Shown here: positions 1-64,000 of the stretch, piece after piece
How positions within the stretch are numbered: the first letter of the stretch is position 1
Layout: every line of letters starts with the position of its first letter
NCBI GenBank assembly: GCA_965217865.1
Contig: CBDCJO010000002.1
Span: 864,001-928,000 of the forward strand
Length of the DNA stretch: 64,000 nt
DNA from: Candidatus Latescibacterota bacterium
GTDB lineage: Bacteria > Latescibacterota > UBA2968 > SICM01
Reading direction: 5' to 3'
Translations under genes and position numbers: made by a program
Notes under the pieces: model-generated
What the model was told of the DNA's origin: nothing
Seen by the model: the letters and a program-made list of their open reading frames with translations, nothing else
Database searches by the model: none

Positions 1-11
1 CCCTTGAGGCC

Positions 12-1961
12 GTGCAAATCCGCCTCGACTCACCCATCCCCCTTGGATATAGCTCCGCCGGGTTGGCTTTAAGAGTCGCACAGGACGTTGAAGGGATCGG
101 GGCAGGAAATCGGGTGGCGTGTGCCGGGGCCGGATACGCCAATCATGCAGAGCTCAACTTTGTGCCCAAAAATCTGGTCGCAAGGATTCCCGAAGGGGTG
201 TCCTATGAAGAGGCTGCCTTCACGACAGTTGCCAGCATTGCCCTTCAAGGGATCCGTCTTGCGGATGTCCAACTGGGGGAGCGGATAGCCGTCGTCGGGT
301 TGGGATTGGTCGGGCAGATTACGGTTCAGTTGTTGAAGGCGGCGGGGTGCCGAGTGTTGGGAATGGACATCGATTCTTTTGTAATCACAAAGGCGCAAGA
401 AAGCGGTGCCGACTTCGCCATCAACAATTCTTCGGAAAATGTGGGAGCCATTGTTGCATCTTTCACAAATGGATATGGTGTTGATGTAACTTTGATAACG
501 GCTTCGACCCCGAGCGATGGACCTATTGAGCTGGCAGGAGAGATTACGCGGGAGAAGGGGCGGGTAATCGTGGTTGGGGGAGTCGGGCTGAAGGTGCCCA
601 GGGAGCCTTATTATTTAAAAGAGATCGACCTCAAGATCTCCCGATCCTATGGGCCGGGAAGGTATGACCCGTCTTACGAAGAGGGCGGGATCGACTATCC
701 GTACGCCTATGTCCGTTTCACTGAACAGCGAAATATGTCAACCGTTTTGGAGATGATGGCCACCAGGAAGCTGAATGTCCTGCCTTTGATCACCCATCGA
801 TTTCCATTTGAACGGGCTTCAGACGCCTATGACTTGATCGCGGGAGGGAATGAAGAGCGTTATATCGGTATTGTTCTGGAATATACGACGGGGGCTCCAT
901 CGACAGAGGCAGTATCCCTATCAGGGAAGCCGACTCCGGTCACAGATATACGGATCGGTGCGATTGGTGCGGGCAATTATGCAACGGCTTATCTTTTTCC
1001 TCACCTAAAGGATCATCCAAAAGTGGGGTTCCGCCGCATCTGTACGGCTAGAGGATTATCCGCCCGAACACAGGGGGGACGATTCGGGTTTGTGGAAGCT
1101 GTCAGCACCCCGGATGAGGTCATCCGAGATGAAGCGACCAACCTGGTGATGGTCCTCACGCGCCACGACGGCCACGCATCCAACGTCGTGCGAGCGCTTG
1201 AAGCGGGGAAACATGTCTATGTGGAAAAGCCTTTATGTTTGAATGAAAACGAGTTGTCCGAAATCGAACGTGCTTACGCAAAGGCAGCAGATGAACACGG
1301 CGCGACGTTGACGGTCGGTTTCAACCGCCGTTTTGCTCCGCTGACTCGTAAAATTAAGGCGCATTTTGATCTTCTCCCAGGGCCGAAGGTCGTACAGATT
1401 CGGGTTAACGCCGGTCCTCTTTCCAAAGATCATTGGATTCACGACCCGGTCCAGGGGGGGGGGAGAATCGTCGGGGAAGGGTGTCACTTTATCGACCTGC
1501 TCCTTCACTTGGTAAATTCCCGTCCTTCTTCGGTATATGCAATCGGCAACGGGAATGATTCGGCGGTCCTAAAACAGGATGCTGCGATCTCGGTTTCCTT
1601 CGAAGATGGGTCAATAGGATCCGTGATTTATACTTCCTTAGGAGACGATCGATTTCCCAAGGAGCGCATCGAAGTCTATGGGGGAAACTCGGTGGGTCTT
1701 ATCGACGATTTCCGCTCTGGATTGATTGTTGCAGATGGGCGGGAGAGCAGATTGAGATCGAGGAAGCAGGACAAGGGGCAGAGGAATATGCTGGATCGTC
1801 TTGTGGAGGTGTTGACGGAGGAAGGGAAACCGATTATCCCATTTAACCAACTGTCTGTTAGCACACGAATTACGGTTGCTGTAATTAACTCGATGCTTTC
1901 CGGAAAAACGGCTAAGCCCGTTGACATTGGATCTGCAAGGATCGATGAAGTCTCTGTATGA
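12..1961 (+). CDS. Bi-domain oxidoreductase (Zn-ADH/MDR-like + Gfo/Idh/MocA), probably 5'-truncated by the window edge
   Basis: PLGYS and GLGLVG motifs in the N-terminal MDR domain; GAGNYA, HVYVEKP, VGFNRRF and GGRIVGEGCHFID in the C-terminal domain; typical of polysaccharide loci. Confidence 0.85.
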   Translation: MQIRLDSPIPLGYSSAGLALRVAQDVEGIGAGNRVACAGAGYANHAELNFVPKNLVARIPEGVSYEEAAFTTVASIALQGIRLADVQLGERIAVVGLGLVGQITVQLLKAAGCRVLGMDIDSFVITKAQESGADFAINNSSENVGAIVASFTNGYGVDVTLITASTPSDGPIELAGEITREKGRVIVVGGVGLKVPREPYYLKEIDLKISRSYGPGRYDPSYEEGGIDYPYAYVRFTEQRNMSTVLEMMATRKLNVLPLITHRFPFERASDAYDLIAGGNEERYIGIVLEYTTGAPSTEAVSLSGKPTPVTDIRIGAIGAGNYATAYLFPHLKDHPKVGFRRICTARGLSARTQGGRFGFVEAVSTPDEVIRDEATNLVMVLTRHDGHASNVVRALEAGKHVYVEKPLCLNENELSEIERAYAKAADEHGATLTVGFNRRFAPLTRKIKAHFDLLPGPKVVQIRVNAGPLSKDHWIHDPVQGGGRIVGEGCHFIDLLLHLVNSRPSSVYAIGNGNDSAVLKQDAAISVSFEDGSIGSVIYTSLGDDRFPKERIEVYGGNSVGLIDDFRSGLIVADGRESRLRSRKQDKGQRNMLDRLVEVLTEEGKPIIPFNQLSVSTRITVAVINSMLSGKTAKPVDIGSARIDEVSV

Positions 1962-3152
1962 ACGGACTAAGGTATCACTGGAAGCACTTTACGCGTCTGT
2001 CCGGGTGGCCGATTATGCGGGGTATGATCCCTATGACGGATTAAACAGCCGCCTCTTCCGGGCGTCCCCTTTTTATCAAAACCGATGGGCTCGCCTGCTC
2101 TGGGTTCAGTTTTTCAGGCGGTGTCCGGTTAATCTGCGACAGCTGGTCGGTATCAACCGGGAACCCAATCCCAAGGGATTGGGACTTTTTATATCTGGAC
2201 TTGTCAATCGCTATCGAGCAATCGGCGATCAAACCTACCTTGAGGAAGCCAAGCGGATATCCGACCGCGTTTTGAGTTTGGCGCATACAGGATGGTCGGG
2301 CATTTGTTGGGGGTATAACTTCGATTGGCAATCTCGGACATTTTTTTTGCCCCGCGGCAAGCCCAACTTAATTGCGACGACTTTCGTAGTTAACGGGTTG
2401 CTGGATCTGTACGAGGTAGCGCCTGATGCGATCCTAATCGATGCCGCCCAGAGCGCGTGCGTGTTTTTAAACAAAGATTTGATGCATCGAGAACACAATG
2501 GTTCATGTTACTTCAGCTACATAACGGACAAACCCGCGTTTGTTCACAATGCAAATCTCCTTGGTGCTGCTATGCTGGCCCGGGTTTACTCATTTACCTC
2601 GGATTCAGTGTTAAAAAAATCGCTATCGAGGTTTCTGAGAAGACCGTGTTATATCAGCATGAGGACGGAGCCTGGTTTTATGGGGAACTGCCGTTTCAGA
2701 GATGGATAGATAATTTTCATACAGGTTATAACTTGGTCGCTCTTAATAAGGTCAGTCATTTTCTCAACGAGCCTGGTTTCAATGAAGCGATCAAAAAAGG
2801 ATATCGATTCTATAAAAATACCTTTTTCTTAAAAAACGGTTGTCCCAAATATTTTCACGATCGTGTATATCCCATCGACATCCACGCGTGCGCTCAAGCT
2901 GTGGTCACATTTCTGATGCTGGAGGAGGACATAGATGGTGCCTTGTCTTTGGCCGGCCGGACTTTGGAATGGACGATTCGACATATGGAGATTAAGCCAG
3001 GTCGATTCATGTATCAGAGGCACGGTTGGTGGATCAATCCCATATCATATACTCGATGGGAACAGGCCTGGATGTTTTATGCTATGGCACTCTTCCTGTG
3101 CGTTGTGAAAAACGAAACCGATCAACAAAGACCTGATCATCCTGAGATTTGA
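1945..3152 (+). pseudogene. (alpha/alpha)6-barrel polysaccharide-locus protein, frameshifted at an A7 run (2613-2619)
   Basis: GYDPYDGLNS, WGYNFDWQSR and VHNANLLGA in ORF 1921-2709 continue as GAWFYGE, WIDNFHTGY and YPIDIH in ORF 2457-3152; adding one A joins the frames (..SVLKK-IAIEVS..). Confidence 0.75.
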
Positions 3153-3156
3153 ACCT

Positions 3157-4032
3157 ATGGCCACGGTTTGGGTCGACCTCGATAACGCCCCTCACGTTCC
3201 ATTCTTCCGGCCTCTCATCCACACTCTGGAGATAGATGGCCACGAACTCGTGATCACTTTTCGAGATCACGGGTACATTTCTGAACTCTTACAACTGTAT
3301 GATATACGGGCAATACGAATTGGTCGTTATGCCGGGGAAAGTAAATTATTAAAGGCAGCCGGCTTGGCTTCCCGAGTCGTTCAGCTTGTACGATTCGGGA
3401 TGGAAAAGCCGATCGATGTGGCCGTGAGCCACGGATCCCGTGCCCTCGTTCTGGCTTGCCGTGTCCTTAATATCCCGAGCGTAACGATGTATGACTACGA
3501 GTTTGTCTCCACGGGTTTGTTTAACCGACTATCCACAAAGGTGATGCTACCGGATGGCCTCCCGGACGATCGCCTCAGGGTCCTTGGGCTTTCAGAAAAG
3601 AAGGTTCTTAAATACTCAGGATTTAAGGAGGAAGTATATGTTACTGATTTTACGCCAGATGGAAGAATTCTGACAGATCTCGATCTTGATGTCGGTCGAG
3701 TTATTGTCCTCCTTAGGCCACCGGCAACGATGGCCCACTATCGATATCTGGCCGAGAATGGAATTCTGGGATTGGGGGCAATTCTCGCAGTGTTTGTAGG
3801 GCTTTTTAGAACACTACTACAGCAGATTGGGAAAGGGGGTAACCAAAAGGCGTTGGGGGCAAGTCTTTCTCCGGATTTTATTGCGGGACTGGTTGCAGGC
3901 CTTTCGGGTTTTTTTGTGGATTTGATCACTTGCAGTGCCCTTCATGTTCCGCTTACACGGCTGACGTTCTGGATGCTGGCTGGCCTCTCTCTAGCTTGGG
4001 TTCGAATTTCAGGAAATCGAAGCATGGGTTGA
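3157..4032 (+). pseudogene. Chimeric ORF: DUF354-family N-terminus fused at ~3741 to an O-antigen ligase/polymerase-like membrane C-terminus
   Basis: VWVDLDNAPHVPFF..SHGSR..RPPATMAHY (DUF354) switches abruptly to YLAENGILGLG plus transmembrane helices (Wzy_C/WaaL-like). Confidence 0.65.
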
Positions 4033-5385
4033 TCGTCCGGTTATCTAACTTTCGAAATATTCCATGGCGCATCACATTATCTACATCTGTATCATTCTGA
4101 TCTTTCTCGCAGGACTCGGATTCATAGAACACCTGACGTGGAAAGAATGCTTGCGGTTGTTTTTGATCCAGATTGGGCTGATGTTTCTCTACATCAAATT
4201 TCGCGTTCATCTTGAAATTCCAAATCAGAAAGTCAGCCGGCCCAACAAAAGCGACAAACTCCATTCCGGATCCATTGTCGTTGCTCTGGTCGTTTCGTTT
4301 GTGATTTCACAGTTTGATCCCGCCACGTCGTCGGCTTCCTTTGGAGAACCAGGTGGCCGTTTGAATCCCTTCTTCATCATATCCACGGTTTTGTCCTGTG
4401 CGGCGTTTTCTACCTTTGCAATTGCACGTGGGCGTGAGCTTCGATTTCGATACCTGACATCCCTGGACCGGGTCGCATCCGTTGTTATTTTCGGAACCAT
4501 TGGGATGTCGTTGGGATCCAAACAGCTCCTGGGATACGGGATCTCGGGTTCGGATCTCCTTGCCCAGGTGAAGATTCTAAGTTTTCTTCTCATCTGGTTT
4601 GCTGTGACGCGCAGTTTCTCGGACCCCGAATGGAAGGGCCTTCCGGTACAGGATGGCAGGTTTGCGGGTATTTTGGCGGATCGTTGGAAAGGGACGCTGA
4701 TTGCGGTGTCCCTTATTTTTGTTCCTGCACTGATGTATGGGATCTACAGGACAGGAGCTGTTGTGTATCATTATAAAATTGGCCAGGAGTTTTTTCAGAC
4801 GGAGGAATTGGAAGCTGGAAGACAACATTTCGAGGTTTCCAACAAGCTGAATAGGACGGTGGATCTTAGGCAGGTGCGGGTAGGCTGTCTGAGCGATCTC
4901 GCTGTTATTAATCTAAAACAGGGAGATGATAAAGCTGGCCGGGAAATGATTGCCGAGCTCCGAGGTGCGATTTACAACAAAGCGGAAGCAAACCGAAAGG
5001 TCGGAGATGTATATTTTAAAGTCGGAATGTGGGCGGAGATGAGCGAGGCATACGAAGCGTTCATTGGACAGGCGGGAAAGGATATCGAGGTTTTAGATCG
5101 CCTTGGGGAGGCATATATGCATCAAGGGAATTCCCGAGGGTTCCTAAATATGGTTCGAGACTATCAGTATATGCCTCAAGTGGTTGCGGGTGCTTAGGAG
5201 GGAAATATTTTTCTGGGGAATGTGGACTTTTATCGAAAAGATTTTGAGACAGCTCTGGGTCATTTCAAAGCAGCCGCCCGGTTGAAGCCGGAGGATTCAT
5301 ATTCACTATACAAATTGGGAAGGACTTACCTTGAACAGGATAAATACGACCTGGCGATAAGGCAGTTTCAGAAGGCCGTGAAATT

Positions 5386-6160
5386 GGTAATTATGCACTT
5401 GACTAAGTTACTATTTCATATTGACGGGCCAAGAAAGAGAGGTTATCATGGGTAGATGGCTAAGTTCTTCTTCGTTTTTCGGGCATTGTATGCCGTCGGC
5501 TCTGGGGCCATTGGATTGGCTGGAGTTAGCGATGATATCAAAGTGTGGAAAAACGAGTGGTTGCCCATGTTGAATCTGGAACTAGGAGTAAGTGTTGCGT
5601 TGCTCGCTTCAGCGCCGATTGTCCTCCTTGGACCTTGGTTATGGTCTGTCATCCGCCCTTCTCCGATATCTAAGCCGGAGAAGGGCGAATTATCAACCGA
5701 GCAGCTGGAGGAAGCATACAACGCTGTATCCATTGGCCATTCACCTGAGCCAATTTGGTATGTGGCATTAAGAGTAGAAGACGCTGTATTCGGTGCTTCT
5801 GACTTTATGAACCCGAGTACCAGCATTTCGTCAAGATCAGACAGAGCGCACATTCCAAAGCACGAGGACGCATACGTAGCGTTCGCCATACCAGCATATC
5901 TGGCCGATCCTATCAACGTTGACCCCGACGACCAAGGTCTAAATCAATTTTCAGCTTTCACGGAAATTGGCACTCTCCGTATCCATGGCAAAGATTACAA
6001 GGCGTGGAGGTCTAACCAGAAATGGATGATCCATACCGATATGGTGCTGGTAGTCAAGCTGCTACCAATTCCCGGTACGTGATATTGTCCGTGTTCATGA
6101 TTCTGCGGAGCGTATCGTGGAACAGGCGAGGATTGTTCCTTAGTCAAGTGCATAATCACC
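5386..6160. mobile_element. Non-autonomous IS1595-like mini-element with one passenger gene and no transposase
   Basis: 22-bp TIRs GGTAATTATGCACTTGACTAAG / GGTGATTATGCACTTGACTAAG (1 mismatch); 8-bp target duplication GTGAAATT at 5378-5385 and 6161-6168; interrupts the TPR gene. Confidence 0.9.
5456..6082 (+). CDS. Hypothetical membrane-anchored protein (passenger of the mini-element)
   Basis: 208-aa ORF filling the element, with N-terminal hydrophobic segments. The start is uncertain: an RBS-preceded ATG at 5448 is out of frame. Confidence 0.65.
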   Translation: MAKFFFVFRALYAVGSGAIGLAGVSDDIKVWKNEWLPMLNLELGVSVALLASAPIVLLGPWLWSVIRPSPISKPEKGELSTEQLEEAYNAVSIGHSPEPIWYVALRVEDAVFGASDFMNPSTSISSRSDRAHIPKHEDAYVAFAIPAYLADPINVDPDDQGLNQFSAFTEIGTLRIHGKDYKAWRSNQKWMIHTDMVLVVKLLPIPGT

Positions 6161-6527
6161 GTGAAATTGGATCCGGGTTTTGCCGACTCATACTACCGGC
6201 TTGGGGTTTGCTATGAAAAACAGGGAAATCGAGGACGGGCAAATGGTTTATATGAAAAGACTGTTGCTTTGTTGCCGAACCACATCGACGGGCTCCTGGC
6301 GCTTCGGCGCACGCAAGAGAAATAGTCCATCCTGCTTGCTTATCAACCCGATCGGATGTTTTGATAAGATCCCGATCCCTCTATAAAAGATCCCTCAAGG
6401 CTTATCTTTCCTGAAGAATTCGTAGGTTCTGCCGAAATATCATATAAGCTATTGATCTAAATTGAATTATTCCTGGTGGCGACGCAATAAACTTTTCCAA
6501 CCAAAGAAATATTTCCTGATATATGTC

Positions 6528-6556
6528 TTGACCTATTTCATTGATAGGCCTACATT
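6528..6556 (+). promoter_or_regulatory. Sigma70-like promoter with overlapping palindromic operator upstream of the XRE gene
   Basis: TTGACC-17 bp-TACATT; inverted repeat CCTAT-N7-ATAGG at 6532-6548. Confidence 0.55.
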
Positions 6557-6578
6557 TAGTGTCTGATGGAGGAAGATT

Positions 6579-6779
6579 ATGAATGGCCGAGATGTTCAAT
6601 CCTTACGATTGAAAATGGGACTCTCCCGCAATCAGTTCGCCTATCGGATCGGGGCCACCGAAAGGACGGTTTTCCGTTGGGAAGAGGAAGGAAAAAAGCC
6701 GAGTCCTATGGCCCTCAGGCTCCTCGAGATGCTCTCTGAAAAGATCTCCATAGGGGTTGATAATTCGAGAGGTAATTGA
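6579..6779 (+). CDS. XRE/Cro-family helix-turn-helix protein
   Basis: LRLKMGLSRNQFAYRIGATERTVFRWEEEGKKPS; GGAGG RBS upstream. Confidence 0.85.
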   Translation: MNGRDVQSLRLKMGLSRNQFAYRIGATERTVFRWEEEGKKPSPMALRLLEMLSEKISIGVDNSRGN

Positions 6780-6821
6780 TCTAGGGTTGGGATTCCTGGT
6801 GGTGCATCGAATTCCCAGTGA

Positions 6822-6989
6822 CCCCTCGAAGTGGCCGAATCGATCGATATGCTGCGCTGTTTGGAGCACGGGTATGATGTGAAGATGGTAGAGTCGGAAT
6901 ATGAGACCCACGCCGTGGATACCCCTGAAGATCTCCGGATTGTCGAACAGATGATGGAGGGAGATCCTCTGTTTCCGAAATATTCCTGA
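6822..6989 (+). pseudogene. 3' remnant of a KdsB-like (CMP-Kdo synthetase) cytidylyltransferase
   Basis: Manual translation PLEVAESIDMLRCLEHGYDVKMVESEYETHAVDTPEDLRIVEQMM..*; no start codon, stop codon immediately upstream. Confidence 0.7.
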
Positions 6990-7136
6990 AAGACAGAACT
7001 TCGATTAAACATAAAAGCAGGAGTTTAAAAGTTGGTGGAGAAGACCGAAGTCACCGAATTGATGAACCCTGCGCCAACCCTTCCCCGATTGGCAATTCAC
7101 GGGGGAAATCCGGTTCGCCCCACGATGCTCCCCTAC

Positions 7137-8662
7137 CAGCCTGTTGAAAAAGTGCGTTTATGCCAAGATGACTGTTGTCTTTCCTTGTGGTTTGGTCCTA
7201 TGATATATCAGGTTCAAACTGAGAAGGGAGGACGAGCAAATGGCAATGGGAAAACGAGGACGACAGAGACAGGAAAACCTGTTCATCGCATCGAACACTT
7301 TGGTGAAATCTCCGGGTCATCCGTTCTACGAGAAGCTGAATCAGGTATTGGGGGCGAACGGCTTCGACGAGTTCGTCGAGGGGCTTTGCCAGCGGTATTA
7401 CGCTCCTCATATGGGTCGCAAGGGCATTCCGCCCGGGGTTTATTTTCGGATGCTTTTGATTGGGTATTTCGAGGGACTTGATTCGGAACGTGGGATCGAA
7501 TGGCGTGTATCTGACTCGCTGACGTTGCGCCGGTTTTTGGGGTATGCCCTTGACGAACAGACCCCGGATCATTCCAGCCTGTCTCGCATCCGGCATCGGC
7601 TTCCCTTGGAAGTTCACGAAGCGGTTTTCAAGTGGATCCTGAGGGTCTTGTGCAAAGCGGGTCTGGTGAAGGGGAAGACGTTGGGCGTGGATGCTACGAC
7701 ACTGGAGGCCAACGCCGCGATGCGCAGCATTGTACGCCGTGACACGGGTGAAGGCTACCAGGCATTCCTTGAGAATCTGGCCAAGGCCTCGGGCATTGAA
7801 ACGCCTACCCGCGAGGACTTGTCCAAGATCGATAAGAAGCGACCGAAGAAGGGATCGAACCAGGACTGGGAGCACCCGCACGACCCGGATGCCAAGATCG
7901 CTAAGATGAAGGACGGTCGCACGCACATGGCGCACAAGGTGGAGCACGCGGTGGATCTGGACACCAATGCCATTGTGGCAGTGGCGTTGTCGGGAGCAGA
8001 TGAAGGAGATACCGAGTCGTTGCCCTGGACGCTGCTCGAGGCGCAGCTCAATCTCAAGCAGGTCGCGAAGGACGAAAAAGCTGCCAAACGTTTGCACAGA
8101 CAGCGTATACGGGAGGTGGTTGCGGACAAAGGATATCATAGCAACGATGTATTGACCAGTCTGAAGCAAGGCGGCATCCGGAGTTACATTTCAGAACCGG
8201 ATCGGGGACGCCGCAAGTGGAACGGCCGACGAGATGAGCAGGCCGCGGTATATGCGAATCGACGCCGGATCAAGGGAGATCGCGGCAAGGCCTTGCGCCG
8301 AAGTCGTGCAGAACGGGTGGAAAGAACCATCGCTCACACATATGATACCGGTGGCATGCGCAGGTTGCACTTGAGAGACCGCGGCAATATCCTCAAGCGT
8401 TTGCTGATCCACATCGGGGGCTGCAACCTGGCTCTGCTCATGCGCAAAGTGATGGGCGTAGGTACTCCGAAGGCCCTCCAGGACCTGGCCAAGGCCTTGC
8501 AGCGTCTACTGCTCGTCCTACAATCACGTTTGCTGCCCTCGGTCACCTTTTTAACCTCTTATCAGCGTCTCCTGCTCAATCTCCTTACCTTGATTTATCC
8601 GACCCGCACTCCAGGCGTCTTTTCCGTTTATGTGCGTTGAAAGGTAGTTCTTCAACGGGCTG
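7137..8662 (+). mobile_element. IS1182/IS5-like insertion sequence, copy 1 (1526 bp)
   Basis: TIRs CAGCCTGTTGAAAAAGT / CAGCCCGTTGAAGAACT; 4-bp duplication CTAC at 7133-7136 and 8663-8666. Confidence 0.9.
7240..8640 (+). CDS. DDE transposase (DUF772 + DDE; IS1182/IS5-like)
   Basis: TPDHSSLSR, GVDATTLEANA, VADKGY and RVER motifs. Confidence 0.9.
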   Translation: MAMGKRGRQRQENLFIASNTLVKSPGHPFYEKLNQVLGANGFDEFVEGLCQRYYAPHMGRKGIPPGVYFRMLLIGYFEGLDSERGIEWRVSDSLTLRRFLGYALDEQTPDHSSLSRIRHRLPLEVHEAVFKWILRVLCKAGLVKGKTLGVDATTLEANAAMRSIVRRDTGEGYQAFLENLAKASGIETPTREDLSKIDKKRPKKGSNQDWEHPHDPDAKIAKMKDGRTHMAHKVEHAVDLDTNAIVAVALSGADEGDTESLPWTLLEAQLNLKQVAKDEKAAKRLHRQRIREVVADKGYHSNDVLTSLKQGGIRSYISEPDRGRRKWNGRRDEQAAVYANRRRIKGDRGKALRRSRAERVERTIAHTYDTGGMRRLHLRDRGNILKRLLIHIGGCNLALLMRKVMGVGTPKALQDLAKALQRLLLVLQSRLLPSVTFLTSYQRLLLNLLTLIYPTRTPGVFSVYVR

Positions 8663-9805
8663 CTACGGCCGCCAGTGCCTGGATGAGGACGATATACAGG
8701 CAGTGAACGAGGTGTTGCGATCAGACTGGCTGACAACCGGTCCAAAAATCGAAGCGTTCGAACGGGCGTTCGCAGAGTTCGTCGGGTCACCGAATGCTGT
8801 GGCGGTATCGAGTGGGACTGCGGCCCTACACGCGGCTGTTTTTGCGGCAGGCGTTTCCCCAGGTGATGAGGTGATTACCTCTCCGATGACTTTTGCAGCC
8901 ACGGCAAATTCCGTCGTGTTTCAAGGCGGAATCCCGGTTTTCGTTGACGTTGATCCAGAGACGCTTTTGATCGATCCTGGCGGTGTTGAGGACAGAATCT
9001 CGGATCGCACCAAGGCCATTATTGCAGTCGACTATGCCGGCCAACCGTGTGATTACGACGCATTGCGCGATATTTCCAGCAGACATCATCTGGTCTTATT
9101 GTCCGATGCGTGTCACATGCACTCGGGGGGAGCGATAAAGGACGACCCACAGGCACCCTGGGTGATCTGAATGCCTTCAGTTTTCATCCTGTCAAGCATA
9201 TGACCACGGGTGAAGGCGGGATGATCACAACCCACGACGATGATTGGGCAAAAAGGATGCGGGAGTTTCGAAATCACGGCATCACGAGCGACCATCGTCA
9301 ACGGTCCCAAATGGGGGATTTTTTCTATGAAATGGTGGATCTCGGATACAATTACCGCCTGAGCGACATCCATTGTGCGCTCGGAATCAGCCAGCTGGAA
9401 AAATTGCACAAATTCGTTCAAAGACGTCAGGAGATCGCTGCGATCTATGACGATGCGCTTTCAGAAATTCCCTATGTCCATCCACTTGGAAAGCGGCCGT
9501 ATGTCTCGCACGCCTACCATTTGTATATGGTGCAGTTTGATTTAAAAAGCCTGGGTATGGATCGCGCCGCGATATTCTCCGCATTGCGAGCGGAAAACAT
9601 CGGTGTCCACGTCCATTACATTCCGGTCCATCTGCATCCTTTCTATCGAAATCGATTCAAAACAGGTCGAGGACTCTGTCCGGTTGCCGAAAGTTCATAT
9701 GAGAGATTGATTAGTTTGCCAATCTTTCCCAATATGGACGAATCGGATGTAGAGGATGTGATCCATGCCATCAAGAAGCTGGCCGGGAATCAGGTTAGTT
9801 AAAAA

Positions 9806-10171
9806 ATGGAAAAGTCCCTCGGAAGGCCAAACAAGATGTTATTCCTTAAAAAGAATAGTTTGGAGAAAGATACAATTAAACTGAGACCGGCAACGATCCA
9901 GGATGCAGATTTGCTCTTGGAATGGCGTAATGATCCTGAAACAAGGAGTGCGAGCCACAAGACCGCAGTTGTGCAGAGGGAAGAACACATTTCCTGGTTG
10001 CTAAAAACCCTGGACAACCCAAGCCGGAGGTTATTAATTGCTGAAGAGAATGAGGTTCCCGTTGGTACCGTTCGCGCAGATTTTTCTGATGGTGTTTATG
10101 AGCTTTCTTGGACAGTAGCCCCTGATGCAAGAGGGTACGGTGTGGGAAAATGTGAAGGGATAGCAAGATGA
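9806..10171 (+). pseudogene. PseH-like GNAT acetyltransferase, apparently 3'-truncated
   Basis: LRPATIQDADLLLEWRND..EEHISW; ends just after the acetyl-CoA motif RGYGVGK. Confidence 0.6.
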
Positions 10172-10708
10172 CCCAGCCGGCGGGTTGAATGAATCGTCCT
10201 AAATCCCCATAATTTGATTGACTTAGGAAAATAGTTCTACATTTCAGCAATTATTTCTTATGGCTGACTTCCGGACCCGTGAATTAGACCATAAGAATGC
10301 GAATCGGGCAAAATCGTTCCATGCCCTTAGTTATAAATTTTCGAAAAATTCGATCGGCTTAGTCTATCATAAGACAATGTATAAATTAAGGTTGTTAACA
10401 ATATCCGTAAAGAATACGCTCAATTTGCTCGTTTAATTTCGGTCGGACCATCTTTTTCAAGAACTAATGGATTACATTCAGCATAGATTTTGCTCATTAG
10501 ATATTAAATGTATTGAAGTTGGGATAACGGCCGATATAGAGATTAAGCAGTTCTTCCGACCTCCCCACCCCAAGTCGAGTTTGTCAAATTCAAATCCATC
10601 CCAAAGAATAACCACTGAAAAGAATCCCAGCATAGATTATCTTTCCCGAAAATACTAGGGGGATCCAATGGATTTTGTGGTTGGAGATCCTTCCGGGTGA
10701 TGAGAAGG

Positions 10709-11638
10709 ATGAAAAACAAGCGTGTTCTGATCACAGGCGGATTCGGATTCATAGGGACAAATTTGATTCGAAAGATGTTGCCCGAAGGCTATGAGGTCAG
10801 GGTTATCGACGACTTGTCAACGGGGAATCGGGATTTTCTCGAAGGCATGCAATACAAATTTTTTCAGGGAGACATTCGCGATAGGGAAATTCTTGAAGAG
10901 GCTCTGGATGGAGTGGATCTTGTCGTTCACTTAGCGGGTCATACCAATGTCATCGAATCGATTGAAAATCCGATGCACGATCTTGAGATCAATGTGCTGG
11001 GAACCCTGAACCTTTTACAAGTAAGTCTAAAACGAGGGATCAAGCGGTTCGTGTTAGCCTCCTCCAACGCCCCACTGGGCGATCAGGAACCCCCGGTCGA
11101 TGAGTCCCAAGTACCGCATCCCTTATCGCCGTATGGCGCAAGCAAGCTAGCCTGCGAGGGTTACTGTGCAGCCTTCCACGGTGGTTATGGGCTCGAGACC
11201 GTTGTGCTTCGGTTCGCGAATGTATACGGGTCCTATTCAACTCATAAAACGAGCGTTGTTGCGAAATTTATCCGACACGCCCTCCGAGGTGAACCGATTG
11301 TGATCTATGGCGACGGCAAACAAACCCGTGACTTTGTTCATGTCGAGGACCTTTGCCATGCTATCATTTTGTCAACCCAGAAACGGGTGGGCGGAGAGCT
11401 GTTCAATATCGCTTCAGGGATCGAAACAAGCGTGCTGGAATTGGTGGATACGATCAGAGAGGCAAGCGGAAAGGATTTCGAGGTGAAATTTGAGCCCGCC
11501 CGAAGGGGTGAAATCCTTCGGAACTACGCATCTATCGAGAAGGCCCGAGATCTGTTGGGATACGATCCTCAGGTGCGGTTGCCGGAGGGTGTAAAAGAAT
11601 GCTACGAATGGTTTCGCAGGAATTATACATACAATTGA
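10709..11638 (+). CDS. NAD-dependent epimerase (UDP-glucose 4-epimerase-like)
   Basis: GGFGFIG, YGASK, RFANVYG and QTRDFVHV motifs. Confidence 0.9.
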   Translation: MKNKRVLITGGFGFIGTNLIRKMLPEGYEVRVIDDLSTGNRDFLEGMQYKFFQGDIRDREILEEALDGVDLVVHLAGHTNVIESIENPMHDLEINVLGTLNLLQVSLKRGIKRFVLASSNAPLGDQEPPVDESQVPHPLSPYGASKLACEGYCAAFHGGYGLETVVLRFANVYGSYSTHKTSVVAKFIRHALRGEPIVIYGDGKQTRDFVHVEDLCHAIILSTQKRVGGELFNIASGIETSVLELVDTIREASGKDFEVKFEPARRGEILRNYASIEKARDLLGYDPQVRLPEGVKECYEWFRRNYTYN

Positions 11639-12758
11639 ACGAGGGTCCGACAAACCCGGTTATTGGAGATTTTAGATGAGGATTTTTATTGCAGGAGTTG
11701 ATGGTTACCTGGGGTGGTCTCTTGCGATGTACCTGGCCGCCCGGGGACACGAGGTGGGTGGCGTCGATGCATACTTTCGGCGGGACTGGGTGTCGGAAAT
11801 GGGTTCCCAGTCCGCAACCCCTATCCGGCGAATGACCGAGCGACTGGAGGCTTTTCGCGAAAACTTCGACAAGAATCTTGATTTCAGGCGGGGAGACCTG
11901 AGGGAGTACGATTTTGTTCTAAACTTTTTCCGCTCTTTCGAACCTGACGCCATCGTACATCTCGGGGAGATGCCGTCGGCGCCGTTCAGTATGGTGGACG
12001 TTCACCATTGTGTTTTTACGCAGACCAATAACATCGTTGGCACGCTTAACATCCTGTATGCACTGCGTGAAGCCTGTCCCCGGGCCCATCTGGTCAAACT
12101 GGGCACCATGGGGGAGTATGGAACCCCGAATGTCGATATTCCGGAAGGGTTCTTCGATATCGAGTATCGCGGCCGGAAAGACCGGCTTCCGTTCCCGCGA
12201 CAGGCTGGAAGCTGGTACCATCAGACCAAGGTGCACGATTCCCATAACATAATGTTTGCGTGTAAAATATGGGGAATCCGTTCGACGGACATTATGCAGG
12301 GGGTTGTGTTCGGAACCCGAATCGAGGAGATGGGGGACGACGAAAGGCTAGTCACGCGCTTCGACTTCGACCAGGCTTTCGGTACCGCGATCAATCGATA
12401 TTGCGCTCAGGCGGTCATCGGACATCCGCTTTCCCCCCTTTGGGATGGGAAATCAAAAACGGGGTTTTCTGCCTCTGCGCGACTCCATGCAGTGCCTAAC
12501 GCTGGCCATGGAGAACCCTCCAGAGGAGGGGGAGTACCGCGTGTTCAACCAGTTTGAAGAGGTCTACAATGTTACGGAGCTTGCCCAGAAGGTGCGAAAG
12601 GTCGGGGACGAATTCGGACTGAAGGTTGAGATCCGAAACGTGGAAAACCCCCGGAGGGAGATGGAGGAGCACTATTATAACCCCGATCACAGGCACCTCC
12701 TGGATCTGGGCTACCAGCCGACCCACGATATTGAGCAGGAGCTCCGTGTAATTTTTAA

Positions 12759-13655
12759 GGTAATTAGGAAGATATTGGTACCAGATTCACCAGATATGAA
12801 GCAATAATTGGGAAGAGATCCTCGTCTTCCTGGTTGAATCTGAACTCTGTTTCCTTCAGGTATAAATGGAAATGATGTCGAGGGATTCCTCTGTATTGAT
12901 ATAGCCAATTTTTAGAAAAACTCCAGAAGCCTTCGATGCCATTGATGTGATGTCGGCCTTTGCCTTTGGGCACCCCTTCTTCTTTTCGAACAACCACGTG
13001 GTCACCTTTGACTGACAGCCAAGTGTAGGCGTGCCAGTCATCGGTGTAGTATAGACTGCCTGCTTTGGTGTGTGAGGTCACAAGCGGTGTAAGGGTGTTT
13101 CGACTTCGATCCGGAATGGGAAAGGTGAGGACTTTTCCGTTCCTCTGATAAAGCCCGAAAACCAAGTGTTTTCCGGCTGCTCCCCATCCACGCTTACCCT
13201 TATGATGACCTCCATACATCGCCTCGTCCAACTCGATCTCACCCCAAAGCACCTGGTCCGTAAAGCTATGATCGTAGATGGCCTGGCGAAACGTGGTATA
13301 AATCCGCTGAGCCGTTTTCAGCGATACGGACAGGTAGTGCCTGGATCGGTAAGAGGGCACTCCCAATACAAACAGATAAAGTAAATGGGCAAGCTCGTCA
13401 AATGAAATTCGAAGCCTTTCAAGATAAGTGCCCGTGAAATCTTTAAACCGATATCCACACCGTGAACACCTGAACCGATCGTCTTTTAATAAGGGCAACC
13501 TGCGCTGATAATCGCAGCTTGGACATCGCCTTTTTCCACCCCAACGGGCTGCACGAAAATAGGCCCTACTTATCTTGCAGTCATTTGCTAACTTAAGTGG
13601 ATTAATTACCAGCATATTATTAATATACGCTGGTGCCAATATCTACTCAATCACC
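12759..13655 (-). mobile_element. IS1595-family insertion sequence (897 bp)
   Basis: Imperfect 26-bp TIRs GGTAATTAGGAAGATATTGGTACCAG / GGTGATTGAGTAGATATTGGCACCAG; 8-bp duplication ATTTTTAA at 12751-12758 and 13656-13663. Confidence 0.9.
12764..13615 (-). CDS. IS1595-family transposase
   Basis: Zn ribbon CPSC..CSRC; ELDE, YTDDW, HINGIEGFWS and YLKETEFRFN motifs. Confidence 0.92.
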   Translation of the reverse strand: MLVINPLKLANDCKISRAYFRAARWGGKRRCPSCDYQRRLPLLKDDRFRCSRCGYRFKDFTGTYLERLRISFDELAHLLYLFVLGVPSYRSRHYLSVSLKTAQRIYTTFRQAIYDHSFTDQVLWGEIELDEAMYGGHHKGKRGWGAAGKHLVFGLYQRNGKVLTFPIPDRSRNTLTPLVTSHTKAGSLYYTDDWHAYTWLSVKGDHVVVRKEEGVPKGKGRHHINGIEGFWSFSKNWLYQYRGIPRHHFHLYLKETEFRFNQEDEDLFPIIASYLVNLVPISS

Positions 13656-13821
13656 ATTTTTAAAGACCTGATGAAATACAGGGACCGCATCGATGGGAAG
13701 CGGCAGGCCCTGATTCCGGATATTCGCTGGGATGGGTCCCGGGCGAAAGTCAAGTTTATCGAGGTGGGGGGCCAGAATCGGGCGTCAACGGATTAAGGAA
13801 TTGGATCACCGAAAAGTGCAG

Positions 13822-14682
13822 ATGAAAGAGGAACCATCTTCAACCGCGGAATCACATACCTATTACTCCGACCAACAGGTGGGATGGGGTTTCAGGGTGT
13901 GGCGAGAAATGGTGAGCGAGCTGATTCTGAGCAGGGAGCTCATACTCCGCTTGTTCTGGCGTGATTTCACGGCCAAATACAAGCAATCTGTCCTGGGCGT
14001 TCTGTGGGCTCTCATCATGCCCCTGATGATGGTCGGGATCTTCGTGTTTTTGAACCGTTCGGGGATTTTGAATATCGGGGAAACAGCGATCCCATATCCT
14101 TTATACGCCCTGATCGGCCTGACGATCTGGGGGCTTTTCGCCGGGGGACTTATATCCTGCGCCAATGCCATAGTATCGGGTGGATCCCTGGTTGTAAAAG
14201 TCAATTTCCCAAAAGAGTCGTTGATCATCGCATCTTTTGGTCAGGTCATCGTCGAAACGCTTGTGCGTATTGGGCTGTTGGCACTTGTGTTTGTCTTCTA
14301 TCGGGTTATCCCATGCTGGACGACCCTTCTTCTTCCTTTTGTCCTTCTGCCCATGATTTTGCTCACCCTGGGTCTCGGGTTTTTCTTTTCACTGTTGAAC
14401 GTCCTGGTCCGCGACATCGCGAACATGCTCACGCTCGGAACGACATTTCTTCTGTTCCTGACGCCTGTTGCATATCCCATCCCAAAGGAAGGGATATTTG
14501 CTGCAGTTGCCCCATATAATCCCCTGGCTACACTCGTCGGCGCGGCCCGCGATGTGGTTATCACGGGTTATTTGAAACAACCAGCTGAGTTTGCGTGGAT
14601 AAGCGGATTCGCTCTGGTAATTTTCCTGATTTCTTGGCGAATTTTCCACCTGGTCGAACCCCGAATGGCGGAGAGGCTATGA
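13822..14682 (+). CDS. wzm: ABC-2 polysaccharide exporter permease
   Basis: RDFTAKYKQSVLGVLWA, KVNFPKE, VRD and NPL motifs; multiple TM helices; start approximate. Confidence 0.9.
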   Translation: MKEEPSSTAESHTYYSDQQVGWGFRVWREMVSELILSRELILRLFWRDFTAKYKQSVLGVLWALIMPLMMVGIFVFLNRSGILNIGETAIPYPLYALIGLTIWGLFAGGLISCANAIVSGGSLVVKVNFPKESLIIASFGQVIVETLVRIGLLALVFVFYRVIPCWTTLLLPFVLLPMILLTLGLGFFFSLLNVLVRDIANMLTLGTTFLLFLTPVAYPIPKEGIFAAVAPYNPLATLVGAARDVVITGYLKQPAEFAWISGFALVIFLISWRIFHLVEPRMAERL

Positions 14683-15959
14683 GCGTCGAGAAGACGACCG
14701 TCCTTGTTCAGGAGGTGTCTAAGAAATTCAGCCGATCGCTCAAACATTCGATCGCCTACGGGATGGCGGATATTACCCGGAATGTGGTTGGACTCCGTTC
14801 GCCTTCTGAGGATTTGAGGCCGAGAGAATTCTGGGCGCTCGATGACGTTTCATTCGAGCTTCATAGGGGAGAGATCCTGGGACTGATCGGGCCCAACGGG
14901 TCCGGAAAAAGCACGACGCTAAAGCTTCTTAACGGAATATTCATGCCGGATCGGGGAAGGATCCATATCCATGGGCGGGTGGGCGCCTTAATCGATGTCG
15001 GGGTGGGTTTTCATCCGATGCTGACCGGCCGCGAGAACATCTTCGTCAGCGGGGCGATTCTGGGCTTGTCCAAAAGGGAGATCGACCGGAAACTAGACGA
15101 GATTATCGCATTCTCGGAGATAGAGGACTTCATCGACACGCCGGTGAGGTTCTACAGTTCCGGAATGTACGTGCGGTTGGGTTTCTCCGTGGCGATTCAC
15201 CTGGACCCGGATGTCTTGCTGATCGACGAGGTGTTAAGCGTCGGCGATATGGCCTTTGGACGGAAATGTTTTCAGAGGATGACCGAGATCCTGAATTCAG
15301 GAATCACAGTGGTGTTCGTCTCTCACGCGATCCGTCACGTTGAACGGATCTGCCAAAAGGCCCTTCTGTTGCACCACGGAAAGGTTCGATTTTATGGTCC
15401 CGCATATGAGGTTTCGAAGGAATATTACGCGCTTGCGAATCGCCTTTTCCTTTCAAGAGGTTCGGAAGCTGTTAAAGATCGCGCGTTCGGGGTCCATTCC
15501 GATCCGGAACGGTTCGAGGTGACGGGTGTCGAGTTGCTCGACGAGCGGAGAGAACGATGCGATCAGTTCAAAATGCTTCAGACCGTGATCATTCGATTTC
15601 ACTTTGTCGCCCACCGAAAGGTTGAGGGTTTGCAAGTGGTTGTGCGATTCTTAACGATCGACGGTGTTTCGATCAGCAGTCTTTCCCCCCGGGAAGACGA
15701 ATGTCCGGATTTTGAAGGTGAGGGTTATCTGGATTGCGTTGTTCCGGAGCTGGCCTTGCGCGAAGGGGTATACACCATCACGGTTTCTTTTTCAGATCGT
15801 GTTTCAGCCCTGTTCAAATGCGATCGGGCTGCTGAACTATCGATCATTCCTGATGATTCGCTATACCGGACGAATTTGTCGACGGGAGCCCTGGTGGTTT
15901 TCCCGGCGCGTTGGGAATTCCGAAATCAAGAATCGGAGATTCAAGCCGTCAAGGCATGA
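14679..15959 (+). CDS. wzt: ABC polysaccharide exporter ATPase with C-terminal Wzt_C domain
   Basis: GPNGSGKST, YSSGMYVRLGF and LLIDEVLSVGD motifs; ~150-aa C-terminal extension; ATGA overlap with wzm. Confidence 0.92.
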   Translation: MSVEKTTVLVQEVSKKFSRSLKHSIAYGMADITRNVVGLRSPSEDLRPREFWALDDVSFELHRGEILGLIGPNGSGKSTTLKLLNGIFMPDRGRIHIHGRVGALIDVGVGFHPMLTGRENIFVSGAILGLSKREIDRKLDEIIAFSEIEDFIDTPVRFYSSGMYVRLGFSVAIHLDPDVLLIDEVLSVGDMAFGRKCFQRMTEILNSGITVVFVSHAIRHVERICQKALLLHHGKVRFYGPAYEVSKEYYALANRLFLSRGSEAVKDRAFGVHSDPERFEVTGVELLDERRERCDQFKMLQTVIIRFHFVAHRKVEGLQVVVRFLTIDGVSISSLSPREDECPDFEGEGYLDCVVPELALREGVYTITVSFSDRVSALFKCDRAAELSIIPDDSLYRTNLSTGALVVFPARWEFRNQESEIQAVKA

Positions 15960-15988
15960 CCTGAATATACTTTAGCCTGGAGACGAAA

Positions 15989-17407
15989 GTGGCGGATTCT
16001 CAAAATTATAAACCCAAGATAAGCGTCATCATTACTGCCCATAATTATGCAAAATATCTGGGTCAGGCGATCGACAGCGTATTGAACCAGACCCTGGATG
16101 ATTTTGAACTCATCATCGTAGACGACGGGAGCACGGATTTTACCCAGGAAGTCCTGGCGAAATATAAAGGGTCACCTAAAATTAACGTCATCAAGCTCGA
16201 GGGGGTTGGCCTAGCCAAAGCCTGTAACCTGGGGATCCGGGAATCGAGAGGTGAATACATCATTCGGTTGGATGCAGATGACTATTTTGACGAGAATATG
16301 TTACTCGTCGAAAGTTGTGTCCTTGATACAAAATCCGACGTCCATCTGGTATTTTGCGATTATTATCGCATCGACTCGACAGGGGATCTCATTGACTATT
16401 ACAGACTGATGGGGCAGGACGAGTCGACCCTTTTGGATCGTTCATCTCTTGCTTCGGGAATCATGTTCCGTCGATGGTGTTATGAAGAGGTAGGTGGTTA
16501 TAACGAGGGATTGAAATACCAAGAGGATTACGATTTCTGGTTGAAGTTCACATCCCGATTTAAAGTATATAAAGTTCACCTTCCCCTCTACTATTACCGG
16601 AAGCACGATGGAACAATGTCCACCCAGACACAACCTCGGATGGAGGCCAGGAGGCAGGTTAAGAGCGAGTTGGCAAAGCGACGCCGTGAATCTTATCCGG
16701 AGGTCATCGGCGTTATTCCGGCCTCTACATATCTGATGAAAGGTGTTGAATATAAGCCCCCCTTGATTAATATCAACGATGAACCGCTGATTCATTTTGC
16801 CATTCAGAACCTTCAGAGTTGTCAATTTATCCAAAAGGTCTTTGTTTCCGCAGATGACCCGGAAGTTGAGCGTGTTGCTTTGGAGAACGGTGCGCTATCA
16901 CTCGGCCTAAGGCCCAAACGCCTGTCAAAACCGGCGACTATGGAAGAGATCGTAAAGGACACTCTATCAAGGCTCAGTGAGTCTCGCGAGTCCATTCCCG
17001 AGGTTGTTGCAACTCTTGGTCCAGATTATCCCCTCGTCAGGTCGGTTCATCTGGATGAGGCGATCGACACCCTCGTCCTGCATGATTATGATTCCGTTGT
17101 ATCGGTCACCGAAGAAGATGCCTTTCACTGGCATCCCGGACCGGCAGGGTTTGTGCCTATAGGGTATCACCGCGGCATGATGAAAATGGATAAAGAAAAG
17201 GTCTATAAAGAAACCGGAGGGATCAGAGTGGTTCAGACGAAAAACCTTCTGGGTCATTCTTGGTTGGGGCATTCAATTGGATACATTGAGTTGGCACCTC
17301 GGGATGCCCTTAGAATAGAGGATCCCGACTGGTCAAGAATTGCAGTCGAAGCCGTTATGGGGATGCAAGTTGGCCAAGGCAAAGACATGCTGACTAAGTG
17401 GGGGTAA
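15989..17407 (+). CDS. GT2 glycosyltransferase fused to a degenerate NeuA-like cytidylyltransferase domain
   Basis: IIVDDGSTD, RLDADD and EDYDFW motifs; C-terminal VIGVIPA..VFVSADD..RPKRLS..YDSVVSV. Confidence 0.8.
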   Translation: MADSQNYKPKISVIITAHNYAKYLGQAIDSVLNQTLDDFELIIVDDGSTDFTQEVLAKYKGSPKINVIKLEGVGLAKACNLGIRESRGEYIIRLDADDYFDENMLLVESCVLDTKSDVHLVFCDYYRIDSTGDLIDYYRLMGQDESTLLDRSSLASGIMFRRWCYEEVGGYNEGLKYQEDYDFWLKFTSRFKVYKVHLPLYYYRKHDGTMSTQTQPRMEARRQVKSELAKRRRESYPEVIGVIPASTYLMKGVEYKPPLININDEPLIHFAIQNLQSCQFIQKVFVSADDPEVERVALENGALSLGLRPKRLSKPATMEEIVKDTLSRLSESRESIPEVVATLGPDYPLVRSVHLDEAIDTLVLHDYDSVVSVTEEDAFHWHPGPAGFVPIGYHRGMMKMDKEKVYKETGGIRVVQTKNLLGHSWLGHSIGYIELAPRDALRIEDPDWSRIAVEAVMGMQVGQGKDMLTKWG

Positions 17408-17414
17408 AAGAATC

Positions 17415-18452
17415 ATGAATATCGGTCCGTTTGAAATCGGGTTGAAAACTCTGGTCATTGCCGAAATCGGTAATAATCACCTGGGAAACCCTGAACTTGC
17501 CAGTCAGATGATCGACGCGGCCGTTGAATGCGGGGTGGATGCAGTTAAGTTTCAACTTTACAATTCCGATTTGCTCGTAACCGCCGATATGCCAGTCCTA
17601 AAACACGTTCCACAAAATGAAGCCAATACCCAGCGAGAAAGATTTCGGAAAATGGTTCTTCCATACGAAGCTTTTGAGAAATTGGCCGAACACGCCAAGG
17701 ATAAGGACGTCATTTTCCTGACCACTCCTTTTGATGAAGAAAGCACGGATTTTCTGGATCATCTTGTGCCGGCTTATAAAATCGCCTCGGGTGAGGCCAA
17801 CAATTTAAGGTTGATCGATCATATAGCTTCGAAGGGAAAGCCCATCCTGATTTCTACGGGGATGTGCACCCAGGATGATGTTGACAATCTCGTTGAAAGG
17901 CTCCCGAGGGAGCGGGTCGTCCTGCTTCACTGCATCGGTTCTTATCCCACGCCGGAAGACCAGGCGAGCCTTTCTGTTATTCCATTTTATCGGGAGCGAT
18001 ATGGAGTCCACGTGGGCTACTCGGATCACACCGTTGGCACTCTGGCCCCTCTTGTGGCGGTTTCCCTCGGGGCCGTCGTAATCGAAAAACATTTCATTCT
18101 TGATCGAGCATCTCCCGCAGGTGATCGAGCGCTCTCGATTACCCCTGAAGAGATGAGGCTTCTTGTTCAAAACATCAGGCGAGTTGAACAGATGAAAGGG
18201 CTCGCATCCAAGGAAATCCAGCAATGCGAGGAATATGCGATTAAGGCCCTGAGGAGGGGGATCTACGTAATAAAAGACTTCAAGGAGAACGAAACAATAA
18301 CCGAATCCGACATCATTGCAACAAGACCGGTGGTCGACGGAGGGAGGAGGATCAATGAGTTGGAAAATGGGGTTCGGTTCCACGTCAAAGGGCCAATTGT
18401 AGCGGGGGGGCCCATTACCTTTGAAAACACCAAACGTATCGATCCAGAATGA
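17415..18452 (+). CDS. NeuB/SpsE-family nonulosonic acid synthase
   Basis: IAEIGNNHLG, DAVKFQ, YKIASGE, GYSDHT and IEKHF motifs; C-terminal SAF domain. Confidence 0.92.
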   Translation: MNIGPFEIGLKTLVIAEIGNNHLGNPELASQMIDAAVECGVDAVKFQLYNSDLLVTADMPVLKHVPQNEANTQRERFRKMVLPYEAFEKLAEHAKDKDVIFLTTPFDEESTDFLDHLVPAYKIASGEANNLRLIDHIASKGKPILISTGMCTQDDVDNLVERLPRERVVLLHCIGSYPTPEDQASLSVIPFYRERYGVHVGYSDHTVGTLAPLVAVSLGAVVIEKHFILDRASPAGDRALSITPEEMRLLVQNIRRVEQMKGLASKEIQQCEEYAIKALRRGIYVIKDFKENETITESDIIATRPVVDGGRRINELENGVRFHVKGPIVAGGPITFENTKRIDPE

Positions 18453-18469
18453 TCTGAAAACTCTTCTCC

Positions 18470-19288
18470 GTGAACATTAAGGAGGTTGAGGTGGGATACC
18501 GCTGTAATGCGATCATCGAGGCCCGGATATCTTCGACTCGCCTTTTCAAAAAGGTTTTGATGCCCATCTGTGGAAAACCGGCACTCCACCTCCTTATCGA
18601 ACGTGTAGAGCAGAGTTCTGCGATCGATAAAGTGATCGTTGCAACCACGACGGAGGATGAGGATGAGGAAATCGCCAAAGCGGTCTCGAACTGGGGAACA
18701 GCCGTATACCGCGGCAGTCGTGATGATGTCATGTCCAGAGTACTCGAAGCCGCGAAGGCTTACGAAACCGATATTATCGTAGGGCTTACGGGTGATAATC
18801 TCTTGATTGATGGTCACCTCATTGATGCTGTGGTTGAATTTCTATTGAAGGGAAAATATGACTATGTGACGACCACGCACATGCATCACAGCAAGAAATG
18901 GGATGCTGAAAGAACCTTCCCTCCTGGGATAACGGTTCAAGCGCTATGGCGGAGGGTTCTTGAGGAAGTGAACCGAGAGGATTTCGAACCCCGATTACGT
19001 GAGTACAGTACATTTCGGGTTTACGATCAGCCAGAACGATTCAGATTGGGTGCTTTTCAATGCCAAGGCAAATTCGAGACTTTCAACCGTCCTCAATATC
19101 GGCTTACCATGGATACCCCGGAGGATTTTGAAGTGGTCTCCATGGTTTTTGAACAATTTTATCCTACCAACCCATTATTCTCTTCGGCTGAAGTAATTCA
19201 TTGGCTCGATAAGAATCCGGAAATAGTTTCGATAAACCGGCATGTCCAGCCTCGAATTGTCAGTCAGCGAACCAACCTAACTCGTTGA
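18470..19288 (+). CDS. SpsF-type cytidylyltransferase
   Basis: IIEARISSTRL..KVL, RGSRDDVMSR and RLTMDTPED motifs. Confidence 0.85.
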   Translation: MNIKEVEVGYRCNAIIEARISSTRLFKKVLMPICGKPALHLLIERVEQSSAIDKVIVATTTEDEDEEIAKAVSNWGTAVYRGSRDDVMSRVLEAAKAYETDIIVGLTGDNLLIDGHLIDAVVEFLLKGKYDYVTTTHMHHSKKWDAERTFPPGITVQALWRRVLEEVNREDFEPRLREYSTFRVYDQPERFRLGAFQCQGKFETFNRPQYRLTMDTPEDFEVVSMVFEQFYPTNPLFSSAEVIHWLDKNPEIVSINRHVQPRIVSQRTNLTR

Positions 19289-19544
19289 AGAAGTCGTTCG
19301 AGTTTATATTTCAAATTATATTCCTTGCAGGAATTACCGGGGGCCGGTATTTCTATCCAAATATGGTTTATCGACAGAAGATGCTTCGCGAAAGGGAGCG
19401 ATTTGGAAGATGATGGCTTGTTTCGAGGGGGAGCACACGGTTTTTGATATCGCCGGAAACAATACTGAGTTGGGCTATTGGGATGTTATGGATTATGTAG
19501 AAAAATTTCGTGCGAACGGGTTGGTTGATCCACGCCCGATTTAA
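19281..19544 (+). pseudogene. 3' remnant of a DUF4910-like protein (C-terminal winged helix)
   Basis: Manual translation LVEEVVRVYISNYIPCRNYRGPVFLSKYGL..MACFEGEHTVFDIA..YWDVMDYVEKFRANGLV*; lacks the N-terminal part. Confidence 0.55.
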
Positions 19545-19582
19545 ATCAGTAATACCAATTCCGTGTTTGAAAGAAATCAGAA

Positions 19583-21694
19583 ATGGACCGATTAAAACGA
19601 GACTTCTCAAAGGAAGGGACATTGTGGTCTGTTCGTTTGGGAATTTTCGATCTGGCCCCAATTGTCTTCCTCTTGTGGTGCCATGGGTTCCTGAACGTAC
19701 GATATTTAAAGATCGATCCCGTGATGTCTAAGGCACTCCATATATTGTCCTACGTTGTAGGCAGCCGTCTCAATAGAGAGAAGATTGAATATCAGCTAGG
19801 TGACATGCGAACGGCTGATGGCGCATCGTTGCGTTTCTGGGTTGAATCGCGTGCAAGCCAATGGGGTATGACGGTAGCAAAGGAAATTGTAGAAGCTTGG
19901 CAAAACTTTTCTTTGCCGGTCTGGGCGAAATCCGATCGGGCAAGAATATATTTGGAACGACAAGGCATCTGGGAAGGAGAAAAGGATCTGTTAATGGAAC
20001 TGGTCACTGTAGTAGCATTGGGCCAAAAAAAAATAAAGGAAGAGGGATCAACGGGATGCCATTATTTTCTATGCCCGGATTGTCTCAAGTGCCGTTCCAT
20101 TGAAAAGGAGATCCTTGAGACTGGATTCAAGGTTCTCATCTCTTCGTCTTATATTCCAACGTTATTATACTACCCTAGGTTTTGTAGGAGATTGTATAAA
20201 ATTTTAACAATTTCCCGTTTGGTCGAGGCTCTGTCCAATCGAGGAAGAAAAGAGTGTCTCAAAAATAACCTGGCCGTTCAATACGTAGAAGGCATAGACC
20301 TTTCCCGGCGGTCGGAGCTGTTCTGGTATCCAGAAAGCGGAGTTGGGCCTGAAGTTATTTTCTTTTACTTCAATTTCCAAAGTATTGTCGATTCGACACA
20401 ACCATTAAGAGATCTAGAGGCGATGGGTATACACACCATTGTATTAAATCCTGAGTCGGGGCCTCAAGCCGTTCCAAAAACAGAAATCAATTCCTGGACT
20501 CCGAACCCGAAATGGCTCCCATCAATTCAGTTAGTCAATACGCTTCCAGGATTTATTTGGTTTTTAATTCGGTCAAAGGATCATTTTTTTCCGTTCCTGG
20601 TATGGTCCGCCAGGGTCTGGCATGACCTCTCGAGAAAAACCTTGTATTGGTTGCGTTTCATAACAGAAAATCATATCGCACTCAATCTATATGCGGATGA
20701 AGGACAAGAGTCGGTTGCACAACACGTTGCTGTTGACCTTTGCGGCGGCATCCAAATCGGCCGGCAACGGTCAGAAATATGGAGGCCTCCAGATAACTTA
20801 CTCGGATTTTATCATGGCCACATTCATTTTGTTTGGGGTCGGCATTATATCGAAAGGCTGCAGCAAGGCCATAATGGCCTTTCCTACTGTATAATAACGG
20901 GATTTACTTACGATCATACCTTTTCGGAAGCCAGAAATAAAGGTTCGGAGATTCGAAAAATAATTGTTAACTCCGGAGCGAAATTGATTATTTGTCTCTA
21001 TGACGCCATTGTTCGTGACCACATGTATTCCGAAAGAATGATTAGAAATATATACACGGGATTCATCGAGTGGGTGGAAAGTGATTCAACCGTTGGTTTG
21101 ATCATAAAGTCAAAGAAGCCGGAAATTTTGCTGGGAGTACCAGATATTTCCCGGCGCCTACAGCACCTTCAAGATTCCACTGGACGTTGTATACTCCTTG
21201 ATCCAAAGACGCAACCAGCGACGGGAGCTTTTGCATCTGACTTTGCAGTGGGGCTCGGAATTAGTTCTGCTGTGACCGAAGCCGCTATCGCAGGTGTCCG
21301 AGGAATTCATTGCGATCTGAGGAGCCTGCGTTCTCACGAGTACTATAAATGGGGTTACGGGCGTGTTATCTTCGACGACACTAAATTTATGATCGATAAT
21401 CTTAAGTCATTCAAGGAAAACCCTAACAACAACCCGACATTGGGGGATTTTAATCCAATTATAGATGACCTCGACCCATTCCGAGATGGACAGGCTGGTT
21501 ATCGCGCGGGGCAATATATGCGCGGGCTTCAGGAAGGATTTAATCAGGGACTCCATCGGGAGGATGTTATGAACAGAGCCAATGATCTCTACGCTGATGC
21601 TTGGGGTGCAGACAAGGTGATCGATATGCGAAAAGTTGAGGATTCTCAGGCAATGGACAATAGTCTTTATCAATCAAGGAAGGCGAACCCTTGA
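19583..21694 (+). CDS. Large hypothetical polysaccharide-biosynthesis protein (possible GT-B fold)
   Basis: 703-aa ORF in operon; IIKSKKP, SSAVTEAAIAG and LDPFRDG features in the C-terminal half. Confidence 0.6.
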   Translation: MDRLKRDFSKEGTLWSVRLGIFDLAPIVFLLWCHGFLNVRYLKIDPVMSKALHILSYVVGSRLNREKIEYQLGDMRTADGASLRFWVESRASQWGMTVAKEIVEAWQNFSLPVWAKSDRARIYLERQGIWEGEKDLLMELVTVVALGQKKIKEEGSTGCHYFLCPDCLKCRSIEKEILETGFKVLISSSYIPTLLYYPRFCRRLYKILTISRLVEALSNRGRKECLKNNLAVQYVEGIDLSRRSELFWYPESGVGPEVIFFYFNFQSIVDSTQPLRDLEAMGIHTIVLNPESGPQAVPKTEINSWTPNPKWLPSIQLVNTLPGFIWFLIRSKDHFFPFLVWSARVWHDLSRKTLYWLRFITENHIALNLYADEGQESVAQHVAVDLCGGIQIGRQRSEIWRPPDNLLGFYHGHIHFVWGRHYIERLQQGHNGLSYCIITGFTYDHTFSEARNKGSEIRKIIVNSGAKLIICLYDAIVRDHMYSERMIRNIYTGFIEWVESDSTVGLIIKSKKPEILLGVPDISRRLQHLQDSTGRCILLDPKTQPATGAFASDFAVGLGISSAVTEAAIAGVRGIHCDLRSLRSHEYYKWGYGRVIFDDTKFMIDNLKSFKENPNNNPTLGDFNPIIDDLDPFRDGQAGYRAGQYMRGLQEGFNQGLHREDVMNRANDLYADAWGADKVIDMRKVEDSQAMDNSLYQSRKANP

Positions 21695-23634
21695 AGGCCT
21701 TGGTATTCTTCGATGCCTGGTGTGCAGACTCGGGAATTTTCCCCCCAGATGACGAAGAAACGGGCTGGGTGGCGCTAGATCCTCGCGCTATGAACCACCT
21801 GATCCAGCGCGGTATCCCAAAGCAGCGAATTCAATCTGAGGTTGGATGGATAACGACTGAGAGACGAGAGCACCTGGTCCGATGTTCCGATGATTCGTTG
21901 CAATGGTTACGGAAACAAGCCAGGTTTCCGGAACTTGAGGACCTCGAATGGAGCCTTTCCGAACTCCTCTTGTGGTATGCCTATTGGGTGGTAAACTACT
22001 GCCTTTGGGTGTTGGAGTTGAACTCGGTTTTTTCGGACTTCTATAAACCGGAAGTTCTCCGGGCGGGGAATCCCTCCCGTATTTCCCACGATAATGCATT
22101 TATCACAGAGCAGGATGGACTTTTGGCAAATCTCACGGCCAGCTTTGCCCGAAACCGAAACATCCGATTCGAGCCGATTGAATATAATCGAACTAATGGC
22201 GGGAAACCCGATCGGTGGCTTTCTCCGGCCATTTCCGGACGGATAAACAAACTGATCCAGTTTATCCGCTCAAGGTACAACGGCGCCAAGCAGTTGAGGT
22301 CCGTAAAAGCATTTGCCGCATCGAGAACCGACCTGATCCTGGCGACAACGCTTACCTATCGAATGGGAACCCTCATCGAATATCTCAGGAACAAAGGCTG
22401 CAACACAACGGCCTTTTTGCTTGATGATGAACCGGTGAAGCCGTTCGACGGGAGCTTTAGGATGTCCGAGATATCAGCGTGTCTTCCGAGAGAAGTTGAA
22501 GGATGGCGGTATATTAAAGAACGGATGAATACCCTTTCAACTGCGGTTGAGGGGGATCCGGATTTTTTTTCCCATTCCGGGGTTTCTTACGGAAAGCCCC
22601 TTGCGAGTAAGTTGCAAGAGGGCATTGGCCCCTGGATGTTCAGGGTTTTGCACAGGGCCTCTTCAACCGAAGAAATCGTCCGGAATGTAAAACCCAATGT
22701 GGTGGTGGCCGCGGGCGATCTGGATGACGATCGGTTCACCGGCGCGATCTGTAGGCGATGGAATGTCCCCGGAATTATGATATCCCACGGATCTCACGTT
22801 GTTCCCAAATCCGAGGCCGAGCATATCGAATGGGGAACACACACGATAGGAAAGATGCGATCGTCTTTTCAATTTCAGGCGTTACAATCGCCCCTTGCAG
22901 AAGCTCATCGAATGGTTTTTCCTTCAGATGGCACTTCAATTCGAACCGGCCCTTTGCTGTGGGGATCGGCCATCGACCCTGGGCTTGCGCAAGCCCTTCG
23001 ACGGGAATTACTTGGAAACTGGGATGGGCGTGTCATTTTGCACGCCGGTACGCCGAAGGGGGGCCGGAGCACCAGGTTTTATATATATGAAACTCCGAAT
23101 GAGTATGTTCAGGGAATCGTCGACCTTGCGGAAGCCGTTAAAGCGCTGTCAGAAGTTCGTTTGATCGTGAAATTCCGGCCGTCGAAGCATATCAGCATTG
23201 AAGATTTAAAGTCCCAGGTGGAATTTTCGGATCGGGTCATCTTGAGTGTGGATGAGCCTTTTCTGGATGTTCTCGGGTTCTCTAATCTCATGGTCAGCTT
23301 TTCATCGACCACAATTGAGGAAGCCCTTGCAAACTGCATCCCCGTGGTCTTTTATGGAGGTGATGGGCGCTATCAGCATGTTGAAGCACCTGTCTATCGT
23401 CCGGGGGAAGCCTTACCTGTCTCCCCGGTCTACGCCATAAAGGATTCTACCCACCTTTCCGCAGGGCTTGAAAACGTGTTGGCACTCACAAAGGAATTGA
23501 CTTCAGAGGCGTTCAGACCTTTCCGGTTTTCCCCGGAGCAAATCGATCCGATCGAGGATTTTTTGGGCCAATTCCTCAATGGTGAAACAAGCACCCCGGA
23601 AACAGTAGGGGCGGAAAATGCATCGTCTCTTTGA
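21691..23634 (+). CDS. Hypothetical polysaccharide-biosynthesis protein (GT-B-like)
   Basis: ISHGS, IVKFRP and SFSSTTIEEAL motifs recall ulosonic-acid transferase/CDP-glycerol transferase-like folds. Confidence 0.6.
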   Translation: MKALVFFDAWCADSGIFPPDDEETGWVALDPRAMNHLIQRGIPKQRIQSEVGWITTERREHLVRCSDDSLQWLRKQARFPELEDLEWSLSELLLWYAYWVVNYCLWVLELNSVFSDFYKPEVLRAGNPSRISHDNAFITEQDGLLANLTASFARNRNIRFEPIEYNRTNGGKPDRWLSPAISGRINKLIQFIRSRYNGAKQLRSVKAFAASRTDLILATTLTYRMGTLIEYLRNKGCNTTAFLLDDEPVKPFDGSFRMSEISACLPREVEGWRYIKERMNTLSTAVEGDPDFFSHSGVSYGKPLASKLQEGIGPWMFRVLHRASSTEEIVRNVKPNVVVAAGDLDDDRFTGAICRRWNVPGIMISHGSHVVPKSEAEHIEWGTHTIGKMRSSFQFQALQSPLAEAHRMVFPSDGTSIRTGPLLWGSAIDPGLAQALRRELLGNWDGRVILHAGTPKGGRSTRFYIYETPNEYVQGIVDLAEAVKALSEVRLIVKFRPSKHISIEDLKSQVEFSDRVILSVDEPFLDVLGFSNLMVSFSSTTIEEALANCIPVVFYGGDGRYQHVEAPVYRPGEALPVSPVYAIKDSTHLSAGLENVLALTKELTSEAFRPFRFSPEQIDPIEDFLGQFLNGETSTPETVGAENASSL

Positions 23635-24298
23635 CGAGTTTATCCATCCATTGCTGAATGCTTCCAGACCGCGGTCTTTGCTTGAAATCGGGGTTTTGCA
23701 CGGCAAGAATACTCTGAATCTGTTGCGGTGGTGTGCGGGTAATGGGGCCCATCTGACTTCCCTTGACCCGGTGGAGTGGACTGGAGATCTTCCGGACGAA
23801 TTTAGAAGGGGTGACTCGAACTATAAATACAAAAGGGGGCAACCCAGATTCGAGGATTGGAAGATTCGGCCGGAGGGGCTGGAGGAGGCCTTCAGAGAGG
23901 GTTTGGATCGATATTGGACATGCAAAAAAAAGCGGAGTCTGGATTACTTTGTCTCACCGGAGGTCGATTCTTTCGATGCTTACGTGATCGATGGCGACCA
24001 CAACTTTTTTACGGTGATCACTGAACTCTTCATGATTCACCGATTCGTCCGCAAAGGCACGGCAATTTTCCTGCACGATGTCGCAAAGACAACGAATGCG
24101 CGGCGGGACGAGTATTACGATCCGACGCTGATACCAGATCACCAGATCGACGGCCCCCAACAGGGGATCCTGACAGCGATAGAGGTTTTTCTTAGCAAAA
24201 TTGGGGGAAGGGGTCTGGGAAGACGTTTTTTCGCGCCCTACGAGTTTCATATCCTGACCAAGAAACACGATGGCCTGGGCTTTCTTATTCATCGTTGA
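23618..24298 (+). CDS. Class I SAM-dependent methyltransferase (Methyltransf_24-like)
   Basis: LEIGVLHG, IDGDHN and FLHD motifs. Confidence 0.8.
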   Translation: MHRLFDEFIHPLLNASRPRSLLEIGVLHGKNTLNLLRWCAGNGAHLTSLDPVEWTGDLPDEFRRGDSNYKYKRGQPRFEDWKIRPEGLEEAFREGLDRYWTCKKKRSLDYFVSPEVDSFDAYVIDGDHNFFTVITELFMIHRFVRKGTAIFLHDVAKTTNARRDEYYDPTLIPDHQIDGPQQGILTAIEVFLSKIGGRGLGRRFFAPYEFHILTKKHDGLGFLIHR

Positions 24299-25140
24299 AT
24301 AAATATCACTATCCGGATCATTTAAGGGGTTGTCTTTTGATTCTTGGCCCTGTAAGAATGACTATAAGAGTGATTAAGAGGTGCCTAAAGGGAATACTGG
24401 GTTCTTTGATTGCCCATTCCAAGACTGGAAGCTTCAGACCATTTTTCGACGAAAACAAAGGAATTGAAAATTTGACAAAAAAGAGCCTTCTGTCATGGAT
24501 TTACTATCATCAGCATTACATTGTAGGCAACAACAACCGATTTATGGGAGCCCGAGCTCTAAAGAATCCGATGGATGCATGGGTTTATCAGGAGATAATT
24601 TATGAATTAAAACCTGATATCATTTTGGAAGTGGGTAACAAGGAGGGGGGCACGATTCTCTATTTTGCGATGTTGTTAGACATGATAGGAAAAGGGCGAG
24701 TTCTTGCATTAGATCTGGACCATAGCAGATGTTGCGTTCGACATCAAAGGATTACACTGATTACGGGAAGTTCGTGGGACAAGGAGATTATCAAGCGTGT
24801 TTATGATGAATGTAAGGGGAAGGCGGTTTTGATAATCCACGATGCAGACCATACTCGAGAAGGGGTCTTAAAGGATTTGAGAAATTATGAAGGGCTTGTT
24901 TCACCTCCAAGTTACTTCATTGTGGAAGATACAATTGAAGGTCTAAGAGGGTTTGTTTTTGATCGAAGTGACCGATATAGATGGTTCATACGACCTAGTC
25001 GGAACACTGCATTACAGGCAGTCGAAACTTTTCTATCTGAGAACAAGCGATTCATCGTTGATCGAACAAGAGAAAAATGGGTACTGACTTCTAATTACAA
25101 AGGATATTTAAAATGCGTTGGTCAAAAAAATCCTAGTTGA
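24295..25140 (+). CDS. CmcI-family (rhamnosyl O-methyltransferase-like) protein
   Basis: KNPMDAWVYQEIIYELKPDIILEVG..GG, DADH and YFIVED motifs. Confidence 0.85.
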   Translation: MNKYHYPDHLRGCLLILGPVRMTIRVIKRCLKGILGSLIAHSKTGSFRPFFDENKGIENLTKKSLLSWIYYHQHYIVGNNNRFMGARALKNPMDAWVYQEIIYELKPDIILEVGNKEGGTILYFAMLLDMIGKGRVLALDLDHSRCCVRHQRITLITGSSWDKEIIKRVYDECKGKAVLIIHDADHTREGVLKDLRNYEGLVSPPSYFIVEDTIEGLRGFVFDRSDRYRWFIRPSRNTALQAVETFLSENKRFIVDRTREKWVLTSNYKGYLKCVGQKNPS

Positions 25141-25181
25141 ATTTGTTCCCGGTAAAAATAGTTACATTTGGTAGTAATGCA

Positions 25182-25913
25182 ATGGTCAAATCCAAACATA
25201 TAACTGCCATGATACCGGCGCGAATGGGAAGCCAGCGCCTTTCTCAGAAGAACTTGGTGTTGCTGGCTGGAGAGCCCCTAGTATCATATGCGATCCACGC
25301 GGCAAAAGGCTCCCGAGTGTTCGACCGGGTGGTGGTCAACTCGGAAAATCAGGTTTTCGAAGAGGTGGCTCAGCTTTATGGCGCGGAGTTTTACCTTAGG
25401 CCCGATCATCTTGCCACCTCCGAAGCACGCTCGGACGACGTGGTAAGGGATTTTATCCTCAATCATCCCACGGATGTGGTGGTTTGGGTGAACCCGATTG
25501 CACCGTTGCAGCCCAGCCAGGAGGTTCAGGCTGTTGTGACTCATTTTGTGGAAAAAAACCTGGATAGCTTAATTACGGTCCGTGAGGAGATGGTCCATTG
25601 CAATTTCAGGGGGAGACCCCTAAATTACAACCCTGAGGAGAAGTTTGCCAGGACGCAGGACCTTGACCCTATCGAGAGGTTCGTTTATTCGCTGATGATT
25701 TGGAAGACAGAGACTTTTATGACAACCTATGACCAGAAAGGATATGCCTTTCTTTTTGGGAAGATGGGATTTTATCCCGTCTGCAGGGAGTCGGCGATTA
25801 TTGTCAAAAAGGAAGAGGACATTCGTATGTGTGAGTACATCCTGACCGGTATGCGTGAAAAAAGGGAAGAGCCGCTCGAGTACTTCCAGGTCACCGAGGG
25901 AGAGGCGGGATGA
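25182..25913 (+). CDS. NeuA-family acylneuraminate cytidylyltransferase
   Basis: MIPARMGSQRLSQKNL and RPDHLA motifs. Confidence 0.85.
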   Translation: MVKSKHITAMIPARMGSQRLSQKNLVLLAGEPLVSYAIHAAKGSRVFDRVVVNSENQVFEEVAQLYGAEFYLRPDHLATSEARSDDVVRDFILNHPTDVVVWVNPIAPLQPSQEVQAVVTHFVEKNLDSLITVREEMVHCNFRGRPLNYNPEEKFARTQDLDPIERFVYSLMIWKTETFMTTYDQKGYAFLFGKMGFYPVCRESAIIVKKEEDIRMCEYILTGMREKREEPLEYFQVTEGEAG

Positions 25914-27073
25914 ACGGATCGGACGAGGCGGTTAATGTGCTCATCGTTGGGGCAGGCATGTATGTCTGTGGTGGGGATATGGGGGGTTTCGGGACGGTAC
26001 TGCCCACTCTGGTGCATGCCCGGAGCCAGGGTTTGGTCAACGAGATTCACGTTGCCGCCACCAAGGTGGAGAGCATCCAACGTTTAAAAAATCAATTGGA
26101 GGGATTAAATCGGCATCTGGATACCGATTGCATTATTGAGGGATATCCCACGGGCGAGGGTCGGGATCCGGATGCCTATAAACAGGCAATCGAACGCCTT
26201 CCCCGTCCGGCCTGTGCAATCGTTGTTGTCCCAGACCATCTTCACGCATCGATTACCGCTGAAGTCATCAGAGCCGGGATCCACGTCATGGTGGTCAAAC
26301 CCCTTGCCCCAACGATGGCGGAGGGCCGACAACTGGCCATACTGGCCGAGGAGTTCGATGTATTCGGGGCTGTGGAGTTCCACAAACGCTACGATGAAGC
26401 CAATCTTATTCTACGTCAGGTGATTCTTGACGGCAAGCTTGGAGATCTCTGTTATGTCAGCGTGGAATACAGCCAGCGGCGCAGTGTTCCCGAACACGCC
26501 TTCCGCGAGTGGGTGGAGCGAACCAATATTTTTCAGTATTTGGGCGTGCATTACGTGGATCTCATCTATTTTGCAACGGGTGCCAGACCCCTGCGGGGTT
26601 TGGCCACGTCACAAAATTACTATTTGGTGAATCGGGGAATTGACACACCTGATGCAGTACAACTTGTAGAATGGGAATTGCCGAATGGGCGTCGCTTTGT
26701 CTCGTCCTTTCTGACACACTGGGTGGATCCGGAGACCACCTCCGCGATGTCGGACCAGAAGATTGCTGTGGTTGGGACGGGTGGACGCTATGAAAGCGAT
26801 CAGAAACACCGTGGTGTACAGGTTGTAACAGATGTAAACGGAATAGAGGACATAAATCCATATTTTACACAGATATATAAAGGACCAAACGGTTCTAAGG
26901 ATGTGCACGGTTATGGTCCCCGAAGCATCCTGCAGTTTCTCCAGGATGTTGAGAGTATCCATGCGGGACGTCGAACCGTCGCTGATCTGTCTTCTTCGCG
27001 TCCCTCTTTTCGTGAGGCCCTCGTTTCCACGGCGGTAGTTGAGGGGATTAGCCAGAGCTTAGCAGCCCGTTGA
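25910..27073 (+). CDS. Gfo/Idh/MocA oxidoreductase whose last ~13 codons are displaced by IS copy 2 (native end at 28633)
   Basis: GAGM, VPDHLH, VKP, FHKRYD and GVHYVD motifs; after the IS the frame continues GDGGNWVTIASAD*. Confidence 0.8.
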   Translation: MNGSDEAVNVLIVGAGMYVCGGDMGGFGTVLPTLVHARSQGLVNEIHVAATKVESIQRLKNQLEGLNRHLDTDCIIEGYPTGEGRDPDAYKQAIERLPRPACAIVVVPDHLHASITAEVIRAGIHVMVVKPLAPTMAEGRQLAILAEEFDVFGAVEFHKRYDEANLILRQVILDGKLGDLCYVSVEYSQRRSVPEHAFREWVERTNIFQYLGVHYVDLIYFATGARPLRGLATSQNYYLVNRGIDTPDAVQLVEWELPNGRRFVSSFLTHWVDPETTSAMSDQKIAVVGTGGRYESDQKHRGVQVVTDVNGIEDINPYFTQIYKGPNGSKDVHGYGPRSILQFLQDVESIHAGRRTVADLSSSRPSFREALVSTAVVEGISQSLAAR

Positions 27074-28588
27074 AGAACTACCTTTCAACGCACATAAACG
27101 GAAAAGACGCCTGGAGTGCGGGTCAGATAAATCAAGGTAAGGAGATTGAGCAGGAGACGCTGATAAGAGGTTAAAAAGGTGACCGAGGGCAGCAAACGTG
27201 ATTGTAGGACGAGCAGTAGACGCTGCAAGGCCTTGGCCAGGTCCTGGAGGGCCTTCGGAGTACCTACGCCCATCACTTTGCGCATGAGCAGAGCCAGGTT
27301 GCAGCCCCCGATGTGGATCAGCAAACGCTTGAGGATATTGCCGCGGTCTCTCAAGTGCAACCTGCGCATGCCACCGGTATCATATGTGTGAGCGATGGTT
27401 CTTTCCACCCGTTCTGCACGACTTCGGCGCAAGACCTTGCCGCGATCTCCCTTGATCCGGCGTCGATTCGCATATACCGCGGCCTGCTCATCTCGTCGGC
27501 CGTTCCACTTGCGGCGTCCCCGATCCGGTTCTGAAATGTAACTCCGGATGCCGCCTTGCTTCAGACTGGTCAATACATCGTTGCTATGATATCCTTTGTC
27601 CGCAACCACCTCCCGTATACGCTGTCTGTGCAAACGTTTGGCAGCTTTTTCGTCCTTCGCGACCTGCTTGAGATTGAGCTGCGCCTCGAGCAGCGTCCAG
27701 GGCAACGACTCGGTATCTCCTTCATCTGCTCCCGACAACGCCACTGCCACAATGGCATTGGTGTCCAGATCCACCGCGTGCTCCACCTTGTGCGCCATGT
27801 GCGTGCGACCGTCCTTCATCTTAGCGATCTTGGCATCCGGGTCGTGCGGGTGCTCCCAGTCCTGGTTCGATCCCTTCTTCGGTCGCTTCTTATCGATCTT
27901 GGACAAGTCCTCGCGGGTAGGCGTTTCAATGCCCGAGGCCTTGGCCAGATTCTCAAGGAATGCCTGGTAGCCTTCACCCGTGTCACGGCGTACAATGCTG
28001 CGCATCGCGGCGTTGGCCTCCAGTGTCGTAGCATCCACGCCCAACGTCTTCCCCTTCACCAGACCCGCTTTGCACAAGACCCTCAGGATCCACTTGAAAA
28101 CCGCTTCGTGAACTTCCAAGGGAAGCCGATGCCGGATGCGAGACAGGCTGGAATGATCCGGGGTCTGTTCGTCAAGGGCATACCCCAAAAACCGGCGCAA
28201 CGTCAGCGAGTCAGATACACGCCATTCGATCCCACGTTCCGAATCAAGTCCCTCGAAATACCCAATCAAAAGCATCCGAAAATAAACCCCGGGCGGAATG
28301 CCCTTGCGACCCATATGAGGAGCGTAATACCGCTGGCAAAGCCCCTCGACGAACTCGTCGAAGCCGTTCGCCCCCAATACCTGATTCAGCTTCTCGTAGA
28401 ACGGATGACCCGGAGATTTCACCAAAGTGTTCGATGCGATGTTCAGGTTTTCCTGTCTCTGTCGTCCTCGTTTTCCCATTGCCATTTGCTCGTCCTCCCT
28501 TCTCAGTTTGAACCTGATATATCATAGGACCAAACCACAAGGAAAGACAACAGTCATCTTGGCATAAATGCACTTTTTCAACAGGCTG
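27063..28588 (-). mobile_element. IS1182/IS5-like insertion sequence, copy 2 (1526 bp, inverted relative to copy 1)
   Basis: Same TIRs as copy 1; flanks TTAG / ATAG (4-bp duplication with one mismatch). Confidence 0.9.
27085..28485 (-). CDS. DDE transposase, near-identical to 7240-8640
   Basis: 466 aa; three amino-acid differences visible (F/N, A/V, P/L). Confidence 0.9.
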   Translation of the reverse strand: MAMGKRGRQRQENLNIASNTLVKSPGHPFYEKLNQVLGANGFDEFVEGLCQRYYAPHMGRKGIPPGVYFRMLLIGYFEGLDSERGIEWRVSDSLTLRRFLGYALDEQTPDHSSLSRIRHRLPLEVHEAVFKWILRVLCKAGLVKGKTLGVDATTLEANAAMRSIVRRDTGEGYQAFLENLAKASGIETPTREDLSKIDKKRPKKGSNQDWEHPHDPDAKIAKMKDGRTHMAHKVEHAVDLDTNAIVAVALSGADEGDTESLPWTLLEAQLNLKQVAKDEKAAKRLHRQRIREVVADKGYHSNDVLTSLKQGGIRSYISEPDRGRRKWNGRRDEQAAVYANRRRIKGDRGKVLRRSRAERVERTIAHTYDTGGMRRLHLRDRGNILKRLLIHIGGCNLALLMRKVMGVGTPKALQDLAKALQRLLLVLQSRLLPSVTFLTSYQRLLLNLLTLIYLTRTPGVFSVYVR

Positions 28589-28822
28589 ATAGGTGATGGT
28601 GGAAATTGGGTGACGATCGCATCGGCTGATTAACGACCAGATCGTATATGAAGTGGAACTGCTTTGAAGCAGAACTTTATATAAAGTGGCAGTACGAACA
28701 TTATCCACAGCATTGAGACAGTTCCATTGTACGACTATCACCGCCTGTCATTGGCTAGTACGAACAGCTTCTCAGACGTTCCTTCTACATCAGGAATATG
28801 ATTTTTGAGGAGATGCGAAAAA

Positions 28823-29917
28823 ATGAACATAGCACCAGACGACCAAGAGTTATTGAAGCTCATGATAGAAGATACTGGAAACGCTCCAAATATTTACAAA
28901 CCCACCAACTATTGGGCGGTTTGCGAAAAGAGTTTTCTTCCGGAATTGGAAAAATTAGGACTTAGGGATTTTAGAAGGAGAAAAAATTCGATTCAGCAAA
29001 GTTTTGGGGCGACCGATCTGTTTAGACCGCCCCCACAGATTGACTTGCGTAAAAGCAGGATGTTTAATAATCGCATCACCAGGAGAATACCGCTGTGGTC
29101 AAGGTTTCTGTCTTTACAAAACGGCTTACTGAACAGGGTCTTCCCCGTTTCATGTGAAACTTATGAGGCAGGGGAGTCTGATCAGTTGCTTTATGAGTTT
29201 GCCCGTCTTTACGGAGAAAAGGTTGGAGCTAAACCCGTCTATCAGTTTAAAGCGTCTTTAATCGGGAACCCCGAACACGTTATTATGGTCGGGGACAAAC
29301 CGTACACGATATCTATACTATCGTGTTACCTTCAATATGCTTACTGCTGTAATTACATCGACTTTGATGGTGTTAAAATCTTGGTTGAGTTGGGGTGTGG
29401 TTCTGGAAAACAGGTTGAAGTGATTAAAAAGCTGCATCCGGATATCTGTTTTTTGTTGTTCGACATCCCGCCGCAGGTATATGTATGTGAGCAATACCTA
29501 AAGTCAGTGTTCCCCGGTGATGTTGTGTCTTATAGAGATACAAAACAGATGGACTCAGTGACAGATATTCGCGGGGGAAGAATTTTTATTTTTGGCAACT
29601 GGAAGTTTCCAATAATAGGACAGTTGCGAGCTGATCTGTTTTGGAATTCCGCGAGCTTCCAGGAGATGGAGCCGGATGTAGTGGCGAACTATTTAAAGTA
29701 TATAAACACACAGGCGAGAGCAGTTTATTTGAGAGAAGTTATGGGGGGGAAAGAAGTCGCTTTAACCAGGGGGAGCCCTGGCGTGCTGAAGCAGACGAAG
29801 CTGGAGGATTATAGAAAAGGGCTTGGAAACTTTAAGCTGCACAATATATCTCCGGTTCTTTGGCCCATACGCAAGCGGTCAGGTTATAGCAATTCCTTCT
29901 GGGGGCGGTTGTCCTGA
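28823..29917 (+). CDS. Putative sugar O-methyltransferase
   Basis: VELGCGSG, FDIPPQ and NSASFQEM..VVANY motifs; GAGGAG RBS upstream. Confidence 0.75.
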   Translation: MNIAPDDQELLKLMIEDTGNAPNIYKPTNYWAVCEKSFLPELEKLGLRDFRRRKNSIQQSFGATDLFRPPPQIDLRKSRMFNNRITRRIPLWSRFLSLQNGLLNRVFPVSCETYEAGESDQLLYEFARLYGEKVGAKPVYQFKASLIGNPEHVIMVGDKPYTISILSCYLQYAYCCNYIDFDGVKILVELGCGSGKQVEVIKKLHPDICFLLFDIPPQVYVCEQYLKSVFPGDVVSYRDTKQMDSVTDIRGGRIFIFGNWKFPIIGQLRADLFWNSASFQEMEPDVVANYLKYINTQARAVYLREVMGGKEVALTRGSPGVLKQTKLEDYRKGLGNFKLHNISPVLWPIRKRSGYSNSFWGRLS

Positions 29918-30219
29918 GAACCCCCTACTCCGAAATAGCCAAGGAACTTGACGTAATCGAGAACGAATTCCTGGCTTCGATGGCCTGAATCCTGCATGGC
30001 ACAACCCGAAGGCCAAGGATTGGTATGACGATATCGTCGGCTACGTCGAAAGCGAGTTCTGAGTCCCGGACGAAGAATCTTTGGACCGGAAGGAGCTTGT
30101 AAAGCTTTGTCCGCATCAGAAGGATTCTTGGGCTGATGTTCAGTAGAAGAGCCTAGCTGGTAGATGCCTTAGGAAAAGCGAGCCAATAAGAAATAGTAGA
30201 GGGTTTGGGTTATTGAATA

Positions 30220-30258
30220 AAAGGCCGAAGGCGATTCCGCCTTTGGTCTTTCCTTTTT
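30220..30258 (+). terminator. Rho-independent terminator-like hairpin (possibly bidirectional)
   Basis: AAAGGCCGAAGGCG-ATTC-CGCCTTTGGTCTTT followed by CCTTTTT. Confidence 0.55.
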
Positions 30259-30951
30259 CAGAGTTTTAAGGAACCATTGCCTCGGCCTCTCTGTAACCCC
30301 TTGTGACATAAAGCACTTGACAACTTAGAAAATTATCCGACATTTAGATGGTTCCGCTCTCCTTGATAATCCGACGCGAGTCTCCTACCCTTATTCGGAT
30401 AGAAACTTTCAATAAAAAAGAATCGATCCTGAATACCCTTCCTTCTCCTTCCATGAACTCGCGGGTAGAGTGTCCGGACAGGTGTTGAACGCCTGATTTA
30501 AGCAACTTTTTCCCCCACGAAAGGAGTTAATCGCCAGGACCTTGTGAAACTTTGTCTGGCTGATTCGAGTTGCCCAGACCGTGGGGGATCCGGGCACCAC
30601 GGAAGCGACCTTGGTCTTATGGATGTTAATGGGTCAAACATACTGTCCATATCTCTATAACACAACATGTTATGAAATTAGACCCCGAAGCCCAGATTCT
30701 ATTCTTACCGCGGCATCCTCCTTTTGGAAACACGAATGAATCAGTGCACGATTTTTGCTAAATTTCAATGTCGAGAGCCTACAGTTTTAGCCGATATATA
30801 GGGATAAGAGCCAAAGCCTAAGGCATCTTCCGACCAGCCGACCCTTTCTCTTCTCCCACCCCCTGGCATTTCAATTCAGATACCCATCCCTGTTCAATGG
30901 ATTCCAATAATTTGTCAACTTAATAAATAACTAACAGTTGGGCGAATATTC

Positions 30952-30998
30952 GATTGAGCTTCAAACCGATTGACGGTTTGCTCAATCTCTGTAATAAT
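30952..30998 (+). promoter_or_regulatory. Putative sigma70 promoter embedded in a bulged inverted repeat
   Basis: TTGACG (30970) with TAATAAT 16-17 bp downstream; GATTGAG-CTT-CAAACCG-ATTGA-CGGTTTG-CTCAATC. Confidence 0.5.
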
Positions 30999-31044
30999 TT
31001 AAAAAATTTTGCCGAACGGTTCAACCTTTCCCTGGATTTGAATC

Positions 31045-32424
31045 ATGGCTAGGCCTACGGCTTCCATCATCATCAGGACCCGGAATGAAGAACGCTGGAT
31101 CACCCCTTGTCTTCGGGCTGTCTTCGAGCAGTCATTCTCGGACTTCGAGGTGATTCTGGTCGATAACTACAGCACGGATTCAACGGTGCGCAAGGCCGAG
31201 CAGTTTGGGGTTAGAACGATTCCGGTAGATGAATACCGACCCGGCAAAGCACTTAATGCTGGGATACACGCCGCAGGTGGACAATATCTGGTCTTCCTCT
31301 CGGCCCATTGCATTCCGACGGGTTCGGATTGGCTTTGCCGAATGATCGGTGGCTTTGAGGACGATCGAATCGTAGGGGTTTATGGCAGGCAGCAGCCTAT
31401 GATTTTCAGTTCGCCCGAGGATAAACGGGATCTGTTGATCACCTTTGGCCTGGATCGCCGCATCCAGGAACGAGACCCCTTCTTTCATAATGCCAATAGC
31501 GCCATCCGTCGGGACATCTGGGAGACCTGTCCTTTTGACGAGACGGCATCAAATATTGAAGATAGGATGTGGGCGGAGGAAGTCCTGGCGCGGGGTTTCC
31601 GTATTCTATATGAGCCAGAGGCGTCCGTTTACCACCATCACGGTATTCACCAGAGAGGCGATCAGGAGCGGGCTCGGACAACGGTCCAGGTCTTGGAACG
31701 CCTTCACGGGAAGAATGCTTCATATCGAGCAGGGTTTCTGGAGCTTGAGAAACTACAGATCATTGCGATTGTGCCAATCCGTGGACAGGGTCTTTTGGAA
31801 AACGGGAGTCCTGTACTGAGGCACACCCTTGATGCAGCTTCCTCTTCCCGATATATCAGAGATACGTTTGTACTTACCGATGATGAACGCACTGCCAATT
31901 ATGCCGAATCACACGGAGCGACCATTCCATTCCTACGAGATTCGAAATACTCAAAAGACGACGTATACCTGAACTCGGTATACGCTTACGGCATCCGGCG
32001 AATGGAGGATCATGGAATTTTCGTCGATCTTGTGGTGGCACTCGAGCCCACTTATCCGTTTCGCCCTCCCGGCCTGATCGATGAACTGATTACTCAATTA
32101 CAGATGGGGGGATATGATTCTGTATTGCCTACCCGGGCGGAGTATAACTCTTGCTGGATCGAGGAGGAAGAGAACCGAAGAAGGGTCGACACCGGAGATA
32201 TTCCCCGGCACATGAAGACTCCCATGTTAATCGGTCTCAAGGGTCTCGGTTGTGTGACTCATCCTGAATTCCTGAGAGAGGGGCGACTCTTGGGCGATAC
32301 GGTCGGACTCATAAAAATTGACGATCCGTACGCGACGATTGAAGTGCGTTCACAGCGAGATATTGAGATGATGGCCCTTGTCCGCCGTGATACTTACCTG
32401 GAACAGGTGAGGAAATCGATTTGA
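31045..32424 (+). CDS. GT2 (rhamnosyltransferase-like) glycosyltransferase fused to a NeuA-like domain
   Basis: SIIIRTRNEE, VDNYSTD, LSAHCIP, FHNANSAIR and IED motifs; C-terminal IAIVPIRG..PFLR..LEPTYPFR. Confidence 0.8.
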   Translation: MARPTASIIIRTRNEERWITPCLRAVFEQSFSDFEVILVDNYSTDSTVRKAEQFGVRTIPVDEYRPGKALNAGIHAAGGQYLVFLSAHCIPTGSDWLCRMIGGFEDDRIVGVYGRQQPMIFSSPEDKRDLLITFGLDRRIQERDPFFHNANSAIRRDIWETCPFDETASNIEDRMWAEEVLARGFRILYEPEASVYHHHGIHQRGDQERARTTVQVLERLHGKNASYRAGFLELEKLQIIAIVPIRGQGLLENGSPVLRHTLDAASSSRYIRDTFVLTDDERTANYAESHGATIPFLRDSKYSKDDVYLNSVYAYGIRRMEDHGIFVDLVVALEPTYPFRPPGLIDELITQLQMGGYDSVLPTRAEYNSCWIEEEENRRRVDTGDIPRHMKTPMLIGLKGLGCVTHPEFLREGRLLGDTVGLIKIDDPYATIEVRSQRDIEMMALVRRDTYLEQVRKSI

Positions 32425-32457
32425 TTTCGATCGTGACCTCATGCAGGAGTATGAAGC

Positions 32458-34263
32458 ATGGATAAAGAACGACACGTCAAGATTCTCGACTGTACGATTC
32501 GGGATGGGGGATATCTCAACGACTGGAAATTTGACCCGAAGATGGTTCGAGAGGTGTATCGTGCGGCTTCAAAGGGGGGTGTTGATATTGTTGAGATTGG
32601 CTTCCGGGGCACGGAAAAATATTTCGATCCAGCGAAGTTCGGCCCCTGGCGGTTCTCGGATGAATCCGACGTACAGGAGGCTACGGCCAACATTTCCGGC
32701 GCTAAGATCGCTTTGATGGGAGACTATGGAAAGATCGATGTCGATGATTTCCCCGATGCGAGCGAATCGGTCGTGAGCATCGTTCGGGTCGCATCCCACA
32801 AGAACACAATCGAGGATTCGGTCCGACTCCTGCAGGCCATCAAGGCAAAGGGATATGAAGTTTCGTTGAACGCGATGGGGATAGCGACATATTCGGATCA
32901 AGAGCTTACCACATTGGTCAGACTTTTACACGAATCGAATCTGGATTACATCTATCTCGCGGACAGCTACGGATCGTTGTTCCCGGATCGAATCCAGGGA
33001 CTGGTTGCACCGCTTCTGGAAATCCCGAACATCCAGGTCGGGTTTCATCCGCACAACAATCTTCAGATGGCTTTCGCCAACACGCTGGAAGCGATCCGAT
33101 GCGGTGTCCATATCGTCGATAGCACTATGTTCGGTATGGGAAGGGGGGCGGGAAATCTTCCCACAGAGATTCTGCTCAGCTACCTTGAACGATTTCGACC
33201 TGAAAAGTACAACCCGATACCCGTTCTGAATTGTATCGATCTATACTTTGTCGGGTATGAACGGGACCACCCTTGGGGTTACCAGCTTCCCTACATGGTG
33301 TCGGGGATACTCGGATGCCATCCGAATTACGCCCACAATATGATCGAACGCCGGCGCTACACCATGGAGGAGATCTGGACGGTGCTCGAAGTGGTCAGGA
33401 AGCGGGGCGAGGTGGGATTCAAGCCCGAACTTGTTGAGGAGATCGTCGAGAGGGGCTTCGTGGGTATTGAGGACGAGGAACCGACCGTTAGCCCAAAGGC
33501 GAAAACACCTTCCCTCTGGACAAAGAAGCATGCGGTGCCATACAAGGACCGACATCAAGGTCGTAATTTTCTTGTTCTCGCGAATGGTCCGACGCTGCGC
33601 GAATTCAAGGGAAAGATCCAGACTTTGATCGATGAGATGGACCCAGTGGTACTCGGCGCAAACTATCTTGGAGGTCTGTTCACACCCGACTACCACGCCT
33701 TCACGAGCGTGAAACGGTTTATGAAATATGTATCTGCGACTTCGCCTTCTTCCCAGCTCCTCGTGGGAGAGAATATCGAACCCACAATCATTCAGGAATA
33801 TACGAAACGGTCCTATGGAACACTTTATTTTCACGATGTCTTAAATACGGAGTTCGATATTGACGTCAACGGGATTATTCAGTGTAATTGCCGCACGGTG
33901 TCGGTCTTGCTTCTGGGTTTGGCCATTGTGATGGGCGCAAAGAGAGTCTTCGGGGTTGGTTTCGATGGTTATGTCCAGGCTGATCCTGAGGGCCGATTAT
34001 TTTTCTATGAAGAGGAAGACGAGCTTCAGGAGAAAGATCTTATAATCAGCACACACAAGTGGTGCGAGAGGCACATCTCAGGGATCGATGCCTACATGAA
34101 GAATCAAGGGGGGGATGGTGTCCACATCCTGACGCCAACCGGTTATAAGGCGTTTTACAAGGGGATCGAAAACTACCTTGGAGCCGAGACGAGTGGCCTT
34201 TATTCCGGCACGGGGGAGGTCGCGACGGGTCAAACAGAAGAATCTGGTGTCTCTCGCGGGTAA
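32458..34263 (+). CDS. HMGL-like (DRE-TIM) pyruvate aldolase fused to a C-terminal DUF115/Maf-like domain
   Basis: LDCTIRDGGY, LADSYGS, GFHPHNN and GMGRGAGNLPTE motifs; C-terminal LANGPTL..GAKRVFGVGFDG. Confidence 0.8.
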   Translation: MDKERHVKILDCTIRDGGYLNDWKFDPKMVREVYRAASKGGVDIVEIGFRGTEKYFDPAKFGPWRFSDESDVQEATANISGAKIALMGDYGKIDVDDFPDASESVVSIVRVASHKNTIEDSVRLLQAIKAKGYEVSLNAMGIATYSDQELTTLVRLLHESNLDYIYLADSYGSLFPDRIQGLVAPLLEIPNIQVGFHPHNNLQMAFANTLEAIRCGVHIVDSTMFGMGRGAGNLPTEILLSYLERFRPEKYNPIPVLNCIDLYFVGYERDHPWGYQLPYMVSGILGCHPNYAHNMIERRRYTMEEIWTVLEVVRKRGEVGFKPELVEEIVERGFVGIEDEEPTVSPKAKTPSLWTKKHAVPYKDRHQGRNFLVLANGPTLREFKGKIQTLIDEMDPVVLGANYLGGLFTPDYHAFTSVKRFMKYVSATSPSSQLLVGENIEPTIIQEYTKRSYGTLYFHDVLNTEFDIDVNGIIQCNCRTVSVLLLGLAIVMGAKRVFGVGFDGYVQADPEGRLFFYEEEDELQEKDLIISTHKWCERHISGIDAYMKNQGGDGVHILTPTGYKAFYKGIENYLGAETSGLYSGTGEVATGQTEESGVSRG

Positions 34264-34876
34264 ACCCCTGCTTGCATATACGGTTGAAGCGGCCAAACAT
34301 TGCAATATTTTTGACCAGATCTATGTGAGCTCCGAAGATCCAGAGGTCCTTTCGGTAGCTGAGGCTTATGGAGCCACATCGGACTCCAGGCCACGCCATC
34401 TCTCTAAAGATGAGGTGAAGATCATCGAGGTCATCCAGGAGTTTCTGAAACGTCGCGAAATCTCTCCCGATGTCCACGTTGGTGTTCTCCTGGCTACCTG
34501 TCCCCTTAGACTTCCCGAAGACATTCGGAAGGCCTACTCTCTTTTTGTCGATGCCGATGGTTCGGCCCCCGTCGCGAGTGTATCCCCGTTTGAGCGGCCG
34601 GTTCAAGTCGCACAAGCCATAAACCAGAGAGATCGCTTGCAGCCAATTTTTCCAGATGAGTACCTGAGGACCACCCGCAGTCAGGACCACCAGACGGCTT
34701 ATTGGTACAACGGCGCCATCGTTTTCAATATCGCCAAGAGGCTGGCGACCCAGCGGACGCTCATCGGAGAAGAACCCATCCCCTACGTGATGCCGTTTGA
34801 ACGATCGATCGATATCGATCATCAATTTCAGTTAAGGATGGTCGAGTCCATTTTAAAAGGGGGATTACATATTTAA
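34178..34876 (+). CDS. NeuA-family cytidylyltransferase; last codons replaced by the IS1595 end (native end KDMSN*)
   Basis: FIPARGRSRRVKQKNL, NGAI and SIDID motifs. Confidence 0.85.
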   Translation: MEPRRVAFIPARGRSRRVKQKNLVSLAGKPLLAYTVEAAKHCNIFDQIYVSSEDPEVLSVAEAYGATSDSRPRHLSKDEVKIIEVIQEFLKRREISPDVHVGVLLATCPLRLPEDIRKAYSLFVDADGSAPVASVSPFERPVQVAQAINQRDRLQPIFPDEYLRTTRSQDHQTAYWYNGAIVFNIAKRLATQRTLIGEEPIPYVMPFERSIDIDHQFQLRMVESILKGGLHI

Positions 34877-34877
34877 C

Positions 34878-34906
34878 TTGACAAAAGTCGAGAAATCATT
34901 TAGGAT
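34878..34906 (+). promoter_or_regulatory. Inward-facing promoter from the left TIR, antisense to the cargo genes
   Basis: TTGACA-17 bp-TAGGAT. Confidence 0.55.
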
Positions 34907-35048
34907 TGTTTCGTTGAGTGCCTTTCTGCTGCTCTTTCTGATGGTCTGCTGAATGTTTCTCTTGTCTGTCCACTTGGCCCGACGGCCGTCGGCGTAAGGC
35001 TCGGGCTAGCGCTTCGGGTGTCGCGCCTTTAAACTCGTAACGTGGCAT
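34896..35048 (-). CDS. Small 50-aa hypothetical protein (absent from the ORF track)
   Basis: MPRYEFKGATPEALARALRRRPSGQVDRQEKHSADHQKEQQKGTQRNNPK*; GAGGAGG RBS 5 nt before ATG. Confidence 0.6.
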   Translation of the reverse strand: MPRYEFKGATPEALARALRRRPSGQVDRQEKHSADHQKEQQKGTQRNNPK

Positions 35049-35155
35049 ACACGCCTCCTCAAACATACAAGGGGGGGCGCCAGTTTCACGCCCCGTTGAG
35101 TAACCTGCAACTCCTTTACGGTGCCTGCAATCGCGTGAAAGTAGTTAGGGGGATT

Positions 35156-35533
35156 TTAAGGCCTCTTGGGAAAAAGATAATTTGCGACGATGACGAACAA
35201 CCCCAGAACCGAAATTGTGGTTGAGCCGATTAGAGTAGTGAGCACAGTGACGGAGAGTTTGAATGAGATGGGACTTAATCCGTGCAGAAGCATGATTAAG
35301 CCAACAACAATGAGCCAACCGACAATGAGCCAATATAAGCGGTTTGCGTACGTTTTACGTTGATCGCGGTCCTGAGTGAGATCGTTGATTTCGGCTTCAA
35401 GTCGTTGGTTATAAAGTCGAAGCCGTTGGTTATCAAGTTCTTTTTTCTCGTCATCGAACAGACTGACGTCTTGCTGATCAGGTTCTGGAAGCTTATCAGT
35501 CCGGACGGTGCGAAGGTCTTTAAGTTCCGGCAT
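35156..35533 (-). CDS. Coiled-coil + 2-TM membrane protein, candidate PanT-type toxin
   Basis: Overlaps the stop of the Panacea gene; charged helix followed by two hydrophobic helices, ending YLFPKRP. Confidence 0.6.
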   Translation of the reverse strand: MPELKDLRTVRTDKLPEPDQQDVSLFDDEKKELDNQRLRLYNQRLEAEINDLTQDRDQRKTYANRLYWLIVGWLIVVGLIMLLHGLSPISFKLSVTVLTTLIGSTTISVLGLFVIVANYLFPKRP

Positions 35534-36029
35534 TTGCCGAGATCTTCTGTGCAAAGTGTTTCTTGATGATGTTATTCGGAATCACCAAGTTATAGCCATA
35601 GGGATTCTTTTTCCTTATTGTATCCCAAGGCCCCCCAGGTTCGTGTGTGAGTTGCGATAGCGACAGCCCAGGCATGTGACCATAGACCTCCCACGCTCGT
35701 TCGATGAGTTCCATCGCGAAAGTATCCTCGGGAGGGACGCGCGGCGTGTTCCACTGTAACCTTCTGTGCTCACCGACATCCATAGTTTCTAAGGGCCCCA
35801 TGATGGGCCTACTCCCCCAGACTTTCACTACTTGGTAAAGATCTGGAAAAACCGGTCCCCATCTCCAAGCCTGTGCGTTCTCGGCGCTCAAGGCCCCCTT
35901 ATCGAATCCGAGGTGCCACCCGTGACTGAAGTACACCAGTTTCTGGATTTTCATCGCGTCTACCGTTTCGCCTGAAGACTTAGCGATATCCAGGAAACTA
36001 TTAGCGACTGCTTCGGCCAAGTACGGCAT
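35520..36029 (-). CDS. Panacea-domain (DUF4065/SocA/GepA) antitoxin
   Basis: VANSFL, MKIQKLVYFSHGWHL, AWRWGPVFPDLY and LSQLTHEPGGPW motifs. Confidence 0.88.
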   Translation of the reverse strand: MPYLAEAVANSFLDIAKSSGETVDAMKIQKLVYFSHGWHLGFDKGALSAENAQAWRWGPVFPDLYQVVKVWGSRPIMGPLETMDVGEHRRLQWNTPRVPPEDTFAMELIERAWEVYGHMPGLSLSQLTHEPGGPWDTIRKKNPYGYNLVIPNNIIKKHFAQKISANAGT

Positions 36030-36044
36030 GATCTTCTCTCCCTT

Positions 36045-36989
36045 CTAACTTTGAATCAGTTCCTTATACATCAACCGTTTTCCGATCATCCCCGCAACAA
36101 CGGATTGCATCTGCTTCACGGTATCCACGTCCCGAATACTGCAACGTCCAGCGAATTCATTGACGTAACGCTGCAGATGCTTGAGGCTCATTTTGTGATA
36201 GGTGCCATAATAGCCACGCTTCAGCAATGCCCAAAAGCTTTCCATACCGTTCGTGTGAGCCTTTTTTCTTACAAACTCGCCAACGCTGTGCTTCACGGAT
36301 TTGTGATCAAAGCCGTACATGTTCTGATAGGCCGTTGCATCATCCGTATAGACCGTTGCGCCATCCTTCACATTGTTGTGGACAAAACCCTGAAGGGTCG
36401 CGCCGTCCGTGTGTTCAACTACTTGAGTTCTTACTTTTCGCGTCTTACGATCCTTCGCACCCGCCACGGCAACCTTGCCTACTGTGCCTCGCCCCGCGTG
36501 CAACTTCTTATTTGCATGCTTGTTCTTTTCCCTGCCACCGATATAGGTCTCATCAACCTCAACGGGACCCTCGAACTTTACCGCCATATCCGTCCCCCAT
36601 GTTTCACGTAGGCGGTGGAGCATGAACCATGCGGTCTTTTGCGTCACCTTCAAATCCCGATGGAGCTTCATACTGGAAACACCTTTGAGATGTGTGACAC
36701 AGATGTAAATCGCAAAGACCCACTTGCGAAGTGGCAGGCGAGATTTCTCTATGACAGTGCCAGTCTTGACGCTGAAGTAAGACCGGCAATCCGTGCACCA
36801 GTAAGGCATGGGCTTGGTATTGGGTACCTCGCGCGTCTTGACGCTTCCACAATGACCACAGCAACGATCCCCATTCCAGAGCTGCTTTTCAAACCAAATC
36901 ACCGCGGCCGCTTCATCTGGAAACATGTCGGCCAATTCGAGAATCGAAATTCCCTTGCGGTGAGACTTTCCAGGCGCTTTCTGTGACAT
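36045..36989 (-). CDS. IS1595-family transposase
   Basis: Zn ribbon CGHC..CTDC; VEVDETYIGG, VYTDD, HTNGMESFW and YVNEF motifs. Confidence 0.93.
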   Translation of the reverse strand: MSQKAPGKSHRKGISILELADMFPDEAAAVIWFEKQLWNGDRCCGHCGSVKTREVPNTKPMPYWCTDCRSYFSVKTGTVIEKSRLPLRKWVFAIYICVTHLKGVSSMKLHRDLKVTQKTAWFMLHRLRETWGTDMAVKFEGPVEVDETYIGGREKNKHANKKLHAGRGTVGKVAVAGAKDRKTRKVRTQVVEHTDGATLQGFVHNNVKDGATVYTDDATAYQNMYGFDHKSVKHSVGEFVRKKAHTNGMESFWALLKRGYYGTYHKMSLKHLQRYVNEFAGRCSIRDVDTVKQMQSVVAGMIGKRLMYKELIQS

Positions 36990-37038
36990 GGCAATTGTCC
37001 TTTTTGTTGTTTACTCTCTGTTCTAACAAACAATTTTA

Positions 37039-37067
37039 AATATAAACAATTGCCTTGCGTTTGTCAA
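37039..37067 (-). promoter_or_regulatory. Transposase/cargo promoter from the right TIR
   Basis: TTGACA-17 bp-TATATT on the minus strand. Confidence 0.6.
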
Positions 37068-37135
37068 GTTAAATATGTAATTCCCTTTAAAAGACATGTC
37101 CAATTGATGCGGGAATATCACACGGAGACTGCGTT

Positions 37136-38038
37136 ATGAGACAGTTTCAAGGTATTCTTACCCCTCTGATTACTTCATTCGATGAGGACGGTAAAATATA
37201 TGAAAAAGGGATCCGGAACCTTATCGAGTTTCTGGGCGAAGGGGGGATTAACGGTGTCTTTGCAGTCGGATCCTACGGCCAGTTTCCGATGATGACGGTT
37301 GAAGAGCGCATGCAGGTAGCGGAGGTCATCGTGGGGGAGGCGAAGGCGAGAGAGATGAAGGTGATCGTTCAGGTCGGGGCTCCGGGTCAGAGGGAGGCGA
37401 TCACTCTTGCCAAGCACGCCGCGTCAATCGGTGCAGATGCCGTTGCGTGTGTGATTCCGTTCTATTACTCCGGGGTCGGATACAGCGAGGACATCCTTCT
37501 CGGACATTATGAGATGCTGGTAAAGTCGGTCGATGTACCGGTCCATTTTTACAACAACCCGAAAACGACGGGTTACGCGCTTACCCCCCAGATGCTGGCG
37601 TCCCTGATCGATGTGGGTGTCCGCGGCATCAAGGACAGCGGTGCGAACCTGGTTCTTTTCGGAGAGATGATGAACGTGGTCAACAGGAAGTGCCCTGAGT
37701 TCGACCTTATGCCCGGCTCCGCCGCAGTGCTGTTGGCCGGGTTGGTGCTCGGCGCCGAGGCCTGCGTTGCGGGAACCTCTGCGGCTTTTCCGGAACTTGC
37801 CGTTGCATGCTATCGTGCTATCAAGGAGGGAGATTTTTCAAAGGCAGGAGCGCTGCAGCTGAAGATTCTTGAGGCACGATCGATCCAGGGTTCGAACGGG
37901 CTTCGCGCCGCGGCCTGTTACGATCTGCTCAAGATGCGGGGGATCGACGTCGGAACATCCCGAAAACCGTGGAGACGATGGACTCCCGACGAGATCGCGA
38001 AAATTCGGAAACGACTCGAAGAAACCGGCCTTCCATGA
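37136..38038 (+). CDS. DapA/NanA-family class I aldolase (lyase)
   Basis: GSYGQF, PFYY, YNNP and Schiff-base lysine GIKDS. Confidence 0.88.
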   Translation: MRQFQGILTPLITSFDEDGKIYEKGIRNLIEFLGEGGINGVFAVGSYGQFPMMTVEERMQVAEVIVGEAKAREMKVIVQVGAPGQREAITLAKHAASIGADAVACVIPFYYSGVGYSEDILLGHYEMLVKSVDVPVHFYNNPKTTGYALTPQMLASLIDVGVRGIKDSGANLVLFGEMMNVVNRKCPEFDLMPGSAAVLLAGLVLGAEACVAGTSAAFPELAVACYRAIKEGDFSKAGALQLKILEARSIQGSNGLRAAACYDLLKMRGIDVGTSRKPWRRWTPDEIAKIRKRLEETGLP

Positions 38039-38724
38039 AATGCGCAACAGTGGGTCGCAGTATTGTCGGGTGCGTCATTCTGGACTTCGACGGTATTATT
38101 CTGCAATCGACGAACATCAAAACTGATGTATTCAGAGAAATATTCTCGCGCTACCCCGATGTAGAAAAAGAAGCCCTGGAATTCCATCTGTCCCACAAGG
38201 GGATGTCCCGGTACGAAAAGTTCGGACACTTCGTCAATAATCTTCTTGGTCTTCGAGATTCGAAGATGGTTGACTCCCTGGCTGAAGAATTCGGCGATCT
38301 GGTTGAAGAAAGGCTCCTTTCCTGTCCGTTTGTACCCGGTTCGCAGGAATTCCTTGTCCGCTGGCACGGGAAGCTGCCTCTGTTTGTCGCCTCCACATCG
38401 CCTCCCGCGGAACTGAACCGAATTGTCAAAAACAGAAATCTTGACATGTACTTTCATCAGGTCCTTGCCGATCCGGGTCCGAAGGCCCCTCTTTTGAAGG
38501 AGATCCTCCGTCAAACGGGTATCGAATCGGCCAGGGCCGTTTTTATTGGGGATTCTCCCACAGACTTTCAAGCCGCCATGGAGGTTGGTGTATCTTTTAT
38601 CGGAGTGGGGGACTGTCCGGAATTCCGCGAGAACAGCGCCCCGAGTTTTTGTAATCTTTTCGAAGTGGACGAATATTTAGTCAGCAATTATGGTATTGCT
38701 CAATCGGCGGAGGGTGCAAGGTGA
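38035..38724 (+). CDS. HAD-family phosphatase
   Basis: LDFDGII and FIGDSPTD motifs; ATGA overlap with the upstream gene. Confidence 0.85.
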   Translation: MKCATVGRSIVGCVILDFDGIILQSTNIKTDVFREIFSRYPDVEKEALEFHLSHKGMSRYEKFGHFVNNLLGLRDSKMVDSLAEEFGDLVEERLLSCPFVPGSQEFLVRWHGKLPLFVASTSPPAELNRIVKNRNLDMYFHQVLADPGPKAPLLKEILRQTGIESARAVFIGDSPTDFQAAMEVGVSFIGVGDCPEFRENSAPSFCNLFEVDEYLVSNYGIAQSAEGAR

Positions 38725-40361
38725 AAGTCGTCTCTTTCGTTGGTGGTCTAACCCATCTGTATAACCAGGGAATATTAAAAAAATGTGTTCCTGAACTGAA
38801 GGTCGTAGCCCTTCTTTTCGATCATCTTAAGTACCTTACTGAGCTGGAAGCTGTACGAGATCTAGGAATCGATATCGTTTTACACGACAGGAAGCACCTG
38901 GATGAATCGTTATGGGACCCCCGGCCGGACCTGTTATTTTTAGCCACGGCTTATCCGGAACCTTTCCGTTGCGGACTGGTAGGCCGGGCCATCCGACTCG
39001 GTATTCCCGTTGCGGCCATCGAAGAGGTCAACCAGATGGCAAATCAGAATGGAAGGAGCACACACTATTTCCTGCCCGTGGACCAACTGGGGGTGGCCTC
39101 TTCTTTCGAGGCCGAACGATTTAGAGAAATGGGTTTTCTTTCTGAGCAGATCGTTCTGACGGGCTGGCCATTTTTCTCGAATAATAAGGGTTCAGCACTT
39201 CAGCCCCGGGAAAAACTGAGAAAGGGGCTGGGTATCTTACCTGACTCCAGTGTGGCTCTTCTCATCTTGAGTCTCGTCAAGGAGAAGAACCTCCAGTGTT
39301 TCGAGACGCTGCGAATGAGGAAGGAATTGCTGAAACTTTCCGCCAGGGGAATTCCGGAGAGGATGACACTCGTCGTCAAGCCTCATCCGGCGGAGGACAG
39401 GGACTTTGTGGCGAAGACGGTTAAAAGCTATGCCCCCCGAGCAATTTTGCTTCAGAGCGAAACGCCCATTGAGGAGGCTCTGTCGATCAGCGACCTGGTC
39501 ATCAGCCTGGGCAATTCCCAAGTGGTGTTCGAGGCGATGCTGCGGGGACTTCCTCTGGTCATCGTGCCTCTCGGGCTGACCACGATGTTCGACGATTCGA
39601 TGCCGGAACTGATCGTTCGGTCTCCGGAAGATATGGGGTCGTTGTGCAGGCAGACTCTCAAAGACACACCGGATTATACCAATCTTCTTTCCCATCACGT
39701 CCCCTTCTCCCCTGAAGAATCTCTCGAGAGAACGGCCCATTTTATTCGACAGGTCATTTCGAACCCCCGGTTGATGCCGAAATGGACTAAATCCCTTGAT
39801 CTGTGCCTCCAGATGCAGTTTGTGGGGATGGAGGTTGAGGCCCGGGAGGAACTGAAGGCGTTCGCTCAAGATGAATCTCTGCCGAATGAATTCAAGGTTA
39901 TCCTGGAGCTTCTTGAAAGGCTTTTCGATCAGGAGGCTAAACCTTCGGATATCCGGGTTTTGATTGAGGCCTTCCAGGGTCACAAAATCCGCCAATGGCA
40001 TATTCAAGCCTTGTGGATTCGCCAAATGTATTCTTCGCGGAAAGATCGTATTTTGATTCAATCAGGCCTTCCGCTGGTTCAGTCGTTCGACGGATCGGTC
40101 AATGCACATTACTTTATTCACGAACTCCTGATGCGAATGGACCTGGAATATGCCGGAGGTGATGAATCCGAAGCGGACCGGCTGCGCGAATGGTTTGAGA
40201 GGGACTTCTACTTTTTGGATGATTTCCGCAAAAGAGATTTTCGTCTTCGGCTTTTTAAGGATGGCAGATTCGACGGCCATGTGGTTCGGTATTTGTTTTC
40301 GAAAGGGTTTGGAGTGGGACGTCGAATGGCCAGGATTGTGGGCGCAGGAGTCAGAAAATGA
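38721..40361 (+). CDS. Hypothetical GT-B-like protein
   Basis: TGWP, VVKPHPAE and SQVVFEAMLRGLP motifs. Confidence 0.6.
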   Translation: MKVVSFVGGLTHLYNQGILKKCVPELKVVALLFDHLKYLTELEAVRDLGIDIVLHDRKHLDESLWDPRPDLLFLATAYPEPFRCGLVGRAIRLGIPVAAIEEVNQMANQNGRSTHYFLPVDQLGVASSFEAERFREMGFLSEQIVLTGWPFFSNNKGSALQPREKLRKGLGILPDSSVALLILSLVKEKNLQCFETLRMRKELLKLSARGIPERMTLVVKPHPAEDRDFVAKTVKSYAPRAILLQSETPIEEALSISDLVISLGNSQVVFEAMLRGLPLVIVPLGLTTMFDDSMPELIVRSPEDMGSLCRQTLKDTPDYTNLLSHHVPFSPEESLERTAHFIRQVISNPRLMPKWTKSLDLCLQMQFVGMEVEAREELKAFAQDESLPNEFKVILELLERLFDQEAKPSDIRVLIEAFQGHKIRQWHIQALWIRQMYSSRKDRILIQSGLPLVQSFDGSVNAHYFIHELLMRMDLEYAGGDESEADRLREWFERDFYFLDDFRKRDFRLRLFKDGRFDGHVVRYLFSKGFGVGRRMARIVGAGVRK

Positions 40362-42193
40362 CTTTTTTCTTAAGGCGACTTGAATCATTAATTTGCCATG
40401 AAAAATGGCACTGGGCATTTCCGATTGCACTTTGTGTCTTCTGGGCGATTTTCTGTTTGCCTACCGTGTTCTATAACCTGGATGACACACGCATGATTGC
40501 TTATTTCAGCCACGATGACATATATCTGCTCGACACCATCTGGTATTTTTATAGCGGCGAATATAATCCTGAAACCATTCAGGCCGGAAGTATAGAAGGT
40601 ATGCGGGACTATGGTCTATTGTTTCGCTATATCGTCGATCTATCACGTATTTTCATCGAACCCTTTACAGAAATTACGCCCGGCCTTCTGTGGGGAATCG
40701 TTCGATCACTATACCTCACCTGTGGTTTACTTGCCATCCTGGCATTATGGCGAATGGCCATACGGCACTTCGGCAAGGGCTGGGTGCCAGTCATCAGTGT
40801 GTTGGGCCTTGCTCTTTGTCCGTCGTTTGTCTGGCATTTGGACTTTTGCAAACCCGAACCGATCACGCTTCTTCTGACGATTGTTGCATTCGACCACATA
40901 TTGCGCATCGTCGAGCATGGCTCAGTAAGAAGTATCATAATCGCTTCAGCCTGTGCCGTTGGCGCAATTGTGGTCAAACTTGTTGGTATTTTTATTTTGC
41001 CAATAATCATGTTGGCAATTTTTTTTCATTGGTGGCTTTCAAAGGATCGTTACAACCCAACGGTGTGGGTGGGTTTTTTCATGATTGTTGGGGGTATCAT
41101 ATGGGGGATCAGGATAAATTCTCTAGGCCGAATTATTGAATCTTCGCAGCGAGGTATTATCTTTTCGCAGATATTTTCCGCAATTGTATTGGTTCTTGGT
41201 TCGAGTGCAGCTTTTTTCGTTGTTTTTGGATTCCGTTGGCTCCTTGATCCTAAAGATTTTATATCAAAATTCATCGAGATTTCGAGTTACTCCCTATTTT
41301 CAAAAGCGAATCCCATCGGGGATCCGATCGGGTATGGGAAGGCCCTATTTCTCAATATTGGCGAATTCGTCTACACCATCAGTGGGCTCAGGCTGCTTCT
41401 GTTTGGATGGTACAACAACCCTAATGTGGCTGAACCCAAAATTGCAGGTGACATCTTCACCCCTTTCGGCCTGGTGTTAATTCTCTGGTTTGTCGTCATA
41501 GAATTTAGAGGATTTGGGGGGAAGTGGAACATCGGAGATATCAAGTTTTTTAAACGATCGCATTTAGCCCTATTTTTTGTGGGTTTTGCATCCTATATGG
41601 TTTTAACATCATTCCGCAGCACACGTCACATGCACCATTTGATGTATTTGGTTCCCCCCGGTTTTTTGCTCATCGGCCAAATACCCCAGTTGATCAAAAA
41701 GAGGGGCAATTATCAAAAAGATATATTCATTCTCGTTGTCCTTCTTGTCGCGACCTTTTCCCTGAATGGGCAAACCGCCATTCGATGGCGGCTTAATAAG
41801 CTTGAACAGGGAAGGGGGTCCGATGATATTGTGTGGCAGGTCCAAAAATGGTGGCGAGACAATGTGTCTGTAGATACGCCAATCGTCGCTGATCTTCCTT
41901 GGAAATCTTATCTGCCTCCCGAATACCAAAATGTTTCCTTCTTTAACTCCCGAGCACATAATGGGAAGGATTATTCGCGAGCACATGCATCGTTACTTGA
42001 GAAGATTGATATGAGAAAACCGGAAATGGTTTACTACAATGCCGGTTCACGGGGAATTCAACCCCCCATGAATAATCTTCCTGGATATAAAATTCAACAG
42101 ATCGCCAGCTTTCAGGGAAATTATTATACAAGATATAGAAACAACGGCGATAGATTCATTGTTTATAAAATAAAACCGATTTCTGATATTTGA
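40358..42193 (+). CDS. ArnT/PMT-like GT-C membrane glycosyltransferase
   Basis: Many TM helices; DD in the first loop; KPE and VKL motifs; soluble C-terminal domain. Confidence 0.65.
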   Translation: MTFFLRRLESLICHEKWHWAFPIALCVFWAIFCLPTVFYNLDDTRMIAYFSHDDIYLLDTIWYFYSGEYNPETIQAGSIEGMRDYGLLFRYIVDLSRIFIEPFTEITPGLLWGIVRSLYLTCGLLAILALWRMAIRHFGKGWVPVISVLGLALCPSFVWHLDFCKPEPITLLLTIVAFDHILRIVEHGSVRSIIIASACAVGAIVVKLVGIFILPIIMLAIFFHWWLSKDRYNPTVWVGFFMIVGGIIWGIRINSLGRIIESSQRGIIFSQIFSAIVLVLGSSAAFFVVFGFRWLLDPKDFISKFIEISSYSLFSKANPIGDPIGYGKALFLNIGEFVYTISGLRLLLFGWYNNPNVAEPKIAGDIFTPFGLVLILWFVVIEFRGFGGKWNIGDIKFFKRSHLALFFVGFASYMVLTSFRSTRHMHHLMYLVPPGFLLIGQIPQLIKKRGNYQKDIFILVVLLVATFSLNGQTAIRWRLNKLEQGRGSDDIVWQVQKWWRDNVSVDTPIVADLPWKSYLPPEYQNVSFFNSRAHNGKDYSRAHASLLEKIDMRKPEMVYYNAGSRGIQPPMNNLPGYKIQQIASFQGNYYTRYRNNGDRFIVYKIKPISDI

Positions 42194-42223
42194 CGAATAT
42201 CAATAGTCGATATATGGACCTGA

Positions 42224-43009
42224 ATGGAGATGAAAATGAATGAGGACCAACTATCTTTAACCTGTTTCTTTCCTTGTTATAACGATGCCTATACCATCGC
42301 GAGCCTCATAGGGGCCGCGGATGTGGTTGCTCGAGAATTCACTCCCGACTATGAGATCATTGTTGTTGATGATGGAAGCACAGACAGCAGCCGGGAACTT
42401 CTGATTGACCTCCAGGAAAGGTACGTCAATCTTAAATTAATTTTCCACAAAAAAAACGTTGGATATGGGGGTGCCTTACAAACGGGCTTTCGTGCTGCGA
42501 AAAAAGATCTGGTGTTTTATACGGATGGAGATGGCCAGTACGATGTATTTGAACTTCGAAAATTCCTGAAAGTCATTCAAGATGGTGTTGATGTCATAAA
42601 CGGTTATAAGATCGATCGTGCAGATCCCTTACATCGAATCATTATTGGAAAGATATATCTCTATCTTATGAGGTTGCTTTTTAATTTCAAAATTCGTGAC
42701 GTCGATTGCGATTTTCGACTGATGCGGCGAAAAGTTTTTGACAAAATATCATTAGAACACACAAGTGGCGTTATCTGTATTGAATTGGTTAAAAAGCTTG
42801 AATTGAAGAAGTATCGGTTTGTGGATTTTCCAGTCCATCATTACCATCGCATGCATGGAAAATCACAGTTTTTCAACTTTAGAAGGCTTTTCCGGACTGG
42901 CATAAATATTCTCCGGCTCTGGACGACGGTAATTCTAAAGCCCAACTTCCGTCGAATGTTCAATCTAAAGGTTGAACATGCTGCGATAGAAGGATTCCAT
43001 GGCAATTGA
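42224..43009 (+). CDS. Polyprenol-phosphate glycosyltransferase (GT2, DPM1/ArnC-like)
   Basis: PCYND, VDDGSTD, NVGYGGAL, TDGDGQYD and DVDCDFRL motifs. Confidence 0.88.
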   Translation: MEMKMNEDQLSLTCFFPCYNDAYTIASLIGAADVVAREFTPDYEIIVVDDGSTDSSRELLIDLQERYVNLKLIFHKKNVGYGGALQTGFRAAKKDLVFYTDGDGQYDVFELRKFLKVIQDGVDVINGYKIDRADPLHRIIIGKIYLYLMRLLFNFKIRDVDCDFRLMRRKVFDKISLEHTSGVICIELVKKLELKKYRFVDFPVHHYHRMHGKSQFFNFRRLFRTGINILRLWTTVILKPNFRRMFNLKVEHAAIEGFHGN

Positions 43010-43994
43010 TTATGAAGCATATCAGGGGAAGAAGGTACTAATAACAGGTGGATTGGGATTTATAGGCAGCAATCTGGCAATTCGCTTGGTGGAGTTAGGG
43101 GCTAATCTGACTTTAGTGGACTCCATGATTCCGGATTACGGCGGGAATTTATTTAATATCCATCCTGTTCGAGATCGAGTTAACGTTAACTTTTCAGATG
43201 TCCGTGATGAACACAGCATGGATTTCCTCGTCCGCAATCAAGATTTTCTATTTAATCTGGCAGGCCAGGTTAGTCACATCGATAGTATGGGGGATCCATA
43301 CACCGATCTTGAAATCAACGTCCGGAGTCAAATATCAATCCTTGAGGCATGCCGAAAGAATAATCCCAATATCCGCATCGTTCTTACAAGCACGCGGCAA
43401 GTATATGGAAGGCCGGATCATTTACCCGTAAAGGAAAGTCATCCGCTTCTTCCCACTGATGTTAATGGAATTAATAAGATGGCTGGGGAATGGTATCATC
43501 TTCTTTATCATAAGGTATTTGGAATTCGATCGGTCGCTTTGCGTCTGACGAACACCTATGGACCCCGACAACTGGTGAAACACAACCGGCAGGGATTTAT
43601 ACCTTGGTTCATTCGTCAAGCCGTTCGGGAGGAAGAAATAAAAATCTATGGCGACGGAAATCAATTACGGGATGTGAATTATGTTGATGATGTGGTTTCT
43701 GCATTGATCGGGGCTGGCGTTTCTCCCACAGCATACGGAGAAATATTCAACCTGGGAAGCAACCCTGTATCATTATTAGATTTGGTGAGAATGATCATTG
43801 AGGTTAATGGGAAAGGGAATTATCAATTTGTAGCCTTTCCACCAGAGAAAAAAAAGATTGATATCGGAAGTGTTTATGCGGATTACGGAAAAATTCGGGA
43901 CCAGCTTGGCTGGAACCCAGAAATTGATTTGAGGAATGGATTAGAGAGAACCATTTCATACTACAAAGAGTATGGAAATCAGTACTGGGAGTAA
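42999..43994 (+). CDS. NAD-dependent epimerase/dehydratase
   Basis: GGLGFIG and RLTNTYGP motifs; the YxxxK motif is replaced by NGINK. Confidence 0.88.
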   Translation: MAIDYEAYQGKKVLITGGLGFIGSNLAIRLVELGANLTLVDSMIPDYGGNLFNIHPVRDRVNVNFSDVRDEHSMDFLVRNQDFLFNLAGQVSHIDSMGDPYTDLEINVRSQISILEACRKNNPNIRIVLTSTRQVYGRPDHLPVKESHPLLPTDVNGINKMAGEWYHLLYHKVFGIRSVALRLTNTYGPRQLVKHNRQGFIPWFIRQAVREEEIKIYGDGNQLRDVNYVDDVVSALIGAGVSPTAYGEIFNLGSNPVSLLDLVRMIIEVNGKGNYQFVAFPPEKKKIDIGSVYADYGKIRDQLGWNPEIDLRNGLERTISYYKEYGNQYWE

Positions 43995-44002
43995 GATTAA
44001 TA

Positions 44003-45103
44003 ATGGTCATACCATTTGGCGATCTCAAGCGTCATTATTTTTCTATAAGAAAACAGGTAGAAAGAGCAGTCCGATCGGTCTTAGAATCGGGATGGTTTAT
44101 TCTGGGTGAGAGATGCAAGGCTTTTGAAGATGCCTTCTCCACATATTGCGGTTGCAAATTTGGTGTTGGAGTTGGGTCGGGAACCGAAGCCCTTCACTTG
44201 GGGCTTGTGGCGTGTGGTGTTAGGCCGGGGGATGAGGTTATTACGGTGGCCAACACTTGTGTTCCTACCATATCAGCGATTTCTTCCGCGGGTGCCCGAC
44301 CGGTTTTTGTAGATGTTCACCCTCAGAGTTACAACATGGATCCAACACAAATTAAACCTAAGATTACTTCCAAGACACGGGCCATCTTGCCAGTACATCT
44401 CTATGGACAAGCCGCCGATTTAGACCCCATTCTTTCTATAGCCCGAGAAAGAAACCTGAAAATCGTCGAAGACTGTGCACAGGCACATGGCACTGAATAC
44501 AAAGGTCAAAAAGTCGGATCGTTTGGAGATGTGGGATGTTTTAGCTTTTATCCCAGTAAGAACCTGGGTGCGTTTGGAGACGGTGGAATGGTCGTCACGA
44601 GTGCCCCCGAAATCGCAGAAAACCTTAAAATGCTCAGAAATTACGGACAGAGCCGTCGATACCATCACGACATCAAAGGTTATAATAGCCGTCTGGATGA
44701 GATTCAGGCTTCGATTCTCCATACGAAGTTATCATACTTGGATGGTTGGAACTCCCGGCGCAACGAGATAGCAGGCTTTTATCGAGAGCATGTTAATCAT
44801 CCCGATATTATTCATCCCTGTGAGATGGGTTATGGAAGGCATAATTTCCACCTTTATGTGGTCCGGGTTCCTGAGAGGGACGGTTTAAAGATACGCTTAA
44901 AAGAAAAGGGGATTGGTACAGAGATTCATTTTCCGATACCCATTCATCACCAGAAGGCATACTCTGACCTGAATATTCCAGGGGATTCATTACCCGTGAC
45001 TGAAAGATTTTGTGGCGAAATCCTCAGCTTACCGAATTATCCTGAGCTTAATGAAGAAGAGATAGGATATATCGCTCAAACGATCCAGGAAGAGGTAGGA
45101 TAG
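44003..45103 (+). CDS. DegT/DnrJ/EryC1 sugar aminotransferase
   Basis: EDCAQAHG, FSFYPSKNLGAFGDGG and NSRLDEIQA motifs. Confidence 0.92.
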   Translation: MVIPFGDLKRHYFSIRKQVERAVRSVLESGWFILGERCKAFEDAFSTYCGCKFGVGVGSGTEALHLGLVACGVRPGDEVITVANTCVPTISAISSAGARPVFVDVHPQSYNMDPTQIKPKITSKTRAILPVHLYGQAADLDPILSIARERNLKIVEDCAQAHGTEYKGQKVGSFGDVGCFSFYPSKNLGAFGDGGMVVTSAPEIAENLKMLRNYGQSRRYHHDIKGYNSRLDEIQASILHTKLSYLDGWNSRRNEIAGFYREHVNHPDIIHPCEMGYGRHNFHLYVVRVPERDGLKIRLKEKGIGTEIHFPIPIHHQKAYSDLNIPGDSLPVTERFCGEILSLPNYPELNEEEIGYIAQTIQEEVG

Positions 45104-45106
45104 CTT

Positions 45107-45841
45107 TTGCATGTCGATGAATATAAACGGATGTATAATATTGAAGACACCTATTGGTGGTATCGGGGTCTTCATGAGTTTATCATTTCCACCCTTCTGA
45201 ATTTTTTTCCTGACATAAAAAATAAACTCCTATTGGATGTGGGTTGTGGCACGGGGGGGCTTTTGGAAAATCTCAGAGATTTCTGTCCTAAGTCATTCGG
45301 GACTGAAATATCGCCGGAAGGACTTAAGTTTTGTGGCGTTAGAAATCTTTCGGGATTATTCAGGGGGTCCGCAACCACGTTGGCTTTGAAGGATAATATA
45401 GGAGACGGTGTAATCTGCCTGGATGTTATCCAGCACAAGCGTATTCAAAGCGATATGGAGGCGCTAAGGGAATTTCATCGAATTTTGAAACCCGGCGGGA
45501 TTTTAATCCTAAATTTGCCGGCATTTTCTTTATTAAAAGGGGCTCACGATCTGGTGGTCCAAACTCGTGAACGGTATACCATGAATCTCATGAAACATCG
45601 TCTTGATTATATTGGATTTAAGATTCTCAAAATGACGTATAGGAATGCTATACTTTTTCCCTTAATCATGATAAAACGTTTGCTGGACTCGTTGTCCAAT
45701 GCCCCACCCAGGTCGGATCTAAAACCACTCCCACCATGGCTCAATCGTATTCTATTTAAATTGGTTTGTATGGAAAATTTGGCACTAGCACATATCAATG
45801 TTCCATTTGGTTCTTCATTATTTTGTATAGCTCAGAAATAA
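45107..45841 (+). CDS. Class I SAM-dependent methyltransferase
   Basis: YWWY, LDVGCGTG and LKPGG motifs. Confidence 0.88.
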   Translation: MHVDEYKRMYNIEDTYWWYRGLHEFIISTLLNFFPDIKNKLLLDVGCGTGGLLENLRDFCPKSFGTEISPEGLKFCGVRNLSGLFRGSATTLALKDNIGDGVICLDVIQHKRIQSDMEALREFHRILKPGGILILNLPAFSLLKGAHDLVVQTRERYTMNLMKHRLDYIGFKILKMTYRNAILFPLIMIKRLLDSLSNAPPRSDLKPLPPWLNRILFKLVCMENLALAHINVPFGSSLFCIAQK

Positions 45842-45861
45842 TGTATCGAGGTTAGGTTTTC

Positions 45862-47070
45862 GTGCCAGGCGATGTTAAACAGGCCGTTATTCTCGCGGGA
45901 GGAAAGGGAACCCGCCTTGGCGGTTTGACACGCTATCGTCCAAAACCAATGATAGAAGTGGCAGGTAAGCCTTTTTTATGCCATTTGCTCACCCTTCTCC
46001 GACAACGAGGAATCAAGGAAGTGTTGCTGCTGACAGGATTCCTCGGGGAGTCCATTCTTGATTATATTGGAAATGGGGAGAGGTGGGGCTTAAATGTGAC
46101 ATATTCACACACCCCGGTGGAAGATAAAACTGGACGTCGACTTGCGTCCGTTGTGGATCGGTTTGATGGAGAGTTTCTATTGATGTACGCAGATGTCTAC
46201 TGGCCGCTTCCGCTTGAGAGGATGGCCAAAAGCTTTGATGAAAATCCTCAGGCTTTGGCCCTGGTGGCCGCCTACACCAACCGAGAGAGGATTACCCGGA
46301 ACAACCTGAGGGTGGACGAAGCCGATAACGTTCAGCTCTATGATAAAACCAGAAGAGGAGCTGGCCTGACCCACGTCGATTCGGGTTACCTGCTCTGCAG
46401 GCGTGAAATCGTGGATTATTTCCCGCCTGGGAATTTTTCTCTTGAAGAGGCCGTATATCCTAGATTGGTTCAGGATGGCCGGATGGCGGCATTTCCCACA
46501 GAACAGCGTCATTTCAGCATCGATACTCCTGAAAAGATCGAGAGCGCGGAGATATTCTTTGATTCGGGAAGGACGGTGTTCATCGATCGTGACGGAACGA
46601 TCAACCGGTCAGCCGCCCGTTGGGATTATATCCGATCCTGGGAGGCATTCGAGTTTCTGGAAGGCGCGGTGGAGGGCATCCGCACCTTGAAGAAGAAGGG
46701 ATTCCGTGTCATCGTGGTGACCAATCAGGCGGGAATTGCCAGGGGCGAGATGAGCTTAGAACAGGTCGATGAAATTCATGAAAAAATGAAAGAGGCTCTA
46801 AATCGCGCGGGAGCGCCGGTGGATGCCGTTTATACCTGTCCCCACGGCTGGGACGATGGTTGTTTTTGTCGCAAACCGAGTCCAGGCTTGCTCTACCGGG
46901 CGGCCAACGAACTGGCGTTTGACCTTAGCCATGCGGTCCTGATCGGGGACCAGCCAACCGATTTGGAGGCGGCTGAGCGTGCGGGTATCCCTGGGATCCA
47001 AGTGACTGAGGAGTATTCACTTCTTGATGTTTGTAAATCACAAATTAGCCCGTATGCGAATGACAGATAA
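45862..47070 (+). CDS. HddC-like nucleotidyltransferase fused to a GmhB-like heptose bisphosphate phosphatase
   Basis: ILAGGKGTRL..PKPM; FIDRDGTIN, VTNQAG and CPH..CFCRKP motifs. Confidence 0.88.
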   Translation: MPGDVKQAVILAGGKGTRLGGLTRYRPKPMIEVAGKPFLCHLLTLLRQRGIKEVLLLTGFLGESILDYIGNGERWGLNVTYSHTPVEDKTGRRLASVVDRFDGEFLLMYADVYWPLPLERMAKSFDENPQALALVAAYTNRERITRNNLRVDEADNVQLYDKTRRGAGLTHVDSGYLLCRREIVDYFPPGNFSLEEAVYPRLVQDGRMAAFPTEQRHFSIDTPEKIESAEIFFDSGRTVFIDRDGTINRSAARWDYIRSWEAFEFLEGAVEGIRTLKKKGFRVIVVTNQAGIARGEMSLEQVDEIHEKMKEALNRAGAPVDAVYTCPHGWDDGCFCRKPSPGLLYRAANELAFDLSHAVLIGDQPTDLEAAERAGIPGIQVTEEYSLLDVCKSQISPYANDR

Positions 47071-47076
47071 CGACAT

Positions 47077-47820
47077 ATGAGTTATAGTCAAAACGGTCAT
47101 AAAACAATCCTGAGAAGGGTAGTCCGATGGGCAAACAAGCCCATTAAGACATTTTTTCCATCTACTTCCCAGAAAACGGTTGCCTGTTTGCGGGTATGGC
47201 AAGCCAGTCTGGAACAGTTGAAAGCGAACAATTTCGGTTCCTGCCTTGGTGAGGAAAAGGCGACCTTTTTTCGAGGCCAGGTGGCAGAGGCGCTATCTGT
47301 ACCGGGGGATATTATCGAATGCGGTGTATTTCAGGGCGGAAGCCTGATGATGATCGCAGACGCTTGCAGGCAGGCGAATGTGCACAAGCGGATCTATGCA
47401 TTGGACAGCTTTACCGGATTAAACCCGGACGAGTTCCAAGGTGATTTGCAGCGAGGCTTAGTAAAAACAGAGTTAGGCAATTTTCGCCATAACTCATTGA
47501 CTTTAGTCAGGATTAAGGCGAGACGCTTAAGGCTACATCCTGACATTAGATTTGTGAAAGGCTATTTTAAAAATACATTGAAAAGCCAACTAAATCGAAC
47601 TCAATCAATCTGCTTTGCACATATCGATTGCGACCTGTACGATCCGGTTAGACTCTGTGCCGAACAGATTTATTCAAAGATGTCGCCCGGAGGAATCATG
47701 TTATTCGATGACCTTACGACAAGTTATAAAGGAGCGAGAGACGCATTCGAGGAGTTCACTTCTCGGGTCAATTATCGGAAGGTGACCCTCGAAGCCGGGA
47801 TGGGAAGTATTATCATATAA
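47077..47820 (+). CDS. TylF/MycF/NovP-family O-methyltransferase
   Basis: GDIIECGVFQGGS, DSFTG, HIDCDLY and GGIMLFDD motifs. Confidence 0.88.
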   Translation: MSYSQNGHKTILRRVVRWANKPIKTFFPSTSQKTVACLRVWQASLEQLKANNFGSCLGEEKATFFRGQVAEALSVPGDIIECGVFQGGSLMMIADACRQANVHKRIYALDSFTGLNPDEFQGDLQRGLVKTELGNFRHNSLTLVRIKARRLRLHPDIRFVKGYFKNTLKSQLNRTQSICFAHIDCDLYDPVRLCAEQIYSKMSPGGIMLFDDLTTSYKGARDAFEEFTSRVNYRKVTLEAGMGSIII

Positions 47821-47866
47821 TTCACCGTTTATGGTGTAATTTCATGAAAGTATTTGGACTTGGATA

Positions 47867-48450
47867 CCCCTTCCTTTGGAAGGGGAGGAAAAGTTTAGCT
47901 TGCCGAAGGCAAGCTAAAAGGCTGTCTTATCGTGTGCAGACCACTGAGACACAAATCGACTCAGGAGGCATACGATGGGACTCCGACGGACCAGTCACGC
48001 AGTCTATGATAGCCAGTATCCTCTGGTATGGGCACCGAAGTATCGGAAATGGATTCTGCGAGGTGACCTTCGAGAGTATGTGGGCAAGCTGTTTCATCGG
48101 ATAGCAGAGGATTTTGGTTTTGACATCCAAGAGATGGAAGTGGCCGAAGATCATGTGCATATTTTCTTGTCGTTTCCTCCCCGGTATTCGATTTCTAAGG
48201 TAGTGGGCATTTTGAAGAGTATTTCGGGCAGCGGGGTCTTCCGAGAACATCCAGAGGTGAAACGGGAGTTATGGGGTGGAGAATTCTGGGAAGATGGTTA
48301 TTTTGCCCGCACCGTAGGCGACAAGGTGACTTCTGAAGTGATTGAGCAATATATTCGGTATCATCGTCAAGAGCAGAAAGGGCCCCTACAGTTGGATCTG
48401 TTTGGGGATGGGAGTGGTTAATGCCCCGCCCTTTGAGCGGGGTGGTTTAC
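47867..48450 (+). mobile_element. IS200/IS605-family element with tnpA only (left boundary approximate)
   Basis: Subterminal hairpins CCCCTTCC-TTT-GGAAGGGG (47867-47885) and CCCCGC-N7-GCGGGG-TGGTTTAC (48424-48450). Confidence 0.8.
47975..48421 (+). CDS. tnpA: Y1 (HUH) transposase
   Basis: VWAPKYR, DHVH, FWEDGYF and catalytic Tyr in QYIRYH. Confidence 0.92.
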   Translation: MGLRRTSHAVYDSQYPLVWAPKYRKWILRGDLREYVGKLFHRIAEDFGFDIQEMEVAEDHVHIFLSFPPRYSISKVVGILKSISGSGVFREHPEVKRELWGGEFWEDGYFARTVGDKVTSEVIEQYIRYHRQEQKGPLQLDLFGDGSG

Positions 48451-48469
48451 TTCTCCTTATAAGCCATCC

Positions 48470-49242
48470 ATGTTTTCAGAAATGCGAAAAAAGATTCGAC
48501 GTTCCATGAGCCTTGCTGCTAGGGGTTATCAGGTTGCCGGGGCCAAAGTTTCGGTAACATATCCGCTGATAAATTTCAACTTACAAATTTTTTTCGAAGA
48601 TGCCTTGGATTGGCAGCATAGACTATCACGAGCAGGGGCGAGTGTTCCTTTTGGAAATTATTATGAATTCGGCGTTTTCCGGGGGGATACGATTGTGACT
48701 TTTTACCGTGCGCTGGAAAGATTCCAAAAAAAAACCGGTCTGTGGGCGTAGGAATAAAAATGTATGCTTTTGACAGTTTTAAAGGTTTACCGGCGTCTGA
48801 GAATATCTATGACAAAACCCCATTTTGGGAGGCGGGTCAATACGCTTGTTCCGAAGAAGAATTTTTACACATTCTTAAATCGAAGAGTCTCGATACTCAA
48901 AATGTTGTTTGTGTCCCGGGGTTTTACGAAGAAAGCCTTACCCAGGAACTTGCGGACTCATTATCCGATGAACGCCCCAGTATTATCACCATGGACTGCG
49001 ACCTGTACAGTTCGACCATTACGGTGCTTGAATGGTTAAGGCCATTATTAAGGCACGGGACTTTGTTTTATTTCGACGATATATGGTCATTCAGCGGCCA
49101 TCCCGATTTTGGAGAATTGCGTGCGATAAACGAGTTCAATCAGAAAGATCGGGGAAAAAGCGTTGAACATCATTTCGGCCTGGGCACAAAACGGATATGG
49201 ATATATACCAATCCATTCGAATATATGAAGTACGGGAGATAA
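48470..49242 (+). pseudogene. TylF-family methyltransferase frameshifted at an A9 run (48726-48734)
   Basis: YYEFGVFRG in the first ORF; FDSFKGLP, MDCDLYSS and FDD in the second; one extra A joins them. Confidence 0.8.
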
Positions 49243-49258
49243 TTTCGGAGATTGCGGT

Positions 49259-50362
49259 ATGAGGGTACTGGTTACCGGGGGGTGTGGGTTCATCGGGTCC
49301 TGCCTGACTGATGAACTGGTCAGGCGTGGCCATAAGGTAACAGTGTTCGACCGGGAAGAACCTTCCCTGAATCGAAACCAACACGCGGATTATCTGTGCG
49401 GAGATATCTGCGGCGACCTGGACGGATTACTGGAGCGGAGATTCGATATCGTTTTCCATTACGCCGCGGAAGTGGGATCCGGCCTATCCATGGCCGAACC
49501 CCTTAAGTTTGTGCGCATAAACTCGTATGGAACGGCCAACCTGATGGAGGCCATCCGGCGTGAAGGGTCGGTCCGAAAGGTGATCGTCGCATCCAGTTCT
49601 ACGGTGATGGGCGAATCGACATGTCGCTGTCCTGAGCACGGAATCGTCTATCCCGGGCTTCGGCCGGCGGATCAGGTTCAGAGAGGGGAATGGGAGCTGA
49701 AATGTCCGGATTGTGAAGGAACCGTGGATCCCGTAGCGATGTCGGAGGATCGTCCACTGCGACCGGCTTCGGTTTACGGTATGACCAAGAAGGACCAGGA
49801 GGAGATGTGCCTGCTGCTCGGCCGGTCCTGGAAACTGCCGGTCGTGGCTTTTCGATTCTTTGCGGTATATGGACCCCGCCAATCCCTTCGTAATCCATAC
49901 ACAGGTGTTCTGGCGCTTTTTGCCACCCGCCTATTTTCGGGTCATCCGATCTTTCACTATGAGGACGGGGGTCAGCTCAAGGACTATATCTTCGTCGATG
50001 ACATCGTACGTGCCAATATGATTGCGATGGAGACCGATGCCGCTGATGGTATGGTCTTCAATTTGGGGAGTGGGCAGCCGTACACCATCCGACAGGTCGC
50101 GGAAAAGCTGCGGGCCTTGATTAACCCGGAATTGGAAATTGTATGTACCGGGCAATATCGTGCCAGCGACAGTCGCCACGGCTGGGCGGATATATCCCTG
50201 GCCCAAAAATGCCTGGGATGGGTGCCGGAGGTATGTTTTGCCGATGGTCTGAACGAACTCGTTGAGTGGCTCGGAACCCTTCCTGACGAGGTTATTTCCG
50301 AAGCTGTTGAGAACTTTCAGGAAGCTGAGCGTTACGCAGAATCGTTGGGGATGGCGCTGTGA
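49259..50362 (+). CDS. NAD-dependent epimerase/dehydratase with a Cys-rich insert
   Basis: GGCGFIG and YGMTK motifs; CPEH..CPDC insert; NPYTGV. Confidence 0.85.
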   Translation: MRVLVTGGCGFIGSCLTDELVRRGHKVTVFDREEPSLNRNQHADYLCGDICGDLDGLLERRFDIVFHYAAEVGSGLSMAEPLKFVRINSYGTANLMEAIRREGSVRKVIVASSSTVMGESTCRCPEHGIVYPGLRPADQVQRGEWELKCPDCEGTVDPVAMSEDRPLRPASVYGMTKKDQEEMCLLLGRSWKLPVVAFRFFAVYGPRQSLRNPYTGVLALFATRLFSGHPIFHYEDGGQLKDYIFVDDIVRANMIAMETDAADGMVFNLGSGQPYTIRQVAEKLRALINPELEIVCTGQYRASDSRHGWADISLAQKCLGWVPEVCFADGLNELVEWLGTLPDEVISEAVENFQEAERYAESLGMAL

Positions 50363-51345
50363 TCATTTCTCAGACACCTTTTCGGATCAGTTTCGTGGGC
50401 GGGGGAACCGATATCCCCAGTTTTTATAAAAATTGCGGGGGGGGTGCGGTGGTCAGCACCACGATCGACAAGTACATCTATGTGACGGTTAAACCTCAAA
50501 ATCGACTCTACGAGCATCGCTTTCGCATCGGATATTCAGTGACTGAAAACGTGGACTCTGTCGAAGAGATTAATAATCCAATTGTCCGAGAGGCCCTCAA
50601 GCTCCTGGATATCGAAGATCCAATGGAGATTACGGTCCTGTCCGAGATTCCTGCGCGAACCGGGCTCGGATCTTCCAGTTCATTCGCCGTCGGCATTCTG
50701 AACGCACTCCATGCCTTCAAGGGAAAGGTCGCGACTCCTGAGCAGCTGGCAAGGGAGGCCTGTCAGATCGAGATCGACCGCTTAAATCGGCCGATCGGAA
50801 AGCAGGATCACTATGCAGCGGCTTACGGAGGCCTTAATCGGATTCAATTTGATGCAGACGAGTTTGTCAGGGTCGAACCCATTATTTGCAATCCCGAGAA
50901 GCGGGATGCTCTTTTTGCCCATCTGCTCCTTTTTTACACGGGCATTACTCGGGATGCGGACGATGTTCTGAAATCACAACAATCCAATGCGAATCATAAC
51001 CAAAAAAGATTGGGAAAGATGACCCAGCTCGTCGAACCCTTCGTCGCAGAATTACAATTTCCCGATGGAGAACTATCCCGGCTGGGGAAGTTGCTGCATC
51101 AGGGATGGAAATATAAACAATCTCTTGCACAGTCCATTACATCCCCTGAAATCGATGATTACTATGAAACAGCGATGTCATCGGGATCGACCGGCGGGAA
51201 GCTTCTGGGTGCGGGAAGCGGGGGCTTCCTATTGCTCTTCGCGGAACCCTCTCAACAGGAATCTGTTCGAAGGGCACTCGGTGAACTTATGGAGCTGCCG
51301 ATCGAATACGAACCTTATGGCAGCCGAATTGTTTTCGTGAGATAA
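50359..51345 (+). CDS. hddA: D-glycero-alpha-D-manno-heptose-7-phosphate kinase-like GHMP kinase
   Basis: TPFRISFVGGGTD, GLGSSS, GKQD and GGKLLGAGSGG motifs. Confidence 0.85.
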   Translation: MIISQTPFRISFVGGGTDIPSFYKNCGGGAVVSTTIDKYIYVTVKPQNRLYEHRFRIGYSVTENVDSVEEINNPIVREALKLLDIEDPMEITVLSEIPARTGLGSSSSFAVGILNALHAFKGKVATPEQLAREACQIEIDRLNRPIGKQDHYAAAYGGLNRIQFDADEFVRVEPIICNPEKRDALFAHLLLFYTGITRDADDVLKSQQSNANHNQKRLGKMTQLVEPFVAELQFPDGELSRLGKLLHQGWKYKQSLAQSITSPEIDDYYETAMSSGSTGGKLLGAGSGGFLLLFAEPSQQESVRRALGELMELPIEYEPYGSRIVFVR

Positions 51346-51347
51346 CC

Positions 51348-52316
51348 GTGCACTCTCTGAAGGGCAAAAAAGTTCTCGTCACCGGCGGTGCAGGAAACAT
51401 CGGATCCTATATTATCGATGCTCTGAAGGCAGAGGATCCGGAACAAATCGTTTGTGTTGACAACATGTTTAATGGCAGGATGGACCATGTCGCCCAACAT
51501 ATAGACCAATCCTATTTCAAGTTTTATAACGTGGATGTAGCCGATTATTCGAGCCTTGCATACGTGTTCCGAACACATCTTCCCGATCATATTTTTCATC
51601 AGGCCTCGATGCTGATTCAGGACAGCGAGACACTCCCCCATAAGGCCATTCAAACGAATATCGTCGGAACTTTTAACATCGTTCAGCTTGGGAATGAGTT
51701 CGAAATAAAAAAGATGTGTTATGCATCTTCGGCCTCGATATTCGGCCAGCCCAAATATCTGCCGGTTGATGAAGACCACCCGGTTGCCTACAAACAAAAC
51801 TATCTTTACGGGGCAACCAAAATCGCCAATGAAGCGATCGTGGGCACCCATGCCCGATTTGACTGGGTCGGACTCCGATATTACAACGTGTTCAGCGAGA
51901 GGCAATCGACCTCGGCTTTCTACACACAGGTTATCAATTATCTCTACAATAATATTTCCAACGGAAAGCCTGTCGAAATTCATAATGACGGATCACAAAC
52001 CGTGGACTTGATTCATGCAGCGGACATTGCTGAAGCCAACATCGCATCCATGAAATCCGGGATTTCGGGCGAGTTATTCAATGTCGGGACGGGTGTCCAG
52101 ACCAGTGTGCTCGATCTCGCTGGGAATCTTATGAAAGTCATGGGGACGAATGTTGAGATAAAGTCCATTCCACATCACGACTCCGATCGGCATGTCACCC
52201 TACGTCAAAGCAGTACCAAAAAGATCAGGGAAATGTTGGGATTTAATTCGAGGATAGGGTTAGAGGAAGGCCTGAAGCGTTTTGTTGAATACCGACAAAG
52301 CCGGGAAAAAGCCTAG
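51348..52316 (+). CDS. NAD-dependent epimerase/dehydratase
   Basis: GGAGNIG and YGATK motifs. Confidence 0.85.
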   Translation: MHSLKGKKVLVTGGAGNIGSYIIDALKAEDPEQIVCVDNMFNGRMDHVAQHIDQSYFKFYNVDVADYSSLAYVFRTHLPDHIFHQASMLIQDSETLPHKAIQTNIVGTFNIVQLGNEFEIKKMCYASSASIFGQPKYLPVDEDHPVAYKQNYLYGATKIANEAIVGTHARFDWVGLRYYNVFSERQSTSAFYTQVINYLYNNISNGKPVEIHNDGSQTVDLIHAADIAEANIASMKSGISGELFNVGTGVQTSVLDLAGNLMKVMGTNVEIKSIPHHDSDRHVTLRQSSTKKIREMLGFNSRIGLEEGLKRFVEYRQSREKA

Positions 52317-53178
52317 GAGAAAGATATTGATCCTGGGGGGAGGGGGGATGTTCGCCTGGGATATGCATCGTGTCCTTTGCAGCGATCCGAATCTTGAATC
52401 CGTTTCGGTTCCCCATTCCCGTTTGGATATCACCGATTTCAAAGCCGTCCGGAAATTTCTTAGGTCGGAAAACCTTTTTGCCGTCGTCAATACGGTGGGC
52501 CCCCTTGTGGATTTCTGCGAGGAGAGACCGGATACCGCTCAAAGACTCAACGTAGAGTCGGTCGCAAATTGTGCATCCGTATGTGAAGAGATCGGTGTTC
52601 GTTTCGTACACTTGAGCACGTGCGGACTATTCGGGGACGAAAAGAGGTTCTACTCGGAGACCGATCCCGTGAAATTGAAGACGGTATACGCCAGGACCAA
52701 GTATGAAGGTGAGCTCGCCGCGGCGAGAAACTGCAGGGATGTTCTCATCGTTCGGCCTGGCTGGATGTACGGAGGAACCCCGGAACACAAGAAGAACTTC
52801 GTGACGGCTCGGATTAGAGAAGCCCGGGGTCAGGACAAAATGTATGGTGCGGGAGACAAGTTCGGAAGTCCGACGTGGACCCGCGATGCGGCCGAGGCGG
52901 TAAAGCAACTTCTGCTGAATGAGGAACTTCGGGGTGTTATTCATGTATGTAATACGGGGGGAGCGTCCCGCGCCGAATATGTGGGCGAGATCATGAAACT
53001 TGCGGGTGTGCAAATCCCGGTTGAAGAGGTAGACTCCAGTGCCTTTCCCCGGAGCGCATCCGTGCCGGACTGTGAAATGCTGGATAATTCACTTCTAAAC
53101 CGAACTCTTGGAAGGCCCATGCACGATTGGAAGGACGCCCTGGAGCGGTACCTCAGAGAGCTCAACCAGGATGATTAA
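52282..53178 (+). CDS. RmlD-like NDP-4-keto-sugar reductase
   Basis: GGGGM, RLDIT, YARTKYEGE and GSPTW motifs. Confidence 0.85.
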   Translation: MLNTDKAGKKPRRKILILGGGGMFAWDMHRVLCSDPNLESVSVPHSRLDITDFKAVRKFLRSENLFAVVNTVGPLVDFCEERPDTAQRLNVESVANCASVCEEIGVRFVHLSTCGLFGDEKRFYSETDPVKLKTVYARTKYEGELAAARNCRDVLIVRPGWMYGGTPEHKKNFVTARIREARGQDKMYGAGDKFGSPTWTRDAAEAVKQLLLNEELRGVIHVCNTGGASRAEYVGEIMKLAGVQIPVEEVDSSAFPRSASVPDCEMLDNSLLNRTLGRPMHDWKDALERYLRELNQDD

Positions 53179-54219
53179 GTGGACGATTTTGTCTCTGTCA
53201 TAATTCCCACTTATAACGCCGAGCGCTTTATTGGAAAGGCCATTCGCAGCGTTCTGCTACAAACCCATAGGGATTTTGAGCTGATCGTGATCGATAATGC
53301 GAGCATGGATAACACCGCGGGAGTTGTAGAGGAATTTGCATCAAGGGATGTGCGAATCAGGCTTATCCGGAACGAAAAAAATATCGGCTTCCAGAGATCC
53401 GTCAACAGGGCCCTCAAGGCGGCCCGTTACGAATACATCGCCAAAATCGACGCTCCGGATTGGATGCCTCCCTATCGACTGGCTGAACAGAAGGAATATT
53501 TAGACGGCCATCCGGAAGTGGCCGTGGTTGGTGGAGATGTCGAGTCCTACGATGAAGGCCTTAACAAAATTGAAATCAGGCGATTATCGGATCATTACCT
53601 GCCCGTTGAGCTATTGTTTGGCTGTTACATCTCACATTCCGCCGTGATGTATCGAAAGTCGGTGGTCATGAACTACGGGGGCTACGATGAGGAGCTGGTT
53701 CGGGCTGAGGATTACGACCTCTGGACCAAGTTTCTGTTAGACGGATTTTATCTGGAAAATCTTCCCCGGGTTATGAGCTTTGAACGGGTTTTCAAGGGAC
53801 AGGGTGCGGACTTTTTAAAGAAGGAAGAGCGCCAGACCGGTCGCCGCGCACAGCTTAGGGTTTTGGATGCAGTATGCCCTCCGGGCTTCGCCCAACCCAT
53901 ACGAAAAGTCGCAACGGACAGCATCAATGATCAGTTCCCCTTAAAAGATATCTATGATGCAACACGCTATTTTTGCTCCGATTTTTTGACAGACCTTCAG
54001 GGGTTCTATCCGTATCAATTAAACCGTCGGGCTGAGCTCATTCTAAAAACCATGATCGGGGATTTTGTTCGAAACAATCTGCTTCATCCCAAAGGGTGGG
54101 CTGCTCTTCGAGCAGCCCGGGCAGAGGGTTGGGATGTCATTCCGCTGATGACTCCGGAGGGGATTTGGCAATCTCTGAGGAGATGGCTCGGAGACGTAAA
54201 AAGAGGACTGTTCACTTAA
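53179..54219 (+). CDS. GT2 glycosyltransferase
   Basis: SVIIPTYN, IDNASMD and AEDYDLW motifs. Confidence 0.88.
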   Translation: MDDFVSVIIPTYNAERFIGKAIRSVLLQTHRDFELIVIDNASMDNTAGVVEEFASRDVRIRLIRNEKNIGFQRSVNRALKAARYEYIAKIDAPDWMPPYRLAEQKEYLDGHPEVAVVGGDVESYDEGLNKIEIRRLSDHYLPVELLFGCYISHSAVMYRKSVVMNYGGYDEELVRAEDYDLWTKFLLDGFYLENLPRVMSFERVFKGQGADFLKKEERQTGRRAQLRVLDAVCPPGFAQPIRKVATDSINDQFPLKDIYDATRYFCSDFLTDLQGFYPYQLNRRAELILKTMIGDFVRNNLLHPKGWAALRAARAEGWDVIPLMTPEGIWQSLRRWLGDVKRGLFT

Positions 54220-54238
54220 ATTCGATGAGGGAATCGGA

Positions 54239-54700
54239 TTGAATACTTCAAAAATAGAGGGCGTTCGAATCATACCCTTGCAGCAGATCCCGGATGAACG
54301 GGGCAAGGTCATGCATATGATGAAGGCCACGGATCCCCATTTCGAGCGGTTCGGGGAGATCTACTTCTCGGTCGCGTGGCCAGGTGCGATCAAGGCCTGG
54401 CATCTCCATAAGAGGATGACCATCAACAATGCGGTCGTGTCGGGTCGGGCTAAATTGGTCATATACGATGATCGAAAAGACTCACCGACCCGTGGAATCC
54501 TGGAGGAGATCTATTTGGGGGAGGATAACTATGTACTGGTTCAGATACCTCCTGGGATCGTTAACGGCTACAAGACCTATGGAGATAAGCCGGTCATTCT
54601 TGCTAATTGCGCGACCGAGCCCCACGATCCCGAAGAGATTATTCGAATCGATCCGTATACTCCGGATATTCCGTATGATTGGGGCTTGAAACATCAATAA
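54239..54700 (+). CDS. RmlC-like cupin 3,5-epimerase
   Basis: DERG, IKAWHLH and IPPG motifs. Confidence 0.85.
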   Translation: MNTSKIEGVRIIPLQQIPDERGKVMHMMKATDPHFERFGEIYFSVAWPGAIKAWHLHKRMTINNAVVSGRAKLVIYDDRKDSPTRGILEEIYLGEDNYVLVQIPPGIVNGYKTYGDKPVILANCATEPHDPEEIIRIDPYTPDIPYDWGLKHQ

Positions 54701-54792
54701 ATGATCGCTTTGAGAAGACCATAAAAAGTGTGATGTGATTTCAAACTTTGTAACCGCAATAAAATAGTCATCCTTCAGGAGAGTGCTTATCC

Positions 54793-55983
54793 TTGATCGG
54801 GTGTTCCCTTTCTGTCTATGATCATTCTCGGTGTTATCTTTTCGCCCTCGGCCGCAACGCGATGTTCGCAGCCTGTCAGGCGGTTGGCCTTAAGGAAGGC
54901 GATGAGGTCCTTTCACCCGCCTTCGATGGCGATGGCACCCTGCAGCCCTTTACCGCCTTCGGCTGTCGGATCGTGTTTTATCGATCTGATCCGAATACTT
55001 TTGCGGCTGATGTGAATGATATCCGGCAGAAGATCTCAGAGCGAACACGGCTCATTCACGTGATCCACCACTTCGGCATGCCCCAACCCTGGAGAGAGCT
55101 GGAGTCTCTTCGACGGGAAAGGGGAATTCCGACCCTGGAGGACAACGCCTATTCGCTTTTTTCATCCATCGAGGGACAGCCGTTCGGTACTTTTGGGGAT
55201 CTGGCTATATTTTCGCTTCGCAAAGAGCTCCCTCTTGTAGATGGTGGGATGTTACGTATCAACAACCTGAAGTTTTCGTGGTCGCGACCGGCACGCCGAG
55301 TTCGGTGGTTTTACCCCACTGAAAGGGGTACTCTGCTTTCGCAGGTCCAGGATGAGTTGAGGCGCCAGTTTTTAGTGCCAATCCCTGCAGTAAGACTTGC
55401 TCGTCTGATAGGATTTCTTCCAGATCAGAAACCTCAAGCCCTGCCTCCCCTTTTTTCCGATCCCGAAGCCCCGTATCCGGTTTGGCCTGATCGCGATAAG
55501 ATAGGGGAGGAGTTTTCCTGTGACTATATTCGTCCGATTTCCCTACTGGGGCGCAAGCAGCTTTGCCGATGGAGTCGGGGTGATTTTGAACGCCTCTCGG
55601 TGCGGAGAATAATGGCCTATCGGACCCTTGTACCCCTCCTACAGAACGTCCCCGGGCTTACTGTGCTGAACCCCGAACTTCCGGATGGCATCGTGCCCTT
55701 TTGCCTCAATTTGCGATTAGAAAAACGCAGGGATGAAGTTCTCATAGCACTCCAAAAGTCATATAACGTGATGGCATGGCCGACTTTACCGGGTACTGTG
55801 CTGGAGCAGGTGGAAAATTTTCCAGAGGTTCGACAGTTGGGAAGGAAGCTGCTGCAGTTCATATTTCCCAAGGGATTGAACTGGCCGCTCGCTTACGACG
55901 GGATCCTAAAACAGTTCGCCGTGGATTTGAAACGAATTTGGGAGCGTGAATCTCCCTGCGAAGGTAAGACCGGAAAAAACTAA
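54793..55983 (+). CDS. Divergent DegT-like PLP-dependent protein (start uncertain)
   Basis: GRNA, IHHFG, EDNAY and FSLRKELP..GG motifs. Confidence 0.7.
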   Translation: MIGCSLSVYDHSRCYLFALGRNAMFAACQAVGLKEGDEVLSPAFDGDGTLQPFTAFGCRIVFYRSDPNTFAADVNDIRQKISERTRLIHVIHHFGMPQPWRELESLRRERGIPTLEDNAYSLFSSIEGQPFGTFGDLAIFSLRKELPLVDGGMLRINNLKFSWSRPARRVRWFYPTERGTLLSQVQDELRRQFLVPIPAVRLARLIGFLPDQKPQALPPLFSDPEAPYPVWPDRDKIGEEFSCDYIRPISLLGRKQLCRWSRGDFERLSVRRIMAYRTLVPLLQNVPGLTVLNPELPDGIVPFCLNLRLEKRRDEVLIALQKSYNVMAWPTLPGTVLEQVENFPEVRQLGRKLLQFIFPKGLNWPLAYDGILKQFAVDLKRIWERESPCEGKTGKN

Positions 55984-57110
55984 TGGAGATTGTATGGCTC
56001 GAAAGCGAGGGTGAATTTCGGGGGATTGCACACGAATGGGATAAGGCCTTGCGAAAATCCGGAGAAGATATTCCGTTTCTCCTGTCGGATTTTATCCTGA
56101 CCTGGTGGAAATATTTTTCGGATGGACGTTCCCTGAGAATTTTCGTCGTTTTTGAAGGTAAGGATATTGTCGGAGGTTTGCCTTTATACCTGGAGAAAAA
56201 CAGAAATTCCCGCGTTTTGAGATATCCCGGGTCGGCGGATTTTGGGGTGGCCAATTATACGAATTTCCTGTCGGTGAAGCCTTTGGATAAGACTCTGGAT
56301 CTGTTTTTGAGGTCGCTTTGCAACCGCAATGAGTGGGATCTCCTTCAGATGGAGCAGCTTAAGGTTCCGTTTGAAACATGGAAAAATTTAGAGAAAACAT
56401 TTGATGATTATGGATTTCTCCTATTGAAACAAAGTCAATTGGCCTCTCTTTCGATCGAGGTACCCGAATCCCTGGACGGTTTTCTGATGGAGAGGAGTAA
56501 AAATCTTCGAAAGAAGGTTCGGAGGTCCTATCGACTCGCTGAGGATGCGGGCAAGCTGGTCCTGGATAAAGTTCGGGGTTCGGAAAACGTTGAGGATCTT
56601 TTTCGACTTTATGTGGACCTCTCCAAATCATCTTACGCTGAACGGGAAAAAGAGAGCGCATTCGAGGATAGCCGATTACGTGATTTTTTCGGGGACCTCC
56701 TTAAACGCTTTGAGGAATCAGGATTTTTAGATGCGTATGCATTGAAACTGAATCAGGACATCATCGCAATTGCCTTTTGTTACACGCTTCAAAACAACCT
56801 CAATTATATTCTCACGACTTTTGATTACCGTTTTTCGGAACTGAGACCGGGACATTTATTAACCAGCCAGTTATTAAGGGCCGCAATTCAAAGAAAATCT
56901 CCGGTTATGGATTTCTTTACAGGCGAAAAAATGTACAAGAAGCTATGGACAAATCGACAGGACCCGATATTTAAGTTCACAATCGGCCGGAATACGTTTC
57001 GGAATCGAGCTGTCAGAAATAAAGAAAGGTTGTATAGAAAATTAGGGTCCATACACGCCTTAAAGGTGGTTAAAAGTGAAGTAAGCAAAGTGATGGGGCA
57101 CAATAATTAA
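55983..57110 (+). CDS. GNAT acyltransferase (CelD/BcsL-like)
   Basis: TWWKYF, LRPGHLL and DFFTGEKMYKKLWT motifs. Confidence 0.8.
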   Translation: MEIVWLESEGEFRGIAHEWDKALRKSGEDIPFLLSDFILTWWKYFSDGRSLRIFVVFEGKDIVGGLPLYLEKNRNSRVLRYPGSADFGVANYTNFLSVKPLDKTLDLFLRSLCNRNEWDLLQMEQLKVPFETWKNLEKTFDDYGFLLLKQSQLASLSIEVPESLDGFLMERSKNLRKKVRRSYRLAEDAGKLVLDKVRGSENVEDLFRLYVDLSKSSYAEREKESAFEDSRLRDFFGDLLKRFEESGFLDAYALKLNQDIIAIAFCYTLQNNLNYILTTFDYRFSELRPGHLLTSQLLRAAIQRKSPVMDFFTGEKMYKKLWTNRQDPIFKFTIGRNTFRNRAVRNKERLYRKLGSIHALKVVKSEVSKVMGHNN

Positions 57111-57203
57111 TGACACAACGGAATTGCGACCTAGATCAAAGGTAAACAATATCCGAAACATTGGATCGAACCTGAAGCAGATATTAGCGCTTCGAGGAAA
57201 TTT

Positions 57204-58217
57204 GTGACGGATGGTCATAAAGCGTATCGTTGGATGAATGGATTAAAAATCCGACCCGGGTTGGCGGCGGGCCGAAACTATCTGAGACACAATCTGATTC
57301 GCAGGTTCGATCCTCGATCCAGGGTTTTTATCCTTGTCTATCATCGGGTGCTGCCGGATAGAAGTCGTTTCGATCCTTTCGGCGTCGTTATATCAGAAGC
57401 TACTTTTCGAAGTCAAATCGAACATATCAAGGTGAACTTCCCCATCATTACGCTGGGGGAACTCGCCAATCAGTATAAAGAGGGCCGGTATGAAGCTTCA
57501 ATTCAGGTTATCCTGACTTTTGACGATGGATATCTGGATAACTATACGCATGCTTTTCCCGTCCTGAGTCAATTGGGGGTTCGAGCTACTTTTTTCCTCA
57601 TTACCGATTTTGTGGGAACCGAACGACCGCTATGGGACTATGAATTGGGCAGAGCCGTATTACGTTCTTCAAAGCCGGATGTTCACACCCTTGATCTGCC
57701 TTTTTTGGGAAAGATGATTCGCCTCTCATCAGAGTCGGATCTGGCGTGGTTGACAAGGCTCAATGAAGGATTCAAGTCGTTGATCGATTCTCAGCGGAGG
57801 GCCGCGCTCAGGTCCCTTTTTCAACAGTATGATTTTGCTCCCGATTCCACACCGGAGTGCGACCGGTCTCTCGCATGGGACCAGGTTGAGGAGATGCGGG
57901 ATTCAGGGATGGAGATCGGGGCTCACAGCTGTTCGCATCCATCCCTCGCGAGAATTTCGACAGAAGCAGCTATTCTTGAAATTGACAGATCCAAAGAGGT
58001 GATCGAATCAAAGCTGGGTCAACCCTGTCTCAGTTTCGCATTCCCTTATGGCAGCGACCGGGATTTCAGTGACGACTTGATCCAACACGTTGAGAAAACA
58101 GGTTATGATTGTTGCGTTTTGAATGTGCGTGGTTATAATTGCGCTTCGACCTCACGATTTCGCCTTCGCAGGATCATCGCATCAGAACAGACGGAACTAA
58201 AACAGGCCATCGGATAA
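57204..58217 (+). CDS. Polysaccharide deacetylase (NodB-like)
   Basis: YHRV, TFDDGY, IGAHSCSHP and FAFPYG motifs. Confidence 0.9.
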   Translation: MTDGHKAYRWMNGLKIRPGLAAGRNYLRHNLIRRFDPRSRVFILVYHRVLPDRSRFDPFGVVISEATFRSQIEHIKVNFPIITLGELANQYKEGRYEASIQVILTFDDGYLDNYTHAFPVLSQLGVRATFFLITDFVGTERPLWDYELGRAVLRSSKPDVHTLDLPFLGKMIRLSSESDLAWLTRLNEGFKSLIDSQRRAALRSLFQQYDFAPDSTPECDRSLAWDQVEEMRDSGMEIGAHSCSHPSLARISTEAAILEIDRSKEVIESKLGQPCLSFAFPYGSDRDFSDDLIQHVEKTGYDCCVLNVRGYNCASTSRFRLRRIIASEQTELKQAIG

Positions 58218-58220
58218 GGA

Positions 58221-59165
58221 ATGGAAATGTCGACAATGATCGACGCGAACTACCCACTGGTGTCTATTGTGATACCGACGTGTAACATGGTAAAATGGCT
58301 GCCGGATGCCCTCGACAGCGTATTGGAGCAGACCTACCCCAATTGGGAATGCATCATCGTTGATGGCGGTTCAACAGACGAAACAGAAGCCGTCGTCCAA
58401 TCCTATTCGTCGAGAGATAAAAGAATCAGGTTTATTCAAGAGCCGGACGAAGGGCCGGCCAAAGCTCGAAATTTGGGTATCCAATCAAGCCAAGGAGACC
58501 TGATCGCGTTTCTGGATGCAGATGATCAGTGGCTTCCCACCAAGCTTATGAAACAGGTCAAGACCCTGATCGATTCCCCCGAGGCCGGACTCTGTTGTGC
58601 CTACCACGAAGAGGTAGACGAACATTTAAATCTTCTGAATCCATGGCCGAAGGTGAAGGAGATGGGCCGATATCCTGACGAGATCCGCCCGGAAATGCTT
58701 ATTGAGAGGAATTGTGTTCCTGGTTCCGCATCAAGTTCGGTCGTGAGACGGAAGGTTTTTGAGGAAATAGGCCTATTCGACAGCCTGATGCGAAGGTGCG
58801 AAGACTCCGACATGTGGTATCGAATCGCTTTGAAATACCCCATCATACAGGAAAGGGAGGTGCTGGTAAGGCTTAGAAAACATCCGAATGCTATAGATCC
58901 GCTAGCTGCACTTACAGGATATGTTTCCCGGTTAAAAAAATCCAGAGAATTCGCGCCTAAGTCCCATTTGGAATTAATCAGGGATGAGATCCATAAATTA
59001 AATTGGAAAATCCTTGGCATTTATGGTCGCAGGCTTATGATCTTTTGGGGGATCGGCCTATTTGCCAAACTTGCTTTTGAAAACCCTTTCAAGACTATAG
59101 CAAGTATCAATTCAGAGCTTCGAAAATATTCCGATCGCAATTCTTCTAGAAGGTTCAGAATGTGA
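58221..59165 (+). CDS. GT2 glycosyltransferase
   Basis: VDGGSTD, ARNLG and FLDADD motifs. Confidence 0.9.
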   Translation: MEMSTMIDANYPLVSIVIPTCNMVKWLPDALDSVLEQTYPNWECIIVDGGSTDETEAVVQSYSSRDKRIRFIQEPDEGPAKARNLGIQSSQGDLIAFLDADDQWLPTKLMKQVKTLIDSPEAGLCCAYHEEVDEHLNLLNPWPKVKEMGRYPDEIRPEMLIERNCVPGSASSSVVRRKVFEEIGLFDSLMRRCEDSDMWYRIALKYPIIQEREVLVRLRKHPNAIDPLAALTGYVSRLKKSREFAPKSHLELIRDEIHKLNWKILGIYGRRLMIFWGIGLFAKLAFENPFKTIASINSELRKYSDRNSSRRFRM

Positions 59166-59200
59166 TGGTCTGATTTTGACCACACTTGTAAATTTCAAGG

Positions 59201-60373
59201 ATGAATATCTTAATCTGTAGTTTTTCTTTCCCTCCCAGACCCGGAGGTGTCAGCCAGGTTACCCGGGCTCATGCGAGGGGTCTGGTTCAACGGGGCCATG
59301 AGGTTACGGTTGCATCGGAAGACGTCCCGGGTCAGAACGGTATTGATTTTCCGGAGGATTTGAAAGTTCATCGATTTAAGATCTCGGGTAACGCCAATCC
59401 GCGGTCAAAATACAAGGGGGATATAGATGAGTACCTGAGTTTCATCGGATCATTTACAGGAGATCTGATTTGTTGTCATTGCTGGCAGACGTGGTCCACG
59501 GATCTTGCGATTAAGGCGTTTTCCAAGACGCGATCGAGGAAGATCCTGATCAGTCACGGGGTCTCCGCCAATACAAAACTGGGATGGCCGAGGGCATTCC
59601 CCACGTGGCTGCTATGGCGTCCCTATCTCTTATGGGAGATGCCGAGAATATTAAAGGCATATGATCATCTCATTCTGTTAAGCGACCGTTCCGATAAAGA
59701 CCGGTTTTACGACCGGTATATGGCCGACCGGATGGGTTATCGAAATATCTCGGTCATTCCAAACGGCGTTGATTTACACGCACACGATAAAGCACCTCTG
59801 GATTTTCGGGAAAGGTACGGGATCGATACGCAAAGATTGGTGCTCTGCGTTGGATCCTATTACGATTTAAAAAATCAAAGAATGGCGCTCGATGCTTTCA
59901 TTTCCGCGAATCCCGAGGACACAACCCTCGTTTTTATCGGTCCCTCCAGGAATCGATACACTCTCGAAATCGAAAACAGATGGGTTCAAGGGAGCAAAAC
60001 CTTAGAAGGTGCTCGAATGATCTGCCTTGATAACCTCTCGATGGAGACTATCCTTTCGGCATATAAGACGGCGGACCTCTACCTCTGCGCTTCCAGAACG
60101 GAATGTTTCCCTCTGGCTATCCTAGATGCCATGGCTTCAAAGACACCGTTTATCTCGACGGATGTGGGCTGTATAGGGGACCTCCCTGGAGGGATTGTGG
60201 TGCACGACCAGAAAGAAATGGCTCGGGAAATGGGCATCCTGTATAAAGATGAGCGTCGAAGAAAAGGTCTGGGTGAGGAAGGGCGTTCGGCGTGTGAATC
60301 TACATACAACTGGCCCAGGGTCATCGATGCGTACGAGTCATTATTTGAAAACGTCCTTATGAACAATAATTGA
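59201..60373 (+). CDS. GT4 glycosyltransferase
   Basis: PGGV, IPNGVD and ECFPLAILDAMAS motifs. Confidence 0.88.
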   Translation: MNILICSFSFPPRPGGVSQVTRAHARGLVQRGHEVTVASEDVPGQNGIDFPEDLKVHRFKISGNANPRSKYKGDIDEYLSFIGSFTGDLICCHCWQTWSTDLAIKAFSKTRSRKILISHGVSANTKLGWPRAFPTWLLWRPYLLWEMPRILKAYDHLILLSDRSDKDRFYDRYMADRMGYRNISVIPNGVDLHAHDKAPLDFRERYGIDTQRLVLCVGSYYDLKNQRMALDAFISANPEDTTLVFIGPSRNRYTLEIENRWVQGSKTLEGARMICLDNLSMETILSAYKTADLYLCASRTECFPLAILDAMASKTPFISTDVGCIGDLPGGIVVHDQKEMAREMGILYKDERRRKGLGEEGRSACESTYNWPRVIDAYESLFENVLMNNN

Positions 60374-60386
60374 ACCGGAAAACTGT

Positions 60387-61616
60387 ATGTGGATTCGGAA
60401 TCAAGCTAAGTCAATATTGACAAACACACCGGCATGGCGGGCCTACAGGAAAAATCAGATCCAAGAATTGTATTTAAGCCGTGCTCGTCATTACAACGAT
60501 TTGGATGGAGGAGGAATTCCCCAGCGTGAGGATTTGGTCAAGATATTGCGCAAACGTCTGAATATCCGGGGCTGGTCAGCGGAAAACAAGAAGATCGGTC
60601 AGGTCCATACGCTTGCAGTTATCCCCTCTGTTGGATGGCATGCCACTCTGGTTGAAACCCTTCGAGAAATCGGGAAAGTTTCAACGTTTTCATTTGAGGG
60701 AGAACGGTATTTCTGGAGAAACCGCAGCAAGAAAGACTGGTTGACGATCAGACAAAAGGCAAACCGGGAAATTCTTGATAAAATTAAGATAGAAAACAAG
60801 AAACACCCGATCGATTGGGTTTTTTTCTATACGCAAGGCCTGCACATCCTCAAGGATACGGTCCGAAACATTCATGACGATTTCGGGATCCCTACGGTCA
60901 TGATGTGTTTGGACGATAAGCACTCATGGGAGGGGGAGAGGCTGGGAGGCCAGAGGACCGGTCAGATCGATCTGGTGTCAGAGTTCGATCTCTACTGGAC
61001 GAGCGCCCGCGTTTGTCTTTCCTGGATCTGGGCTGAGGGGGGCAGGCCAATCTATATGCCCGAGGGATGCGATCCGGTTAGATTCATCCCGAAAGACGTG
61101 GAACAGGACATCGCTGTCAGCTTTGTAGGTCGCGCTTACGGGTTCAGAAAGGACCTCATAAATTTTTTACAAAGGTACGGGATTCCTGTGGCCCCATTTG
61201 GTTCCGGGTGGAGCGATACCTCTGATTTTAATGATTCAAAAGGGTTGGTCGATGTGTTCAACCGAAGCCAGATCAACCTGGGACACGGAGGAATTGGATA
61301 TTCGGAGGATCTGACGAATCTCAAAGGCCGAGATTTTGAGGTTCCCTGTACCGGGGGAGGAATGTATCTGACCACATTTAACAGCGATTTGGCTCAGCAC
61401 TTTGCGATTGGCCAGGAGATCGCGTGTTATCACGGGCGTGAAGAACTGGTCGACCTGGTTCATTATTACCTCCGAAGGCCGAATGAGAGGATGGAAATGG
61501 CCCGCCGGGCCCGAGTGCGATGCTTGCGGGAACATCGATGGATTCATCGATACATCCAAATTCTTCAAATTCTGGGAATTTTTGACGAGACGGTCGTTGC
61601 GCCCGCGGTGCCCTAA
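60387..61616 (+). CDS. CgeB-like (Glyco_trans_1_2) glycosyltransferase
   Basis: VSFVG, SQINL, KGRDFEVP and EHRWIHR motifs. Confidence 0.8.
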   Translation: MWIRNQAKSILTNTPAWRAYRKNQIQELYLSRARHYNDLDGGGIPQREDLVKILRKRLNIRGWSAENKKIGQVHTLAVIPSVGWHATLVETLREIGKVSTFSFEGERYFWRNRSKKDWLTIRQKANREILDKIKIENKKHPIDWVFFYTQGLHILKDTVRNIHDDFGIPTVMMCLDDKHSWEGERLGGQRTGQIDLVSEFDLYWTSARVCLSWIWAEGGRPIYMPEGCDPVRFIPKDVEQDIAVSFVGRAYGFRKDLINFLQRYGIPVAPFGSGWSDTSDFNDSKGLVDVFNRSQINLGHGGIGYSEDLTNLKGRDFEVPCTGGGMYLTTFNSDLAQHFAIGQEIACYHGREELVDLVHYYLRRPNERMEMARRARVRCLREHRWIHRYIQILQILGIFDETVVAPAVP

Positions 61617-61702
61617 AGCGATATCCAATCATTTGACTCAGGGAAACTATAACAAAAGCGAAAGAAGGAATAGCGTAAGCCAATTTTCGTTGGCCTTCAA
61701 AT

Positions 61703-62815
61703 TTGAAGATGCACGACAAAAAAATCATACCCAGGAAGGTGCAATGGCTTTGCTGGCAGCCTACACCCTATAACGATTATCTTTTTCGCTCGATATCCCA
61801 AGAGCCTGAGATCGACCTAACCGTTTATTTCCGGGAGGAAAGCCTGGCTTCACATCCGTGGAAATCTCAGATGGGTAAGGGCTTTCGATGGCGGTTATAT
61901 CAAAAAACATTCGGCGTTGACCCCCAACTCATCTACGCGGCCTTGAAGGATAGCGGAAGCTTTTTTGTGATAGCAGGATGGGACGAGCCGACGTGTCAGA
62001 TCGTGATCAATCTTCTGACCTTGCGGCGGCGCCCCTTTGCGATATGGACGGATACCCCTGACCTAGATGTGCCGCGGCCTTGGTGGAAGGAATATCCCCG
62101 GCGCCTCTGGTTAAAGGAAACCTTTCGGTCAGCGAAGGCTGTGATGGGAACGGGAAGGCCAGGGATCGACGCCTTAAAAGCGATGGGGTGTCCATCTCAT
62201 AAACTGACTTCATTTCCGTTTTACGTAGATCTCACGGAATCGTGGGCGGATTATGCCTTGAAACCCGGACTGGATAGGGGGCTCACTTTTCTTGCATCGG
62301 GCCAATTGATCAAGCGCAAAGGTTACGATCTCATGATCAAAGCCTTTGGGAAGCAAAAAGATCATGCTTTTCCCTGGAGGCTTTTCCTGGCCGGCGATGG
62401 ACCCGAAAAGGCATCTCTCAAAAGACTTGCAGAAGAGGAGGGGATCATCGACCGCGTGAATTTTATGGGTTGGCTAGAAGAAAAGGATATGCGGGAGCTT
62501 CGCGCCAGAAGTCATGTTTATATACACCCGGCTCGGAACGATCCCTTTCCAGTGGCTGTTTTACAGGCCATGGCATCTCGATTAGCGGTTATCGGAACTT
62601 TGGAAAGCGGCTCGGTTTCCGATCGGGTCCATTCTGGCGTTAATGGCTGGACCTATAAAGCGGATAATTTGGTGGAATTATCCCAATGCATTGCCCTCTT
62701 CCTGGATTGTCCGGAAAAAGCAGCCTCCATGGGTAAGGAAGCACGTAAAACTGCAGAGAAATGGCCGGTTGAAGAGGGGGTAAGGACAATCAAAAAAATC
62801 GTTGGAATAGGCTAA
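61703..62815 (+). CDS. GT4 glycosyltransferase
   Basis: PTPYN, GQLIKRKG, GDGPE and DPFPVAVLQAMAS motifs. Confidence 0.88.
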   Translation: MKMHDKKIIPRKVQWLCWQPTPYNDYLFRSISQEPEIDLTVYFREESLASHPWKSQMGKGFRWRLYQKTFGVDPQLIYAALKDSGSFFVIAGWDEPTCQIVINLLTLRRRPFAIWTDTPDLDVPRPWWKEYPRRLWLKETFRSAKAVMGTGRPGIDALKAMGCPSHKLTSFPFYVDLTESWADYALKPGLDRGLTFLASGQLIKRKGYDLMIKAFGKQKDHAFPWRLFLAGDGPEKASLKRLAEEEGIIDRVNFMGWLEEKDMRELRARSHVYIHPARNDPFPVAVLQAMASRLAVIGTLESGSVSDRVHSGVNGWTYKADNLVELSQCIALFLDCPEKAASMGKEARKTAEKWPVEEGVRTIKKIVGIG

Positions 62816-63227
62816 ATCATTCTACGAATTATCATGATTTGCATTGGGATCTTTATTGGTCATTGTCCCGGAAATAGAGTTACATAATTTTTCGATCTTT
62901 TGGAGGATGGACTCAGCGGTAGCCGTCAATACGACCCCGATCCTGGGGGACCCCAAAAACGCTATTCAAAGATTCCTGGACCGGGAGGAGATTTGGGATC
63001 AGATGAAGAAATCGGCAGAGACAAGAAAGGAGTGAACCCCATTCTTCTTCGGGCTTAAAGGACATGCACAGGCACGCTAACACGCCGGCTGCGGCTCGTG
63101 CCTACTTCCCTCGACCAAACCGACTATGGCGGTTCGCAACCGGGAATCGTTATGGGAAGTGCAAATACCAAAAGGATAATGCTTTCAGTTGTTACAGATA
63201 AAAACTGACTTTCAAGGAGTGAAAAAA

Positions 63228-64000
63228 TTGAAAGTTCCTAACCTACAAAATTACCAAGATCACCGGGAAAGAGTGGCTGACTATTCAGATAGTTCAAAAT
63301 GGAGCTCGTCATTTCACACGAGTAGTTATCGGCAGCTATCTGAGATGTATATGATTTGTAACTTGGTATCAGAATTATATCGATCCAAGTTCATCGGTTT
63401 CTCTGTTGATGATATTTCGTCTGTACTGGATGTAGGCTGTGGATGCGGCTTCGGCTCCCGCATGTGGTCTCCAATTGCAAAGGAGGTATTTGCCTTCGAT
63501 TTGGGAAGGGAGGGTATCGATATTGCTCGATTGAAATGGTCACATTTGGGAAACTTACATTTCTTTGTTGGCGATGGTATTTATCCAGACAGAATTACAG
63601 AGTTGAAAGGACGGATTTTTGATTTGTGCCTCATACGTGAATTTCTTCCATTCACACGATACTTAAAGGTAGAAGGGAAACCAGTTAATCATAGGCAGTT
63701 ATTAATGAAGTACATGGATTTTTTAAGACCAGGAGGTTTATGTATCATTTGGCATCACTTGCGTCGATACAGATGGGAAACAGAAGGCCTTTTGAAATTT
63801 AATGAAATATCGAATGAATATTTAAATGTCTATGGACCTGTTGACCCACACCTATATTACCATTTCCCTGCCGGAAAAGGTTCCATACCTAGAGCTTTCT
63901 CGAGACTCACTTTCTTTGATTTTATAAAATTTGCATGTGTAGTATCGAAAATTACATGGTTGACTTCAAGAAAACCTTTTAAACTAATTGCTATAGTGAA
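63228..64000 (+). CDS. Class I SAM-dependent methyltransferase, running off the window end (absent from the ORF track)
   Basis: AAGGAG RBS then TTG start; manual translation gives VLDVGCGCGFG and later LRPGG; visibly AT-rich. Confidence 0.75.
   Translation, partial: MKVPNLQNYQDHRERVADYSDSSKWSSSFHTSSYRQLSEMYMICNLVSELYRSKFIGFSVDDISSVLDVGCGCGFGSRMWSPIAKEVFAFDLGREGIDIARLKWSHLGNLHFFVGDGIYPDRITELKGRIFDLCLIREFLPFTRYLKVEGKPVNHRQLLMKYMDFLRPGGLCIIWHHLRRYRWETEGLLKFNEISNEYLNVYGPVDPHLYYHFPAGKGSIPRAFSRLTFFDFIKFACVVSKITWLTSRKPFKLIAIV

Follow-up and report, generated by a model that had tools for sequence, protein, structure and literature searches.

A mobile transposase-less IS1595 derivative carrying a putative membrane-anchored phage-fibre-type protein in a Latescibacterota genome

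A 775-bp segment in the genome of a Candidatus Latescibacterota bacterium is best explained as a deletion-derived IS1595 cassette which is probably served by a resident 4.6-kb helper element and whose single gene may tether a domain of phage-fibre type to the membrane, most likely in phage defence. We give this explanation as a whole a probability of about 80%. Its parts differ in strength: that the segment is a mobile, transposase-less derivative of IS1595 with a cargo gene is highly probable, and a role of the cargo in defence is put forward tentatively. The segment lies in a window of 64,000 nt (the whole stretch of DNA analysed here) of a genome assembly (G000) comprising 6.43 Mb in two contigs; positions without a contig prefix refer to the window.

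The cassette, its insertion site and its copies

The cassette occupies positions 5386-6160 and is bounded by 22-bp terminal inverted repeats, the left one at 5386..5407 (+ strand) and the right one at 6139..6160 (- strand), which are identical to each other at 21 of 22 positions. It is flanked by a perfect 8-bp target-site duplication, GTGAAATT, with the left copy at 5378..5385 and the right copy at 6161..6168. Segment, repeats and duplication had all been named in the original prediction and were recovered above a control of 200,000 random position pairs spaced 775 bp apart, in which an 8/8 direct repeat and inverted ends with at least 16 of 22 matches each occurred three times. The earlier placement in the IS1595 family is borne out by the 8-bp duplications and by ends which match those of a 4,602-bp IS1595 element of the same genome at 21-22 of 22 positions. 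In detail, the left repeat shows 21/22 matches to the ends of this element, and the right repeat shows 22/22 to its left and 21/22 to its right end.

The sole long + strand ORF in the cassette, at 5456..6082, encodes the cargo protein of 208 aa. The cassette had been described as free of transposase, which is right as far as a transposase gene is concerned, but an IS1595 transposase gene has left its final 84 nt (27 codons and the stop) at 6054..6137 on the - strand, where they overlap the 3' end of the cargo gene. The cargo gene itself is no decayed transposase: it runs on the strand opposite to this tail, belongs to a family of its own, is modelled as a beta-sandwich and has no transposase family match.

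The insertion interrupts a membrane/TPR gene, the 5' part of which is found at 4064..5385 and the 3' part at 6169..6325 (both + strand). The view that this gene reads through cleanly after removal of the segment holds for the junction, where the frame is restored, but fails some 190 bp upstream, where a separate in-frame stop is located at 5195-5197. Without the cassette the gene aligns over its full length with all five orthologues tested (481-530 aa, 34-42% identity), each of which is open at the position of the stop as well as at that of the insertion. Contigs from two public runs (X1 and X3) agree with the window at 4900-5412 without any difference, so the premature stop is no assembly error. 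Altogether, 11 public runs contain all or part of the stretch, and contigs of eight were compared. None of these contigs links the two halves of the TPR gene as an empty site would, which does not prove that such a joint is absent; in X8, the cassette is connected across its right end to the TPR gene.

The genome harbors three copies of the cassette (C2:869386, C2:3762427 and C2:4612821) without a single difference between them, each with its own 8/8 duplication. The genes split by them, encoding a TPR protein, Cas2 and a HAD hydrolase, are unrelated to each other. Three identical copies with separate duplications support recent mobility of the cassette and rule out a one-off dead deletion. 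In X1 and X3, the depth of the element contig is about 2-3 times that of the flanks, and its loose ends fit the two other genomic sites. Two further insertion sites are hinted at, each by single contigs of low depth. In X7, one contig (depth 3.7) joins the left end to C2:5016792-5016799, a site uninterrupted in G000, and covers one junction only. In X11, left and right flanks share a new 8-bp duplication (single contigs, depth 3.5 and 3.2); these flanks are absent from G000, and the left end there seems to be missing 27 bp of the repeat. Cassette DNA was found in none of 40 relatives searched.

The cargo protein and its possible roles

The earlier statement that the 208-aa ORF cannot be assigned to a known family stands, as Pfam, PHROGs, NCBIfam and PADLOC all gave no match. 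Furthermore, the defence profiles of PADLOC 2023 (E 0.01) matched neither the cargo nor any of four homologues. No IS1595 cassette with such a cargo was found in the literature searched, which does not extend to most subscription papers. The cargo family is undescribed in the libraries searched. Hydropathy predicts two membrane helices (aa 4-22 and 41-59), followed by a linker and a C-terminal beta-sandwich domain (aa 95-208; 5738..6079, + strand). The model of this domain reached a pLDDT of 92.4 with 15 sequences, whereas a fold from a single sequence (pLDDT 31.7) was of no use. A sigma-70-like promoter candidate (TTGACG, 17 nt, TATCAT; 5421..5449, + strand; 10/12, a consensus match only) ends 6 nt before the ATG of the cargo gene, so that a leaderless start is possible; the promoter scan gave two sites against 1.2 +/- 1.2 in shuffles, which by itself is not above chance.

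A protein search among 1.84 billion representatives returned 15 matches, one of which (P0001) is the cargo protein itself with another start, and thus 14 distinct relatives. In six of them (P0002-P0004 and P0006-P0008) the C-terminal domain stands behind one or two hydrophobic segments, P0008 having one helix, and P0005 has only the two-helix N-terminus in common with the cargo (52%). Another six (P0009 and P0011-P0015) carry the domain in non-membrane proteins which are fibre-like or resemble head-tail connectors; the long match P0010 fails the domain profile and was set aside. Two fibre-like proteins with the domain were added later, P0016 and P0025, the latter comprising 1,111 aa with the domain at its end. 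Overall, the domain is located at the extreme end in seven of the eight non-membrane proteins. Tail-fibre or virion matches in PHROGs were obtained for P0011-P0013 and a weak head-tail connector match for one other non-membrane protein, most of these matches (E 1e-5 to 1e-2) lying outside the common domain. Domain identity to P0011-P0016 and P0025 amounts to 26-37%. In a tree of 15 domains, which is unrooted and does not show the direction, the seven membrane-anchored forms all lie to the same side of one branch (92/87, not starred). In X9 and X10, there are contigs in which different 5' sequences precede the domain, with the join close to the boundary between helix module and domain, which indicates that the two modules have been shuffled.

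Among the predicted viral structures of BFVD, the best 40 Foldseek matches were all phage proteins (TM 0.51-0.68, probability 0.98-1.0; five with E < 0.001) and included tail fibre, tail, baseplate and structural proteins. With phage structural and tail-fibre beta-sandwiches, such as the BFVD models of R9ZXP1 of Cellulophaga phage phi12:1 and of crAss-like phages, the cargo domain shares the fold at a TM of about 0.6-0.68 over 105-130 columns. It differs from the C-terminal domains of phage fibres in what precedes it, two membrane helices taking the place of the shaft. No solved structure gave a clear match: Foldseek yielded none with E < 0.001, the matches being generic beta-sandwiches only; the best one in the VIA search had a Z of 5.3 (rmsd 3.0, 78 aligned residues), a Z of about 5 lying within the background there. 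At the sequence level, tblastn gave no match in 50,697 phage records, plasmid records gave no match, and no relative was confirmed when viral contigs were scanned with the cargo domain; the same scan with P0012 gave one match, located outside the domain. An atlas search yielded best scores of 0.86 and 0.82 for hypothetical proteins, which serve as leads only.

In five homologues (P0002-P0006), the last helix is followed by four to six Lys/Arg residues, which speaks for a domain on the cytoplasmic side; in the cargo itself the charge is even. The beta-sandwich domain is accordingly predicted to lie on the cytoplasmic side of two membrane helices, by which the cargo would tether a phage-fibre-type domain to the membrane. 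At the inner membrane face, a virion-type domain would come into contact with its kin only while phage particles are being assembled, and this suggests that it serves as a decoy or sensor. The passengers of related elements lead to the same proposal. Eight of nine other passenger-bearing elements of IS1595 type delimited in G000 carry methylase-HNH, restriction, HsdR-N, Panacea antitoxin or PycTM-like genes, in a census which is partial and in which one of the eight was assigned through DNA similarity to a scanned methylase. As most of these passengers are restriction, antitoxin or defence-like genes, we tentatively propose that the cargo acts in phage defence, for example as a decoy or sensor which meets phage tail proteins during assembly. 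One copy of the cassette has knocked out cas2, which is a cost to defence. A more specific version is doubtful: IS1595 transporters might have captured the end domain of a tail fibre, fused it to a membrane hairpin and be spreading it now, in part within a one-gene cassette free of transposase, giving a new single-gene anti-phage decoy or sensor that traps tail proteins while phages assemble or opens the membrane on contact with them.

The same element could also carry its gene as a neutral hitchhiker, a short element with intact ends having been copied in an IS-rich genome along with a gene of no benefit, and this reading is a possible one, if short of probable. The genome contains many other non-autonomous IS1595 pieces that have no useful cargo (13 copies of 232 bp, six copies of 345 bp, and remnants of 394 bp and 397 bp), all three cassette copies break host genes, and the domain is found in none of 167 other genomes of the phylum, many of which are incomplete; set against this are the intact ORF with its promoter-like site just upstream, family motifs that are conserved at 30-57% identity, and the membrane-anchored forms lying together in the tree.

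An alternative that we consider unlikely takes the cargo for an adhesin or glycan-binding module that derives from a phage fibre and faces outwards, at the cell surface or into the periplasm. The tips of phage fibres often bind surface glycans, and several of the best solved-structure matches are found in sugar-acting enzymes, but their Z values (at most 5.3) correspond to the background of that search. Similarly, the single helix of P0008 could put the domain outside, whereas the basic residues of P0002-P0006 favour the cytoplasm.

Helper element and origin by deletion

The autonomous partner that had been called for was looked for by way of the cassette ends. With up to four mismatches, 45 end matches were found in G000; the ten with at most one mismatch belong to the three cassettes and to two copies of the 4,602-bp IS1595 element (G000:C2:312143-316744 and 4587905-4592506). 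These two copies differ at one base, and each has an 8/8 duplication of its own. The transposase of the element, encoded in the first copy at G000:C2:315641-316531 (- strand), is intact and comprises 297 aa with zinc ribbon and DDE domains (NF033547, 205.8 bits at a cut-off of 75). As passengers, the element carries an ORF for a two-helix membrane protein of 172 aa and a methylase-HNH gene into which an IS3-family element has inserted. Eight other IS1595 types in the genome, with whole or broken transposases, have ends matching those of the cassette at 7-13 of 22 positions. Both IS1595 elements of the window are among them, with 11/22 and 13/22 matches, and are thus unlikely helpers. The cassette is therefore probably moved, as originally predicted, by a transposase that neither local element encodes, and given the 21-22 matches of the 4,602-bp element, the transposase of this element likely moves it in trans. 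A and T make up 31 of the 40 bases duplicated at the five insertion sites of cassette (three) and partner (two).

The relationship between cassette and partner extends to the transposase tail, which is identical at 71 of 84 nt and 25 of 27 aa; in tblastn, aa 270-297 of the partner transposase alone match the cassette. Passenger and transposase converge in the cassette as they do in the partner. The presence of the tail beside the right end makes the cassette a likely internal-deletion derivative of a passenger-carrying IS1595 element. One endpoint of the deletion would lie immediately within the right end and the other 84 nt ahead of the transposase stop, and a microhomology of three bases may have been involved. 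Deletion derivatives are frequent in this genome, the short elements of 232, 345, 394 and 397 bp and a transposase-less cassette of 2,140 bp (see below) being further cases. The parent would be a sibling of the partner, with a tail of 85% identity and a different left interior. The partner itself is not the direct parent, as its left interior and its passengers differ and the 172-aa ORF is unrelated to the cargo.

In one contig of X9, the 3' half of the cargo gene, with 3 differences in 232 nt, continues into transposase sequence from upstream of the cassette breakpoint; this transposase sequence shares three bases with the repeat end at the junction, a possible microhomology. A second X9 contig joins a cargo allele of 90% identity to a different transposase tail, and X10 holds an allele of 86%. 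In the 90% allele, 15 of the 23 differences fall on seven silent and eight changing codons, which is no strong sign of constraint.

As the partner is not the direct parent, another sibling, so far unseen, could be the helper. It is rather improbable that the true parent or some other sibling IS1595 on a plasmid, in a phage or in a co-occurring strain takes the place of the 4.6-kb resident as mover. The 85% identity of the tails, the joining of X9 cargo alleles to other transposase sequences and the near-identical ends in other genomes (L023, L024 and G049, see below) would fit such a mover. The resident partner, however, is intact and has itself moved recently, as seen from two copies one base apart with their own duplications, and the assembly holds no transposase closer to the cassette tail.

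The original prediction had further suggested that sister cassettes with the same ends and different cargo would amount to an undescribed gene-cassette system. Searches of G000, of 168 genomes of the phylum and of genome, metagenome and viral collections brought up no transposase-less sister in which these ends enclose a different cargo. In the genome collection, three loci with the end motif represent two autonomous elements. L023 (3,109 bp) and L024 (4,040 bp), from Acidobacteriota records, have the same ends, perfect duplications, a transposase of their own and other cargo. An 18-base end motif was found at 18 metagenome loci, five of which adjoin an IS1595 transposase; one of the metagenome loci (L009) shows one doubtful end pair with a duplication of 6/8. 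Seven viral loci have the end motif, and six were analysed (L045 overlaps L044): four of the six lie beside an IS1595 transposase, and none of the six has an end pair with a duplication. Related elements with frameshifted transposases (70-78%) and without duplication occur in G049. Within G000, a second transposase-less cassette of 2,140 bp (G000:C2:3777324-3779463) with an 8-bp duplication carries two ORFs for a methylase and an EcoO109I-like nuclease between IS1595-like ends that match those of the 775-bp cassette at 16 of 22 positions. It is very improbable that these ends form a dedicated system for picking up single, exchangeable genes and passing them on. The methylase and restriction enzyme cassette would fit such a system, but a simple deletion, as indicated by the transposase tail, accounts for the origin, the sister is missing from the collections named, and varied cargo was found in autonomous elements.

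Known systems and the meaning of the cassette

Mobile insertion cassettes (MICs), which lack a transposase and are moved in trans, form a class already described (PMC4337579). Examples are MIC231 of Bacillus cereus and the TnXax1-type MICs of Xanthomonas (PMC4337579, PMC3129680, PMC3281130). Together with the transposase tail, which fits a deletion derivative, this argues against an undescribed system. The cassette agrees with these MICs in lacking a transposase, in having its passenger gene enclosed by IS-related inverted repeats and flanked by a target-site duplication, and in the presence of a cognate transposase elsewhere in the genome; here, the 208-aa gene lies between matching ends with 8/8 duplications at all three copies. 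It differs in having IS1595 ends and 8-bp duplications rather than those of IS231 or Tn3, in keeping a transposase tail and in a cargo that belongs to no curated family; its movement in trans is deduced here. Judged by its sequence, the cassette is an IS1595 MIC which has been active recently and for which a likely helper is identified.

IS1595 tIS (transporter IS) with passengers, ends of about 25 bp and 8-bp duplications, for example MTnSag1/tISSag10 and tISCpe8, are known (PMC5704250; bioRxiv 10.1101/2021.05.26.445724; PMC11891212). The cassette has in common with them inverted ends of about 22-25 bp, 8-bp duplications, AT-rich targets and a passenger gene, and the 4,602-bp partner fits the class. 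In contrast to them, the cassette retains just 27 transposase codons, and its passenger is no resistance gene. Compared with a transporter IS, short inverted ends and an 8-bp AT-rich duplication are present in the cassette and a zinc-ribbon DDE transposase is absent, while the 4,602-bp partner has one.

MITEs derived from IS1595 are likewise short, non-autonomous and multi-copy with similar ends, as the 232-bp and 345-bp elements of G000 exemplify, but the cassette is set apart from them by an intact 208-aa gene with relatives and a confidently predicted fold. The defining IS1595 paper of Siguier, Gagnevin and Chandler from 2009 reportedly lists non-autonomous IS1595 derivatives already.

For the proposed function, a precedent is found in the Tai defences, small genes on mobile elements which block phage tail assembly (PMC11364771). 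The likeness is that of small mobile-element genes acting on phage tail assembly and is an analogy for the proposed function only. Tai genes differ in being described from prophages and satellites instead of IS cassettes.

The cassette thus represents a clean and complete case of a known process, with parent class, deletion scar, likely resident helper, identical daughters, polymorphic sites and a cas2 knock-out. Its new part is the cargo, which belongs to an unnamed family and has a domain of phage virion type predicted to be membrane-anchored, on elements whose other passengers are mostly restriction and toxin-antitoxin genes. As a new phage defence consisting of one gene, this cargo is a fair candidate. 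Should it indeed protect cells from phage, the passengers of IS1595 elements would be a source of new one-gene defences, in this case with a part of the phage turned against phages.

IS1595 elements with transposase and passenger genes

The partner, the 4,602-bp IS1595 element that likely serves as helper of the 775-bp cassette, is located on the second contig (C2) of the source genome (G000) at G000:C2:312143-316744 (L001) and 4587905-4592506 (L002), where its target genes are a protein kinase gene in one case and another IS1595 transposase in the other. In both copies, the methylase-HNH gene of the partner is interrupted by the same 1,565-bp IS3-family element, and therefore the copies moved after the IS3-family insertion.

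Passenger genes are also carried by further IS1595 elements of this genome. The local element of 2,226 bp (window 34860-37085; three copies in G000) harbors a Panacea/SocA antitoxin gene together with a membrane ORF of 132 aa, and the two possibly form a toxin-antitoxin pair. Three other IS1595 transporters encode a PycTM-like 176-aa membrane protein together with a methylase-HNH (L038, G000:C2:4039344-4042258), a HsdR-N protein (L042, G000:C2:5105872-5108110), and a Panacea gene with an uncharacterised partner gene (L039, G000:C2:1904790-1906778). Autonomous IS1595 elements whose ends are the same as those of the 775-bp cassette are found in two Acidobacteriota records (L024:5001-9040 and L023:1914-5022); they are flanked by perfect duplications and their passengers are unrelated.

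Transposase-less cassettes and MITEs

Another cassette without transposase, 2,140 bp in length and present once in G000 (L040, G000:C2:3777324-3779463), is inserted into an alpha-L-rhamnosidase gene with inverted ends of 21/22 and a duplication of 8 bp. Two ORFs make up its cargo, coding for an N6/N4 methylase as well as an EcoO109I-like nuclease; no cognate transposase was identified. In addition, the genome contains two MITE families of IS1595 type with lengths of 232 bp (13 copies, e.g. G000:C2:454583-454814) and 345 bp (6 copies, e.g. G000:C2:238449-238793). Members of both show 8-bp duplications and ends matching those of the 775-bp cassette at 18-19 of 22 positions; an autonomous element with the exact ends of either family was not found.

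Interrupted genes in the window and at cas2

Distinct from the cassette insertion, the TPR gene of the window contains an in-frame stop at 5195-5197. In its 3′ part, contigs from three public sequencing runs (X1, X3, X7) share an identical loose end at window 6195, possibly representing another insertion or a strain variant; a search of G000 for the motif of this end found no match. Two near-identical 466-aa transposase ORFs of a different family (window 7240-8640 and 27085-28485) both interrupt sugar-pathway genes of the polysaccharide cluster, several further genes of which are seemingly broken into overlapping ORFs.

The second copy of the 775-bp cassette (L003, G000:C2:3762427-3763201) interrupts a cas2 gene, recognized by a PF09827 match (E 3e-16) in the part upstream of the cassette. 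Spacer acquisition at this locus has thus probably been disabled by the insertion.
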